A DNA stretch of 64,000 nucleotides. Source: Pseudomonadota bacterium. Lineage in GTDB: Bacteria; Pseudomonadota; Alphaproteobacteria; Rhizobiales; JAKSCL01. The notes beneath the pieces were generated by a model, which did no database searches, was not told the DNA's origin, and saw only the letters and a program-made list of their open reading frames with translations. A program made the position numbers and the translations under genes. Of the stretch, positions 1 to 64,000 are shown piece by piece; position 1 is the stretch's first letter; each line of letters opens with the position of its first letter. Location: NCBI GenBank assembly GCA_039026395.1, contig JBCCMK010000007.1:1623-65622 (forward strand). The letters are read 5' to 3'.

Positions 1-404
1 ACGCCGACTGCGGACCGCGAATGCCGGCCATGATCGCCCATCACCGCGACCAGGAGATCGGACGCACCGTTCATCACCTTCGGCTGGTCCCCAAAGTCTG
101 GCGTGCTGTTCACGAAGCCGGTGATTTTCACCACGCGCACATTGCCGAGATGGCCCGCTGCGCGCTGCGCTTGTGCAAGGAGTTGGATCGCGCAAAGTCG
201 CGCAGCGTCCGCGCCCGTTTCGATATCCACGTTTTCGCCGCATCGCCCTGTATACTTTATCGCAGCATCTTCCATGGGAAGCTGGCCGGAAATGTGAATC
301 AGGCCGTTGACCTCGGTGAAAGGCACATAATTCGCCTGGGGCGCCGACGGAACGGGGATCGAAAGCCCCAAATCGGACAAGCGTTTTTCAATTGTGTTCG
401 TCAT
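1..404 (-). CDS. RidA/YjgF family protein (partial; 3' end runs off the window)
   Basis: Manual translation from ATG at 404: MTNTIEKRLSDLGLSIPVPSAPQANYVPF...SGQLP...VVKITGFVNSTPDFGDQPKVMNGASDLLVAVMGDHGRHSRSAVGV. These are typical RidA-subfamily motifs. Absent from the ORF track because there is no stop in the window. Confidence 0.9.
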   Translation of the reverse strand, partial: MTNTIEKRLSDLGLSIPVPSAPQANYVPFTEVNGLIHISGQLPMEDAAIKYTGRCGENVDIETGADAARLCAIQLLAQAQRAAGHLGNVRVVKITGFVNSTPDFGDQPKVMNGASDLLVAVMGDHGRHSRSAVG

Positions 405-465
405 TTGGGCCGCTCATGCTAAAGATTATTGAGGTGTACTTTTGATGTCGCCGGAAAGTGTTTCA

Positions 466-1323
466 ATGGAAAAATTTGCATTCGCCCGAAAAGCCCCATG
501 GTTTCTCGCCGCTGCCATGGCAAGCGCGTTTGGGTTTGGTGTTTCGGCAGCCAAAAGCGCGGAACTGCTCCCGCACCGCGCGGTCTATGACATGAAGCTC
601 GCGGAAGTGAGTTCTGGCACGGCAATTGAAAATGCAACGGGACGGTTGGTGTTTGAACTGACCGGATCGGCTTGCGACGGTTTTATCATGAACACCAGGC
701 TGGTGCTCGATACCCGGATCGGCGCAAACAGCACGGTTCTGAACGACTTCCAGTCATCCACTTGGGAAAACGTGGTCGATCAGGAGTTCCGATTCCTGTC
801 CAAGGACTTTGTAAATCGCGAGTTGAACGAGGAAATCGACGGCACAGCAGACCGTTCATCTGGCACGATCTCGGTGTCGCTGACGTCACCAGAAGAGCGG
901 ACGGTCGATGTCGACGGACGCGCGCTTTTTCCGGTTCAGCATATTTTCAAGCTGATTGAAACGGCGAAAAACGGGGATACGATTTTTCAGTCTTATCTCT
1001 ACGACGGCACCGATGGCGGCGACAAAGTCTACAATACGACGGCGATAATCGGCTCCAGGATCGATGATCTGTCGAGCCTTTCTGAGGCCGCTCCAGTGGA
1101 CGCGGAACTCGAAGATGTCCCTGCGTGGCCAATTACCATGAGCTATTTCGATGAAACGAGCGAAGACGCGCTTGCGGGCTTACCGATCTACGAGATTTCG
1201 TTTCGAATTTTCGAAAACGCAATTACCCGTGACCTCATATTGGACTACGGCGAATTTAAGCTCGAAGGCCAGATGACCGACATTGAGATCTACGAGCGCG
1301 CGGACTGCCAACTGGACCAATAA
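466..1323 (+). CDS. eipB: Cell envelope integrity protein EipB (DUF1849)
   Basis: Signal peptide, then HRAVYDMKL...GRLVFELTGSACDGF and a C-terminal Cys. Divergent from RidA, as is usual in Rhizobiales. Start placed at ATG 466. Confidence 0.85.
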   Translation: MEKFAFARKAPWFLAAAMASAFGFGVSAAKSAELLPHRAVYDMKLAEVSSGTAIENATGRLVFELTGSACDGFIMNTRLVLDTRIGANSTVLNDFQSSTWENVVDQEFRFLSKDFVNRELNEEIDGTADRSSGTISVSLTSPEERTVDVDGRALFPVQHIFKLIETAKNGDTIFQSYLYDGTDGGDKVYNTTAIIGSRIDDLSSLSEAAPVDAELEDVPAWPITMSYFDETSEDALAGLPIYEISFRIFENAITRDLILDYGEFKLEGQMTDIEIYERADCQLDQ

Positions 1324-1341
1324 ATGGCGCGCGCCCGTGGT

Positions 1342-2655
1342 TTAATCGTTTTTGCCACGGGCTTTGCGGCGTTCAATCGCTGGAATGCTTCGACCGAGAT
1401 TTATGCTCGCCTTGCCGTACCGATTTCTGATTGCGTCGACGGCGCGTTCCGCACTCGCGCGTCGCCCGGCATTCGTGTCAAAGAGATCGTTCTCCGCGTC
1501 CGGCGCGGCTTCGTCCCACGCGTCCAATTCGCTTAGTCCAACACCGATCAAGCGATAGGACCGGCGGCCCGTTTCTCTCTCGAGTAAGGTTTGCGCTGTT
1601 CGGTAAATCGCATCTGCCATTTGGGTCGGCGCGGAAAGCGTTTGCGAGCGCGTGAGGATCTTGAACCCAGCAGTCTTGAGTTTGAGGTTCACCGTCCGTC
1701 CGACCAGCGACTTGGCTTTCATGCGTGCAGATACGTTTTCCGCCAAATGCCAAAGGTGCGACTCCAGAACCGAAAGCGATGAAATATCACCGTCGAACGT
1801 GGTTTCGTGAGACACGCTTTTGATGTCGCGCTCTGGCTTGACCCGCCGGTGGTCGATCCCCCGCGACAGATAGAAGAGCCGCTCGCCGATCGAACCATAC
1901 CGCTCAAGGAGTGGTTTCAACTCCATCCTTTGCAAATCGGCGATCATTTTTATCCCGTCGCCGTCGAGTTTTTTCTGCAAACCGGCGCCCACGCCCCAAA
2001 TCCTGCTGACGGGCAACGCCGCCAAAACCGTTTCAGTTTCTACGCCCCCGATGACGAAAAAACCCCGCGGTTTGTCTTGATCTGAGGCGAGTTTTGCGAG
2101 GAACTTGTTGTGTGACAGGCCCACTGAAACGGTGATGCCAATATCGTTCTCGATATCTCGGGTGAGGGCGGCAAGGCTTTCAGCCGCGGTTCTGCCGTGA
2201 ATACGGCTCGTGCCAGAAAGATCAAGGAACGCTTCGTCGATGGAGAGTGGCTCGACCAACGGCGTGAGCGCGAGCATCTTTTCGCGAACCTTCCGGCTGA
2301 CATCGACATACTTTGCCATGTCCGGACGGATGACGACGGCATCGGGGCACGCCTTCAGCGCTTTGAACATCGGCATGGCTGACCGCACACCATTGATCCG
2401 CGCGATATAGCAGGCGGTTGAAACCACGCCGCGACGCCCACCACCGATAATGACGGGTCGGTTTTCAAGCTCGGGATTGTCCCGCTTTTCAACTGCGGCA
2501 TAAAACGCGTCGCAATCGATGTGGGCGATCTCGAGATCATCCAACTCGGGATGCGTTAGGATACGACGACGACCGCATGCGCCACACCGGCTTGAACCGG
2601 GTGACGGCCTCGCGCCGCAATCGCGGCAAAGCGGGTTTGTTTTCGTCTCTGTCAC
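1342..2655 (-). CDS. dinB: DNA polymerase IV (Y family) with N-terminal Cys4 zinc ribbon
   Basis: IAHIDCDAFYAAVE, STACYIAR and LSIDEAFLD motifs. Likely GTG start at 2655 (VTETKTNPLCRDC). Confidence 0.95.
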   Translation of the reverse strand: MTETKTNPLCRDCGARPSPGSSRCGACGRRRILTHPELDDLEIAHIDCDAFYAAVEKRDNPELENRPVIIGGGRRGVVSTACYIARINGVRSAMPMFKALKACPDAVVIRPDMAKYVDVSRKVREKMLALTPLVEPLSIDEAFLDLSGTSRIHGRTAAESLAALTRDIENDIGITVSVGLSHNKFLAKLASDQDKPRGFFVIGGVETETVLAALPVSRIWGVGAGLQKKLDGDGIKMIADLQRMELKPLLERYGSIGERLFYLSRGIDHRRVKPERDIKSVSHETTFDGDISSLSVLESHLWHLAENVSARMKAKSLVGRTVNLKLKTAGFKILTRSQTLSAPTQMADAIYRTAQTLLERETGRRSYRLIGVGLSELDAWDEAAPDAENDLFDTNAGRRASAERAVDAIRNRYGKASINLGRSIPAIERRKARGKND

Positions 2656-2683
2656 AGCATCCTCTGGGGATTGGCTGCGGAGA

Positions 2684-3613
2684 TTATAACACGGTGTTCT
2701 CCCGCTCCCAAAGCCACGCGGCGCCACGGACGCCACTGGCATCGCCGAACTTTGGCGGTCGGATATCGACGTTCGGATCGCTGGTGAAGAGATGCGGTTT
2801 AATGAGCGGCGGTAAAGCGTCGTAGAGGTACGACATGTTCGACAGACCACCGCCTAAGACGACCACATCTGGATCAAACAGCGTCACGATCATGGAAAGA
2901 CCGCGCGCAAGCCTGGAGGCATATGCTGTCAGGACATCCTCTGCGATTGGGTCTGTCGCGCGGTTGGTGATAATCTCGCGCGCGCTGAGTTTCGATCCGG
3001 AGCGCTGCGCATAGTCCTTTTCAAGCGCCGGACCTGAAACCCATTGTTCCATGCAGCTTCGGCGTCCACACCAGCATAAGGGGCCCGGAAATTCATCAGC
3101 CGTTGGCCAGGGTAGGGGAAGATGACCCCACTCACCGCCGGTGCTCATGGGGCCGTTGACAATACGACCGTGGTGCACAAGCCCGCCGCCGACCCCGGTC
3201 CCTATGATCACGCCGAAAACCGTATCTGCACCCGCCGCTGCACCGTCGACCCACTCTGAAAGCGCAAAACAATTCGCGTCATTTGCGACCCTCACTGGCC
3301 GATTGACCGCGATTTCTAGATCACGTCCAAGTGGTCGACCATTAATCCAGGTGGCGTTAGCGTTCTGGACGCATCCCGTTGACGGCGCGAGCGAACCGGG
3401 AATGCAAACGCCGACTTTTGGAGGTGTTGGCGAATGTTCTGTCGCTTCACGCACGAGACCAGCAATAGCCTGGATCGTTGCGTCGTAGTCATTTTTAGGC
3501 GTGTGCGTGCGGCCAGACCAAACGGACGCCCCTTGGGGGTCGAGTAAGATCGCTGCGACCTTCGTCCCACCGAGATCAATACCAATGCGATACGCGGAAA
3601 CAGTCTGATCCAT
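2684..3613 (-). CDS. ROK family sugar kinase (fructokinase-like)
   Basis: GIDLGGTK, NDANCFALSE, GTGVGGG, GEWGH and CWCGRRSCME motifs. Confidence 0.9.
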   Translation of the reverse strand: MDQTVSAYRIGIDLGGTKVAAILLDPQGASVWSGRTHTPKNDYDATIQAIAGLVREATEHSPTPPKVGVCIPGSLAPSTGCVQNANATWINGRPLGRDLEIAVNRPVRVANDANCFALSEWVDGAAAGADTVFGVIIGTGVGGGLVHHGRIVNGPMSTGGEWGHLPLPWPTADEFPGPLCWCGRRSCMEQWVSGPALEKDYAQRSGSKLSAREIITNRATDPIAEDVLTAYASRLARGLSMIVTLFDPDVVVLGGGLSNMSYLYDALPPLIKPHLFTSDPNVDIRPPKFGDASGVRGAAWLWERENTVL

Positions 3614-3686
3614 AAGATGCCGGCGGGGTTTTCATTGGACGCTGAAAAAATGTGTAGTGAAACTCGGCAAGCGCGTCCAGAACCGG

Positions 3687-3983
3687 TCAAACGAAATCTT
3701 GAAGGTCCGAAGACAGGGTGGCGCGTGCGGCAGCCACCGACGCCGGGTCGCATCCTGCATTCGCTGACAGTGTTAAGAGCGCGCTCTCGTCTTGCAGCAC
3801 GTAATCCAGAACGCCGACCAGGAAGTTTGGCTCGGTTGCGGCTTCTCTGATGTCCTGCGATTCGAGGCCGCTTATCGCCATAAACCTCGATAATCGTTCG
3901 GGTTCGTCTGCGATAAATTGGAGGCACGTTATCGCCTATGCCTCGGCTTCGTCTCGGCTCAGTCGATGATTTGATGTCTTCAT
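3687..3983 (-). pseudogene. DUF3572 family gene interrupted by an in-frame TAG (3936-3938)
   Basis: Frame from ATG 3983 reads MKTSNHRLSRDEAEA*AITCLQFIADEPERLSRFMAISGLESQDIREAATEPNFLVGVLDYVLQDE... This DUF3572-like sequence is divergent from divK. The ORF track captures only the downstream 64 aa. Confidence 0.75.
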
Positions 3984-4097
3984 TGCGGAACAGATGTTTG
4001 CGAATCCGTAACGAAATCAGCCTAAAAAATATATGAAGCGTGCACCAGGTGGGTGACGCAATGCTGCCCGAAGTTGGGCTGGCATGGTGGTGTTTAG

Positions 4098-4463
4098 ATG
4101 TCCAAATGCGTTCTCATCGTGGAAGACAACGAGCTGAATATGAAGCTCTTTCACGATCTGTTGGAAGCGAATGGCTATTCGACAGTCAGAACGCGTGACG
4201 GTCTCAAAGCGCTCGATTTAGCGCGCGAGCACAAACCTGACCTCATCTTGATGGACATCCAACTTCCTGAAGTCTCCGGCCTCGAGGTCACGAAGTGGCT
4301 AAAGGAAGACGATGAACTGAAGCAGATTCCGGTGATCGCGGTGACCGCGTTCGCCATGAAGGGTGACGAGGAGCGTATTCGGCAGGGTGGCTGCGAAGCG
4401 TATCTTTCAAAGCCCATCTCGATTTCGAAGTTCCTGGAGACGGTAAAATCGTTTCTCGAATGA
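4098..4463 (+). CDS. divK: Single-domain response regulator DivK
   Basis: [17 protein letters not shown]...[25 protein letters not shown]...[20 protein letters not shown]; lies upstream of pleD. Confidence 0.97.
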
Positions 4464-4515
4464 GGATTGCAGCGTGCAACGCCTCAGCTTGTGACATGTA
4501 CGGAGTGCGCAACCC

Positions 4516-5889
4516 ATGACTGCCCGGGTTTTGGTCGTCGATGACATTCTCGCCAATGTGAAATTGCTGGAAGCCAGGCTTTCGGCGGAATATTTCGACG
4601 TGGTGACCGCCATGAGCGGACCGGAGGCTCTTGAGATCTGCGAGCGCGGGCGATGCGATCTTGTCCTGCTCGATATCATGATGCCAGGCATGGATGGGTT
4701 TGAAGTCTGCGAGCGGTTGAAGAAAAACCCGGTTACGCAGCATCTCCCCGTCATCATGATTACGGCGCTCGATCAGCCGTCGGATAAGGTGAGGGGGCTG
4801 GAAGCGGGTGCTGACGATTTCCTCACCAAGCCGGTTAGCGACGTCGCTCTGATCACGCGGGTCAAGTCTCTCGCGCGCCTGAAGACGCTCACGGATGAGT
4901 TACGGATGCGGGCTGAGACGTCCCACGGGATGGGTTTGACGGACGTGAAGTCGGCAGAACTCGTGAAGAAACCAACGCAAGGCAAAATTCTAATCATCGA
5001 CGATCGAACTCGGTCTCACGAACGCATTCGTCGTGCCCTTTCGAAAAACCACATGATCGATATCGAAACCAACCCGAACGAGGGCGTGTTTCGGGCGGCT
5101 GAACAAGCCTACGATCTCTTTGTGGTGAGCCTCAATTTCGAGGATTATGACGGCCTTAGGCTGTGCTCACAGCTTCGGTCACTCGAGCGGATCAGGCATA
5201 TTCCAATCCTCATTGTCGCGGAACCCGAAGATAATGCGCGTGTGCTACGCGGTCTCGATATCGGCGTGAACGATTACATCGTCCGGCCAATCGATCCGAA
5301 CGAACTGAATGCACGCGTCGACACGCAGATTCGTCGGAAGCGGTATGCCCAGCATCTCCGCGAGAATGTGCAGCAAAGCCTGGAAATGGCCGTGATTGAC
5401 GGCCTGACAGGCCTGCACAACCGCCGCTACATGGAAAACCATCTCTCCAATGCGGTAGATGAGACCTTGGCGCGTGGGCACAGTCTTGCACTCATGCTCG
5501 TCGATATTGATCACTTTAAATCGGTCAACGATACATACGGTCATGATGCAGGGGATGAAGTGCTGCGGGAGTTCGCAGCGCGCATTCGAAAGAACGTGCG
5601 AGGTGCAGACCTTGCTTGCCGCTTTGGCGGCGAAGAGTTTGTTGTCGTCATGCCGGAAACCGACCTTTACGTCGCGACCCAAGTGGCGGAACGCTTGAGG
5701 GAACGCGTAGCGGAACGTCCCTTCGGGATCGAAGATGGGGCGCGCCACATCGACGTCACCATAAGCATCGGCATCTCCATCTTGGCGGGCCCAGAGGAAA
5801 ATGGTGATGTTCTGCTCAAAAAGGCTGACCTCGCGCTTTATCGCGCCAAGCGGACAGGACGTAACCGGGTTGTATCAGACGCTGCGTAA
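4516..5889 (+). CDS. pleD: Diguanylate cyclase response regulator PleD
   Basis: REC-REC-GGDEF architecture; MTARVLVVDDILANVKLLEARL, I-site RGAD, active site GGEEF. Confidence 0.97.
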   Translation: MTARVLVVDDILANVKLLEARLSAEYFDVVTAMSGPEALEICERGRCDLVLLDIMMPGMDGFEVCERLKKNPVTQHLPVIMITALDQPSDKVRGLEAGADDFLTKPVSDVALITRVKSLARLKTLTDELRMRAETSHGMGLTDVKSAELVKKPTQGKILIIDDRTRSHERIRRALSKNHMIDIETNPNEGVFRAAEQAYDLFVVSLNFEDYDGLRLCSQLRSLERIRHIPILIVAEPEDNARVLRGLDIGVNDYIVRPIDPNELNARVDTQIRRKRYAQHLRENVQQSLEMAVIDGLTGLHNRRYMENHLSNAVDETLARGHSLALMLVDIDHFKSVNDTYGHDAGDEVLREFAARIRKNVRGADLACRFGGEEFVVVMPETDLYVATQVAERLRERVAERPFGIEDGARHIDVTISIGISILAGPEENGDVLLKKADLALYRAKRTGRNRVVSDAA

Positions 5890-5982
5890 TTCAACGTTGC
5901 GTTGAAGTAATTATAACTCGGGCGAGGAGTTCTGGTTAAGCTTTAACCTTACTGTTTGCGACCTTAACCAGTCTTCTTTACG

Positions 5983-6177
5983 TTAAGACGCAGTAAACGG
6001 GCGCCTACCACCCGTAATCATTGCATCGGACGTCGCACTCGATATCGTGCTGGCAACACCTGAGGCCAGGGTTGGGCAACGCGTATCTGTTGCCGAGTTG
6101 GTCTCATAGAAACCCCATGGAACGCTCAGGTCCGCCGCATCTCCTGGGTCCGTGGGGTAGGCCGGCCGGCGCGACAT
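5983..6177 (-). CDS. Putative 64-aa small protein of unknown function
   Basis: GAGGAGG Shine-Dalgarno 6 nt upstream of ATG 6177; no recognisable domain. Confidence 0.4.
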   Translation of the reverse strand: MSRRPAYPTDPGDAADLSVPWGFYETNSATDTRCPTLASGVASTISSATSDAMITGGRRPFTAS

Positions 6178-6418
6178 GAGTGGCCTCCTCGTAACGTCTG
6201 CGTCCGGTCGGCCACCCATTCTCTAGCAGCGATGTACACTGCGAATATCAGCTTCCATCGGTCAGTAATACGGTAGTGGACGGTGTTAATATAATATAAC
6301 GCCTAATACTTGTTCGTTTTTTCATCCAGAAAAACATAGTCCGCTCAATGCTGGAAGCCGCTCCAGGATGTCGGAGGGGTTGTGTCGAGGCGAGTGTTCG
6401 CATCTCGCATCGCCAACC

Positions 6419-6446
6419 AAAAAAGGCACCGCGAAAACGGTGCCTT
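6419..6446 (-). terminator. Rho-independent terminator of rpmG
   Basis: Stem AAGGCACCG/CGGTGCCTT (6423-6431/6438-6446) with a T-tract on the minus strand, 25 nt after the rpmG stop. Confidence 0.8.
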
Positions 6447-6471
6447 CAAAAAATCAAAGATGAGCAAAAAA

Positions 6472-6639
6472 CTATTTGATTTTGCCCTCTTTGAATTCCA
6501 CGTGCTTGCGCGCGACGGGATCGTATTTCCTAACGGTCATTTTCTCCGTCATGGTACGGGAGTTCTTCTTCGCTACGTAAAAATAACCCGTTCCCGCCGT
6601 GGAATTGAGCCGGATCTTTACGGTCGTTGGCTTAGCCAT
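6472..6639 (-). CDS. rpmG: 50S ribosomal protein L33 (Zn-free type)
   Basis: [55 protein letters not shown]. Confidence 0.98.
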
Positions 6640-6706
6640 CGTAAAACCTCGTGTCGCTAACGCGTCGAACTGCGAGCGCGTCGTATGACCGACCATCCCT
6701 TGTGTG

Positions 6707-7849
6707 TCAAGGATTTGCGGTCTCTTCGCGAATTCTTCTCCATGTCATGAGCGCATAACCAAGAAAGAGCACGCTGACGACAGCGAGATAACCATTCCCA
6801 CCGGCGACGTCTTTGGCGATGCCGCTCGCCATTGGCCCCAATAGCATTCCGGTCGCATACATAAAAATGAACGCGGCATTGGCGGATGCGAGCGCGTTAC
6901 CTGTGAAGCGACTCCCGAGATGGGTAAGACCGACCGTGTAGAGCCCTGACGTTGTGCCGCCCCAGAAGATGAGGATCGCGACGATCAGCCAGTAGGCGTT
7001 TCCAGCTAGCATGAGGCCTAGTCCACCCGCAGTGCCACAGAGCGCAAGAAGGAGAAGGAGGATCCTGCGAGGCATGCGATCTGCGAGAAGGCCGATCGGA
7101 ATTTGAAGGACGAAGCCGCCAAGGGCGAGGGCAGTCACGAGGTTAATTGACTGCGCTTCAGAAAAGCCAAGTCCGATCCCAAAGAGCGAAAGGAAAGTAT
7201 AGCCCGACGATTCTGCTGCGCCGAAAACGAAGGCCGCTAGGATCGCGACCGGTGCTAAGCGAAACATCGGCCAAATCGAAAGATCGGTTTCCGCGTCGTC
7301 CATCTTCGGAGCATCGCGCCTTGCGTACAGCACAGGCAAAACTGCGACCGCAGTCAGGAGCGAGCCCAGGATAAACGGCGTTGCATCCGCGCTCCCGGCC
7401 ACTGACAGGATCAGCGGTCCAAGGGCAAATCCGGCAGAAAGGACAGTCGCATAAAGCCCAAGCGTTAGCCCGCGTTTTTCGGGCGGAGCGAGCGCGTTGA
7501 TCCAAAACTCCGACAACACGAAAAGCGCCGTGATCGCGCCGTGGAATGCAATCCTGAGAGGGAACCAGTAGGCGACGTTCTCCACGAAGAAAAAGGCGTA
7601 AAACGACACCGCCATCAGGATGATCATGGCAATGATGAATGGAACGAAGCCGACAATGCGGGCCACGCGTGGCGTCAGCGTTGTAACGGCCATCGCCGCA
7701 ATTCCGGCCATCATTGTGTTGATGCCGATATAGGTATCGGAAGCCCCACGCGCCTCCAGAATGAGCGCGAGAAGCGGTAATGAGAGGCTGGTTGTCAGGC
7801 CGACGACACTGATCGTGGCGATCGCGGCAACAATGCCACGCAATTGCAT
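6707..7849 (-). CDS. MFS transporter (YcaD-like)
   Basis: About 12 hydrophobic segments; SEFWIN and [14 protein letters not shown] motifs. Confidence 0.85.
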
Positions 7850-7868
7850 CGTTAAGTCTCCGCCAGCC

Positions 7869-8549
7869 TCAAATCATCTCGCGAAAGAACGCGCCATGAC
7901 GATAGAAGTAAAGCGGAATTGGTCTTAAATGATCAAACGGGTCGCCGGTTGAGAACCGTTCTGCGGTATCGTGAACGATCTGCCGCGTGATCTCCGCCGT
8001 GTTGATCGCCATGACACTGTCATGATCATGCCAGGAGAGGTCCTCTAACTCGCCATCGCCCGCATTGGCGAGGTCGTCCGGTAGTTCTGCGGTCGCCGCA
8101 TCGGCGATGAAAAATCGCGTGTCGTAGCGGCGGGGCGGTCCAGGCGGCGTTATCGCGCGCGCTGCAAGGACAAGACCGGTTGGGTCTGTGATCGTTATCC
8201 CTGCTTCTTCTTTCGTTTCCCGAATTGCCGTGATCGGGAGAGCCCGCGCCCGTGCCTCCGAAGTGTGCCCCGTCATGCGGGTGAGGACGCGTTCAACCAG
8301 CGGTTTTGGGAGGGATTTGCAGGCAGGATGGAGTTTGTCTTCCGGGTCCGAGCGCCCTCCCGGGAAGACGTATCGCCCAGGCATGAAAACAAGGTCGGAG
8401 CGTCGGCGCCCGAGAAGAAACCGCGGCGAGCGTCCGGTCAAATCCACCAAGATGAGCGTCGCGGCATCGCGCGGCCGAATACCAGTGTTACCCATGCCGC
8501 CGGACGGTTTGCGCCGCGAAATGAGTTCCGCTTTGTCAGAAGCCGCCAT
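7869..8549 (-). CDS. NUDIX hydrolase
   Basis: RPRDAATLIL, YVFPGG, Nudix box AIRETKEEAG, ITPPGPPRRYDTRFF. Confidence 0.9.
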   Translation of the reverse strand: MAASDKAELISRRKPSGGMGNTGIRPRDAATLILVDLTGRSPRFLLGRRRSDLVFMPGRYVFPGGRSDPEDKLHPACKSLPKPLVERVLTRMTGHTSEARARALPITAIRETKEEAGITITDPTGLVLAARAITPPGPPRRYDTRFFIADAATAELPDDLANAGDGELEDLSWHDHDSVMAINTAEITRQIVHDTAERFSTGDPFDHLRPIPLYFYRHGAFFREMI

Positions 8550-8561
8550 CTTCAAAATGCA

Positions 8562-8993
8562 TCACGGTGAAGTGGGCTGATCTGCATCGTCTGGATCACT
8601 GAAGCCGTGCATGCGCAGCGCCCATTGCAGGCCGATGAGCGCGCCCTTCACACGCGGCAGCAGGACGAGCGTGAGGAGCAGAGTGATCGGGATCCATATC
8701 GCGAACTGGACCCACATTGGCGGGAGCCAAACTTGCTCGACGACCAAGAGCCCTGGAACGACGATATGTCCGACAATCGTTATCGTGAAGTAAGGCGGCG
8801 CGTCATCGGCGCGATGATGATGCAGCTCCTCGCCACAGTGCGGGCACTCGTCATTCACCTTCAAATAGCCCTTGAATAAACGACCGACGCCGCATTGCGG
8901 GCACCGCCCAGCAAAGCCACGCTTTACCGAAAGCCACTTACTCCGCTTGTCCTCTGTCGGCTCTATCGGCGTGCCGTGTTGAATGACCGTCAT
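8562..8993 (-). CDS. DUF983 family zinc-ribbon membrane protein
   Basis: GRCPQCGVGRLF...CPHCGEEL..ADDAPPY followed by two TM helices. Confidence 0.9.
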   Translation of the reverse strand: MTVIQHGTPIEPTEDKRSKWLSVKRGFAGRCPQCGVGRLFKGYLKVNDECPHCGEELHHHRADDAPPYFTITIVGHIVVPGLLVVEQVWLPPMWVQFAIWIPITLLLTLVLLPRVKGALIGLQWALRMHGFSDPDDADQPTSP

Positions 8994-8995
8994 AT

Positions 8996-11299
8996 CTATC
9001 GACCGCGTCCTGAATATGCTTTGCGTGGCTTGTCCGGTCTTCTTCGGCCTTTGGCCACGGATTTCCCAAAGCCGCGCGGCTTCTTCGGGCGACCGAAGCG
9101 TGACGCACGGGGTTGTCCTAGCGATTTGCCATCGCTCACCATCGAAAACCGGAGAGCGCCCGCGAGCGGTGCGGCTTCTTCGAGTTTCACCTCAACCGTG
9201 TCGCCGAGCTGAAACGCTTCCGATGTGCGCTCACCGATGATCGCATGGCGCTCCTGGTCGACGTGGAAGTAGTCATAATCGAGCGAGCGAAGCGGGAGGA
9301 AGCCGTCCGCGCCGGTTTCCGTCAACTCAAGAAAGAGGCCGGCACGCGTGACGCCAGTTATGCGGGCGCGGAATTGTGTCCCGATTTTCTCGGACAGGTA
9401 ACCAGTGATGAGCCGGTCAACGGTTTCGCGTTCGGCGGCCATCGCCCGCCGCTCTGTCCCGGAAATTTGGCTCGCGATCTCAGCGAGTTTTGGCAAGTCG
9501 GACGGATCAAGGCCGCCTTCGCCGAGCTTGTATGCGGAAACCAGTGCGCGGTGGACGATCAAGTCGGCGTAGCGCCGGATTGGTGAAGTGAAATGCGCGT
9601 AGCGTCGGAGATTGAGGCCGAAATGGCCATAATTCTCCGGCGAATACTCCGCCTGGCTCTGCGTGCGCAGAACCATTGTGTTGACCAATTCGCGGTTTGG
9701 CAATTCTTCAGCCTGGGCGAGCAGTCGGTTGAAGTGAAACGGTCGAACCTGCCCGGGTTTTGCGAGAGAGAGGCCGAGCGACGAGACCACCTCCGAAAGC
9801 GCGTTCATCTTCTCAACACCGGGCGCATCGTGCACGCGATAAACGAGCGGCGAGCGCCTGTCCTCAAGCGCTTCAGCGGCAGCAACGTTCGCCTGTATCA
9901 TGAATTCTTCGATCAGCCGGTGGGCATCCAGACGGTCAGGAATCATAACGTGATCAACCGTGCCATCCGGCTTCAGCACCAGCTTGCGCTCTGGCAGATC
10001 AAGCGCCAGCGGTTCGCGATCGTCGCGGGCCTTCGCGAGAGTGCCGTAGGCGTCGAGGAGCGGTTTCAGCACCGTGTCAGCGATCGGTGAAACGCGCTCG
10101 TCAGGTTTGCCGTCAAACGCGGTCTGAGCCTCTTGGTAAGAGAGCCGCATGACCGATTTGATCATGCCGCGCAGGAACTTATGGCCCTTTTTTCTGCCTG
10201 ACTTGTCGAACACCATGCGCACAACCAACGCTGCGCGATCCACGCCTTCTTTCAGCGAGCACAGGTCGTTTGAGATGCGCTCCGGCAGCATCGGAACAAC
10301 GCGGTCGGGAAAATAGACCGAGTTGCCGCGCTCCACCGCCTCGCGGTCGAGCGCTGAACCCGGACGCACAAACCAAGAGACATCGGCGATCGCGACCCAC
10401 ACGATGAAGCCGTCTGGATTGTCAGGATCGGGCTCCGCATAGACCGCATCGTCATGGTCTTTTGCGTCGGCGGGATCGATCGTGACGAATGGTAGGTCGC
10501 GCAGATCCGTTCGGTTCGTCATGTCCGCTTCAGTGGAGGCTTTGGCGGCTTCCAAGACCTTGGACGGGAAGACATGGGGGATTCGATGGTTATGGATCGC
10601 GATCAGGCTGACCGTTTTTTCAGAGCGGACATTCGCGAGCTGCTCCACGACCTTGGCGCGCGGCAAACCAAGGGCTCGGGACCGCATGGGTTCGATTTCG
10701 ACGAGGTCCCCCTCGGTCGCATCGTTCAAGTCTTCGCTCGCAACGGCAAAATCGCTTCGGGCTTTTTTGTCGATGGGTGAGACACGCCAATTGCCGCGCT
10801 CGGTCTTGCGTAAGACCCCGAGCGCGCGCGCCCTCTGTGAGCCGAGGACCTTGATAGGCCTCGCCTCATAACCCAGCGCATCATCGCGTCTTGCAATTCG
10901 CGCGAGAACGCGGTCGCCGATACCGGGCTGCCGATTGTCTTTGCCAGGCTTTTTGACCGGAAGCACAGTGATCTGCGGCGGAGGCCCTTGCTCTTCCTCG
11001 TCCCAGTCGGTCGGCTCGCCGACCAGTTCTCCATCATCGTCGCGACCGCGCACGAAGAGAAGCATCACAGGCGGCAGTTCACCGGCCTTATCGAGCCGTT
11101 TCCCGCGCTTTGTGACCAGCCCGCGCTCCGCCATATCGCGCAAAAGCCCTTTCAATGCGACGCGTTGAGCAGCAGGCACTTTGAACGCTCGCGCAATCTC
11201 GCGCTTTCCCGATTTTCCCGGGTTTTGCGCTATAAATTCGAGGATGTCGTCGGCCGACGGAAGGCTCGATTGTCTCGGTGTTGCGCGGTGCTTCGCCAA
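8996..11299 (-). CDS. rnr: Ribonuclease R
   Basis: RNB motifs TIDPADAKDHDDA and HFTSPIRRYADL; S1 domain; basic C-terminal tail. Confidence 0.97.
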   Translation of the reverse strand: MAKHRATPRQSSLPSADDILEFIAQNPGKSGKREIARAFKVPAAQRVALKGLLRDMAERGLVTKRGKRLDKAGELPPVMLLFVRGRDDDGELVGEPTDWDEEEQGPPPQITVLPVKKPGKDNRQPGIGDRVLARIARRDDALGYEARPIKVLGSQRARALGVLRKTERGNWRVSPIDKKARSDFAVASEDLNDATEGDLVEIEPMRSRALGLPRAKVVEQLANVRSEKTVSLIAIHNHRIPHVFPSKVLEAAKASTEADMTNRTDLRDLPFVTIDPADAKDHDDAVYAEPDPDNPDGFIVWVAIADVSWFVRPGSALDREAVERGNSVYFPDRVVPMLPERISNDLCSLKEGVDRAALVVRMVFDKSGRKKGHKFLRGMIKSVMRLSYQEAQTAFDGKPDERVSPIADTVLKPLLDAYGTLAKARDDREPLALDLPERKLVLKPDGTVDHVMIPDRLDAHRLIEEFMIQANVAAAEALEDRRSPLVYRVHDAPGVEKMNALSEVVSSLGLSLAKPGQVRPFHFNRLLAQAEELPNRELVNTMVLRTQSQAEYSPENYGHFGLNLRRYAHFTSPIRRYADLIVHRALVSAYKLGEGGLDPSDLPKLAEIASQISGTERRAMAAERETVDRLITGYLSEKIGTQFRARITGVTRAGLFLELTETGADGFLPLRSLDYDYFHVDQERHAIIGERTSEAFQLGDTVEVKLEEAAPLAGALRFSMVSDGKSLGQPRASRFGRPKKPRGFGKSVAKGRRRPDKPRKAYSGRGR

Positions 11300-11302
11300 G
11301 AG

Positions 11303-13888
11303 CTAACCGGCCTTTTCAGGCGTTTTTTTCTTGGCAGGCGCTTTTTTCTTGGTGGGTTTCTTTTTGGAGCCCGCTTTCGCGGCGATCAGCTCGAGCGCCT
11401 TTTCCATTGTAACGGTGTCTGGCGTCACATCCTTGGGTAGCGTCGCGTTGATTTTGCCGTGTTTGACATAGGGTCCGTAGCGACCTTCCATCACCTGCAC
11501 TGGCCCGCCATCTGGGTGATCGCCCAACTCTTTCAAGGCTTTTGCCCCGGGGCGTCGACCGCCGCTCGCCTGCTTTTCCGCAATCAGCGTCACGGCTCGG
11601 TTCAGGCCGATCGTGAAGACGTCTTCGGCGTTCTCCAGGTTTGCATACGTTCTCTGGTGCTGAATGTAGGGACCATAGCGCCCAAAATTCGCCAGGATCG
11701 GTTCTTGCGTTTCCGGGTGTTGGCCGACTTCGCGGGGGAGGGACAAGAGCTTGAGCGCCAGCGCCAGGTCCACGTCGCTCGGCTGCGTACCTTTTGGAAG
11801 CCCGGATCGTTTTGGTTTGTCATCTCCTTCGGCAGCACGTTGGACATACGGTCCAAACCGACCCGACTTAAGCTCGATCGCAAGGCCGGTGTCTGGGTCT
11901 TCGCCGAGTAGTCGCTCATCCGACTGACCAGCGTTAGGATCGTCTTCGCCCGCTCGCGAGAGTTGGCGCGTAAAGTTGCACTCAGGGTAGTTTGAGCAGC
12001 CCACGAATGCGCCATAGCGACCAAGTTTCAACGAAAGTTGCCCGGCGCCGCATTTCGGGCAGACGCGGGGATCGCCGCCATCTTCGGTCTTTGGAAAGAC
12101 GTGGTCGCTCAGGATCTCATTCAGTGCATCGAGTACTTCGGAGACGCGAAGGTCTTTGATTTCGCCAACGGAGCCGGAGAAATCCTGCCAGAACTGGCGG
12201 AGCACGGCTTTCCAATCGAGCGTGCCGTCTGAAATCTGGTCCAGCTGCTCTTCAAGCGAGGCTGTGAAATCATATCCGACATAGCGGGTGAAGAAGCTCT
12301 CAAGGAACGCGATGACGAGACGGCCCTTATCCTGTGCAATCAGGCGCCGTTTATCGATCTCGACATAGTCGCGATCCTGAAGTGTTTGGATCGTCGCGGC
12401 ATAAGTGGATGGGCGCCCGATGCCCAACTCTTCCATCTTTTTGACGAGTGTCGCTTCGGTGTAGCGTGGCGGCGGCTCGGTGAAGTGCTGGTTTGCTTCG
12501 ATCTTCTCGCGCGTGGGCTTTTCGCCGACCGCGATCGTCGGAAGGCGGCGACCATCTTCATCATCATCATCGTCGCGACCTTCCTGATAGAGCGTCAGGA
12601 AGCCATCGAACAGAATGACGGTGCCGGTTGCCCGCAACATTGCTTTCTTCGAGCCATCGCTGGCTTCGATGTCGACCGTCGTGCGTTCGACTGAGGCCGA
12701 CTCCATCTGGCTTGCGATCGTCCGTTTCCAGATCAGTTCGTAGAGTCGATACTGGTCCTGCTCGAGATGCGCTTTCGCGTCCTTGGGCCGGATCGACATG
12801 TTGGTCGGGCGCACCGCTTCATGCGCTTCCTGGGCGTTCTTTGCCTTCACCTTATAAACGCGCGGTGAGGACGGCACGTACTGGTCGCCAAACTCTTTCC
12901 CGATCAGCTTGCGGGCGTCAGTGATGGCTTCCGGCGCAATCTCTACGCCGTCCGTCCGCATATAAGTAATGAGCCCGACAGTCTCACCGCCGAGCGAAAC
13001 GCCTTCATAAAGACGCTGCGCGACCTGCATGGTCCGCGAGGCGGAGAAGCCCAGTTTTCGAGAGGCCTCTTGCTGGAGTGTTGAGGTGGAGAAGGGTGGA
13101 CGAGGATTTCGTTTCTGCGGTTTCGCTTCGACCGACGCGACCGAGAAGGATGCGCGCTCCAACATTTGCTTGATGGCGGTTGCTTCGGTTTCCGATCCGA
13201 TATCGAGGCGGGTGATCTTTCGGCCGTCATACGCGGAGAGGCGGGCTTCGAAGCTTTGACCATTCGCCGCCAGCATGTGGGCAACGATCGACCAATATTC
13301 CTGGCTAACGAATTTCTCGATCTCGACCTCGCGGTCGCAGACGAGCCTGAGAGCAACAGATTGCACGCGTCCCGCCGAACGAGCGCCGGGGAGCTTCCGC
13401 CAAAGGACGGGAGAAAGAGTGAAACCAACGAGATAGTCGAGGGCGCGGCGGGCAAGATACGCGTCAACCAGGGGCGCATCGATATCGCGTGGGTTCGACA
13501 TCGCGTCGGTGACGGCCTTCTTCGTGATCGCATTGAAGACGACCCGCTGGACCGGCTTGTCTTTGACGACCTTCTTCTTTTTCAGAAGCTCAAGCACATG
13601 CCAGGAAATCGCTTCGCCTTCGCGATCTGGGTCGGTGGCAAGAATGATGCGGTCCGCATCTCGAACGGCGTTCGCGATCTCGGTGACTCGCTTCTTTGAC
13701 TTCGTGTCGACATCCCAAATCATGTCGAAATCCTGGTCCGGCATGACCGAGCCATCCTTGGGCGGCAGATCACGGACATGGCCGTATGACGCCAGAACCG
13801 TGTAATCCGGCCCAAGATATTTATTGATGGTCTTTGCCTTTGCCGGCGATTCCACGATTACAACGCTGGAACTCACGCGATCACCCAT
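11303..13888 (-). CDS. topA: DNA topoisomerase I
   Basis: VIVESPAKAKTI, ATDPDREGE, SAGRVQS and LITYMRTD; zinc finger and C-terminal repeats. Start approximate. Confidence 0.98.
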   Translation of the reverse strand: MGDRVSSSVVIVESPAKAKTINKYLGPDYTVLASYGHVRDLPPKDGSVMPDQDFDMIWDVDTKSKKRVTEIANAVRDADRIILATDPDREGEAISWHVLELLKKKKVVKDKPVQRVVFNAITKKAVTDAMSNPRDIDAPLVDAYLARRALDYLVGFTLSPVLWRKLPGARSAGRVQSVALRLVCDREVEIEKFVSQEYWSIVAHMLAANGQSFEARLSAYDGRKITRLDIGSETEATAIKQMLERASFSVASVEAKPQKRNPRPPFSTSTLQQEASRKLGFSASRTMQVAQRLYEGVSLGGETVGLITYMRTDGVEIAPEAITDARKLIGKEFGDQYVPSSPRVYKVKAKNAQEAHEAVRPTNMSIRPKDAKAHLEQDQYRLYELIWKRTIASQMESASVERTTVDIEASDGSKKAMLRATGTVILFDGFLTLYQEGRDDDDDEDGRRLPTIAVGEKPTREKIEANQHFTEPPPRYTEATLVKKMEELGIGRPSTYAATIQTLQDRDYVEIDKRRLIAQDKGRLVIAFLESFFTRYVGYDFTASLEEQLDQISDGTLDWKAVLRQFWQDFSGSVGEIKDLRVSEVLDALNEILSDHVFPKTEDGGDPRVCPKCGAGQLSLKLGRYGAFVGCSNYPECNFTRQLSRAGEDDPNAGQSDERLLGEDPDTGLAIELKSGRFGPYVQRAAEGDDKPKRSGLPKGTQPSDVDLALALKLLSLPREVGQHPETQEPILANFGRYGPYIQHQRTYANLENAEDVFTIGLNRAVTLIAEKQASGGRRPGAKALKELGDHPDGGPVQVMEGRYGPYVKHGKINATLPKDVTPDTVTMEKALELIAAKAGSKKKPTKKKAPAKKKTPEKAG

Positions 13889-14081
13889 ACGTAAAGTGCT
13901 GGTTTCGTCGCCGCCTGCAAAGCGGTGCGGCGGAAGATGGTGAAAGGCCTTCGGTCTGTCAATTGCGACCGGTGCTTCGCGGTAAAAATAGGTAACTCAA
14001 AATGCAACTTATAAGTGTGTTGTGCAAGTATAGCAACTTATAGTATTTATCCATGATGTCGTTCAACCTTACGGTGAAGCC

Positions 14082-14294
14082 GTGACGCGTCAGACGAAAA
14101 TTGTTAGTTCAAAAGACGTCATTCCGGTCGAGATCGAGAATGCAGACACTGCAGAATACATCGTTGCAATGTCGGAACCACTTCGAAAACTGGCGCTGGA
14201 AGCTGACCTGACTGTGGTTGCTTATCTCCTCTCCATGGTGATTGAGGAAGCTCGGGCGAACACGATACCAAAGCCGCAGGCACCAGTCGGTTAA
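14082..14294 (+). CDS. Small hypothetical helical protein (70 aa)
   Basis: AEYIVAMSEPLRKLALEADLTVVAYLLSMVIEEA resembles a recurrent Rhizobiales small-protein family; AT-rich promoter region upstream; fills the topA-dprA gap. Confidence 0.65.
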   Translation: MTRQTKIVSSKDVIPVEIENADTAEYIVAMSEPLRKLALEADLTVVAYLLSMVIEEARANTIPKPQAPVG

Positions 14295-14305
14295 TCATCA
14301 GACCG

Positions 14306-15430
14306 TCAAATATTGTTCGGCACAGCTTTTTCAAATGAGCCATCGCTGTGGACGATAATGCCGCCCGTGAGCTCCAGGTCGATCAGGGCTGCATTGATAA
14401 CGTGCTGTGACAATCCGGATTCTCGAACGAGAGCATCCGAGGTGACTGCGTTTGCGCCGAGCAGGGAGAGAATCTCCTCGGTCACACTCGGTTCGACCTC
14501 GTAAATGACCGGCGCATCTGCGTCGCTTTCCGAAAAAAGCATCGGTTCCGTTTGGCTTTCGTCCTGGTTTTTGATCGCGGATATTACGTCTTCCGCGGTT
14601 TCGATGAGGGGCATGCCGCGTTTGATGAGCCCATTAGGACCCGCGGATCGCGGGTCCATGGGCGTGCCCGGTACGGCTCCGACTGGCCGTTGATAGTCCT
14701 TTGCCCGGCGCGCAGTAATGAGTGATCCGGATTTGCGGGCGGCCTCGATAACGATCGTGATTTGGGCCGACGCGGCAATGATTCGGTTTCGCGCAGGAAA
14801 ATCCGTGGCCCGCGGCGGTGCGTCGGGCGGGCGTTCACTCACAAAGAGCCCGGTCTCGCATAGGGGCGCGATTAAATCCGCGTTGGACTCTGGGGTGATT
14901 CTACCGAGGCCGCCTGCAATAGCTGCGATCGTTCCAGTCTGAAGGGAGCCTTCATGCGCAGCACGATCAATGCCGGCCGCAAAGCCTGATATGATTGCAT
15001 AGCCAGCGCCGCCGAGGTCTTTTGCCAATGTTCGAGCCATCTGCCGACTATGGGCAGATGCTTGACGCGATCCGACAATGGCTATTGTTGGCTTGGTTGT
15101 GACGTCCCGCGCCCCACGCGTCCATAGCATGGGTGGGGCGTCGGCGACTTTCCTCAGAAGCGGCGGAAAGCCGGTTTCTGTTGGCGAAACAAGAGTGCAG
15201 CTTAATGCCGAACCACGCTCCAGTTCGGCCACGATGACCGCCGCATCGGGAATCTGAATGGATTTGCGATTTTGGTGCTTCTTGATGAGGTCCGCGACAC
15301 CCTCTAGTGCCGCTGCGGCGCCGCCATACCGGTTGAGAAGCCTTCGAAAGAGGACGGGACCGATGCCCTTTGCCCGCATGAGCGTCAGCCAGGCAAGCTT
15401 TTGCTCATCGGTAAGGTGGTTCTGGCTCAC
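14306..15430 (-). CDS. dprA: DNA-processing protein DprA
   Basis: [27 protein letters not shown] and [12 protein letters not shown]; C-terminal wHTH. Confidence 0.95.
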
Positions 15431-16041
15431 CCCTTCTGGCCGATCTTGCTTTCTTCACCCCGCAGAAGCCGCTTGATGTTTTCGCGGTGCGCATACCAGA
15501 GCAGCAAAGAGAGGAGAACAAAGAGTTCGGCGAGCTGCCAGCGATCTGTCAGCGCGAGCGCGATCGGCGCAAGGAAAGAGGCGGTGAGGGCTGACAGCGA
15601 TGAATACCGAAAGATCAGAGCCATCAACAGCCAGACCGCCATGAAGCCAAGGCCGATGGGCCACGCCGCGCCGAGGAGCACCCCGATATAGGTTGCGACG
15701 CCCTTACCGCCTTTGAATTTGAGCCACACCGGAAAAAGATGGCCGAGAAAGGCACCGAGCCCGGCGACCACTGCTGTGTCGGGGCCAAATCGCGCTGCCA
15801 CGAGATATGCAATTGTGCCTTTAAGCCCGTCGCCGAGAAGCGTGAGTGCCGCCAGTTCTTTGCGGCCAGTGCGAAGAACGTTGGTCGTTCCGATATTCCC
15901 AGAGCCAATCTCGCGGACATCTCCAGCACCCCCCAAACGTGTGATGATCAGGCCGAACGGGATTGAGCCGAGCAGATAACCAAAGAGCAGGGCAGCCGCC
16001 AGATAGGGGAGCGCGATGGACAAGGATTTGGGATCGGGCAT
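15427..16041 (-). CDS. plsY: Glycerol-3-phosphate acyltransferase PlsY
   Basis: [31 protein letters not shown] and HRENIKRL. Confidence 0.97.
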
Positions 16042-16074
16042 CAATATCGCTCCGGACAATGACCTTTTAGGATT

Positions 16075-17376
16075 TTACGCCGCTGCGGCGTCAAACACCA
16101 CATGGCCATCCACCAGCGTCATGTGAACCCGGCCTTTGAAGTCAGCCTCGTCAAACGGGGTGTTTTTCGCGCGCGATTTCAACATGTCACGCTCAAGTGT
16201 CCAGGTCTCATTCGGGTCGAAGAGACAGAGGTCAGCTGGAGCGCCCTTCTTCAGCCGACCGCTCTCAAATCCAAACATTGATGCAGGATTGGCGGTGAGC
16301 GGCTTCAAAAGGGCGGCCAGGCCCATGTGCCCGGCGTGATAGAGCCGGAGGAGGGCAGGGAGCATGGTTTCAACACCAACTGCGCCATAGTTTGCCTCTT
16401 CGAATGGCCGCCTCTTGTCTTCGACGTCCTGGGGATCGTGGCTCGAAACAATCAGATCGATCAGACCGTCCCGCACGGCATCAATGGTGGCGAGCCGCTC
16501 GTCTTCGGTCCGAAGAGGCGGCGATAGTTTACAGAACGTCCGGTATTGCCCCACATCCGCTTCGTTCAGGGTAAGGTGGTTTACGCTGACGCCACAAGTT
16601 ACGGAAATTCCATCGTTTTTTGCTTGGGCGACCCGTTCGATCGATCCCCGACAGGAGATCATTGCGGCGTGGTACCGCCCGCCGGTCAGGTTTGTTAGTG
16701 AAAGGTCACGGTCGAGTTGGATGGTCTCTGCTTCCATGGGGATGCCACGCAGACCCAAGCGCGATGCGAATTCGCCCTCATTCATAACGCCTTGTCCCGC
16801 GAGCGACGGCTCCTGGACGTGGTTCATAATCAGGCCACCGAAATCGCGCGCATAAGTCATGACGCGGCGGAAAAAGAGGGCGTCTGAGACTGTCTTTCGA
16901 CCGTCTGTGAAGGCAACGGCTCCGGCGTCAGCCAGCAGCCTGAGTTCTGTCATCTCGGTGCCTGAGAGACCCTTGGAGAGCGCCGCGGTCGTTGCGACTT
17001 TCACCTTCGAAGTCGCCTGCGCGCGCCTGAGGAGAAAGTCAACGAGCGCGATGTCGTCGATGACCGGATCGGTATCTGGCATCAAAATCATTGTTGTGAC
17101 GCCGCCCGCTGCCGCCGCATTTCCGGCGGTTGCGAGCGTTTCGCGATGCTCGGCACCCGGTTCGCCCGTGAAAACACGCGCATCTATCAATCCGGGCGAC
17201 AGGCAGCGCCCTGCCGCTTCGATGACTTTAGCGCTTCCGACCGTGTCGGCGGTGACGTTTTTCCCGACCGCCGCGATAACACCATCCTCGACGAGCAGGC
17301 CGCCAATGGTCTCAGTGCCCGCATCGGGGTCAATGAGCGTCGCGTTGACAAAAACTGTGCGAGGCGCCGAGGTCAT
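16075..17376 (-). CDS. pyrC: Dihydroorotase-like protein (probably inactive PyrC')
   Basis: Amidohydrolase fold (KLSPPLR, SSHDP) coupled to pyrB, but the HxH motif is replaced by DARVF. Confidence 0.85.
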
Positions 17377-18335
17377 CGGGGTGCCCCGTTTGGTAGATGC
17401 CCAGCAAGCGCTTCGAGAACCGCCATGCGAACGGCAACACCCATCTCGACCTGTTCACGAATGACGCTTTGGTCGGATTCGGTCACGCCCGAGCCAATCT
17501 CAACCCCACGATTCATAGGTCCTGGATGCATTAAAAGCGCGTCCGGCTTTGCAATCGCCAACATTTCCCTATCGATGCCGTAGCTTCGGAAATACTCACG
17601 CGGGGAGGGTACAAACGCGTGGTCCATGCGTTCGCGCTGAAGGCGAAGCGCCATCACCACATCAGCATCTTTGAGGCCGGTTTTCATCTCGGTGAAGACA
17701 TCGACACCAAAATTCTCAATGCCCGCTGGTAGCAAAGTAGACGGCGCGATGATCCTTACTTTTGCGCCGAGAGCGGTCAGCGAGAGGATGTTCGAACGAG
17801 CGACACGGGAGTGGAGAATGTCCCCGCAAATTGCGACGGTGAGGCCCTCGATCTGACCCTTGTTGCGGCGGATCGTGAGCGCATCCAAGAGCGCTTGGGT
17901 TGGGTGCTCATGCGCGCCGTCACCGGCGTTGATGACTGAGCAATCGACCTTGTTCGCGAGGAGCCGAACTGCGCCTGCATGATGGTGCCGGACGACAATA
18001 ATGTCCGGGCGCATCGCGTTCAAAGTGATCGCTGTGTCGAGAAGCGTTTCGCCCTTTTTCACCGACGATGACGCCACCGACATGTTCATGACGTCAGCGC
18101 CCAGCCGTTTCCCAGCCAGCTCGAATGAGGCCTGCGTGCGGGTTGAAGCCTCAAAGAACAGATTGATTTGTGTTCTTCCGCGCAGAACGCTCGACTTTTT
18201 CTCGACTTGCCGTGAGAGCTGAACCGCTGCTTCGGCTTTATCGAGAAGAAATGAAATGTCTGATGGAGAAAGGCCGTCGATCCCGAGCAGATGCCGGTGT
18301 GGGAACCCGAGGAGCGAGGCGGTTTCAGTGTTCAT
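17373..18335 (-). CDS. pyrB: Aspartate carbamoyltransferase catalytic subunit
   Basis: [25 protein letters not shown] and [12 protein letters not shown]. Confidence 0.98.
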
Positions 18336-18401
18336 TAAAGCCACCTGGCTAAGGCGCTTTTCGTCAGCCCGCAAGACCGTCAGAAGAATTAAACCGGGTT
18401 A

Positions 18402-19328
18402 TCAAGTCAAAAGCGCGTAGGCCGCTGGCATCGTGACAATCGCGGCAAAGGTCTGGAGCGTTAGAATTTCAGCCATCAGTTCCGCATCGCCCCCCATCTG
18501 CCGTGCAAGCAGGTATGAGCCAGAGGCGGATGGTATGGCGGTCGCGATGATCGCGATTTGAAGTGCCGCGCCAGTCACCGAGAACAGGACGCAAAAGCCC
18601 GCGGCGATGCAGGGCATAAGGAGAAGGCGAAGAGTTGTCGCCGTCAATGCGGGCATCGTTGGCTTGAAAAGCCGCTTGAGCTGCAAGCCCGATCCGACAG
18701 CGATCAGACCGCCGACAAGAGCGCCGCTCCCGGCGACATCCAACGCTTCGGCAACCGGCTTGGGGATCGGGACGGCGAGCAAAGACAGAACCACCGCAAG
18801 ACCAGTCGACCAGATAAATGGATTTGTTATCAGCGTTTTAGTGAACTCTTTTGCAGTGATCGCGCGTCCGCTTGCGTGACGCACCAGCACTGAGACGCAG
18901 AGCAAATTGACCGTTGGGTTAAAGGCGAGAATCGCGATTGCGATGAGCGCTACGCCATCAGCGCCCAGAAGTTGGTCCGCCAACGCGATGCCGATAAAGG
19001 TATTCCAGCGGATCGCGCCTTGAAAAACGGACGTATATGCGGGCCCATCAACATCGAGCATTTTTTGCAAGAGCGGGCGCAACACGGTGACGACCGCACC
19101 CATTGCAAGGATCGAACAGAAGAGCGCGACGCCGAGACTGAACACCGGCAAGTCTCGCACGTCGATCATCAGGATGGTGTGGAGTACGATCGCCGGGAAA
19201 AAGACGTGGTAGCAGACCTTTTCAAAGCCTCGCCATTGCTCTTCGGTCAGGAAATCGATCCGACGGAGTACATTTCCAAGTGCGATGAGAATGAGCACAG
19301 GGAGAAGGCTCTGAAAGGCAGCGATCAT
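18402..19328 (-). CDS. AEC (auxin efflux carrier) family transporter
   Basis: About 10 TM helices; NPFI and YLLARQMGGDAELMA motifs. Confidence 0.85.
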   Translation of the reverse strand: MIAAFQSLLPVLILIALGNVLRRIDFLTEEQWRGFEKVCYHVFFPAIVLHTILMIDVRDLPVFSLGVALFCSILAMGAVVTVLRPLLQKMLDVDGPAYTSVFQGAIRWNTFIGIALADQLLGADGVALIAIAILAFNPTVNLLCVSVLVRHASGRAITAKEFTKTLITNPFIWSTGLAVVLSLLAVPIPKPVAEALDVAGSGALVGGLIAVGSGLQLKRLFKPTMPALTATTLRLLLMPCIAAGFCVLFSVTGAALQIAIIATAIPSASGSYLLARQMGGDAELMAEILTLQTFAAIVTMPAAYALLT

Positions 19329-19810
19329 AGGTGTTTGATCCGGTCGAGCACGCCCTGAAGGATGTAAGCCGCCGCAGCTGCATCAATCCGTGCTGCCCGC
19401 TTCTTGCGCGAGATATCGGCGTCGATCATGGCGCGCTCAGCGGCGACAGTGGAAAGGCGTTCGTCCCAAAACACGATCGGTAGAGCGAAAAACCCTGCGA
19501 GGTTCCGCGCAAACTGGCGAGTTGATTGCGCCCGTGGCCCCTCTGTGCCGTCCATATTGAGTGGCAGACCAAGCACAAGCCCGCACGCGCCTTGTTCCTC
19601 GCAGAATTCTTGTAACTCAGCCGCGTCCTGGCTGAACTTCCGACGCTTGATGACGCGGCTGGCTGTCGCGATCCGCCATTCGACGTCGGATAGCGCAACA
19701 CCGATCGTCTTTGTCCCCAGATCGAGCCCCACGAGCGGGCGCCCCCTTCCAACCACAGCGACGAAGGCGGTGAGGTCGTCAAAGACCGTTTCTGGCATGG
19801 GTTTCGGCAT
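19325..19810 (-). CDS. ruvX: RuvX/YqgF pre-16S rRNA nuclease
   Basis: GLDLGTKTIGVALSD, GLPLNMDG, WDERLST and IDAAAA. Confidence 0.95.
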   Translation of the reverse strand: MPKPMPETVFDDLTAFVAVVGRGRPLVGLDLGTKTIGVALSDVEWRIATASRVIKRRKFSQDAAELQEFCEEQGACGLVLGLPLNMDGTEGPRAQSTRQFARNLAGFFALPIVFWDERLSTVAAERAMIDADISRKKRAARIDAAAAAYILQGVLDRIKHL

Positions 19811-19914
19811 GGAAAACCGGAGAGTGGGAAGGGTTTGCGGTCGCTTGAAGGTTGTGACAACCATTCGGAATACTTGTCAACGAAGCGGCTTGCGCTCGAA
19901 CGGGGAGGACCCTC

Positions 19915-20610
19915 ATGATACTCACATGGCTTGGGCATGCGGCCTATCGGCTTGAAGTCGGCGCCGCCGTAATCCTGATCGATCCCTTCCTCACCGGGAA
20001 TTCAAGTTTCGAGGGCGATGTAGATGCGGTGAGCGAGGGCTGCACGCACGTCGTGCTCAGCCATGGGCACATGGACCATGTCGGCGACACGGAAGCGATC
20101 TGCAAGAAAACCGGCGCGCAACTCGTCTCGAATTACGAGATCTATGAGTGGATGAGCGCGAAAGGGATTGAAAACGTCAATCCTGGCAATCCCGGCGGTA
20201 CGCTTAACTGCGGAGACTTCAGTGTTACGCTCACGCACGCCAACCATTCATCTGCGGTGATTGAAAATGGCGTCCCGATCTATCTCGGCGCCGCTTGCGG
20301 TCTGGTGTTTGAGGGAGATTTCCCGACGCTCTATCACATGGGCGATACGAACATGTACTCAGATATGGCTCTTATCCATGAATTTCATCAGCCTAAGATC
20401 GGCATTGTCCCGGTCGGCGACCGCTTCACCATGGGTGGTCGACAGGCCGCGATTGCGTGTCAGCGCTACTTCGATTTCGAGACGATCATTCCATGCCACT
20501 ACGGCACGTTCCCGGTTATTGATCAGACACCGGATAAATTCATTGATGCGCTCGGTGATGATGCGTCGAAGGTTACGGTCATGGAGGTTGGAACAGCGCT
20601 TACATTGTAG
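19915..20610 (+). CDS. Metal-dependent hydrolase, MBL fold (UPF0173)
   Basis: WLGHA, IDPFL, SHGHMDHVGD, YHMGDT and PCHYGTF. Confidence 0.9.
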   Translation: MILTWLGHAAYRLEVGAAVILIDPFLTGNSSFEGDVDAVSEGCTHVVLSHGHMDHVGDTEAICKKTGAQLVSNYEIYEWMSAKGIENVNPGNPGGTLNCGDFSVTLTHANHSSAVIENGVPIYLGAACGLVFEGDFPTLYHMGDTNMYSDMALIHEFHQPKIGIVPVGDRFTMGGRQAAIACQRYFDFETIIPCHYGTFPVIDQTPDKFIDALGDDASKVTVMEVGTALTL

Positions 20611-20727
20611 GCGCGGTTTTCCGATCCAGCGGACTTCAAAGACTGGACAATTCGCGGCCCGACCGCATAGAAGATGCCTCCGCAAAGCATTGCTTTGTAA
20701 AGCTATAGACCCGAAATGAGGCCATCG

Positions 20728-21015
20728 ATGAGCGTCACGACCGAGACCGTACGGCGGGTTGCCCGTCTCGCACGTATCAAGATCACGGATGAGGAAGCGG
20801 AGCGCATGACAGGTGAGCTGTCTTCCATCCTCAACTGGGTTGAGCAGCTCTCATCGGTGAACGTTGCTGACGTGGAGCCCATGACGGCGGTTATCGACAT
20901 GCCGATGCGCAAGCGTGACGATGCAATTACCGATGGCGAAATGGCCGATAAAGTCGTTGCAAATGCGCCTGCCGAAGACGATCACTTTTTCATGGTGCCG
21001 AAGGTGGTGGAGTAG
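20728..21015 (+). CDS. gatC: Asp/Glu-tRNA amidotransferase subunit C
   Basis: [17 protein letters not shown]...FFMVPKVVE. Confidence 0.97.
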
Positions 21016-21018
21016 CGC

Positions 21019-21489
21019 TTGGACGTTACGATCGCGGAAGAAACACCGATGCAGGACGACGTTCGAACGATGGTGAAGGCTCTCAATGCCTATCTTGCGC
21101 CACTGTCGCCGCCAGAGTTTCAATTCCAGCTGACTGTCGAACAGATGGCTGGGTCGGGTAACTCGACGTTTGTTGCGCGCGACGCGGACGGCGCCGCTGT
21201 CGGGATGGGCTCACTTTACCGTCACGACGAAGAGTTTGGCGAGGTAAAGCGCATGTTTACCGATGAACGCGCGCGCGGGCAGGGCGTAGGCGCATCCATC
21301 CTGCGTGCGATTGAAGACAGAGCGACGGGAACGGGCATCCAAAAACTCGCGCTCGAAACAGGCGCGACCTCAGGTTTTGAAGGCGCCTGGGCTCTTTACG
21401 AAAAGGCGGGGTACCAGCCCTGCCAGGCATTTGCCGATTACCCAGATTCAGGCTTCAGCCGCTTTTATGAAAAGACACTGACCGTATGA
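21019..21489 (+). CDS. GNAT acetyltransferase
   Basis: GEVKRMF...ARGQGVG...LETG...LYEKAGY. Confidence 0.9.
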
Positions 21490-22967
21490 CTGACCTCACG
21501 ACACTTTCGCTCCGCGACGCCCGGCGTGGCCTTGATGCCAAGGATTTCTCAGCGGTTGAACTGACCGAAGCGTACTTGTCGGCGATTGAGGCTGGGAACG
21601 AGACGCTAAACGCATACATCCTCGTCACAGAAGATAATGCGAGGCATTGGGCAAAGGTGTCTGATGAGAAGCTCGCAAAAGGTGAGGGCGGACCGCTTGA
21701 GGGGATCCCGGTCGGGATCAAAGACCTCTTCGCGACCGAGGGTTACCATACCCAGGCATGCAGCCACATTCTCGATGGCTTCAAGCCGAATTACGAATCC
21801 ACAGTGACCGACAATCTGTGGCGCGATGGTGCAGTCATGCTGGGCAAACTCAACATGGATGAGTTTGCAATGGGCTCGTCTAACGAGACCTCATACTACG
21901 GGAATGTCACTAACCCGTGGCGACGTGAGGGCGATGACACGGCTCTCGTTCCTGGCGGATCATCGGGTGGTTCGGCGTCTGCGGTGGCAGCTGGGCTCTG
22001 TGCGGCGGCGACCGCAACCGATACTGGCGGTTCGATCCGGCAGCCCGCAGCGTTTACCGGGACGGTGGGCATCAAACCGACCTATGGGCGCTGTTCCCGC
22101 TGGGGTGTGGTCGCATTTGCATCCTCGCTCGATCAGGCGGGACCGATTGGCCGGACAGTCGAGGATTGCGCCATCCTTTTGCGTTCAATGGCGTCCATTG
22201 ACCCGAAAGACACAACCAGCGCTGACGTGCCCGTGCCGGACTACGCCGCTCATTTGGATGCAGGCGTCAAAGGCAAGAAGATCGGAATTCCGACCGAGTA
22301 TCGCGTCGATGGGATGCCGCCTGAGATCGAAGCACTGTGGCAGCAAGGTATTGAGTGGATGCGCGATGCAGGAGCCGAGATCGTTGACATCTCATTGCCT
22401 CACACGCGGTTTGCGCTTCCAGCCTACTACATTGTCGCGCCCGCGGAGGCGTCATCCAACCTCGCACGATATGATGGCGTCCGATATGGCCTTCGCGTGC
22501 CGGGCGATGACATTGTCGATATGTATGAAAAGACCCGCGCGGCAGGTTTCGGCGACGAGGTGAAACGGCGTGTTTTGATCGGAACGTATGTGCTCTCAGC
22601 GGGTTACTACGACGCTTACTACCTTCAGGCGCAGAAGGTTCGCACGCTCATCAAGCGAGACTTCGAAACCGCGTTCAACGACGGCATTGACGCGATCCTG
22701 ACGCCGACTTCACCGAACGCGGCCTTCGCGCCGGGCGAAATTACTGACCCGGTGGCGATGTACCTGAACGACATCTTTACGGTGACGGTGAACATGGCTG
22801 GTCTGCCCGGGATTTCTGTTCCGGCGGGCCTCAGCTCAGAAGGCCTGCCACTCGGACTGCAACTGATCGGCCGCCCATTTGAAGAAGAAACACTTTTCCA
22901 GACCGGTCGCGTGATCGAAAAGGCGGCAGGGCATTTCACGCCGCAAAAATGGTGGGCGAAGGGATGA
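21486..22967 (+). CDS. gatA: Asp/Glu-tRNA amidotransferase subunit A
   Basis: [29 protein letters not shown] and [13 protein letters not shown]. Confidence 0.98.
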
Positions 22968-23176
22968 CCCGCATCATTGGCGGTGCATGCTTGAATGCCA
23001 CCGGCTGGATCTTCCTCGTTGCGGGTGTCCTCTACCTGGCGGCTGTTATCGTCATGCCGCTCCACGGCATGGAGCGCACGATTGAGCCGGTCATCGGTGG
23101 TGCGCTTGGGATCGCGGGCGGCATGGTCATGCTCATGATCGCGCGCCGCATTTCCGCTGTCGGAGCGACAGAGTGA
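22964..23176 (+). CDS. Small two-TM hypothetical membrane protein
   Basis: ATGA overlap with the gatA stop and GTGA overlap with the next gene; two hydrophobic segments. Confidence 0.65.
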
Positions 23177-23613
23177 GCACGCCGCCACTCACAGGCGGCT
23201 GCCATTGCGGTCGGGTGACGTTCACATACGCCGGTCCCGTGAACATGCAATACATCTGCCACTGTTCCGATTGTCGCCGGATCAACGGAACGGCCTGGCA
23301 TGCTGGCCTCCTCATCGAGAGCGCGCAATTCGAGTATAATGGCGAAGTCGCCGAGTACACTGTGACCGCCGATAGTGGTCGGCCTCTCACGCGGTCGTTT
23401 TGCCCGGTGTGTGGCAGCCAACTTTGGTCGACAACCAGTCGCGGCGCCGAATTTCTGTCGCTCAAGGCTGGCGTTCTTGACGACCAATCAGTCTTCTCGC
23501 CTGGCACTGAAATCTGGGCCGATAGCAAAGCGCCCTGGGCGTTCCCGACAGATATCGAGCAATCCTACCCTCAAGGCACGAATTCCGGCGCCGCCAAAGG
23601 ACACGCATCATGA
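23173..23613 (+). CDS. GFA/CENP-V family zinc protein
   Basis: [14 protein letters not shown] and RSFCPVCGS. Confidence 0.92.
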
Positions 23614-25088
23614 CGGCACATGTTCAAAACATCGATCAAGCCAAGCTGATCACGGGCGCAACGGGTGACTGGGAGGTCATCATCGGGCTCGAAGTGCATG
23701 CGCAGGTTCTCTCGCAATCGAAGCTGTTTTCTGGCGCCTCGACCGCGTTTGGTGGGCAACCGAACGATCATGTGAGCCTCGTTGATGCTGCAATGCCGGG
23801 CATGCTTCCGGTGATCAACATGGAGTGCATCGCCCAGGCGATCCGCACGGGGCTGGGGCTGAAGGCGCAGATCAACTTGAAGTCCGTGTTCGACCGGAAG
23901 AACTATTTCTATCCTGACCTGCCGCAGGGCTATCAGATTTCACAGTTTCAGCAGCCGATCGTGGGTGAGGGGACCGTGCTCGTCGACATCGGTGACGAAA
24001 CGATCGTGGTCGGCATCGAGCGCCTTCACTTGGAACAAGATGCGGGCAAATCGATCCACGATCTGCATCCGGCGATGAGTTATGTCGATCTCAATCGGTC
24101 CGGCGTGGCGCTGATGGAAATCGTCACGAAGCCCGATATGCGCTCGTCAGACGAGGCGAAGGCGTTCGTCACGAAGCTTCGCACGATCCTGCGCTATCTC
24201 GGCACCTGCGACGGCAATATGGAGCAAGGCTCCATGCGGGCGGATGTGAACGTGTCAGTGCGCAAGCCTGGAACTCCTTTTGGTACCCGCTGCGAGATCA
24301 AGAACGTGAACTCGATCCGGTTCATCGGTCAGGCCATTGAATACGAAGCGCGCCGCCAGATCGACATTCTCGAAGAGGGCGGCGAGATCGATCAGGAGAC
24401 GCGTCTCTTCGATCCAAAAGAGGGGGTCACGCGGTCGATGCGTTCAAAGGAAGAGGCGCACGATTATCGCTATTTCCCGGACCCTGACCTCCTGCCGTTG
24501 TCGCTGGAGCCAGCATTTGTCGAGGGTCTCGAAAAGGACCTGCCAGAACTGCCTGACGAGAAAAAGCAGCGCCTCGTCAACGATTTCGGCTTGAAGGGCT
24601 ATGATGCCGGTATTCTGGTCTCTGACAAACCGATTGCTGACTATTTTGAAGCCGTTGCTGGTGGGCGGGATGCAAAACTCACGGCGAACTGGGTGATCAA
24701 CGAACTTCTGGGCGCGCTCAACAAAGCCGGGAAGGGCATCGAAGAGAGCCCGATTTCGGCTGATCAACTCGGCGCAATCGTCGAGATGATTTCGGACGGC
24801 ACGATTTCCGGAAAGATCGCAAAAGACGTCTTCGAAATCGTTTGGTCAGAGGGCGGCGACCCAAAGCAAATTGTCGAAGATCGTGGAATGAAACAGGTCA
24901 CGGACCTGGGTGCGATTGAGGCTGAGGTGGATGCCATCATCGCTGCAAATCCGGACAAGGTGGAGCAGGCTAAGGGCAAGCCTGGGCTCCTCGGCTGGTT
25001 CGTCGGTCAGGTTATGAAGGCAACAGGCGGCAAGGCGAACCCGCAGGCCGTCAACAAAATGCTGCGCGAAAAGATCGGGATCGAGTGA
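23610..25088 (+). CDS. gatB: Asp/Glu-tRNA amidotransferase subunit B
   Basis: [36 protein letters not shown] and [10 protein letters not shown]. Confidence 0.98.
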
Positions 25089-25576
25089 GCCTCACCGTAC
25101 GCATTGCGCGCGAGGTTGAGCTTCCTAAGCTGAAAGAGCTTCTCGATAGAAGTTGGCGGGAAACCTATTCGCCTATCGTCGGTGCCGATTCCGTGGAGGC
25201 CGCTCTGGAAGATCGGTATTCGGTCGAAAAGCTGTCATTAGATCTGAACAAAGACCCGGAAGTTTCTCTCATTGCTGAGAAAGATGGCGATTTAATCGGG
25301 CACGTTTTTGCAATCCACCGTCACGATGAGCTCTATGTCGATCGGCTTCACGTCATCGCCAAGGCTCGACGTTCAGGCGCTGCCCGAGCGCTCATGGACA
25401 AGGTTGCGGAAATCGCGAAAAGCCGATCTGTGTCGAAAATCCGCCTCGAGGTTATGCAAGCAAACGAAGGTGCGGTTCGCTTCTACGAAGCACTTGGCTA
25501 CACCGCAACGGAGCGCCGTGAGGCATGCGGCGCGACCCTGCCGTCTCCGTCATTGATGATGGAATTGGCGGTATAG
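25085..25576 (+). CDS. GNAT acetyltransferase
   Basis: RLHV..ARRSGAA...[16 protein letters not shown]. Confidence 0.88.
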
Positions 25577-25580
25577 ACCT

Positions 25581-26027
25581 TTGCGTATTCGGCGCGCGGA
25601 ACGTCATGATCTGGTCGCTATTCGAATGTGTGCTGAGGCGGCGTATGAGCGCTATGTCGCCGCTATCGGGCGCAGGCCCGCACCCATGGTCGCTGACTTT
25701 GCAGGGCAGATTGATCGCGGCATTGTTTCAGTTGTCATCGACGAAACAGCGGTGATTGTCGGTTTCATCGTGTTTTACCCGCAAGGCGATCACATGTTTC
25801 TGGAGAATGTCGCGATACGGCCGGAGAGCGCGGGGCGGGGGATAGGGCGCGCTCTCATTCAATATTGTGAGGCCGAGGCATGCCGTCTCGGGCTTTCCAA
25901 AGTGCGCCTCTACACCAACGAGAAGATGGTCGAGAATCTCTCACTCTACCCACGGCTCGGATATGCGGAGATTGAACGCCGCACCGAAGAGGGTTTTCGC
26001 AGGGTCTACTTTGAAAAGGCCCTTTAG
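25581..26027 (+). CDS. GNAT acetyltransferase
   Basis: [19 protein letters not shown]...[19 protein letters not shown]. Confidence 0.88.
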
Positions 26028-26818
26028 ACCGTCCCGCCGAGCGAGCCTTCCAGTTCCACCATCTCCTGACCACCAGCCATCATGTCTTGCAATTCTTCCG
26101 GCGTGATCTGACCGCGCTGAGCCGTACCCAGCGTGCGCCCACGATTCAGAACTGTGAAACGGTCGCCCACTGCTAACGCGTGCCTCACATTGTGGGTGAT
26201 GAAGACGACAGCGATGTCCTGTTTGCGCACCTTGTCGATGGTTGCAAGAACGTTGGCGGTCTGCCTCACACCGAGCGCAGATGTCGGTTCGTCGAGGATC
26301 AAGACCTTCGCGCCGAAGTGGACTGCCCGCGAAATGGCCACTGTCTGGCGTTCACCGCCCGAAAGTGTGCCCACGGCCTGGTCCGGTCCGCGCAAATTGA
26401 TCCCCATTTTGCGCATCTGCTCCATGGTGATCCGGTCTGCCTGGTCCTTATCGAAGAATGGAATGCCAAACCGCTTCTTTGTGGGTTCGTTCCCCATGAA
26501 GAAATTTCGGCTGACGCTCATCAGCGGGATCATCGCAAGATGTTGGTGCACCGTTGCAATTCCCGCATCCATTGCGTCGCGCGGCGTTTCGAAGTTGAGC
26601 GGCTTTCCTTCAAACAGGATTTCGCCCTTCGTCGGTTTATGAACCCCCGACATCGTCTTGATAAATGTGGATTTTCCTGCGCCATTATCGCCCAAAAGGC
26701 AATGGCATTCGCCGGGGTAGACATCGACGGAAACCCCGGCCAGCGCGATCACTGAGCCGAAGTGTTTCTCGATATTCCTCATCTCGATGATGGGGGCGTG
26801 TGTGGTTCGTGTGTTCAT
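26024..26818 (-). CDS. Sugar (inositol-type) ABC transporter ATP-binding protein
   Basis: Walker [17 protein letters not shown] and ILDEPT. Confidence 0.93.
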
Positions 26819-26829
26819 GACGCGCCTCC

Positions 26830-27954
26830 CTATCGTTCGCCGGTGATCATGCGGCGGATGTAGGTGTTGAGGATCACCGCACCGAGCAAAATAACGCCTA
26901 GGAATACCCGGAAGAGGGAACTCTCAACCCCCGCGAAGAAGAGGCCCTGCTGCACCACGCCGAAGATCAGAGCACCAAGTGCTGCGCCGAGCACGGAGCC
27001 GTAGCCGCCCGTCAGGAGAGCGCCACCGATGACGACTGCGATGATGGCTTCGAACTCTTTCAAGAGCCCGCGATCCGCCCCGGCTGAACCGAATTCCATG
27101 ACCTGGCAGGTTGCAAAAACGGTCGCGCAGAACGCCGTGAACATGAACATCAGGATTTTGACGCGGTTGACCGGAACGCCCGAATTTCTGGCCGATTCCG
27201 CATCGCCGCCGGCTGCAAAAATCCAGTTTCCAAATTTCGTCTTGGTCAGGAGGATGTGGCCGAAGATGACCAATATGATAGCCCATACAATCAGCATGGG
27301 GAGGCCATCCACCACAGGCTGGCCCTCACGCGTGCCGCGCTGGAAGACGTCGATGAGACCCGCGTCGCCCATCCATTGAAAGATCGGCTGGCCGATCTTT
27401 CCGCCGAATATTGGAGCGAGCCAATCGCTTTCCGCCGCATCGCGTATCCCGCCAATTATCGTTTTATTCTCAATGGTTTGCGGCAGGAAGATCGTGAAGC
27501 CCCGAAGGATGAAGAGAAAGGCGAGCGTGACGATGAAGCTTGGCAGCCCCGTGCGAATGACAATGAAGCCGTTCACCGCGCCGATCGCGATGCAGAGCAC
27601 GAATGTTGTGATAATCGAAAGCCAAACCGGCCAGCCGAGCGTGACGGCAAGGATCGCAATGATCATGCCCGCGAAGCCAATCATCGAGCCAACAGAGAGG
27701 TCGAACTCGCCCGCGATCATGAGCAAGCACGCACCGACCGCGATGATCATGAATTGAGCCGAAACGATCGACCAGTTCATGATGCCCTGGGCAGCGAACA
27801 TGCCGCTATCAAATGCAAAGAGCAGGAAGAAGGTGAAGACGGCGATGGTGCCAACCATACCGCCGAGCTCTGGTCGAATCAGCGCCTTTCGAAGTGGCGA
27901 CATCTCCTTGATGCGCTCATCGACGACTGCGGTTGTGTTTGTAGCTTCAGACAT
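26830..27954 (-). CDS. Sugar (inositol-type) ABC transporter permease
   Basis: [18 protein letters not shown] and [12 protein letters not shown] (CUT2 permease). Confidence 0.93.
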
Positions 27955-28045
27955 GGACTCCCCCCGTTTGGCGCTTTTCGCGCTCATCTCGTTTGGGTGA
28001 AATCGTAACGGGCTCTCAGAAACGTCAGTGGCCTGGAGCCAGAAC

Positions 28046-28073
28046 GAAAAAGGGCGCGTCCGAGACGCGCCCT
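28046..28073 (-). terminator. Intercistronic hairpin/terminator after the solute-binding protein gene
   Basis: Perfect stem AGGGCGCGTC-CGA-GACGCGCCCT (28051-28073) followed by a T-run on the minus strand. Confidence 0.7.
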
Positions 28074-28086
28074 GAGCTTTTCGTGA

Positions 28087-29028
28087 TTACCGGTACTCGC
28101 CGGCGAACTCTTCAACTTTGGTTAGCCCGTCTGCCGTGACGAAGCCTGGTCCAGAGTTGATATTGTTGCCCGGCAGGACGCCGTAGCGGTCATAGTTTGC
28201 GAGCACAACAACCGGTAGGTAAGCTTGCAGGAATGGCTGCTGGTCAATGCCCCAGTTGATGACGCCATCCTTGATCGCGGTCACAATTTCTGCGCCGAGG
28301 TCAAAGGTGCCGAAGTGGATGTCGCCTGCCATGCCGTTTTCCTTGACGGCAGCGATTGTCGGGTCTGCGGAAACCGGGCCGAGCGTCAAGATGCCATCGA
28401 CGTCTGGGTTAGCCGAAAGGTAAGCCAGAACCTTATTCTTGATTTCGGCCGGGTCCGTGCCGGAGTCCATCATGGCATCGCCGAGTTCAACACCCAGACC
28501 GTCGGCATAACCGCGGCAACGCTCACCAACCGTTGGCTGCTGAATGGCGTGGTTGACACAGAGGAAGTTCGTGACGCCTTCGCCCTTCGCACGGATACCA
28601 GCGGCAAGACCTGCGTCATACTCAGGCTGACCGACATACATCAGGGCGCCCACTTCGCGGGCTTGCTCCGGCGTGCCCGTGTTCATGATGATGACGTCAA
28701 TACCTTGATCGACGGCTGCCGAAATCGGGCCTTTCAGAACGTCAAAGTCGGCAAGGGTGGTGATGATGCCGTCGGGCTGAGCTGCTGCAGCCTGCTCGAT
28801 AATACGTGCCATATCCGCAATGTCGCCGGTCGGCGGGTTACGGTATTCGACGTTGACGCCAACCTGCTCACCGGCAAGTGCGATGCCGTTTTTGATCGTG
28901 TTCCACCAGGAATCGCTGTCAGGCGCGTGGCTGACGAGCACGTATTCCAGATTGTCCTGCGCCTTTGCCGCGAACGGCGTGGCGACGAGAGCGACGCCCA
29001 AAGCGACTGATGCGAGTAAAGCCTTCAT
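28087..29028 (-). CDS. Sugar ABC substrate-binding protein, probably myo-inositol
   Basis: Signal peptide; SHAPDSDSWWNTIKNG...IDQQPFLQAYLP...GEYR recalls Roseobacter-group inositol SBPs. ATG 29028 has a GGGAGG SD. Confidence 0.85.
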   Translation of the reverse strand: MKALLASVALGVALVATPFAAKAQDNLEYVLVSHAPDSDSWWNTIKNGIALAGEQVGVNVEYRNPPTGDIADMARIIEQAAAAQPDGIITTLADFDVLKGPISAAVDQGIDVIIMNTGTPEQAREVGALMYVGQPEYDAGLAAGIRAKGEGVTNFLCVNHAIQQPTVGERCRGYADGLGVELGDAMMDSGTDPAEIKNKVLAYLSANPDVDGILTLGPVSADPTIAAVKENGMAGDIHFGTFDLGAEIVTAIKDGVINWGIDQQPFLQAYLPVVVLANYDRYGVLPGNNINSGPGFVTADGLTKVEEFAGEYR

Positions 29029-29111
29029 GTGATCCTCCCAGATCTCTGTCGTGCAAATTCTTGCGCGGTCATCCGCGTCTTGAGTGGAAACACAGCACAG
29101 GCCGTGACCGT

Positions 29112-29127
29112 TTGCAACCGGTTGCAA
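29112..29127. promoter_or_regulatory. LacI-family operator
   Basis: Perfect 16-bp palindrome TTGCAACCGGTTGCAA with a central CG, between the divergent SBP and LacI genes. Confidence 0.85.
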
Positions 29128-29171
29128 TTTGCACTGGCGCTTTTTCATGCACCGCCTCTATGCTTGGCGCC

Positions 29172-30161
29172 ATGGCAACGTTGAAAGATGTGGCAGCACG
29201 GGCAGGGGTATCGCGGTCGGCGGTGTCACGGACGTTTACCGAGGGTGCGTCCGTGTCCGCAGACATGCGGCGCCGGGTGCAATTGGCGGCCGATGAGTTG
29301 GGCTACAGACCAAACGCTTTGGCATCCAGTCTGACGACCGGGCGCACAAAGCTCATCGGTTTGGTCTCAAACAACTTCCATAATCCGATCTTTCTCGAGG
29401 TTTTTGATCGCTTTACCCGGGGGCTGCAACAGCGCGGACTGCGGCCATTGCTTGTGAACCTCTCAGACGAGACTGATCCGGCGCAATCCGTTCGCATGAT
29501 GCGGGATTACTCCGTTGACGGTGTGATCGTTGCGTCATCAACGCTCTCCCCGAGCTTCGCACAGGCATTCAAAGACGAAGGAATTCCCGTCGTCCATTCG
29601 TTCGGACGGTTCTCGGAGGCGCCGCATGTTCATGTCGTCGGCATCGACAATGTGGAATGCGGGCGAATGGCGGCGCGTGCGTTGATCGAAAGAGGCTATA
29701 TGCGCATTGCGTTTTTGGGGGGACCGGAGGAGGCCACATCAACGCAAGATCGATTGGACGGGTTTCTTGAGGTCGCGTCCGCTGCCCCGGGCGTGCGAGT
29801 AACGCATACGTTCGCTAGAGCCTACTCATTCGATGCTGGACGCGAAGAGATGGCTCGCTTGATCGATAGGGGGCCAGCTGACGCCTACTTCTGCGGGGAC
29901 GATGTCCTGTCAATCGGAGCGCTGAGTGCCGTGAGAACGGCTGGGCTGGATTGCCCGCGGGACGTCGCGATCATCGGGCTGAACGACATGGAGATGGCCC
30001 GCTGGGAAAATATCGCACTCACCACGATCCATCAGCCGATCGCTGAGATCATCGAAGCCTCGGTTAACTTAGTCGTCGCCATGTTCGACGATCCGGACGT
30101 TGAGCCGACCGCAATGCTGTTTCCGTGTCACATTGTTGAGCGACAGACGCTCGTTTCCTAG
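29172..30161 (+). CDS. LacI family transcriptional regulator
   Basis: MATLKDVAARAGVSRSAVSR HTH, hinge YRPNALASSL, and ALTTIHQP. Confidence 0.95.
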   Translation: MATLKDVAARAGVSRSAVSRTFTEGASVSADMRRRVQLAADELGYRPNALASSLTTGRTKLIGLVSNNFHNPIFLEVFDRFTRGLQQRGLRPLLVNLSDETDPAQSVRMMRDYSVDGVIVASSTLSPSFAQAFKDEGIPVVHSFGRFSEAPHVHVVGIDNVECGRMAARALIERGYMRIAFLGGPEEATSTQDRLDGFLEVASAAPGVRVTHTFARAYSFDAGREEMARLIDRGPADAYFCGDDVLSIGALSAVRTAGLDCPRDVAIIGLNDMEMARWENIALTTIHQPIAEIIEASVNLVVAMFDDPDVEPTAMLFPCHIVERQTLVS

Positions 30162-30271
30162 GGCCCATATTCGGCACTTGGATTAACGCCCGTTCTGCTA
30201 TGGATATCTCTCCCCTTTCGACCACCACCTTGCGATAGCTCAGCGTCAAAATTGCTTACGAGGATGCGCCA

Positions 30272-30457
30272 ATGGCCGACGACTTTGATCCAGAGAAGCT
30301 CATCGAAGCGATGCTTCCGACGCTCAATTTGCCTGTTCCGGATGAGATGAAGCCTGGAGTTGCGTTTCACCTTGCGGTCGCGGAGAAAATAGCGAGAGAC
30401 GTGATTGCATTTCCGCTTGAAGATGACTCAGAGCCAGGTCCGGTTTTCAAGGCATGA
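30272..30457 (+). CDS. AtzG-like (DUF4089) small amidase partner
   Basis: 61 aa, LNLPVPDEMKPGVAFHL...PLEDDSEPGPVF; ATGA overlap with the amidase gene. Confidence 0.8.
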   Translation: MADDFDPEKLIEAMLPTLNLPVPDEMKPGVAFHLAVAEKIARDVIAFPLEDDSEPGPVFKA

Positions 30458-31851
30458 CGAAAACGGCAAGTGAATTCGCGGCGGCATTGCAATCCGGCGA
30501 GGCGACGGCGACATCGATCGTCGAAAAGACGCTTGAGCGCGTAGGTGCCTACAACGCAAAGCTCGGCGCATTCACCGACGTCATAAAAGAGCGCGCTTTG
30601 AAATGCGCCTCTGAGATCGATGAGAAGCGCGCTGCTGGTGCCGTTCTCGGCCCACTTGCTGGTGTACCGTTTGCCGTCAAAAACCTCTTCGATCTCGAAG
30701 GATTGCCGACCAGAGCTGGTTCGAAGATCAACCGCGATCATCCGCCCGCAAAAGAGGATGCGACCCTTGTGAAGCGGCTCGAGGCCGCGGGCGCGATATG
30801 CGTCGGTACCCTCAACATGGGCGAGTATGCCTATGATTTTACTGGCGAAAACATTCAAGATGGCCCGTCGAGAAATCCGCACAATCTGGACCACATGACC
30901 GGGGGGTCTTCCGGAGGATCAGGCAGCGCGGTGGCGGCGGGCCTGATCCCGATTGCGCTTGGGTCCGACACAAACGGTTCGATACGGGTGCCCGCATCCT
31001 TCTGCGGTGTTTTCGGGCTAAAACCCACCTATGGCGGGCTCTCACGCGCCGGAACATTTCCTCTTTCTTCCAGTCTTGATCATGTTGGGCCTCTCGCGCG
31101 ATCGACATGGGATTTGGCCGCCAGCTTTGACGCGATGAAGGGACATGATCCAAAGGACCCGATTTCGCCGGAACGTCCCGTAGTGGAGACGTTGCAAGCA
31201 TTACCGCGCGGTATCGATAATCTGCGGATTTCAATCGCTGGCGGCTTCTTTCGCGAGATGCAGCTGCCAGACGCCTCAGCGGCGGTGGAAACGGTTGCTG
31301 GCGCTCTTGGCGCGGACACCGAGGTTAAAGTCCAGGATACCAAGGCAGCGCGTGGTGCAGCTTACCTCATCACGATGGCTGAGGGTGCGGCCCTTCACTA
31401 CGAACGATTGAAGACGCGCGGCGATGACTTTGATGTCGCTGTCCGCGAACGCCTCATCGCTGGCGCGATGCTGCCCGCGTGGTGGGTGCAAAGGGCGCAA
31501 AAGCTGAGGCGCATCTATCGTGATCGGTTCCTGGCGCTCTTTGAAGAAACCGATCTCATCATTGCGCCATCGACGCCGTGCGTTGCCCCCAGGATCGGCC
31601 AGAAAGAAATGGAGCTTGATGGCGAGACCATGCCAGTACGGCCTAATATGGGGCTCTTCACCCAACCCATATCTTTCATTGGTTTCCCGGTTGTTTCCGT
31701 CCCCATTTGGCCAAACGGAAGTTCTCTTCCGATCGGCGTGCAGTTGATCGCAGCGCCGTGGCGAGAAGATATTGCGCTACGCGCATCTGCCTATTTGGAG
31801 GCTGAGGGCGTCGCTCAGGCGCCAGTCGCGGCGGGATTCGCTGCGCATTAG
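30454..31851 (+). CDS. AtzE-family amidohydrolase (amidase signature)
   Basis: [40 protein letters not shown] and TQPISFIG. Confidence 0.88.
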
Positions 31852-31857
31852 TCGGTT

Positions 31858-32985
31858 CTAATTGGGGCGATAGCCGTAAATCCAGTCGAACCGTCGCTCA
31901 ATCAGGGCTTGCGGACTGAACCTCAGCGTCGCATCGCGGGCGGCTGCCATTGCGCCCCGCATGTGAAAGATGCGGCCGTTTTCGTCCGCTGCACGCTGGA
32001 GGCGCGTGGTTCTATATTTACGTGCGAGTTCAAATGCTCGGAGAGCGGTTGGAACATCTTCGTCTTGATTGAGATGGTGAGCGAGAGAGGCGGCGTCTTC
32101 GATTGCCATTGCGCCACCCTGCGCGAGAAAGGGTAGAGTGGGATGTGCCGCATCGCCTATCACAAGCCGCGTTCCATCACTCCAGCGGTTTAGCGGCGCC
32201 CGGCGCCACAAGCTCCAGGTCTGCCACTCGCGTAGGCTGAAAAGAACATCCTGTAGTGCATCGGAAAGTCTTAGATTTTTTGTGTGTGAGTCTATCGCGC
32301 TTCGCGGCTCAGACCAATTCTTGCCTCGGTCATTGTCTGGTAGAATGACGACGACGTTTAAGCTCCGCCCGGCATGTACAGGATAGGTGACAATGTGCGC
32401 ACCGGGCAGCAGCCAGGCGGTGACGACCATGTCCTGAAGCTCGCGAGGTGCCTTATTCATCGCAACAATAGCACGCCATGCGCGGTGGCCTGATGGCGTT
32501 GGCTGGGGTGCATCTGGATCAATTGAAACCGCCGAGCCGCCATGGAGGCCTGTGGCAAGCACGGTTAGATCGGCATCGACCGACTGTGAGGCGTTTCCAT
32601 CAACGCCGAGCCTGACGTCTATCCCGCACGATCGCACAGCCTCAAGCAGCGCGGCCTGTAAGTCCGCGCGATGGACTACCCAATATGGCGCGCCGTACTT
32701 CTGTTGAGCATGCTCGCCGAGCCGGACAGTTGAGAGCAGCTTTCCATCATCGCCTCGTCGGACGCGAACCGTTTCCGGTATCGAAGCACTGGGTCGAAGC
32801 GCGTCTCGCATTCCTAGCGAAAGCAAAACGCGCATCGCATTCGGTGAAAGCTGGATCCCGGCACCGGCCTCCGAAAGCTCTGATGCGCGGTCCGCGATCG
32901 TGACGGACCAGCCTGTCTTGAACAGCGCCAGTGCGGTTGTAAGCCCGCAAATACCCGCCCCGAAAATCTCCGCGCGCTTCGTCAT
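31858..32985 (-). CDS. FAD-dependent monooxygenase (salicylate hydroxylase-like)
   Basis: GAGICG, EAGAGIQLSPNA, HRADL and IGDAAHPTLPFLAQGGAMAIEDA. Confidence 0.9.
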   Translation of the reverse strand: MTKRAEIFGAGICGLTTALALFKTGWSVTIADRASELSEAGAGIQLSPNAMRVLLSLGMRDALRPSASIPETVRVRRGDDGKLLSTVRLGEHAQQKYGAPYWVVHRADLQAALLEAVRSCGIDVRLGVDGNASQSVDADLTVLATGLHGGSAVSIDPDAPQPTPSGHRAWRAIVAMNKAPRELQDMVVTAWLLPGAHIVTYPVHAGRSLNVVVILPDNDRGKNWSEPRSAIDSHTKNLRLSDALQDVLFSLREWQTWSLWRRAPLNRWSDGTRLVIGDAAHPTLPFLAQGGAMAIEDAASLAHHLNQDEDVPTALRAFELARKYRTTRLQRAADENGRIFHMRGAMAAARDATLRFSPQALIERRFDWIYGYRPN

Positions 32986-33158
32986 CAACCGGCCGATAAT
33001 ACCGTGTTGGCAACCTTTGAAAGCCATGCATCAGGTTTGATGGGTATTGTCATGCGGCGCCGTCCTGCTAATCACCGAGACCGGATACAGAAGTGGACCG
33101 CCTGAATTCAAGGGGCCAAACGGTTGCACGGTATGACGATAATTTGCGGTGCCGCTCT

Positions 33159-33917
33159 ATGCCTCAATTCCATTCAGACGAGGTCGATCTCGAATATCTC
33201 GACGAAGGTGATGGTATTCCTGTGCTGATGATCCACGGCTTTGCCTCGCGGATGGCTGTGAATTGGATCAACACGCTTTGGGTGAAAACCGTCGTTCAAT
33301 CAGGCAGGCGTGCAATTGCTTTTGACAATCGCGGTCATGGTGAAAGCCGCAAGTTCTACGACCCAAGCGCGTATGAGGCGCCAATGATGGCGGAAGACGC
33401 GCTGCGGCTACTTGATCACATGAAGATCGAGAAAGCGCATTGCATTGGCTACTCGATGGGTGCGCGGATTACAGCGTTCGCGGCGATGCGCGCGCCGGAG
33501 CGATTTTTGAGCGTGACGTTCGGTGGCCTTGGCGAAAACATGATCCTAGGGATCGGTGGCAGTGATGAAATCGCGCAAGCCCTCGAAGCCGAAAATGTCG
33601 CTGCCATCACCCATCCCCAAGCTGTTGCTTTTCGCGTCTTTGCCGACCAAACAAAAAGCGATCGCAAAGCGTTAGCCGCATGTATTCGCGCGTCGCGCCA
33701 GAGAATAACAGCCGATGAGATTGGGTCCGTCGCGACGCCTGCGCTTGTTGTCGTTGGCGAGAAAGATGACATTTCGGGATCGGCGAATGGCCTCGCGACG
33801 CTGATGCCAAACGCGTCCGCGGTCACGATTCCCGGCAAGGATCACATGTCCGCTGTCCGCGACCGAACGTTCAAGGCCGAAGCGCAGGCGTTTTGGGACA
33901 GGGTTGAGGCCGGGTGA
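33159..33917 (+). CDS. Alpha/beta hydrolase
   Basis: IHGFAS, DNRGHGES, GYSMG nucleophile elbow and DHM. Confidence 0.9.
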   Translation: MPQFHSDEVDLEYLDEGDGIPVLMIHGFASRMAVNWINTLWVKTVVQSGRRAIAFDNRGHGESRKFYDPSAYEAPMMAEDALRLLDHMKIEKAHCIGYSMGARITAFAAMRAPERFLSVTFGGLGENMILGIGGSDEIAQALEAENVAAITHPQAVAFRVFADQTKSDRKALAACIRASRQRITADEIGSVATPALVVVGEKDDISGSANGLATLMPNASAVTIPGKDHMSAVRDRTFKAEAQAFWDRVEAG

Positions 33918-34804
33918 CTCTCGCAATCTTTGAGGGCGTTGAAGGCAATCGCCTTGTCGCAACGCGCTACGGTTTGGGGAACGGCCCCCCAATCATTCTC
34001 TCCCATGGCGGCGGGCAAACCCGTCATGCCTGGGATACGACCGGCGCGCGGTTGGCTGACACGGGCTACACAGTCTTTGCCTATGATCACCGGGGTCATG
34101 GCGAAAGCGATTGGGTCGTGTCGAAGAAGTACCGATTTGACGACTTCGCACGCGACCAGATTGCGATCGCAGAGAGTGTTTTGGTGGAGACCGGGAAACA
34201 TCCGGTTATCGTTGGAGCATCGCTTGGCGGCATCTCGGCTATGCTTGCCAGTAGTCATGGCAAAGCGGACCTTTTTTCCGCCTTCGTGATGGTCGACATT
34301 ACGCCGTGGATGGACCTGAATGGCGTTTCGCGCATTCAGGGCTTCATGCGCGAACGCATGCATGAAGGGTTTCAATCGCTGGACGAAGCAGCGGACGCCA
34401 TCGCTCAATATCTGCCGCATCGCGCGCGACCGAAATCGATGAACGGTTTGGCGAAGAATTTGAGGCTTGGCGATGATGGCCGGTACCGGTGGCATTGGGA
34501 TCCTGCGACTTTGGACGGCCCGTCACCCTATGACACTGATCCTGATGATCTGATTCAGCGGATGGAAACTGGGGCAAAGCTTATGGCCGCGCCCACCCTT
34601 CTCCTTCGGGGAAAGCGAAGCGAGCTTATTACTCTCGACCATGTCAGAGACTTCCAAACGCTTGTTCCGCACGCCGAATTTGTCGATATCGGGGGGGCAG
34701 GGCACATGATTGCGGGTGACGATAATGATGTGTTTTCAGCGTCCTTGATCGCCTTTTTGGAGCGCGCGATACCGGTTAAACACAGCCTGGCTCAAAAAAA
34801 GTGA
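33914..34804 (+). CDS. Alpha/beta hydrolase
   Basis: HGGGQTRHAW, DHRGHGES, GASLGG and AGHMIAGD. Confidence 0.9.
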   Translation: MTLAIFEGVEGNRLVATRYGLGNGPPIILSHGGGQTRHAWDTTGARLADTGYTVFAYDHRGHGESDWVVSKKYRFDDFARDQIAIAESVLVETGKHPVIVGASLGGISAMLASSHGKADLFSAFVMVDITPWMDLNGVSRIQGFMRERMHEGFQSLDEAADAIAQYLPHRARPKSMNGLAKNLRLGDDGRYRWHWDPATLDGPSPYDTDPDDLIQRMETGAKLMAAPTLLLRGKRSELITLDHVRDFQTLVPHAEFVDIGGAGHMIAGDDNDVFSASLIAFLERAIPVKHSLAQKK

Positions 34805-34870
34805 GCGCTGTGCCCCTGTTTTTTCGACGGTCGGGATGCAATATCTAGCTCTTCTAAAGAGGAACGCGCG

Positions 34871-35710
34871 ATGCCATCGACGAATTTAAAAACCGCTCCG
34901 AAGGTCGCGACGCTTGACCCGCTTTGGTCGGATATTCGGGCCGACGCGGAAGCGTTGGTTTCAACGGAACCTGGGCTTGCATCCTTTGCGTATCGGTCTG
35001 TCTTGTCTGAAGATCGGCTCGAAGACGCCGTTTTTGCCCGCATTTCTGCGCGTTTGAGCGATTCGGATGTGACGAGCGAGTTATTGCGGGGGACATTCCG
35101 GGATGCGCTCGACGATAAGCCGACCATCGCATCAGATGTACGTGCCGATCTCGCTGCAATCATGGATCGCGATCCGGCATGCCACAGAGCGCTTGAGCCG
35201 GTCCTTTATTTCAAAGGCTTCCACGCCGTTCAAGCGGCCCGCCTCGCGCATTGGCTCTGGAACAAGGGTCGCAAGGACTTCGCGTACTGGATGCAGAGCC
35301 GCAGTTCATCGGTGTTTGGAACGGACATTCACCCGGCCGCAAAGATCGGTCGTGGCATCATGTTTGATCATGCAACGGGCATTATCGTCGGCGAAACTGC
35401 GGTGATTTCAGACGATGTTTCGATGTTGCATGGTGTGACGCTCGGCGGAAACGGTAAGGAAACAGGCGATCGTCATCCAAAGGTCGGGCGCGGTGTTCTG
35501 ATCGGAGCAGGCGCAAAAATCCTCGGCAACTTGGAGATAGGCCGCTGCGCCCGGATCGCAGCAGGGTCCGTTGTCCTTCGTGATGTGCCGGAATGCGTGA
35601 CGGTCGCCGGTGTTCCCGCCGAAATCGTCGGAGAAGCAGGGTGCCATGAACCTGCTCGCTCCATGAACCACGCGCTTGCCACTCATGATTTTCTGGGTGA
35701 GGGCATTTAG
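34871..35710 (+). CDS. cysE: Serine O-acetyltransferase
   Basis: DRDPAC, YFKGFHAVQ, DIHPAAKIG and DRHPKVG. Confidence 0.97.
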   Translation: MPSTNLKTAPKVATLDPLWSDIRADAEALVSTEPGLASFAYRSVLSEDRLEDAVFARISARLSDSDVTSELLRGTFRDALDDKPTIASDVRADLAAIMDRDPACHRALEPVLYFKGFHAVQAARLAHWLWNKGRKDFAYWMQSRSSSVFGTDIHPAAKIGRGIMFDHATGIIVGETAVISDDVSMLHGVTLGGNGKETGDRHPKVGRGVLIGAGAKILGNLEIGRCARIAAGSVVLRDVPECVTVAGVPAEIVGEAGCHEPARSMNHALATHDFLGEGI

Positions 35711-35773
35711 AGGGTTGCATTAGCGATCCCAGCCGGGCATCCGGGTGGCTCACACGGGCAAAAGTGATCGGCA

Positions 35774-35989
35774 ATGACAGCGGCAGAAACTGCAAAAATA
35801 GAGAAGTACTTGAGAAATCTCTTTCGGCTGTCGGCCATTCAGGTTCGCCAACGGCCTAAGAAGGACGATTCTGCTGAGGTTTACATCGATGATGAGTTCA
35901 TCGGGGTGATTTTCCGCGATGATGAAGACGAGGATCTGTCTTACAATTTCCAGATGGCGATTCTGGACTTTGACTTAGAAGACGCGTGA
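35774..35989 (+). CDS. DUF3126 family protein
   Basis: RPKKDDSAEVYIDDEFIGV...LSYNFQMAILDFDL, adjacent to cysE. Confidence 0.88.
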   Translation: MTAAETAKIEKYLRNLFRLSAIQVRQRPKKDDSAEVYIDDEFIGVIFRDDEDEDLSYNFQMAILDFDLEDA

Positions 35990-35994
35990 GCCGC

Positions 35995-36681
35995 CTAGGA
36001 AGCAAGCATTCCTCGTATTAATCGGTCTACGGCGACGTCAAAGCGTCGCCAATCGCCGAGCAGCGATGTCGGAAACTGGACCGCAAACTCAAGATCATTC
36101 GACACCTGTACGATGTGCAGGCACGCGTAGCGAAGGCTTTTGCGGCCAGTATCTGCGCATCGTGCGATAAACGTGCGTCCGGCATCACGACCAATATAGA
36201 GCGTTTCGCCGTCGTAGCCCGAGTGGTCGTTAAAGGCGCGCGCTTCCAGTCCAGCGACGTCAATCGATCTTGGGATTGTGTTTGGGATGTAAACGCTGGA
36301 CAGCAGCTCGGCTTGCGGCACGGTGGTCGATGGTCGATGGATCAAAATGCCGATTCGACTGTCATTCCATGGGTGGTCAGCTTCAAGACTGGGTGTCTCA
36401 GTTTCGGCGAGCACCGTGCGATAGGGCAGGCGGACTGAGATCATATTCGGATCAGACCTTTGCTCGGTTTTCCGAGTGAGCCATTCGCCTGGAATGAGGA
36501 CGTCGTGTGGCCCATAGGTCCGTCGAACAAGGGCCGGAATAGCATCGCCTTCGGTCTCAAAGACGAGTGATGCCGTGTGCGCGACCTTTTCATAGAGCAG
36601 GTATCCGCCCGCGATCATCATCGCCACGATGAACGCTCCAACTATCATCGGCAGGTTAATGCGATGAGGATCATCTTGCAT
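35995..36681 (-). CDS. Hypothetical protein with single N-terminal TM anchor
   Basis: One TM helix, then a soluble domain with a C-terminal Cys pair (FIARC...C) and LLGDWRR. Start uncertain. Confidence 0.7.
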   Translation of the reverse strand: MQDDPHRINLPMIVGAFIVAMMIAGGYLLYEKVAHTASLVFETEGDAIPALVRRTYGPHDVLIPGEWLTRKTEQRSDPNMISVRLPYRTVLAETETPSLEADHPWNDSRIGILIHRPSTTVPQAELLSSVYIPNTIPRSIDVAGLEARAFNDHSGYDGETLYIGRDAGRTFIARCADTGRKSLRYACLHIVQVSNDLEFAVQFPTSLLGDWRRFDVAVDRLIRGMLAS

Positions 36682-36782
36682 GTGAACTGGAAAACGACGC
36701 GGTGGAACGCGTCTGGCAAGGGGTCGCGAATACATGGTGCAAACCAACAATGAGTGACCCGAAATGCGGTATCCGTTTCAGT

Positions 36783-36798
36783 TTAAAACAGGATTAAC
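36783..36798. promoter_or_regulatory. CtrA binding site
   Basis: TTAA-AACAGGA-TTAAC is a perfect TTAA-N7-TTAAC; a second near-match TTAC-N7-TTAAC lies at 36862-36877. Confidence 0.75.
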
Positions 36799-36906
36799 CA
36801 TGTCCAATAAAGGGCATCCATTTACGGGGCATTAGGCTTGCTTAATCCCTGCTAACAATCGTTACTGACACCTTAACCCAATAGTTCAAATACGAGCGGC
36901 GTTGCG

Positions 36907-37218
36907 TTGATGCTCACAGAGTTATTTGTATTTTTCCTCGCGATAGCGACTGGATATGCAGCCAGCGGCCTCGTCGCGAGCGGCTACCAACTCCTCACCG
37001 ACAAGCCCGCGAGTTTCCAAGTCGTCCCGGAAAGCGTTCCAGGCCGCCTTCTCTATGTGCCGGTGCTGGCGCTCGGAGGGCCGGTGATCTTGATGAGAAA
37101 CGCGGTGCGCGCTCAATTCATCGAAGGTCGGCCGCGTGGATGGCTCTACGCAACGATCGCCTTAGCATCCGGGTGGAGCTTTGTTTCTGGGCTGCTTGTG
37201 CTACGGGCGATGCTCTAG
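36907..37218 (+). CDS. Conserved small membrane protein (DUF6949-like)
   Basis: Three hydrophobic segments; GLVASGYQLLTDKPASF and WSFVSG. Confidence 0.7.
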   Translation: MMLTELFVFFLAIATGYAASGLVASGYQLLTDKPASFQVVPESVPGRLLYVPVLALGGPVILMRNAVRAQFIEGRPRGWLYATIALASGWSFVSGLLVLRAML

Positions 37219-37242
37219 TCATCAGCGAAGAGCATTCTTTCG

Positions 37243-37767
37243 ATGGCGATTTTTACGCTTGACGAGACCATACCGAGCATAGATTCGACGGCGTGGACTG
37301 CGCATGACGCGATAGTCCTTGGAAATGTCTCACTCCTTAAAGAAACGAGCGTTTGGTTCGGTGCCGTCCTTCGCGGTGACAATGAACCGATCACAATTGG
37401 AGACCGCTCGAACGTTCAGGACCTAACGGTTATTCACACTGATCCGGGCTTCCCGGTCCATGTCGGTGCGGACTGTACTATCGGCCACCGTGCGATCTTG
37501 CACGGATGCACGATAGGCGAGGGGAGCCTCGTTGGCATGGGCGCAATCATTCTGAACGGTGTATCAGTCGGTTCGGGCTGTCTAATCGGTGCGGGAGCAT
37601 TGATCACTGAGGGAAAGACTATTCCCGACAACTCGCTCGTTATCGGTTCACCGGGCAAGGTTGTTAGAACAGTGTCAGCAGAGGAGCGCGAGGGCCTGAT
37701 CCATTCGGCGGCGCGCTATGTGGCGAACGCAGCGCGATTTCGATCCAGTCTAAAACCTACCGCCTGA
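37243..37767 (+). CDS. Gamma carbonic anhydrase family protein
   Basis: [24 protein letters not shown] and [10 protein letters not shown]; hexapeptide repeats. Confidence 0.93.
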
Positions 37768-37777
37768 ACGATCGCCT

Positions 37778-37812
37778 AAAAAGGGTGAGGCCGGCTCCCG
37801 AAGGAACCGGCC
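37778..37812 (-). terminator. UUCG-capped terminator hairpin
   Basis: Minus strand reads GGCCGGTTCC-TTCG-GGAGCCGGCC followed by TCACCCTTTTT. Confidence 0.75.
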
Positions 37813-37818
37813 CCGACA

Positions 37819-37862
37819 TTGCCCGGCCTTTGGGGATGGGGGAGTGGGGACGGACCGGGCAA
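37819..37862 (-). ncRNA. Candidate 3'-UTR structured RNA with C-rich loop
   Basis: Stem TTGCCCGG/CCGGGCAA encloses TCCGTCCCCACTCCCCCATCCCCAAAGG on the minus strand. Confidence 0.45.
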
Positions 37863-37897
37863 ATCCGTGACTCCAAACTCGAAATCTGTCTGGTGAA

Positions 37898-38536
37898 TTA
37901 GTTGAGCGACGTGAAAAACCGCGTCGGCGAACGGTCATCTCGCCGATCGAGCGCGACCCACTTGGCTGGGTGATGACGCGATTGACGCTTCAGGAAGCGG
38001 TATTCGGTATCGTCCCAAGCGAGAAGCCGGTCGTTGACGTTGTCGAGAACGAAGTCGCCCCAGTCAGTCACAACCGTCAAGACAGCGTGGCCTTCACCTT
38101 GGCGGTCAATCACGACCGTGATCAGAAGCGATTCAGCAGGCCAACCGCGCTCCATGAGCATGTGACGCTTCAGAAGGACGTAATCCTCGCAATCGCCGTA
38201 TCGGGCGGGATAAGTCCAGTGTTCAGCGGTCGCGTAAATCTCAGCGTCTGTTGCTGGGCGGACTTGGCGATTGACCGCGCGATTGATGAAATCGAGCTCG
38301 TGCCAACGCTCGGTCGTAAGCGCCATGCGCTGCGGCTGCGTCGCGCCGCCGCGACACTCCTGCGGACGTGCCCGACAGAACGTGACATGGCCGATCGGCG
38401 GCAATGTCTTGCCGTACTCAACCATATTAGTCGTGTAATCATGCGAAGCATTGCCCGCATGTGCAGGAGCATTGAGCTCCATGGCCCCAGCCACAAATGT
38501 TGCCGCCAGGAACCCCGCTGCGATGATTTTTTTCAT
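37898..38536 (-). CDS. Transglutaminase-like cysteine peptidase (BTLCP/LapG family)
   Basis: Signal peptide; GDCEDYVLLKR, GHAVL and VLDN provide the Cys-His-Asp triad. Confidence 0.93.
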   Translation of the reverse strand: MKKIIAAGFLAATFVAGAMELNAPAHAGNASHDYTTNMVEYGKTLPPIGHVTFCRARPQECRGGATQPQRMALTTERWHELDFINRAVNRQVRPATDAEIYATAEHWTYPARYGDCEDYVLLKRHMLMERGWPAESLLITVVIDRQGEGHAVLTVVTDWGDFVLDNVNDRLLAWDDTEYRFLKRQSRHHPAKWVALDRRDDRSPTRFFTSLN

Positions 38537-38711
38537 TCGGTGGCCCCTTCCCTGTATGCGAGCACCATACAGAAGACGCGCTGAAAAAGCGTGCCGGGAA
38601 CCGTTCAAATTTGAGCAATAGTTAAATCAATGATGGGTAAAAAACACCAACAATATCAATCAATTACGATGAAATTACGTGGTGAATTCCAGGCGCAGCG
38701 ACCTTGAAATC

Positions 38712-38727
38712 TTAATATATAGTTAAC
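38712..38727. promoter_or_regulatory. CtrA binding site upstream of the BTLCP gene
   Basis: TTAA-TATATAG-TTAAC is a perfect consensus match. Confidence 0.75.
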
Positions 38728-38740
38728 GCCAAGCGGCCGG

Positions 38741-39346
38741 TCAGAGACTAAAGAGACGCTCTGTGACGGCGTCCGTGTCCTTAAAGACGACTGAGAACTC
38801 TACGGCGATGCCTTCGTCGAAGTGTCGTACGACGCGACCTCGCATCTGGCCAAGGGTGATCGGCGAACCAATCGCCGGTTTGACCTCGATCGCGATGGCA
38901 GCACCGGAGAGGGAGATATCCAGAACACGACACTTATATTCACGCCCGTCCACGAGGGTGATATGCGTCATGCTTTGCTTAGAGCTATCGCGATCGTGGC
39001 GACGATCCTCAGGCAGGTTGAGAGCATGCCGGTTGGCAAGCCACGTTAGTTGCGCGGCAAGTCGTTCACGTTTTCGGGTCGTGCCATTGATGTGCATGGC
39101 AAAGCCGCCGTCGAAGATCCGAGCGACATTACCTTCTAAGCGGCCGATATGATCGAGATAGCAGACCACTCGCTCATTCGGTTCGGGGCGAACAGGGGAG
39201 ACGAGGGCGACACCGCCAGGTGACATATTTTTTGTCTGACAGGGAAATTCTTGGCGGTTTGAAAGCATAAACCGCCCCAGCACGCTAACATCGACTCGCT
39301 GATAACGACGACTATCGACAAACTTGGGCTGGGGCAAAGCTGACAT
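38741..39346 (-). CDS. Tandem PilZ domain protein
   Basis: RRYQR...NMSPGG and RRHDR...DISLSG give two RxxxR/(D/N)xSxxG motif pairs. Confidence 0.93.
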   Translation of the reverse strand: MSALPQPKFVDSRRYQRVDVSVLGRFMLSNRQEFPCQTKNMSPGGVALVSPVRPEPNERVVCYLDHIGRLEGNVARIFDGGFAMHINGTTRKRERLAAQLTWLANRHALNLPEDRRHDRDSSKQSMTHITLVDGREYKCRVLDISLSGAAIAIEVKPAIGSPITLGQMRGRVVRHFDEGIAVEFSVVFKDTDAVTERLFSL

Positions 39347-39453
39347 GAGATCGGGCCGTTGGTGTGAAACTGCCCGGAGATATTGTCGGGTTGCCGTTAA
39401 TAACGGGTAACTCGAATGTTCCAGAATCTAAAACAAAGTTGAGTTATGGCCTT

Positions 39454-40146
39454 TTAGACGTCTTTACCGCCGTCGATGACGGTCAAATGTCCAAAGCGGC
39501 GTCCGCTCGAAGACGCGATTTGACCGGCAGCGCCTCCATTCCCGAGGCCAGCAAAAGCTTGTCTCGTCTCTGCGGCTTCTTCGTCCGGCCAAATCAAACG
39601 AACAGAACGGGCTTTCTGTGAGATAACCGGATTAACGCCAAGCCAGTAGGGCGACTCCGCAGCGCTCATGGCGCCTAAAAAGCGTGACACGCGACCATCA
39701 TGATGCCGCAAGGGGAGAACAACGAGTTCGAAAGGCAGATGTTGATCGCGATCAGTAGATCCTACGAGTTGAACCACTCCAACCGCGCCGTCGCGGGCTA
39801 CATTGTGGAGGAGCGTTTCAAAGCCTTCCCGGTCAGCGTCATTCCAGAGCTCTAGGAAGTCGCGCCCTTTCAGCTCTTTTCGATACGCAGCGCAGAGCCT
39901 GGTGCCCGCCAACCGGTAGCGATAGTCCATCGTATTGTACGTTTCGATGATAAAGACATCCGGCAACAGCATGTGGATGTCTGACGGCTCAATCTCTGAC
40001 CGCCACGGTGCAAAACGCGACCGGCGGATTCGGTTCCAGTAACCGAACAGCTCGCGCGTTGTGTTGTAACGCATCGCCCCCACGTCTTCGCCGTCCTCGA
40101 GCTTCTTATCGAAATCGTTCATTGTCTCTGTCCGCTTCTGGGTCAT
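39454..40146 (-). CDS. PAS domain protein (PAS_5/DUF1457)
   Basis: LFGYWNRIR..APWRSEIEP, YRLAGTRLC and C-terminal HLTVIDGGK. Start uncertain. Confidence 0.85.
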   Translation of the reverse strand: MTQKRTETMNDFDKKLEDGEDVGAMRYNTTRELFGYWNRIRRSRFAPWRSEIEPSDIHMLLPDVFIIETYNTMDYRYRLAGTRLCAAYRKELKGRDFLELWNDADREGFETLLHNVARDGAVGVVQLVGSTDRDQHLPFELVVLPLRHHDGRVSRFLGAMSAAESPYWLGVNPVISQKARSVRLIWPDEEAAETRQAFAGLGNGGAAGQIASSSGRRFGHLTVIDGGKDV

Positions 40147-40179
40147 TCAGTCGATCATTGATCGTCACAGGCCCGAGGG

Positions 40180-40196
40180 AGCAGCGAGCGTGCCAA
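40180..40196 (-). promoter_or_regulatory. Putative sigma-54 (-24/-12) promoter
   Basis: Minus strand TTGGCACGCTCGCTGCT has GG-N10-GC spacing, about 35 nt upstream of the PAS gene. Confidence 0.55.
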
Positions 40197-40558
40197 CAGT
40201 AAACGCGTCTTAAGAGAAACGGGATTGAAACCATTCATTAAGGTTAATTAACGCGCCTGAGTCCGACGCGTTTCAGGACAGTTTCACGATCTAAGACCCA
40301 CCACGGCTGCAAAACGTCCATGGAATGGAACAAAATCGGACGTATTTCCCGGATTTCGCCTTACATTGGTGCCGTCAGTAAACCCCGGTTGAAAGATTGA
40401 CGCACCTATTGGACGGCGAAGACACCGACTTTTGAAAGCTCCATTACGGTGGAGTTAAGATTTGTCATCGGTCCGTTTTGCGACGGTGTCGCCCTGCGGG
40501 ACATGTGGAACTACATTCAGCACTAGATATCGGCACACTGATCCGCCACATACGATCT

Positions 40559-41293
40559 ATGTCGGACGATATGCATCAAACGAGAGAGCCTATTTTTAAT
40601 TTGCCGGGCGTCGTTACAGCGCTCGTTGCACTGCTCGCGCTTATCCATCTCGGGCGTTCGTTCCTGCCCATCACCGCGGATGTCGTTGTTTTGGGAGAGT
40701 TTGCGTTCGTCCCGGCCTTTATCCGGGACATGGCAAGCGGCGCCTATGGCGACCTCGTCATTCCAGGCGGCTTCTGGACGTTTGTCACTTACGCCTTTCT
40801 CCATGGCGACTGGATGCACCTCATTGTCAATTCGCTTTGGATCGTGGCGTTTGGACCCGCCATCTACTGGCGCTTTGGCTTTACGCGTTTCGCGCTGTTT
40901 TCGTTGATCGGCGCAGTCGCCGGCGCCGCAGTCTATTTCGTAAATCACAGCAACGAGCTGGTTCCGATGGTCGGCGCATCCGCGGTCGTTTCCGCTTATA
41001 TGGCTGCTGCACTGAGGTTTGCGTTCCAAGACGGTGCGCCACTCGGATATGGCGCGCGCAAGGATGCGAGTGCCTATCGAATGCCAGCAAATAGCCTCAC
41101 TGAGGCGTTTTCGAACCGCACCGTGCTCGGGTTCATTGCGGTCTATCTCGCAATCAATCTCTTATTCGGCGTCGGTGCATTTGAAGGTGCTGGCGGGCAG
41201 GGGAGGGTAGCCTGGGAAGCGCATTTAGGCGGCTTTGCGGCGGGTCTTTTTCTCTTTCCGCTCTTTGACCCAATCAGCAACCGCCAGGTTTAG
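40559..41293 (+). CDS. Rhomboid intramembrane serine protease
   Basis: FLHGDWMHLIVN, GASA and AWEAHLGG. Confidence 0.93.
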   Translation: MSDDMHQTREPIFNLPGVVTALVALLALIHLGRSFLPITADVVVLGEFAFVPAFIRDMASGAYGDLVIPGGFWTFVTYAFLHGDWMHLIVNSLWIVAFGPAIYWRFGFTRFALFSLIGAVAGAAVYFVNHSNELVPMVGASAVVSAYMAAALRFAFQDGAPLGYGARKDASAYRMPANSLTEAFSNRTVLGFIAVYLAINLLFGVGAFEGAGGQGRVAWEAHLGGFAAGLFLFPLFDPISNRQV

Positions 41294-41304
41294 GCCACTC
41301 TATA

Positions 41305-42300
41305 CTAGGCAAGCCTCACAAAGGCATCGTCGAGACTGTCGATCGCGGCATGAACCGCATCGCGTCCGAGCTTTATTGTTTCGTCAGCCCGATGAAACTC
41401 GAATAGGCCGACATCGCCCACGCGTGGGCTAATCAGGACATCCGGCGGGTCGCCAGCGAGCCGTGACCGGGAGATACGGTCCTGAATGATGTTAAACGCG
41501 TCCACCATGATCGCTGAAATACCCGGAGGTCCATCTTTGCGGCCCATCAACTGACGCATCAAAAGACGTTTTGCGCGAGCTGGTGCGCTCAACGCTTCAG
41601 GGATTTCCTCGATCGCGGTTTCGTCTTCAAGAAGCCCATGATCATGGATGACCGTGCCGCGCCCAAAAACGTTCGCTGAGAGGTTCACGGCAATCACCAT
41701 CCGCGCGCCAAAGGCACGGCAGACGGAAACGGGAATCGGGTTCACGAGCGCGCCGTCAATCTGCCAGCGGTTGTTCAATTGGGTTGGTTTGAAAATACCG
41801 GGAAGTGAGAACGACGCGCGGATCGCATTCACCAGATTCCCTTCTGAGTGCCAGATCTCATGGCCGGTACCGACTTCCGTGGTCACAGCAATGAACTGAC
41901 GCTTGAGGTCTTCGATACGCATGTCGGCAAGGTCCGCCGACAGGAGTTTTACGAGCCTATCCCCGCCGATCAGGCTAGAGCCGCCAAAATTCAGATCGAG
42001 CAATCCGAGAATGCGGCGACGGGATAGAGACCGCGCAAAGAGTTCCAGCCGGTCAAGCTTGCCAGCCAGATGACAGCCGCCAACGACCGCGCCGATAGAT
42101 GTTCCCGCAATGACGTGAGGAACAATGCCGCGTTCTTCGAGAGCTTGGAGCACGCCGATATGAGCCCAGCCGCGAGCGGCCCCGCCACCGAGCGCAAGGC
42201 CAATCTTGATCGGTTTTTCTCGATCGGCCGTCTCGACGGGTTCAACCTCATCGGGCTCTGGCGGTTTCGTTCCCATTGATCCGCGCAAGTGTTGCAGCAT
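41305..42300 (-). CDS. Patatin-like phospholipase (RssA family)
   Basis: GGGAARG, GTSIG and DGA. Confidence 0.93.
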   Translation of the reverse strand: MLQHLRGSMGTKPPEPDEVEPVETADREKPIKIGLALGGGAARGWAHIGVLQALEERGIVPHVIAGTSIGAVVGGCHLAGKLDRLELFARSLSRRRILGLLDLNFGGSSLIGGDRLVKLLSADLADMRIEDLKRQFIAVTTEVGTGHEIWHSEGNLVNAIRASFSLPGIFKPTQLNNRWQIDGALVNPIPVSVCRAFGARMVIAVNLSANVFGRGTVIHDHGLLEDETAIEEIPEALSAPARAKRLLMRQLMGRKDGPPGISAIMVDAFNIIQDRISRSRLAGDPPDVLISPRVGDVGLFEFHRADETIKLGRDAVHAAIDSLDDAFVRLA

Positions 42301-42796
42301 GGCGCGTTGTCGCCTTTTTCACCTCAGTTTGGCTGTGCGGCTGCAATTTCGGGACCACGCCGATTAAAAAACTATTCGCTGCGATGTCGCTCAGTGTTGA
42401 TGCGGATACATCGCGCTCGAGTTTGACAACACCGTTTTCCATGATGATGCGTCGGAAGAAACAGGAGCGTTCACCCGTGTGGCAAGCACCGCCATCGCCA
42501 CCCACCGTGACCCGCGCAACGATCGCGTCCTGATCACAATCAGTGCGAAGTTCAACCACGGTCTGAATTTGACCGCTGGTCTCGCCCTTTTTCCAAAGCT
42601 CCTGTCGGGATCGGCTCCAATAGTGCATCACACCCGTCTGGATCGTTCGATCAACAGCCTCGGCATTCATATGAGCGACCATCAGAACATCACTTGAGGC
42701 ATGATCAAGCGTCACGCAGGTCAAGAGGCCCTGCGCGTCAAAACGGGGCGAAAATGTTCGCCCCGTCTCACGCTCTTTTTTGTCGATGTCGGACAT
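42248..42796 (-). CDS. hisI: Phosphoribosyl-AMP cyclohydrolase with atypical C-terminal extension
   Basis: YWSRSRQELWKKGETSG, DCDQDA and CHTGERSCFF. Confidence 0.93.
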   Translation of the reverse strand: MSDIDKKERETGRTFSPRFDAQGLLTCVTLDHASSDVLMVAHMNAEAVDRTIQTGVMHYWSRSRQELWKKGETSGQIQTVVELRTDCDQDAIVARVTVGGDGGACHTGERSCFFRRIIMENGVVKLERDVSASTLSDIAANSFLIGVVPKLQPHSQTEVKKATTRHAATLARINGNETARAR

Positions 42797-42820
42797 CGAC
42801 CTGCTTTCTTTAATGGAGAT

Positions 42821-43435
42821 CTAGTGTTTCCGAATGAGGTCGAGGAAGCGATCTTGCTCGGTTTTATCGTCCTTGAAGAGACCAAGGAAGCGCGTCGTAA
42901 CGGTCGAAGACCCGTGTTTTTTGATGCCCCGCATGGACATGCACATGTGTTCAGCTTCGACCATGACTGCGAGCCCTTTCGGGTTCAGCACTTCCTCAAT
43001 GGCACTTGCGATTTGCGACGTCAGGTTTTCCTGGGTCTGCAGGCGACGTGCATAAATCTCTGTGACACGCGCGAGCTTTGAGAGGCCTACGACGCGGTCG
43101 GTTGGATAGTACGCAATGTGCGCTTTTCCGTAGAACGGAACCATGTGGTGTTCGCAGTGTGAGTGGAACGGGATGTCCCGCACCAAAACGATCTCGTCAT
43201 AGCCGCCCACTTCTTCAAAAGTGCGCTTCAGATCGTCCGTTGGATCCAACTCATAACCGGAAAACAGCTCATGATAAGCCTTTACGACGCGCGACGGGGT
43301 GTCGAGGAGCCCTTCGCGGTCTGGATCCTCGCCCATGTAGGCCAGAAGCGTGCGCACGGCAGCTTCTGCCTGATCTCTTGTTGGCTGTTCAGGCGTGTTC
43401 TTGTTCCAGATAAAGGGTTTTACAACGGCATCCAT
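42821..43435 (-). CDS. folE: GTP cyclohydrolase I
   Basis: [23 protein letters not shown] and HMCMSMRG. Confidence 0.97.
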
Positions 43436-43640
43436 TCCATGACCTTTCGTCAAAGCTAGCGTGTTGCCGTCTGCAAACCAGCGCGGTGTCGCGTCCCACC
43501 CTTGGTCGCATTAGCCGGGGCGGTTTTACGCAGAGGTGGCGCAGGTGGCTTCACTCTCGTGTCGCCATCATATATGCCAATGGAATGTGGCTGGGTAGGG
43601 TCTGGCCATCACCTTTTGTACAGAATGTCGCAGGTGCGCG

Positions 43641-44102
43641 ATGCTGAACGATCTCTACAACAAGCAAATCCTTGCTTTTGCTGCTGAAATTCCCCGTGTC
43701 GGTAGACTTACCTCACCTAACGGAAGCGCAAAGGCCCACTCCAGGCTTTGTGGCTCAACCGTGACCGTTGACGTCGTTTTTGAGGACGGCGTGGTCGTTG
43801 ATTTTGGTCACGAAGTGAAAGCTTGCGCGCTCGGCCAGGCGTCCTCTTCGATCCTCGCAAGACATGTGATCGGCGCGACTCGGGACGAACTTGCTGACGT
43901 GCGGGACCGCATGACGGCGATGCTCAAGGATGATGGACCTGCGGACTTTGATGGTCAGTGGGCTGACCTCAACGTGCTTGAACCCGTACGGGAGTTTAAA
44001 TCCCGTCACGCATCGACACTTTTGACTTTCAATGCCGTGGTCGACGCTGTCGACGCGGCGCTCGAAAATCAGGGCAATGTGCCAGCCGCAGCCAACGCCT
44101 GA
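43641..44102 (+). CDS. IscU/NifU-N-like Fe-S scaffold protein
   Basis: SRLCGSTV, VKACALGQASS and RHASTLL. Confidence 0.85.
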   Translation: MLNDLYNKQILAFAAEIPRVGRLTSPNGSAKAHSRLCGSTVTVDVVFEDGVVVDFGHEVKACALGQASSSILARHVIGATRDELADVRDRMTAMLKDDGPADFDGQWADLNVLEPVREFKSRHASTLLTFNAVVDAVDAALENQGNVPAAANA

Positions 44103-44424
44103 CGTTTCATCGAAGCGAGGGTTTGGCGGCGCGTTGATCATTGGAATCATCCGCGTCTACCAACTGACACTGTCCTCGGTTTTTGGTCGCTCTTGCCGGT
44201 ATTTGCCGACCTGTTCGGAATACACGACAGACGCGGTGAAGCTCCACGGCGCTTGGGCTGGTCTTTGGATTGGCCTTGCTCGCTTCGCGCGCTGCAATCC
44301 GCTCGGGGGAGATGGTTTTGACCCGGCACCGGAGCGGTTGCCGTCGAATTCCCGGTGGTATATGCCGTGGCGCTACGGCCATTGGCGCACACCGCCTGAG
44401 TCGGTGGCGCCGCACGCTGAATAA
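44077..44424 (+). CDS. yidD: Membrane protein insertion efficiency factor YidD
   Basis: YQLTLS...CRYLPTCSEY...RCNPLGGDGFDP. Start approximate. Confidence 0.9.
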   Translation: MCQPQPTPDVSSKRGFGGALIIGIIRVYQLTLSSVFGRSCRYLPTCSEYTTDAVKLHGAWAGLWIGLARFARCNPLGGDGFDPAPERLPSNSRWYMPWRYGHWRTPPESVAPHAE

Positions 44425-44472
44425 CATTAACGCTTACCTGCTTGGTTTGCAGGAGTTGAGCTGGAGAGACGA

Positions 44473-46392
44473 ATGATTTCCCTGACATTTCCTGATGGTA
44501 ACGCGCGCGAGTTTGAGGCGGGCACGACAGGTGCCGATGTTGCGGCGTCGATTTCGAAATCGCTGGCCAAGAAGGCCGTCGCGGTCAAGCTCGATGGTGA
44601 GCTGGTCGACCTCGCGGACCCGATCAGTCAGAACGCTGGTATTGAGATCGTCACGCGCGATGATCCAGATGCTCTCGAACTAATCCGCCATGATTGCGCG
44701 CACGTGCTGGCCGAAGCTGTGCAGGCCCTTTTTCCGGGCACTCAGGTCACGATCGGCCCCGTTATAGAAAACGGTTTCTATTACGATTTCGCGCGAAACG
44801 AGCCGTTCTCTCCCGATGATTTCGAGGCAATCGAAAAGAAGATGCACGAGATCATTCGGCAAAACGCTCCTTTCACGAAGGACGTCTGGTCGCGGGAGAA
44901 GGCGAAGGAGGTGTTTGCCGAAAACGGTGAGCAGTTCAAGGTCGAACTCGTCGACGCTATCCCGGAGGGTGAGGACGTCAAAGTCTATGCGCAAGGCAAC
45001 TGGTTTGACCTTTGCCGTGGGCCCCACATGCCGTCGACGGGCAAGATCGGCACGGCCTTCAAGCTGACCAAACTTGCTGGTTCATATTGGCGGGGCGATG
45101 CCAATGGCCCGCAACTGCAGCGCATCTACGGGACCGCTTGGGCGTCAGATAAGGACCTCAAAGCCCACCTCACAATGCTCGAGGAGGCGGAAAAACGCGA
45201 CCATCGTCGCTTGGGCCGCGAAATGGATCTCTTTCATTTCCAAGAAGAGGCACCGGGCGCCGTTTTCTGGCACGCCGATGGCTGGACGCTGTTCCAGGAG
45301 CTCATTGGCTATATGCGGCGTACGCAAGGGTTAGCCGGCTATCGGGAGATAAATTCGCCCGACATGATGGACCAATCGCTTTGGGAAGCGTCAGGCCACT
45401 GGGAGAAGTTCCGCGAGAACATGTATATGGGCGACGCGCCTGATGACCGCGCTTACTGCCTTAAGCCGATGAATTGCCCCGGTCACATCCAGATATTTAA
45501 ACACGGTCTCAAAAGCTATCGCGATCTGCCACTAAAGCTCGGTGAGTTTGGTAAGGTTCATCGGTATGAGCCGTCGGGCGCGCTCCACGGGCTTTTGCGC
45601 GTGCGGCACTTCACGCAAGACGACGCTCACGTCTTTTGTACACCCGATCAGGTAACGGATGAGTGCCTGAAGGTGCATGAGCTGATGCTCTCGATTTATC
45701 GAGACTTTGGCTTCGAGAGTGTTCGGGTCAAATTTTCTGATCGACCCGAAAAGCGTGTCGGGTCCGATGAAAGTTGGGATCTTGCCGAGGCCGCCCTTTT
45801 AAAGGCCGTTGAGGCGGCGGGGCAAGATGTCGAGCTTAACCCGGGCGAGGGGGCCTTTTACGGTCCAAAGCTCGAATATGTGCTGCGGGACGCCATCGGA
45901 CGCGATTGGCAATGCGGAACGCTTCAAGTTGATTTTTCAATGCCGGAGCGGCTGGGCGCATTCTACATTGGTGCCGATGGTGAGAAGCATGTGCCCGTCA
46001 TGCTTCACAGGGCCATGTTCGGATCGCTTGAGCGATTTACCGGTATTCTCATTGAAAATTACGCCGGTCATTTTCCGCTTTGGCTTTCACCGAAGCAGGT
46101 CGTGGTCGCGACAATAACGTCTGATGCCGATGACTACGCGCAGGATGCGCTGGCAAAACTGCGTTCAGCGGGTCTGAGGGCGGAAGCAGATCTCAGAAAC
46201 GAGAAAATCAACTACAAGGTTCGCGAGCATTCCGTCACGAAGGTTCCGGCCCTGTTCGTGGTTGGCAAGCGGGAAGCGGAGGAAGGAACCGTGTCGATCC
46301 GCCGTCTCGGTTCCAAGGATCAAAAGACCATGTCGCTGGATGATGCGATCGCCGCCCTCGTTAACGAGGCGGCGGCTCCGGATTTGAGATAG
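44473..46392 (+). CDS. thrS: Threonine--tRNA ligase
   Basis: TGS domain; [29 protein letters not shown] and GSLERF. Confidence 0.99.
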
Positions 46393-46408
46393 GCACCCGC
46401 ACGCACCC

Positions 46409-46693
46409 ATGATCCGCCATATCGTTCTCTTCAGCGCTACGGCCGAAGAGCATATCGACACGATCGTCGAGACGCTCTCTGGTTACAGCGCCATTCCTGA
46501 GGTGCGCGACCTGGCTGTGAGCCGCAACCTCAAAATGGACTCGTTGTCGAATGAGTTCGACGTCGTGCTCAGGGTCAGTTTTGCGACCCGTGACGATCTG
46601 AAAGCCTACAAAGCGCATCCGATTTACGAGGAAGGCACGCGCATCGTGCGACCGTTACGGGACCAAAGGGTCGTCGTCGACGTTGAGGAATGA
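46409..46693 (+). CDS. Dabb (stress-responsive A/B barrel) protein
   Basis: MIRHIVLF...F..DDLKAYKAHP. Confidence 0.88.
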   Translation: MIRHIVLFSATAEEHIDTIVETLSGYSAIPEVRDLAVSRNLKMDSLSNEFDVVLRVSFATRDDLKAYKAHPIYEEGTRIVRPLRDQRVVVDVEE

Positions 46694-47394
46694 CCCGCGC
46701 CGCCGAAACGGAGCTCTACGAGCCGGTAAAACGTTTTCTTGAGCGGCAAGGCTATTCGGTCAAAGGCGAAGTTGGCGAGGCGGATATTGTTGCGGTCCGG
46801 GGTGACGAGGATCCGGTAATTGTCGAGTTGAAAACTGGGTTTTCGCTCGCCTTGTTCCATCAGGCGATTGACCGATTGAACGTGTCTGACACGGTCTATG
46901 TCGCGGTGCCACGCGGCGAGGGGCGAGCGTTTCAAAAATCACTTAAGGCAAATCATAAGCTCTGCCGCCGGTTAGGTCTCGGGCTTTTGGTTGTTCGCCT
47001 GAAGGATGGTTTCGTCGAGCCGATCATTGATCCAGGTCCCTACGCACCACGGAAGTCAAACGCCAAATCAATGAGACTTCTCAAGGAGTTCGAAAAGCGT
47101 GTTGGCGATCCGATGGAAGGTGGCTCGACCCGCAAACCTATGATGACGGCGTACCGCCAAGACGCGCTTCGGTGTCTCCATATTCTCAACCAGAACGGAC
47201 CAACAAAGGCGGCTGAGGTTGCGGCTTTGACCAATGTACCGCTGGCGCGCCGTTTGATGGCTGACAATCATTATGGCTGGTTCGATCGTGTTGATCGCGG
47301 CGTGTATTCGCCAAGCCCTAAGGGTGAACGTGCGCTCATCGACTATGCAGATCAAATTGCCCGTCTCTTCGATCATGCCGAGCGTGATCCCTGA
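46690..47394 (+). CDS. DUF2161 family putative PD-(D/E)XK nuclease
   Basis: ETELYEPVK..GYSVKGEV..ADIVA..IVELK..Q..DR, MTAYRQDAL and NHYGWF. Confidence 0.85.
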   Translation: MTRAAETELYEPVKRFLERQGYSVKGEVGEADIVAVRGDEDPVIVELKTGFSLALFHQAIDRLNVSDTVYVAVPRGEGRAFQKSLKANHKLCRRLGLGLLVVRLKDGFVEPIIDPGPYAPRKSNAKSMRLLKEFEKRVGDPMEGGSTRKPMMTAYRQDALRCLHILNQNGPTKAAEVAALTNVPLARRLMADNHYGWFDRVDRGVYSPSPKGERALIDYADQIARLFDHAERDP

Positions 47395-47453
47395 CACAAT
47401 GCTGTGGATGGGTTGTGATACGCTCAACCGTCACGTTTCGATGGAGGACGATC

Positions 47454-47942
47454 ATGCCAGTCACACTCGATATTCAGCAACCGCAGCCTTTTGACCTCGT
47501 AGGGTCGAAGATCCTGATCGCAGGCAACGCCGCCGCCTTTGAGGGCACGTTGTCCGTCACCGTCTCCGAAGGCCAGGATGAAGTGTCGTCTTTCATTACC
47601 GTCGGCGCCCTCGGTATTCGGCAATTTCAGGGTTCGATCGATATCCCAGAAACAGTTGCGTTCACCCTGACCAGGGTATTCGTGATCCTGGCAGACAATA
47701 CCGGAAATGCTGACGGCCCAAGCCTGTTTATACCGGTGCTGTTTGGCCCCAAGATCTTGCCCGGTTTTACGGGATGGCAGCCCTATACCGTGCAATCGGG
47801 TGATACGCTGACGAGCATCGCGCAGGCGCAATACGGGAATTCAAATTTCACGCCGATCTTTCAGGCGAACCAGAATATCATCTCCGACCCGAACCTGATT
47901 TTCCCAGGTCAGGAGTTGAAGATCCCGCGAAACGATACGTGA
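47454..47942 (+). CDS. Gmad2-like Ig domain + LysM protein
   Basis: N-terminal IQQPQPFDLVGSKILIAGNAAAFEGT; C-terminal YTVQSGDTLTSIA...IFQAN...DPNLIFPGQELKIP; GGAGG SD. Confidence 0.8.
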   Translation: MPVTLDIQQPQPFDLVGSKILIAGNAAAFEGTLSVTVSEGQDEVSSFITVGALGIRQFQGSIDIPETVAFTLTRVFVILADNTGNADGPSLFIPVLFGPKILPGFTGWQPYTVQSGDTLTSIAQAQYGNSNFTPIFQANQNIISDPNLIFPGQELKIPRNDT

Positions 47943-47966
47943 TCTGGCGGGCTCGTAATCTGGGGG

Positions 47967-48881
47967 CTACTGCGCAACCAGTTCGACTTCGCGGTCGATG
48001 CCCGGTTCGACGTTGAAAGTCTTGTTGTAGACTTGCCCCTCATGGCGGGCGATTGCTTCATAGTCGCCGGCTGCGAGAACATGCGTTGGGAATGCGCCGA
48101 TTGACTCAATCACGGTGTCGCCGCCCGGCGTCAGAACATTCCAGGTCGTGTTGGCCAGGGCCTCGCCGCCTGCCTCGTTCACCAATTTCATGGTCACGTT
48201 GGCTGCACGGTGGATGATCGTCGCGTCGGTGATTTTTCCAGGCTCGACTTTGACATCAGCGCGGACAGTCGCGTTCGCGTTCCCGTACTGGCTCACGACG
48301 TGGTACGCGCCAGCGCTCAGACGGAGCACTTTGCCGATGCTTGCGACGTCCGTGATCGCGGTACTTTCGCCATACTCGTCTTTTTCAGTGGAATAGACCT
48401 TGAACGCCACGTTCGAAACGACGTTTGACACGCCACGGCCGAGGTCAGCCCATAAACGTAGGCCACCGGCGTTCAAATTGAGAGACTCTGCAAGGGGCTC
48501 GGTATCAATTGAAACGAGCCGCGTGGCTTGCGCCCGGCCATAGGCGGCGTGCACGACGTAGCTTCCAGTCGACAGCTGTAGATTTGGCAGCGCTTGGTCG
48601 GTCTTCACAATGAGCGGATATTGGCCGTTTTCGTTTGGCTGCGTTGAATAAACCCGCCAAACAAGCCCGCTACCGATTGTGGGCCCTTCCTCAACGAGCG
48701 TCGCGCTGAGCGCAAGGGTCATTTCGGTGGTGGGCGCAAGTTGTGTTGGGCTTCCGACGGTCCCATCTGGCTGTTCGGGTGCCAATTGAACCGGTTCTTC
48801 AGGCGCTGCATCTTGCGCGAACGCCGTAATCGGTGCGACCACGATAGCGATCGCTGCAAAGATCGGAATGAACCGCTTCAC
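47967..48881 (-). CDS. Conserved exported hypothetical protein (repeated beta-sandwich domains)
   Basis: Signal peptide AFA; GLVWRV, GSYVVHAAYG, GAYHVVSQYG and GDYEAIARH repeats. Confidence 0.75.
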   Translation of the reverse strand: MKRFIPIFAAIAIVVAPITAFAQDAAPEEPVQLAPEQPDGTVGSPTQLAPTTEMTLALSATLVEEGPTIGSGLVWRVYSTQPNENGQYPLIVKTDQALPNLQLSTGSYVVHAAYGRAQATRLVSIDTEPLAESLNLNAGGLRLWADLGRGVSNVVSNVAFKVYSTEKDEYGESTAITDVASIGKVLRLSAGAYHVVSQYGNANATVRADVKVEPGKITDATIIHRAANVTMKLVNEAGGEALANTTWNVLTPGGDTVIESIGAFPTHVLAAGDYEAIARHEGQVYNKTFNVEPGIDREVELVAQ

Positions 48882-48904
48882 TGCCTGCCTCCAATGGACA
48901 TCAC

Positions 48905-49516
48905 ATGGATTATGACGCGCTTACAAATGACCATGGCTTGCCTTTTGATCCCTTCAAGGCGCTCGTCTCTCCGAGACCGATAGGCTGGATTTCGAGCAAA
49001 AGTGCGACCGGTACTCTCAACCTTGCGCCCTATAGTTTTTTCAACGCCCTTTCAAGCCGACCAAATATCGTGATGTTCTCGTCGAGCGGCTACAAAGACA
49101 GTGTCCGCAACATCGATGAGACCGGCGAGTTTGTCTGCAATATCGCGAGCCGGGACCTTCTTCACCAAATGAGTGAAACGAGCGCGCCTGCTGCGCCAGA
49201 TGTCGACGAGTTCGATTTGGCGGGGTTGCGGACAGAGAAGAGTATTTCGGTCGCACCGCCGCGGGTCGCGGATGCTCCGGCTGCGATGGAGTGCAAACAT
49301 CTACAGACACTGGCGCTCAAGGATCTCGATGGCAACTCGGCCGAGACATGGGTCGTGATCGGCCAAGTCACCTGGATCCACATCAATGATGATGTGATCG
49401 TTGACGGGTTCGTCGATGTCACGCGTTATCAGCCGCTCTCCAGGCTCGGATACACACACTATGCCGCTGTCGGGAGTGTGTTTTCGCTGGATCGTCCGCC
49501 TGGCACGCCGACCTAG
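48905..49516 (+). CDS. Flavin reductase family protein
   Basis: PRPIGWIS, NLAPYSFF, KDSVRNI and PLSRLG. Confidence 0.9.
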   Translation: MDYDALTNDHGLPFDPFKALVSPRPIGWISSKSATGTLNLAPYSFFNALSSRPNIVMFSSSGYKDSVRNIDETGEFVCNIASRDLLHQMSETSAPAAPDVDEFDLAGLRTEKSISVAPPRVADAPAAMECKHLQTLALKDLDGNSAETWVVIGQVTWIHINDDVIVDGFVDVTRYQPLSRLGYTHYAAVGSVFSLDRPPGTPT

Positions 49517-49526
49517 GGTCCTGACC

Positions 49527-50387
49527 TTAACGCTGTCTGGCTCGCGCAAGGATCGAATGCGCCTTCTTCAGGTGAGGGCGGTCAATCATCGTGCCATCGA
49601 GCGAGAGAACACCCGTGTTGGCGTTCGTTTCAAAGGCGTTGACGACCCTGTTCGCCCAATCAATGGCCTCCGCACTTGGCGTGAAAACGGCATTGATGAC
49701 GGGGACTTGAGCCGGGTGGATTGCCATTTTGCCAGTAAAGCCATCTTGGCGGGCAGCTTCGCATTCGGCCCTCAAACCTTCCTCGTCCCGAATGTCGGTG
49801 AAGACGGTATCCAATGCCTGAGCGTTCGCGTGCGCGGCGCCCGCGAGGCAGAGAGAGCGAGCAAGTCGGAAAAGATCCGTGTACTCACCGGTTTCGAACC
49901 GCTTTCTTTCGGCACCGACTTCAGCGGAAAGGTCCTCAGCACCCCATGTGATCGCCGTGAGCCGGTCGCTGACGCCCGCATAGGTGCCAAGATTAAAGAG
50001 GGCGCCCGGCGTCTCTGTTGCGATGACAGCGATGGAAAGCGGGGAGGTCGGCTGCGATTGCTCGATCGAGTTAGCCAGCGCGCTGACATCCGCGCCGGAA
50101 GCTGCCTTGGGCAACATGATCCCATCGACGGGGAGTGAGAGGGTGGTCTCAAGGTCGGCGGTGTGGTCGGGATCATTCAGCGCGTTCACCCGCACGAAGA
50201 CAGCGAGTGCTGCATCGTCAATGGCCGAACTGAGTTCTGAGAGGAGAGACCGCGCATTATCTTTCTCAGAGGTTGCGACCGAATCTTCGAGATCGAGAAT
50301 GACGCAGTCCGCCTCCGACGAGAGCCCTTTCTCGATCTTTCGCGGGCTGTCAGCCGGGACAAAAAGCCATGAGCGGTAGTCCGTCAT
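49527..50387 (-). CDS. CitE/HpcH family CoA ester lyase
   Basis: RSWLFVPAD, DLEDSV, VRVN, WGAEDL and KMAIHPAQ. Confidence 0.92.
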   Translation of the reverse strand: MTDYRSWLFVPADSPRKIEKGLSSEADCVILDLEDSVATSEKDNARSLLSELSSAIDDAALAVFVRVNALNDPDHTADLETTLSLPVDGIMLPKAASGADVSALANSIEQSQPTSPLSIAVIATETPGALFNLGTYAGVSDRLTAITWGAEDLSAEVGAERKRFETGEYTDLFRLARSLCLAGAAHANAQALDTVFTDIRDEEGLRAECEAARQDGFTGKMAIHPAQVPVINAVFTPSAEAIDWANRVVNAFETNANTGVLSLDGTMIDRPHLKKAHSILARARQR

Positions 50388-50842
50388 TCCGCTTGTTGCC
50401 GCTTCATGAACGCCTGTCGACGGCAGATCGCGACCAGTTCACCGGACTGCTTGAAGGCTTTGTGCTCAAACTCGACGATGCCTGCATCATTGCGGGATTT
50501 GCTCTCCCGCTTTGTCATCACTTCGGTCGTTACGTTGACGGTATCTCCGTGAAAGAGCGGATTGGGAAAACGGACTTCTGTCATCCCCAAATTAGCGATC
50601 GTCGTTCCAACGGTCGTATCATTCACAGAAATTCCGATCATCAGCCCGAGAGTGAAAAGGGAGTTCACGAGCGGTTGGCCGAATTGGGTTTCGTTTTTGC
50701 AGAAATCAAAATCGATATGGAGGGGTTGTGGATTGAGAGTCATGTTTGAAAACAACATGTTATCGGATTCGGTTACGGTCCGACGTATGCGGTGTTCGAA
50801 GCGTTGTCCTTCTTCAAACTCCTCAAAGTAGAGACCCGCCAT
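50384..50842 (-). CDS. MaoC family dehydratase
   Basis: GLYFEEF, RTVTESDN, NPQPLH and PLFHGDT; ATGA overlap with the lyase gene. Confidence 0.92.
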   Translation of the reverse strand: MAGLYFEEFEEGQRFEHRIRRTVTESDNMLFSNMTLNPQPLHIDFDFCKNETQFGQPLVNSLFTLGLMIGISVNDTTVGTTIANLGMTEVRFPNPLFHGDTVNVTTEVMTKRESKSRNDAGIVEFEHKAFKQSGELVAICRRQAFMKRQQAE

Positions 50843-50941
50843 ACCATCCTCCTAAGCGCGTTTTTCAGCTCTTTTTAATGAGCGGTTTACCATAAGTGCC
50901 GTAGGTCGGAACACGCGATATGACGGAATTCGGCCCGTACC

Positions 50942-51964
50942 ATGACGACCACGCAAGCGATTGACGCACCCATTCAGATCACCAACGCCATTCGCAGGGT
51001 GAGTGAAGCAACGGGCGTGAATTTTGACTATCTGGTTCAAACCGCGCGCCGCGAATCGAGCTTGAACCCGTCTGCAAAGGCTCCGACATCGTCCGCGTCG
51101 GGTCTCTTTCAATTCATCAAGAGCACATGGCTTGAAACCGTGAAAGAACACGGTCCAGATCATGGCCTTGAAAACGAAGCGCAGAAAATTCGCCGAACCG
51201 GCGATGGCCGATATGAAGCTGTCAGCCGCTCAGCAGAGCGCGAAATTCTCGATCTTCGATTTAACCCGAAAATAGCATCCGTCATGGCGGGGGCTTTTTC
51301 ACAACAGAATGCAGATGATCTCTCTTCCCGGCTCGGGCGATCGGTAACCGAGGGAGAGCTCTATGTTGCGCACTTCATGGGTGTTTCCGGCGCAAATAAG
51401 TTGATCCGTCTGGCAGAGCAATCGCCTAACGCGGATGCTGTCGCGGCCTTCCCCAAAGAGGCACGCTCAAACCGCCCAATCTTCCGCAACCCGGACGGTT
51501 CATCTCGGACGTTGGCCGAAGTCGTCGGTGTTCTCACCAGGAAGCATTCAGACGAAACGGTCGCGGTTGCGTCGTCCTCCAATCCTTCGACAGCCGACAA
51601 TGAAGTGCCTGACCAACCATTCCTTAATCTGCTCGGTTTTTTCCGCGGGCGCAGCGAGGAAACCCTTTCGTCAGCGGCATCGGGCTTCTTCCAAGACATT
51701 TATCGGGAGGGTGATCCAGCCCTTGCCGCTTCGGGTGAACGGAACTTCGGTGCGTTGTCATTCCTCTTCAATCGCGGCCGGACTGAGCCGTCTGACGAGG
51801 CGCCTTCCTATCGGGTTTCGGCGGGCGATCCGATACCGTCGCCCGCGTCGCGCCCGCATCTGGCTGACCAACTCGTTGAACGCTGGAAGGCGAGCAGCGA
51901 AGGTGGTGCGCCGTCAAAGCCACTCGACCTTTTGGCCGCTCAACGGGCGTATCAGGCGCGCTAG
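50942..51964 (+). CDS. Lytic transglycosylase SLT-domain protein
   Basis: YLVQTARRESS, SSASGLFQFIKSTWL and ELYVAHFMG; CtrA-like TTAA-N7-TTTAC at 50875-50890. Confidence 0.88.
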   Translation: MTTTQAIDAPIQITNAIRRVSEATGVNFDYLVQTARRESSLNPSAKAPTSSASGLFQFIKSTWLETVKEHGPDHGLENEAQKIRRTGDGRYEAVSRSAEREILDLRFNPKIASVMAGAFSQQNADDLSSRLGRSVTEGELYVAHFMGVSGANKLIRLAEQSPNADAVAAFPKEARSNRPIFRNPDGSSRTLAEVVGVLTRKHSDETVAVASSSNPSTADNEVPDQPFLNLLGFFRGRSEETLSSAASGFFQDIYREGDPALAASGERNFGALSFLFNRGRTEPSDEAPSYRVSAGDPIPSPASRPHLADQLVERWKASSEGGAPSKPLDLLAAQRAYQAR

Positions 51965-52100
51965 CCTTTCGCTCATCGAATAAAATAAAACCGAACGTCG
52001 CTTTAAGATTCACTTGCGTCTCAAAGCGGCAAGTTTAACGCTCAAAACTATCAGATAGGCCGCCCGACTGACGGGTGTCCGTCATGGCTGAGACATGTGA

Positions 52101-53420
52101 GTGCCTGTCATGATTTCGACAGTACGCGGCGTATCCACGCTTTTCATGGGAATTGCATTCTTGATGCTCGGAAACGGGCTTCAGGGCTCGCTTTTGGCTG
52201 TCCGCGCGACGCTTGAGGATTTTGGGACGACGGTGACTGGTATCGTCATGTCGTCCTACTATCTGGGGTTCTTGATCTCATCGATCGTGACACCGAAGCT
52301 CGTCACGGATGTGGGGCACATTCGCGTTTTTGCTGCATTCGCCTCAATCGCTTCTGCCGCGGTCCTCGTTCACTCCATGGTGCCGGAACCGATTGTCTGG
52401 TTCGGCCTCCGGTTCTTCACGGGGGTCGCGATCGCAGGTCTTTATGTGGTCTGTGAAAGTTGGCTCAACCAAACCGCGTCGAACGAGGAACGCGGTAAGG
52501 TCTTTTCTCTCTACATGATCGTCGTCGCGGGCTGCATGGGGATCGGCCAGTTCATCCTGCCGCTCGCGGATCCGTCAGGCCATACGCTCTTTATCGTCGT
52601 ATCGATCTTCGTGTCTGTTGCGCTGGTGCCGATCTCGCTGTCGCGCTCACCCGCGCCGACAGTTGTCACCTTGGAACGACTTGGACTGTTGGAGCTTTAC
52701 CGCCTGTCGCCGCTGGGTGTGGTGTCGTGTTTCCTGATCGGCATTGCCCAGGGTGGGCTGTTCTCCCTCGGCCCAGTTTATGCGACCGAGCTCGACTTCA
52801 ATACGACGGAAATCGCCGTTTTCATGGCGCTCCCGTTCTTCGTGTTGATTCTCATCCAGTTTCCGATCGGCGCTCTGTCGGATCGCATGGATCGTCGCCC
52901 GGTTATTGCTGGTGTCGCAATTGTCGCTGCTGCGTCATCGGCGTTGGTGGGCGTTTTTGCCGGACAGAATGTGACTCTCGTTTACGCGTTTTTCGCGGTC
53001 TTCGGCGCATGCGCCATGTCGCTCTACGGGCTAACAATCGCGCACGCCAATGACGCAATGCCAACCGAGAAAATTCTGCCTGCTTCGGCGATGCTCGTTC
53101 TCGTTTACGCGGTCGGGTCATTCGGCGGCCCGACGATCACCGGTCTTGCCATGTCACAGCTCGGAAACGACTGGTTTTTGTGGCTTGGAACAGCGATCCA
53201 CCTGGCCATTGCTGCCTATGCTCTTTACCGCATGACCCAGCGCGCTGCGACGCCTGGCGATGAGCGCGGCGAGTACGTGCCAGTCTTGGGTCGCACGACC
53301 GGTATCGCCCAAGTTGCAGCTATTGAGGCCGTAGGCGAGGAGGGTGGCTGGATTACCTATGAAGAGGACGAAACGTCTGAAGAGGACGAGGCAGTCCCCA
53401 CTCAAGCCGAAGAAAAGTAA
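52101..53420 (+). CDS. MFS transporter
   Basis: GHIRVFA, ESWLN and QFPIGALSDRMDRR; about 12 TM helices. Confidence 0.9.
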   Translation: MPVMISTVRGVSTLFMGIAFLMLGNGLQGSLLAVRATLEDFGTTVTGIVMSSYYLGFLISSIVTPKLVTDVGHIRVFAAFASIASAAVLVHSMVPEPIVWFGLRFFTGVAIAGLYVVCESWLNQTASNEERGKVFSLYMIVVAGCMGIGQFILPLADPSGHTLFIVVSIFVSVALVPISLSRSPAPTVVTLERLGLLELYRLSPLGVVSCFLIGIAQGGLFSLGPVYATELDFNTTEIAVFMALPFFVLILIQFPIGALSDRMDRRPVIAGVAIVAAASSALVGVFAGQNVTLVYAFFAVFGACAMSLYGLTIAHANDAMPTEKILPASAMLVLVYAVGSFGGPTITGLAMSQLGNDWFLWLGTAIHLAIAAYALYRMTQRAATPGDERGEYVPVLGRTTGIAQVAAIEAVGEEGGWITYEEDETSEEDEAVPTQAEEK

Positions 53421-53510
53421 CCGCTCAAACCTCACAAACATGGTGAACCAATCGTTAAGGGATCGCTCGCTATAGTTTTCATCGAACGAGTAGAGGAGCG
53501 CGCTGACGAC

Positions 53511-54656
53511 ATGTTTATCGAACGCGTCATTGAGCGGTTAGACCACTTCCCCATTGGCGAGCGTGCAAAAGGCCTAAACGCACTCGCTCGCTCGGTCATC
53601 TACTCGGATCTGGATGGAAACGAACGCACGCTGATCGAACGCACACTGATTGGCGCGTTGGATAGTCCATCACCGCTAATCAGACGTGCGATTGCAGATG
53701 CCTTCGCTGGTGAGCCGCTCGCTCCACGGCACATGGTTCACATGCTGGCCCATGATCAGCTTGCGGTCTCGGAACCGATCCTTCTCTATTCCCCGCTTCT
53801 TACGAATGCTCAGCTCATTGAGCTAATTGCGAAGTCTGAAGAGGATGTGCGCATCGCCATTGCTGCGCGCGAGCATCTCGATGTTTCGGTTGCCGATGCG
53901 ATCGCCGACCAAACTGGGATCGATGCCTGCATGACGCTTCTACGGAATCCTCACGCGCTTCTTCGCATTGAGGCTGTCGCTCGAATTGCTGAGCGACATG
54001 GACGTGACGCGGACCTTCGTAGTGAATTGTTGGAGCGGCCAGATCTGCCCTCAGACATCAGGCACTCGCTCGTTGATGCACTCGGCCACGTTTTGAAGGA
54101 TCTCGTCGTCGACCGCGAATGGATGCCCGAGCCAAAGATCGTATCCATTGTTGATGATGCGACGGAAAAAGCCGTCGTTCTGCTTCTCGATCAACAGGAC
54201 CCGGATGACGTCGAAGCGCTGCTACGCCAGTTCCATGAAGATGGTCGCCTGAACGCCCAGCTTCTTTTGCGCGCCTTGTGTTTCGGAAATCTCGGAATAG
54301 TGGAGGGTGGAATAGCGCTTCTGTCCGGTCAGCCGCGCAATCGTGTTTTCGCGCTTCTTATGCACGGATCCAAGTCGAGTTTCGCTGGCCTTCTAAAGCG
54401 GTGTGGAGTTGCTGAGCGCCTCGTTCCAGTGTTCCAGACGGCTCTTGATACATATCGCGGCTTGGTTGCCGAGACCTCATTCGATGATGCTCGCCAGTTC
54501 GCTCAGCTCATGGTCGAGCGTACGCTTACGAGCTATGACATGATCGCGGACGAAGACGCTGAGGATCTCCTCAACCTGTTGCGGCATTTTGAGGTTGATA
54601 TTGCGCGTGATAGCGCACGGAGAACGTCGACAACGGAAATATCCGTTGCAGCCTAA
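53511..54656 (+). CDS. DUF2336 domain protein
   Basis: LDSPSPLIRRAIA, LAHDQ..VSEPIL..SPLL, IAARE and LLERPDLP; AGAGGAG SD; CtrA-like site at 53444-53458. Confidence 0.85.
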   Translation: MFIERVIERLDHFPIGERAKGLNALARSVIYSDLDGNERTLIERTLIGALDSPSPLIRRAIADAFAGEPLAPRHMVHMLAHDQLAVSEPILLYSPLLTNAQLIELIAKSEEDVRIAIAAREHLDVSVADAIADQTGIDACMTLLRNPHALLRIEAVARIAERHGRDADLRSELLERPDLPSDIRHSLVDALGHVLKDLVVDREWMPEPKIVSIVDDATEKAVVLLLDQQDPDDVEALLRQFHEDGRLNAQLLLRALCFGNLGIVEGGIALLSGQPRNRVFALLMHGSKSSFAGLLKRCGVAERLVPVFQTALDTYRGLVAETSFDDARQFAQLMVERTLTSYDMIADEDAEDLLNLLRHFEVDIARDSARRTSTTEISVAA

Positions 54657-54665
54657 AGCAACCGA

Positions 54666-55235
54666 CTAGCTGTCGACGCTTCCTTCTTTCTGACGCAGCT
54701 CGTATTTGCGACGAAACTCAACCGCCAGCACCTTCACGCTCTGGAGCCACTCTTCAATGCCTTCGGCGGTCGCTTCGCCTTTATCACGTTTGGAGTGCTC
54801 GAACGCCATGGTTGTCGCCGTCATGAACGGTTCAAGCGCATCATAGGGACCTTCCAGCTCGAGTACTGTCTCCAAGGCGATCGACAGAGCGTCGCCAGCC
54901 GCCCAAACCGCCGGATAGCCAAACAAACTGGCATTACCACGCACATTTTGAGCTGCTGCAAATACTGCCATCGCGTTCTCTCGGGTGGGGTTTTCGGCCG
55001 CGATCCGACTGGCGCTGATGAGTTTTTCAAAATCATCAACCATCCACTCTTCATAGTGGACAGAGAGTTCGTTGATGGCCGACTGCGCGCGTTCGATCGA
55101 CTTCAGAACGAGTGCCGATGAACCGCCGGAGAGCGCGGCTTTCTTAGTGCCGTGCTCTGGCTCGATCTTTTGATGCCATTGTGGATGGCTTGGGTGACCA
55201 CCGAACGTTTGGGCGAGCGGGCGCTGCTTGGTCAT
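54666..55235 (-). CDS. Hpt-like domain protein
   Basis: IERAQSAINELS..YEEWM...FAAAQNVRGNASLFGYP; directly downstream of a response regulator. Confidence 0.7.
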   Translation of the reverse strand: MTKQRPLAQTFGGHPSHPQWHQKIEPEHGTKKAALSGGSSALVLKSIERAQSAINELSVHYEEWMVDDFEKLISASRIAAENPTRENAMAVFAAAQNVRGNASLFGYPAVWAAGDALSIALETVLELEGPYDALEPFMTATTMAFEHSKRDKGEATAEGIEEWLQSVKVLAVEFRRKYELRQKEGSVDS

Positions 55236-55238
55236 GGT

Positions 55239-55799
55239 TTAGAGAAACTCCTGCTCGGCCGACTCCGGTGTTTGGCTCACGATCGGTTCTGGCGCCATGA
55301 CTTCCGCTTTCCCGCCATTGCGGCGCTCGGGACCTGCGTAGCGTGGGTTGACCTCACGCCGCCGACCCGGCCCTAAATAGGTCTTCGTGCGAATAAACGG
55401 CCGGGGGTGATGCACAATCGAAAAGATGCGTTGGTAGAGTGACTTGGCGGCAATCGGCTTGCACAGAAACTCATTCACCCCAAGGTCACGGGCTTCCATG
55501 ACCCGTTTCTTCTCGGAGTATGCTGTCAGCATGATGATCGGTGTGAAGGCATGTGGACCGCCATCCGGGTTTCGGATCATGCGTACGAGTTCCGCGCCAT
55601 CAAAGATCGGCATGACCCAATCCGTGATTACGATGTCTGGCGAAAATGCTTCGACGGATTCTAGTCCTTCGGCACCGTCCTCGGCCTCATACACTTCGCG
55701 CGTGCCGAAGCCATGGAGGAGGGTCCGGATGATCCGACGCATATGCGCGTTGTCATCAACGACCAAGAAACTCAACTTTTGAAACGCAATACCCGGCAT
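55239..55799 (-). CDS. Response regulator (receiver domain with RRR/PERR tail)
   Basis: VVDDNAHMR, ITDW, TAYSE, CKP and YLGPGRRR...GPERR. Confidence 0.9.
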   Translation of the reverse strand: MPGIAFQKLSFLVVDDNAHMRRIIRTLLHGFGTREVYEAEDGAEGLESVEAFSPDIVITDWVMPIFDGAELVRMIRNPDGGPHAFTPIIMLTAYSEKKRVMEARDLGVNEFLCKPIAAKSLYQRIFSIVHHPRPFIRTKTYLGPGRRREVNPRYAGPERRNGGKAEVMAPEPIVSQTPESAEQEFL

Positions 55800-55892
55800 G
55801 AAAATTCTACGCCCACCCCAATGCACGTAAAAGTACGCGCTGACGCTTAAGGAAAGTTGAAAGCGAGTGGTGTAATCAATTTTCGAGCGAAT

Positions 55893-56666
55893 TCAGTCCT
55901 CGAACTGCTCGCGAATGATGCGTTCGTCCAATGCACCATCTGGGTCGAACATCATCTCCATCCGATGAGAATGATCCTCTGAGACGGTTACTGATCGGAT
56001 GTTTCTGAACTCGAAATGGTCTGCAGCTGCGCTGACCAAGCGTTCCGTGGGATCTTTCACTTCGATGTGGACGGTCACATCGTTTGGAAGAAGGGCTCCG
56101 CGCCAACGCCTCGGGCGAAATGGGCTGATCGGGGTGAGAGCAAGGAGCGGTGACTTGATCGGGATAATTGGTCCGTGGGCTGACAAATTATAGGCTGTTG
56201 AACCCGCGGGTGTTGCGACCAAAACGCCGTCACACGCGAGTTCCGCCAGGCGAACCTTGTCGTCCACCGATATTGAGAGTTTTGCCGCTTGATAGGTCTG
56301 CCGGAGGAGCGAAACTTCGTTGATCGCGAGCGCTTCATGCGTCTCGCCATCAATGTCGACTGCATGCATGGCGAGGGGATGGATCTCGTTGCGTGCTGCC
56401 GCTTCCAAGCGTTCCGGTAGGTCCTCTAAATGATAATCATTCATCAAGAAGCCGACGGACCCCCGGTTCATCCCATAAATCGGCTTTCCGCTGTCCATGT
56501 GGGCGTGGAGTGTCCGCAGCATCAGCCCATCGCCGCCGAGGGCAACAATGTGGCTGGCGTCTTGGATAGGCGTGTTGCCGTAACGCGCGGTAAGCTCGTA
56601 GAGCGCGCGGCGGGCGTCCTCGGTTGGACCGGCTACAAATGCGATTGCGTGGGAGGAGTGCGACAT
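55893..56666 (-). CDS. NAD kinase
   Basis: LGGDG, GSVGFL, INEVS and [20 protein letters not shown]. Confidence 0.95.
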
Positions 56667-56715
56667 CTGCGAAGCTTGGCTTAGGCGAGTGAGCTATCCG
56701 CTTGCGCGACTTGTG

Positions 56716-56791
<76 letters not shown>

Positions 56792-56801
56792 GTTAATCCG
56801 C

Positions 56802-56830
56802 TCATTACGGGGTTCGTCGCTGAGGCGCAA
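56802..56830 (-). promoter_or_regulatory. Sigma-70-like promoter of tRNA-Thr
   Basis: TTGCGC-N17-TAATGA on the minus strand. Confidence 0.55.
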
Positions 56831-56833
56831 GCG

Positions 56834-57103
56834 CTAGGTTGAGGACGCATACTCCTGATGTGTTTGGCGTCGGAAACGGCAAGAAGCTGGGGGTAATTTG
56901 AGTGCAGAGCGGGCTTCTTGCCCCGGTCAAACTCAAACTGCCTTCAGATTGAAGCCGTTTCGACGTCTGTAAGATGGGGTAGATTTGCTCGCCTGCTTGT
57001 TGCAAGACCTTGAAAGTCAGGGAGACTTCCTGCGGTCTTGCGCCGTGCAGGCAACCAAATCTTCACCCACCAAACGCACCAGAACTATGAGTTCTCGACC
57101 TAG
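56834..57103. mobile_element. Non-autonomous MITE-like element (270 bp)
   Basis: CTAG at both ends; 34-bp imperfect terminal inverted repeats (27/34 identical); two internal long hairpins; no transposase. Confidence 0.75.
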
Positions 57104-57873
57104 GATGCAGCGAGGCCTGTCGCGATCGTCAATGCGATTGCAGTGGCGTTGGAAACGTTGAGGCTTGTGACTCCGCCGGGGAGGGGGATTGAAGCAAGGC
57201 GCGAGCAGGTGGCGGCGGTTTTCTGCCGAAGGCCTTTGCCCTCAGCCCCAAGTACAAGAGCAAAGGGTGTCCCGGCATCGACGGCAGCCAGTGGCTCGGT
57301 CGCCTCGCTGTCGAGACCGATCGTAACGAACCCGAGGCTATTCAGCGTTTCGATCGCGCGCGAGAGGTTCGTCTCGCGCGCCCATTGCACATGTTCGAGG
57401 CCGCCTGACGCCGCTTTTGCAAGAACGCCAGTTGCTGATGGCGAGAAGCGCTTTGTCGTGACGATTGCTCCAACATTAAATGCTGCACCCGTTCGAATGA
57501 TGGCGCCGACATTGTGTGGATCCGTAACCTGGTCGAGAACGAGAACTGGTTTAGACAAATTGATTGCGTCCAATTCAGCGTCTTCGAGTGGTTTGCCGAT
57601 GGCCAATAGGCCTTGGTGCACGGCATCCGGCGGCGCGATCTTCGTTATTGACGCGGCTGAACTTTCAACTCTTTCGACGGTCTTTGGGAGCGAAATACCG
57701 TCAAGGTGGCGATTGGCGTTCTCCGTGACGTAAAGCCGGTCGAGATGACGTAATGGGTTTTTCAGCGCCTCTTGAACGGTATGGACGCCGTACAGAATTG
57801 CGGTTTCCGGCGCGTCGTCGCGGCTTTGCCTGGGTGGTCGCCGGTTTCGGTGTCGGTCGCTGCGCTTTGCCAA
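57100..57873 (-). CDS. rlmB: 23S rRNA 2'-O-methyltransferase RlmB (TrmH/SpoU family)
   Basis: LYGVHTV, VHQG, LDQVTDPHNVGAIIR, LGAEGKG and SLNVS. Confidence 0.9.
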   Translation of the reverse strand: MAKRSDRHRNRRPPRQSRDDAPETAILYGVHTVQEALKNPLRHLDRLYVTENANRHLDGISLPKTVERVESSAASITKIAPPDAVHQGLLAIGKPLEDAELDAINLSKPVLVLDQVTDPHNVGAIIRTGAAFNVGAIVTTKRFSPSATGVLAKAASGGLEHVQWARETNLSRAIETLNSLGFVTIGLDSEATEPLAAVDAGTPFALVLGAEGKGLRQKTAATCSRLASIPLPGGVTSLNVSNATAIALTIATGLAAS

Positions 57874-57918
57874 AACACTTCCGCCTAATTTGTGTGACGC
57901 ATGCGCCGGGGAATGCGA

Positions 57919-57947
57919 TTGACAGCGCCCGCGTTCATTCCTAAACC
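57919..57947 (+). promoter_or_regulatory. Sigma-70 promoter of the tRNA-Tyr/Gly operon
   Basis: TTGACA-N17-TAAACC. Confidence 0.65.
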
Positions 57948-57984
57948 CGGCTGGCCTTTGTCAAGGTTTTGACGATGGCAACTC

Positions 57985-58069
57985 GGAGGAGTGCCCGAGT
58001 GGTTAAAGGGGACGGGCTGTAAACCCGTTGGCTTAGCCTACGTTGGTTCGAATCCAACCTCCTCCACCA
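57985..58069 (+). tRNA. tRNA-Tyr(GTA)
   Basis: GGAGGAGTGCCCGAGTGGTTAAAGGGGACGGGCTGTAAACCCGT...GTTCGAATCCAACCTCCTCCACCA, with a long variable arm. Confidence 0.98.
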
Positions 58070-58076
58070 TTGGCGC

Positions 58077-58150
58077 GCGGGTATAGCTCAGGGGTAGAGC
58101 AACAGCCTTCCAAGCTGAAGACGCGGGTTCGATTCCCGCTACCCGCTCCA
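58077..58150 (+). tRNA. tRNA-Gly(TCC)
   Basis: GCGGGTATAGCTCAGGGGTAGAGCAACAGCCTTCCAAGCTGAAGACGCGGGTTCGATTCCCGCTACCCGCTCCA. Confidence 0.98.
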
Positions 58151-58214
58151 AAAAGCTCAGTTCAAGCTTGAACACTGTAAGCACAGCCATTTCCGCTGTG
58201 CTGCAACTACGAGT

Positions 58215-59405
58215 TCAAAGGCCGTCTTCTATAGCCTTCAGGATCGTGAATCTCAGGCGACCGGTGCGCCCCGGGAGAGCAATCACGAAGCGAACAAGGC
58301 CGTTCGCCTCAGTCTGGGCATAGCCCGCGAGCGTACTGACAGTGTCGAGAGTTCCCGTCTTATAGCGAGATCCCTTTGGCGAACGTTCCATCAACTCGGC
58401 ATACGGCGCAAAGCTGTTGAGGAGTTCAGCCAGCCCCTGCGCTGTCATGCGATTTTCTCGGCTAATCCCTGATCCTTCCACCATCGAGATTTTGTCCGTC
58501 AAACCGCGCGTCTCGAGCAGTTCGGCGAGCACACGCTTTGATTTCGTCAGGTTGGCCGGCGCTCCCATTTCTTGCGCTCCCACGTCAAGAAAGACCTGGT
58601 TTGCAATGTAGTTGTTGGAGCCCTCGAGCATGAGGCGAACAACTTCGGACATCTGGCGGGATTGTCGGTGGATATAGACGGGTTTGAGAGCAGGCGGGAC
58701 ACGACCGGTCGATATTTGACCGTCTACGTCGCCGCCGGACTGCCGAACGAACGCCGCTATCAGCTCGCCAGCGTAAAGCGCGCTGACGTCTGCATTGCCT
58801 TGCGCAAGACTGATGCGCGACCGACCGTTTGGCGCTCTCGTTCGGAACTGGGTTCTGGCGAGCGGCGTTATTGGCGTTTGGTCTTCCGCTGAACGCACGA
58901 TATCGCCATTTCGAACCGCGTGAATGGTGTTGAAATTCGCGGCAAGTGCGGAGACCGATGCGTTGTAGGATTCGTTGTTGTTGACGACGCCTGGTATTGC
59001 GAGAGCACTCGGAAAATAGCTCGTATCTAGGACCAAGCCGTTCAATGGCTTCGTCCCAACGGTCTCTACCAAACGCTCTGCGATCATCGCCAGTTCTTCA
59101 GACACGAGGAACGGGTCGCCGCCACCGCGGACGTATAGAACGCGGTTAGCATCGAGGTAAAAACGCGTCTCGAACCGATAATTTCCTCCCAACTTCTCCA
59201 TCGCGAGCCAAGCCGTCACGATTTTGGCGACTGATGCGGGGACGAATGGCCGATCCGCGTTCTGAGACACCAAAACGCGTCCGGCTTCATCAACGACGTG
59301 AACAAGCCCATTTGGCGCCAGTGTTCGCACTCGGTCTTGGATTTGCTCAGATGCAACCGAAGCAGTTGAGAGAAGGAGAAACCCGAGGAGGAGAGCTTGA
59401 AACAC
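58215..59405 (-). CDS. dacB: D-alanyl-D-alanine carboxypeptidase/endopeptidase (PBP4, peptidase S13)
   Basis: Signal peptide; SxxK (PASVAK), GGGDP, SNN, EGSGISR and KTGT. Confidence 0.88.
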   Translation of the reverse strand: MFQALLLGFLLLSTASVASEQIQDRVRTLAPNGLVHVVDEAGRVLVSQNADRPFVPASVAKIVTAWLAMEKLGGNYRFETRFYLDANRVLYVRGGGDPFLVSEELAMIAERLVETVGTKPLNGLVLDTSYFPSALAIPGVVNNNESYNASVSALAANFNTIHAVRNGDIVRSAEDQTPITPLARTQFRTRAPNGRSRISLAQGNADVSALYAGELIAAFVRQSGGDVDGQISTGRVPPALKPVYIHRQSRQMSEVVRLMLEGSNNYIANQVFLDVGAQEMGAPANLTKSKRVLAELLETRGLTDKISMVEGSGISRENRMTAQGLAELLNSFAPYAELMERSPKGSRYKTGTLDTVSTLAGYAQTEANGLVRFVIALPGRTGRLRFTILKAIEDGL

Positions 59406-59650
59406 TTTTATTCCTAAACATTTCGAATGGCCACTTCACACGCCGTCGACTTAATTGGACGACGAATGGATGCAAAGTGCGCCCACTTCGTTAAAGTCAG
59501 CCAAAAGGGCGCAAGGTTGCGCTGAAAAACAAGGGTAGGGGGGTGTAAAGTGGTAACCGTACAGAGCGCGCTGAGGCGCCGACAGCTGGCGTTTTACTGG
59601 GCCTGCTCTATCCATAATCGAAGAGCTCGTATTCGGGATCGGCAATCCAG

Positions 59651-61006
59651 ATGAGCCTCTATCGACAGCTTCAAGAACGCCACGCGCAAGATACGCCCGT
59701 TCGCGTTGGCGTCGTTGGTGCCGGCAAGTTCGGCACTATGTTCCTCGCGCAAGTCTTGCGTCTTCCAGGCGTTCATGTCGTTGGCGTTGCTGATCTGGAT
59801 GTGGCGCGGGCGCGGTCAAACATGGCGCTTGCCGAGTGGCCGGACGATCAGTTCAACGCTTCGAGTTTAGACGCCGCCTTTCAGTCAGGGACCACATATG
59901 TGACGGACGATGTGCAAGCTTTGATCCGCTCTGCATTGGTCGACATTATCGTAGAGTGCACGGGGAATCCGGTCGTTGCGGTCGAGCACCTTTTAGCGGC
60001 CTTCGAATGTGGAAAGCACGTTGTGAGCGCCACCGTGGAAGCGGATGCGCTATGCGGCGCAGCCTTAGCACAGAAGGCGCGCGATGCAGGCGTTGTCTAT
60101 TCCATGGCGTTTGGCGACCAGCCCGCCTTGGTGTGCGACTTGGTCGACTGGGCACGCACTTGCGGTTTTGAAGTGGCAGCCGCTGGTCGTGGCCACAAGT
60201 GGAAGCCAGAATATCGCTTCTCCACGCCGGACACGATCTGGGACCATTGGGGCCTCACGCCTGAACAGGCCGCACGGGGGCGGCTGAATCCCAAAATGTT
60301 CAATTCGTTCTTGGACGGCACGAAACCAGCGATTGAAAGCGCGGCGATCGCGAACGCATGCGGATTGGGGGTCCCGACGAACGGGTTGATCTATCCCCCG
60401 GGCTCGATTGACGATTTGCCCAACCAGATGCGGCCTAAAAGTGAGGGTGGCGTTCTTGAAGACCTCGGCATGGTCGAAGTGCAAAATTGTCTCGACGCTG
60501 AAGGCGACGCGATCGATTACGACATTCGCATGGGCGTCTTTGTCTGCGTGCGCGCCGTTACCGAGTACCAGAAAAACTGCCTGGAGGAGTACAAGGTCCG
60601 CACCGACGATAGCGGTCGGTACATGTGTGCTTACAAACGCTGGCATCTGATTGGCCTCGAACTCGGCATGTCGGTCGCGAATGTCGCGTTACGAGAGGAA
60701 GCAACGGGCGTGGCCGAAGACTTCCGAGCCGATGTTGTGGCGGTATCAAAGCGTGGTCTGAAGGTCGGAGAAGTACTGGATGGCGAGGGTGGGTATACGG
60801 TTGCAGGCCAACTCCGCCCGACATCGGTGTCGGTTCCGATGAAGGCACTGCCGCTTGGGTTGGCAAACCACATTACGGTCGTCCGCGACGTCCCGTCTGA
60901 TCAAATTTTGACCTATGACGATGTCGAGATGTCATTCGACAGTTCTGCATCTCAACTTCGCCGCCAAATGGAGCAAACCTTCGCGACGGGGACGCATGGT
61001 GTTTGA
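59651..61006 (+). CDS. NAD(P)-dependent oxidoreductase with C-terminal SAF domain (homoserine dehydrogenase-like, COG4091)
   Basis: GAGKFG, GDQPA, MFNSFLDGTK, HLIGLE and LDGEGGY. Confidence 0.85.
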   Translation: MSLYRQLQERHAQDTPVRVGVVGAGKFGTMFLAQVLRLPGVHVVGVADLDVARARSNMALAEWPDDQFNASSLDAAFQSGTTYVTDDVQALIRSALVDIIVECTGNPVVAVEHLLAAFECGKHVVSATVEADALCGAALAQKARDAGVVYSMAFGDQPALVCDLVDWARTCGFEVAAAGRGHKWKPEYRFSTPDTIWDHWGLTPEQAARGRLNPKMFNSFLDGTKPAIESAAIANACGLGVPTNGLIYPPGSIDDLPNQMRPKSEGGVLEDLGMVEVQNCLDAEGDAIDYDIRMGVFVCVRAVTEYQKNCLEEYKVRTDDSGRYMCAYKRWHLIGLELGMSVANVALREEATGVAEDFRADVVAVSKRGLKVGEVLDGEGGYTVAGQLRPTSVSVPMKALPLGLANHITVVRDVPSDQILTYDDVEMSFDSSASQLRRQMEQTFATGTHGV

Positions 61007-61167
61007 GCTGCGGCCGATTCTGCCGGTGACGCGCTGACGAAAATCCTGCAAGATCAAGAGAAATACGGATCGTTCCCGTTCGGCAAACTCATTTCTGCAC
61101 CCACCTCCTCAGAGTTTCTGCGTGAAAGCTGAGGGGTTCGGGGTAAGGGCCTGGAGACCTTGAGACT

Positions 61168-61404
61168 ATGAACTGCGTGTTTGTTCAAATCCGATGCGTT
61201 CCCGGTCGGACCTACTCAGTCGCCGACGCGATCGCGGCCAAGGAAATTCACTCTGAAATGTATTCCACCAGTGGAGACTTCGATCTTCTTTTGAAGATTT
61301 ATGTCCCGGAAGGCGAAGATGTCGGACGTTTCATCAACGACCACATCAGCACTGTTGAGGGAGTGGAACGCACCATGACAACGCTGACGTTCTCAGCATT
61401 TTGA
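61168..61404 (+). CDS. Stand-alone Lrp/AsnC ligand-binding domain protein
   Basis: 78 aa; YSTSGDFDLLLK...VEGVERTMT; no HTH. Confidence 0.85.
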   Translation: MNCVFVQIRCVPGRTYSVADAIAAKEIHSEMYSTSGDFDLLLKIYVPEGEDVGRFINDHISTVEGVERTMTTLTFSAF

Positions 61405-61430
61405 GACAAAGAAAAAGAGGGAGACTCACA

Positions 61431-62561
61431 ATGAAAAAATGGCTTCTAGCGACGGCGGCGGCGGGCATGCTCGCCGCACCCGCACTCGCAGACACCAAAG
61501 TTGGGATGATTACAACGCTGTCTGGCGGCGGGGCAGGCCTCGGCATTGACGTTCGCGATGGATTTTTGCTGGCAATCAAGCAATCCGGGCGTGACGATAT
61601 CGAAGTCGTGGTTGAAGACGATCAACGCAAGCCCGACATTGCCGTCCAGCTGGCAGACAAGATGATCCAGTCTGAAAAAGTCGACGTGCTGACGGGGATC
61701 ATTTGGTCAAACCTTGCCATGGCCGTTGTTCCGTCAGTGACCGCACAGGGCAAATTCTATCTGTCACCAAATGCGGGGCCTTCGCCGCTAGCGGGTAAAG
61801 GCTGCCATCAGAACTATTTCAACGTCGCCTGGCAGAATGACAATCTGCACGAGGCAGCTGGCGCCTACGCAAACACCACGAGTTATGAGAACAGCTTTAT
61901 CATGGCGCCGAACTATCCCGCCGGGAAAGATGCGCTAACCGGATATAAGCGGACATTTGAGGGGGGTGTTGCCAACGAGATTTACACCCAACTTGGCCAG
62001 ACCGACTATGCCGCTGAGATCGCTCAGATCCGGGCGTCGGGCGCCGACAGTGTGTTTTTCTTCCTACCCGGCGGCATGGGAATCTCGTTCCTGAAACAAT
62101 ATTCCGATAGCGGCGTCGATATTCCTGTCATTGGCCCCGCCTTCAGTTTTGATCAGGGCATTTTGCAGGCGGTTGGCGACGCAGCGCTTGGCGTTGTAAA
62201 CACCTCGCAATGGAACAAAGACATCGACAACCCAACAAACGCGGCCTTCGTTTCGAGCTTTGAGGCCGAGTACGGTCGGCTTCCGTCGCTCTACGCGAGC
62301 CAAGGTTTCGACACGGCAAATCTCTTGATCTCTGCCATTGAAGCGGCAGACGTTTCCGACGCTGGCGCCTTCCGCGATGCCTTAAGGGCGGCCAATTTCG
62401 ACAGCACGCGCGGCGATTTCAGCTTTGGTTCGAACCATCATCCGGTCCAGACGATCTACGCGCGCGAAGTCATCAAAGAAGGTGACGTCTTCACAAACAA
62501 GATCATCGGCACGGCGCTTGAAAACCATGCAGACGTCTACGCCGCTGATTGCAAGATGTAA
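61431..62561 (+). CDS. Liv-type ABC substrate-binding protein (possibly aromatic acids)
   Basis: Signal peptide; ITTLSGG, EDDQRKP, SPNAGPS and PNYPAGKD; GAGGGAG SD. Confidence 0.9.
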   Translation: MKKWLLATAAAGMLAAPALADTKVGMITTLSGGGAGLGIDVRDGFLLAIKQSGRDDIEVVVEDDQRKPDIAVQLADKMIQSEKVDVLTGIIWSNLAMAVVPSVTAQGKFYLSPNAGPSPLAGKGCHQNYFNVAWQNDNLHEAAGAYANTTSYENSFIMAPNYPAGKDALTGYKRTFEGGVANEIYTQLGQTDYAAEIAQIRASGADSVFFFLPGGMGISFLKQYSDSGVDIPVIGPAFSFDQGILQAVGDAALGVVNTSQWNKDIDNPTNAAFVSSFEAEYGRLPSLYASQGFDTANLLISAIEAADVSDAGAFRDALRAANFDSTRGDFSFGSNHHPVQTIYAREVIKEGDVFTNKIIGTALENHADVYAADCKM

Positions 62562-62657
62562 GCATCGTCAAATGAGCTTCGGGGTTCCTCCCCGGGGCAT
62601 TCACCTCTTCACGCTCAGCTCAAAAACCCTGGATCTGGTCCAGGGCGATGGAGCGCC

Positions 62658-63578
62658 ATGTCCGCAATCCTCATCATCGAACAGGTTCTGAACGGCCTTC
62701 AGTTCGGCGTCATGCTGTTTTTGATGGCGGCAGGACTGACGCTCATCTTCGGCGTCATGGGCCTCATCAACCTCGCTCACGGATCACTATACATGGTGGG
62801 AGCGTTCGCGGCAGCCTGGGTGGCGGGGATAACAGGCTCCTTCGTTCTCGCACTTGCGGCTGCGCTGGCCGCAGCGGCGGCGGCGGGTGCACTAATTGAG
62901 ATCGTCGTCATCAGGCGGCTCTATAGGGCCGCCCATCTCGATCAGGTGCTTGCGACCTTCGCTTTGATCCTGATCTTTTCAGAAGGCACGCGCTTCGTTT
63001 TTGGGTCGTTCCCTCTGTTCCTCGACATTCCGGACTATCTCTCAGGCCCGATATCCTTGCCGGGAGGCATCGAATATCCACAATACCGGCTCGTGCTCAT
63101 CGGCATTGGGCTCTTCGTCGCGCTTGGTCTTTGGTGGCTCACAGCGAAAACCCGCGTCGGCATTCAGATCAGGGCAGGGGAGAATGACCGTGAGATGATC
63201 GCCGCCCTCGGCGTCGAAATCTCCAAACTTTACACACTCGTCTTTGCCCTCGGCGCGGCATTAGCCGGGTTGGCCGGCGCGCTTGTGGGCGCGATCCAGT
63301 CCGTCCAGGTCGGAATGGGGGAGCCTGTTTTGATCCTCGCCTTCGTCGTTATCGTGATCGGCGGGATCGGCTCCATCCGGGGGGCATTTATCGGCGCACT
63401 GTTAGTGGGGCTGACGGATACGCTCGGTGGCGTGTTTCTGCCTGAATTCTTTAAGCTCTTTATGGAAAGCGGCGCAGCCACGCAGACCGGATCTGCGCTC
63501 GCGTCAATGGCAGTCTACATCTTGATGAGCGTGGTTCTGATCCTTCGGCCTTCCGGCCTATTTGGAGCGCGCGCGTGA
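62658..63578 (+). CDS. Branched-chain amino acid-type ABC permease (LivH-like)
   Basis: AAGLTLIFGVMGLINLAHG and VVIVIGGIGS. Confidence 0.93.
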   Translation: MSAILIIEQVLNGLQFGVMLFLMAAGLTLIFGVMGLINLAHGSLYMVGAFAAAWVAGITGSFVLALAAALAAAAAAGALIEIVVIRRLYRAAHLDQVLATFALILIFSEGTRFVFGSFPLFLDIPDYLSGPISLPGGIEYPQYRLVLIGIGLFVALGLWWLTAKTRVGIQIRAGENDREMIAALGVEISKLYTLVFALGAALAGLAGALVGAIQSVQVGMGEPVLILAFVVIVIGGIGSIRGAFIGALLVGLTDTLGGVFLPEFFKLFMESGAATQTGSALASMAVYILMSVVLILRPSGLFGARA

Positions 63579-64000
63579 TCCAAGAGCGCTACATCAATGT
63601 GATCGTCGTCGCAGGCCTCATCGCGCTTCCATTATGGGCGTTGGCTGCTGATGAGATCTTCACCATCACACTGACGACCAGAGCGGTCATCCTGGCGCTT
63701 GCAGCCGTCGGGCTCAATATCGCGCTCGGCATTGGCGGAATGGTGTCGTTCGGCCACGCCGTCTTTTTCGGTCTTGGTGGCTACGCTATGGGCATCCTCG
63801 CGTTTCACGCTCAGACTTATGCGCCGCTGGAAATCGGCCCGCTCACGATAGCGGGGACCACCTCTATGCCAACAATATGGCTGGTTGCGACAGCCGTTTC
63901 CGCTCTTGCGGCTTGGCTGATTGGATTGCTGAGCCTGCGCACGACCGGCGTCTATTTCATCATGATCACGCTCGCGTTCGGGCAGATGTTTTTCTACTTC
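63575..64000 (+). CDS. Branched-chain amino acid-type ABC permease (LivM-like), partial
   Basis: GTGA overlap with the previous gene; manual translation shows GLNIALGIGGMVSFGHAVFFGLGGY...LRTTGVYFIMITLAFGQMFFY, running off the window. Confidence 0.9.
   Translation, partial: MIQERYINVIVVAGLIALPLWALAADEIFTITLTTRAVILALAAVGLNIALGIGGMVSFGHAVFFGLGGYAMGILAFHAQTYAPLEIGPLTIAGTTSMPTIWLVATAVSALAAWLIGLLSLRTTGVYFIMITLAFGQMFFYF

Follow-up and report, generated by a model that had tools for sequence, protein, structure and literature searches.

A Y-shaped repeat, very probably an IS427-derived MITE, in the CTAG site that holds an rlmB stop codon

Several families of bacterial MITEs possess a structured core and are located in or beside transcripts, among them ERIC, Correia/NEMIS, the Rickettsia palindromic elements (RPE), and RUP. 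Insertion at CTAG with duplication of TA is characteristic of IS630 and IS870, and the IS427 group of the IS5 family shows a preference for YTAR targets. IS711 of Brucella is a further example of the IS427 group. As described for Paracoccus (Alphaproteobacteria), elements of this group are 832–865 bp long and contain two frameshifted ORFs, and 2-bp duplications are given for nearly all members listed, one of which has 4 bp (PMC3281130, Table 2). Against this background, we analyzed a repeat found in a 64,000-nt stretch of DNA from an alphaproteobacterium of the order Rhizobiales (contig C7 of the assembly), which we refer to as the window.

The repeat was originally predicted as a 270-bp, CTAG-bounded unit with complementary ends and two interior arms that fold into a Y. 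An inverted-repeat search recovered the same 34-nt ends (56834-56867 and 57070-57103), complementary at 27/34 positions (79%), together with both arms. Arm 1 (56866..56967; tip GAGCGGGC-TTCTT-GCCCCGGTC) contains an inverted repeat in which 56873-56903 matches 56931-56961 at 74%, and arm 2 (56976..57068; tip CCTTGAAAGTC-AGGGA-GACTTCCTGCGG) contains one in which 56976-57009 matches 57034-57067 at 76%. The minimum-energy fold is the same Y on either strand (–134.4 and –133.6 kcal/mol; z = –9.9 and –10.5), and none of 200 dinucleotide-preserving shuffles was equally stable. With one to four stop codons in each of the six reading frames, the focal copy has no coding capacity.

We searched the genome, which consists of 82 contigs with a total of 2.9 Mb and is rated 75.6% complete, for further copies of the 270 bases. 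BLAST identified seven full copies with 88-100% identity to the query (on contigs C7, C52, C12, C14, C1, C5, and C28) and pairwise identities of 0.88-0.97 among each other, which confirms that the repeat is multicopy. This family, termed F1, also includes two internal-deletion derivatives, one without arm 1 (C47) and one without positions 92-203 (C17), four pieces cut by contig ends (C65, C2, C39, and C76), and two solo ends on C25. Stop codons are present in all frames of the F1 copies. At C40:28743-28987, the end of the contig passes through arm 2 of an F1 copy and then doubles back, so that the flank appears on both sides in inverted orientation; the hairpin most likely led to an assembly artefact here.

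The flanks of the seven full copies follow the pattern Y-TA|GGTTGAG...CTCAACC|TA-R. TA is the only direct repeat that is consistent across these copies; it is found on both sides of five of the seven, with one side mutated in the copies on C1 and C5. The mobile unit therefore comprises the 264 non-coding bp from 56837 to 57100; of the CTAG at each end, one half belongs to the target and the other to the element. The predicted repeat is thus real, but it is shorter than proposed and the duplicated sequence is TA, not CTAG. In the window, the left TA (56835..56836) lies within the CTAG at 56834-56837, and the right TA (57101..57102) was placed by flank alignment and by the empty-site contig described below. 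The terminal inverted repeats accordingly span 56837..56867, with the tip GGTTGAGGAC.CAT, which is an IS427-type tip, and 57070..57100, as defined by the inverted-repeat search and the flanks of the copies. Based on the flanking bases, the targets were CTAG, TTAG, CTAA, and TTAA, i.e., YTAR.

An allele with a single, empty CTAG was identified in metagenomic data. A 1003-nt contig of run X4 (depth 10.6) joins position 56833 directly to 57100 and thereby skips 266 bases, which corresponds to the 264-bp unit plus one TA; as CTAGG is present at both ends, the exact junction may lie anywhere within these five letters. Relative to the window, 2/88 and 29/601 positions are changed in the flanks of this contig. 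A strain that is ~95% identical hence carries the empty site, which reads ...GCG CTAG GATG... and in which both the CTAG and the TAG stop codon of rlmB are intact. The empty site may mean that one lineage gained the element by insertion, or that the other lost it precisely. The orthologous site is also empty in G002, a relative from another genus of the same family: here, tRNA-Thr and the rlmB homologue are 53 bp apart and the element is absent, and the block GGCGCAAGC beside the left end is common to the window and G002. In the metagenome runs X1-X4, the element sequence (56817-57098 of the window) reaches a summed contig depth of ~50-580 compared with 7-20 on the flanking genes, indicating that these marine metagenomes are rich in F1-like sequences, which are present in many copies or in many organisms.

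The right end of the element abuts an rlmB-like gene encoding a SpoU methyltransferase (57100..57873, minus strand; Pfam SpoU_methylase, 1.9e-34, and SpoU_sub_bind, 4.8e-07). Its stop codon TAG is the reverse complement of 57100-57102 and is composed of the target TA and the terminal base of the element. The original prediction that the element carries this stop codon is correct with regard to position, but the stop predates the insertion: it was regenerated, not created, since the G of CTAG gave way to the terminal G of the element. On the left side, a 42-nt spacer (56792..56834, minus strand) separates the element from the gene for tRNA-Thr(UGU) (56716..56791, minus strand; ARAGORN, and Rfam tRNA with 73.4 bits), which is followed by an NAD kinase gene. 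The spacer harbors the block GCTTGCGCC, which is conserved in G002 and represents a candidate promoter. A –35 element of the tRNA-Thr promoter had been proposed 3 nt from the left end; it was not confirmed, as a consensus scan yielded no promoter-like site in 56600-57300. A scan for terminator-like sites was likewise negative. In the empty allele, 4 nt separate the rlmB stop from the conserved block that precedes tRNA-Thr. With the insertion, a very stable structure of 264 nt stands between the two, and both genes are unchanged, as had been predicted. The element might alter read-through from rlmB into the tRNA gene, create an RNase III site, or do nothing; the originally suggested influence on rlmB mRNA or pre-tRNA processing would be one possible consequence. 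Just beyond rlmB, the window contains the genes for tRNA-Tyr(GUA) and tRNA-Gly(UCC) (57985-58150, plus strand) and a Peptidase_S13 gene of the D-Ala-D-Ala carboxypeptidase family (58215-59405, minus strand; 396 aa).

Profile and BLAST searches revealed two sister families, F2 and F3, which share the ~268-nt architecture and reside in the same genome. F2 (tip GGGTCAAAACCCAATCA) is represented by two copies, L062 (C56:4359-4626) and L063 (C20:10522-10791), and by four full copies in G002. F3 (tip GGGTCAGGACCCATTAAT) is more numerous, with the seven copies L064-L070 (C9:51901-52168, C6:51359-51626, C2:89079-89346, C25:20785-21052, C25:40093-40360, C44:7017-7284, and C20:50585-50818) and three longer variants of 359 nt each (L071, C29:8331-8689; L072, C56:9462-9820; L073, C48:13629-13987). 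These variants contain an extra hairpin of ~91 nt exactly at the junction of arms 1 and 2, so that the structure has three arms; no other place in the genome contains this insert. At two further loci, C6:51699-51716 (CTAGGGTCAGGGCCCTAG) and C28:10474-10491 (CTAGGGTCAGGACCCTAAG), a solo 12-nt tip palindrome is found between two TAs, and these sites may represent F3 elements reduced by extreme deletion or the footprints of their excision. Altogether, the superfamily accounts for 16 full copies, three long variants, and about nine partial pieces in this genome. An open frame through the MITE, as expected for a translated element, is present in 5 of 23 superfamily copies compared with 2.75 ± 1.5 in shuffles, and this possibility was rejected.

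The distribution of the three families extends beyond this organism. Allowing up to two mismatches, the F3 tip was found in 89 of 401 genomes sampled from the order, and a reversed control pattern gave three single hits. A search of genome contigs with the 21-nt F1 end returned two loci, one of which (L038) is a true copy with 75% identity; the other, in a Pelotomaculum MAG, was rejected as a chance match. The 45-nt F1 end yielded only chance hits (E of 2-8) against plasmids. Four plasmid copies in Nitratireductor and Phyllobacterium lack a repeat or mobile-element annotation: three lie under no feature and one, a partial match, lies under a dehydrogenase CDS.

The position of the focal copy at a stop codon is not an isolated case. 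At 10 of 20 copies in the own genome, an ORF of at least 100 aa ends in the target TA plus the G of the element; in family F1, this applies to six of the seven full copies and to the C17 derivative. All eight stop-abutting ORFs tested contain Pfam domains, which are of the enoyl-ACP reductase type, FGGY kinase, 3-hydroxyisobutyrate-dehydrogenase type, aconitase family, DJ-1/PfpI, AzlD, AsnC regulator, and cysteinyl-tRNA synthetase. Elements abut stop codons because they begin with G and so regenerate TAG. On C12 and C28, the TAG codons of convergent genes are found at both ends of the element, and the two genes must therefore once have shared a single CTAG. With 1816 sites, CTAG is the rarest palindromic tetranucleotide in the genome (observed/expected ratio 0.63 under a Markov model, 0.17 from base composition); 13% of the sites (234) are located on stop codons of ORFs of at least 150 aa. 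The enrichment at stop codons is as expected from target preference and loss of intragenic insertions, and no special mechanism is needed.

Each of the three MITE families shares its tip with an IS427-type insertion sequence. In genome G174, both ends of the F3 tip occur ~850 bp apart in three copies flanked by C-TA...TA-G. This element contains a DUF4096 ORF (4.7e-20) and a DDE_Tnp_1_2 ORF (7.9e-16), with AAAAAAAG in between as an A7G frameshift site, and it resembles full-length elements annotated as "IS5 family transposase" in 154 plasmid records, mostly from Rhizobium, Sinorhizobium, and Agrobacterium. In the own genome, the transposase profiles PF13358 and PF01609 had no match, and relics of such elements were found only by protein searches with the two G174 ORFs. 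The relic on C2 consists of the last ~125 bp of an insertion sequence and ends with ...GAATGAGTCCTCAACC|TAG (also written ...GAGTCCTCAACC|TAG), which is the 14-nt tip of F1. A degraded insertion sequence of ~970 bp on C25 (~1143-2113) has a left tip equal to that of F2 over 17 nt. The third relic, L054 on C46 (~19700-19900, minus strand), is an internal-deletion derivative of ~190 bp with GGTTGAGCACTCATTCAAGTCCAGGC at both ends. Both ends of L054 are intact and only the last ~35 transposase codons are left, so that it appears as a "classical" MITE in the making, unlike the Y family.

A metagenome scan with the F1 tip returned at least 121 stretches, most of them chance matches. In 5 of 80 loci examined, an IS427-type transposase is encoded directly behind the tip, for example in L121 (CTAGGTTGAGAACTCATAC...GAGTCCCCAACCTAG); both L121 and L165 carry the tip GGTTGAGRACTCAT together with such a transposase. 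Look-alikes of the F1 element were found at none of these 80 loci, and the exact 22-nt end of the relic insertion sequence had no match in metagenome contigs. The identity between F1 and the insertion sequences covers the first 14-16 nt of the ~31-nt inverted repeat and then stops, and the 75.6%-complete assembly contains only relics but no intact IS427-type element with the F1 tip. Of the matching ends that had been expected for a partner insertion sequence, it is the tip that is shared. The interiors of the MITEs and of the insertion sequences show no similarity, and a covariance model of arm 2 matches no IS body; thus, the F1 element is not a simple deletion derivative of an insertion sequence. 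In G174 (contig C1; L046, 1270-1600), an IS427-type copy lies immediately next to a Y-type MITE, with one TA common to both (…CCTGACCC TA GGGTGCGGACCC…), which suggests that the YTAR sites re-formed at the ends of elements in turn act as targets for insertion.

Based on these observations, the repeat at rlmB is very probably an IS5/IS427-derived MITE, i.e., ordinary selfish DNA, inserted in the CTAG of which the rlmB stop codon is part. It is small and non-coding, has terminal inverted repeats, is flanked by a TA duplication, occurs in dispersed copies, and is missing from an observed empty allele. The IS427 group is indicated by the 2-bp TA duplication in YTAR/CTAG, by tips that start with GG, and by the partner elements, which encode DUF4096 and DDE_Tnp_1_2 with a frameshift. 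That IS427-type transposases actually move the F1 element, as the original prediction of a non-autonomous repeat mobilized in trans with an IS5 lead implied, we infer from the shared tips. The element has no gene of its own, and its terminal inverted repeats carry the tips of the ~850-bp elements, which the transposases of the latter would recognize. An IS427-type transposase (DUF4096 plus DDE_Tnp_1_2, expressed by programmed frameshift) would act in trans and insert the 264-bp unit into YTAR, in this case CTAG, thereby duplicating the central TA. As CTAG is rare and intragenic insertions would be purged, surviving copies would pile up at TAG stop codons that supply the target. With G as the first base of the element and C as the last, TAG would be rebuilt on whichever strand carries the gene. 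At rlmB, the insertion would have split the 4 nt between the rlmB stop and the upstream region of tRNA-Thr without changing either gene.

A second explanation adds to the MITE reading and does not replace it: the Y core could be a selected functional module and not passive filler, which we regard as rather unlikely. Such a core could act as a single-stranded DNA or RNA structure for mobilization, or as an orientation-independent 3′ structure that stabilizes or insulates the transcript of the adjacent gene, and it would have passed between MITE lineages that use different IS427-type ends. We evaluated this possibility with an alignment of 23 sequences of F1, F2, and F3 from the own genome, G002, G026, the MAG L038, and a Nitratireductor plasmid. 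The three families share an almost gap-free alignment of 274 columns with a constant length of 267-271 nt. RNAalifold predicted 66 pairs, 48 of which show compensatory changes; in the terminal stem, compensation only reflects that both ends must fit one transposase. In arm 2, both sides change in 18 of 29 pairs, and 87.9% of the cells pair compared with 74.5% in shuffled alignments. The covariation score of this arm is 0.384, compared with 0.161 after shuffling and 0.06-0.10 with slid partners; as the sequences are related, the shuffle controls overstate the significance of these differences. In addition, half of the copies are sited where co-transcription with a gene must occur.

Arm 2 is the best conserved part of the superfamily. 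Its tip (CCTTGAAAGTC-loop-GACTTCCNGCGG) is 0.59-0.88 identical between families, compared with 0.41-0.57 for the ends, and F1, F3, and the Nitratireductor copy have the tip motif of arm 1 in common. Different arms can occur in families with the same ends, which means that the elements are mosaics whose ends and arms have different histories. The covariance model of arm 2 matched every copy in the own genome and nothing outside the MITE context; in a sample of 150 other families of the class, four contained matches, including a complete Y-shaped element in G498. The sole match near an insertion sequence is the MITE that adjoins the IS copy in G174.

The focal copy itself contributes little to this argument. 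The original prediction had read its many G-U-compatible deviations as a sign of selection on the folded strand, but they are mainly transitions of an aging copy: five of its 11 differences from the F1 consensus are located in the ends, whose complementarity has dropped to 26/33, as in the copy on C5, compared with 30-31/33 in five of the six other F1 copies. The focal copy is thus among the most decayed of F1 and, judging from its ends, probably no longer mobile. What survives of the claim are the compensatory changes between families in arm 2, which point to selection on pairing.

Several observations argue against a functional core. Neither folding energies nor G-U counts revealed a consistent strand preference, and in copies at stop codons, either end of the element can point toward the gene. 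For the same reasons, a strand-specific RNA is unlikely and was rejected. The locus lacks a terminator-like site, and the element has no match in Rfam: within 56600-57300 only the tRNA passes, and five further copies reached chance-level scores of 18-24 bits compared with cut-offs of 37-90. Moreover, template switching between the arms of a palindrome, an established process in quasipalindromes, can yield compensatory changes without selection. We therefore give only limited credence to the idea of a conserved, functional Y cassette of fixed length, with compensatory stems and almost invariant arm tips, that across the Alphaproteobacteria became joined by recombination to the ends of several IS427-type insertion sequences. 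Such a cassette may serve as folded single-stranded DNA for mobilization, as a landing pad for a host factor, or as an orientation-independent transcript insulator that makes insertion at gene ends harmless. If this were true, the success of a MITE would depend on its own structure and not only on borrowed ends. A purely selfish cut-and-paste model does not account for arm tips that are better conserved than the ends recognized by the transposase.

The TA duplication in CTAG would also fit a MITE of the IS630/Tc1-mariner kind. However, for each of the three MITE families, the insertion sequences with matching tips encode DUF4096 and DDE_Tnp_1_2, i.e., they are members of the IS5 family, and the 75.6%-complete assembly contains no match to DDE_3 (PF13358), which makes this origin highly improbable. 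A locus-specific non-coding RNA gene, a regulatory 3′UTR of rlmB, or a leader of tRNA-Thr, as the very stable fold and the position between two RNA-related genes might suggest, is already refuted by at least seven full copies at unrelated loci, by the site being empty in the ~95% identical strain and in G002, and by the missing Rfam match, and has practically no likelihood left.

The identification of the element as very probably an IS427-derived MITE has practical consequences for annotation, because such elements are present without annotation at about 27 sites of the 2.9-Mb assembly and in many genomes of the order. Assemblies are interrupted where contigs end in these elements, which could moreover be misread as genes for small RNAs. 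They also provide a clean example of how a rare target such as CTAG, purifying selection, and a terminus starting with G place a transposon on stop codons while the genes remain undamaged. In line with the assumption that the repeat is uncatalogued, we found no match in Rfam and no description of the F1 family in the open-access literature searched, also with the literal end and tip strings.

Compared with the known systems, the element resembles ERIC, Correia/NEMIS, RPE, and RUP in being small, non-coding, bounded by inverted repeats, multicopy, foldable, and often co-transcribed. As these families are generally described, it differs from them in its ends, size, and target and in being tied to TAG stop codons; unlike ERIC-like MITEs, it forms a two-arm Y whose tips are conserved across families with different ends. 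With IS870 and IS630, as they are generally known, it shares the target tetranucleotide, the 2-bp duplication, and the interplay between CTAG and stop codons, but their transposases belong to the DDE_3 family, which is missing from this genome, and the tips of the element match the IS5 type. The closest relatives are found in the IS427 group of the IS5 family (e.g., IS427, IS1248, ISPpa2, and ISPpa6), in which the tips also begin with GG and TA is duplicated in YTAR/CTAG. The partner elements identified here, with ~850 bp, DUF4096 and DDE_Tnp_1_2, and A7G, agree with this group in size, repeats, and ORFs, as far as these are described for its Paracoccus members (PMC3281130). In contrast to the IS427 group, the element lacks a transposase, shows no interior similarity, and shares only the first 14-16 nt of the ~31-nt inverted repeat. 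It is hence of a known kind, an IS5/IS427-derived MITE, and its only unusual feature is an interior that is better conserved than its ends.
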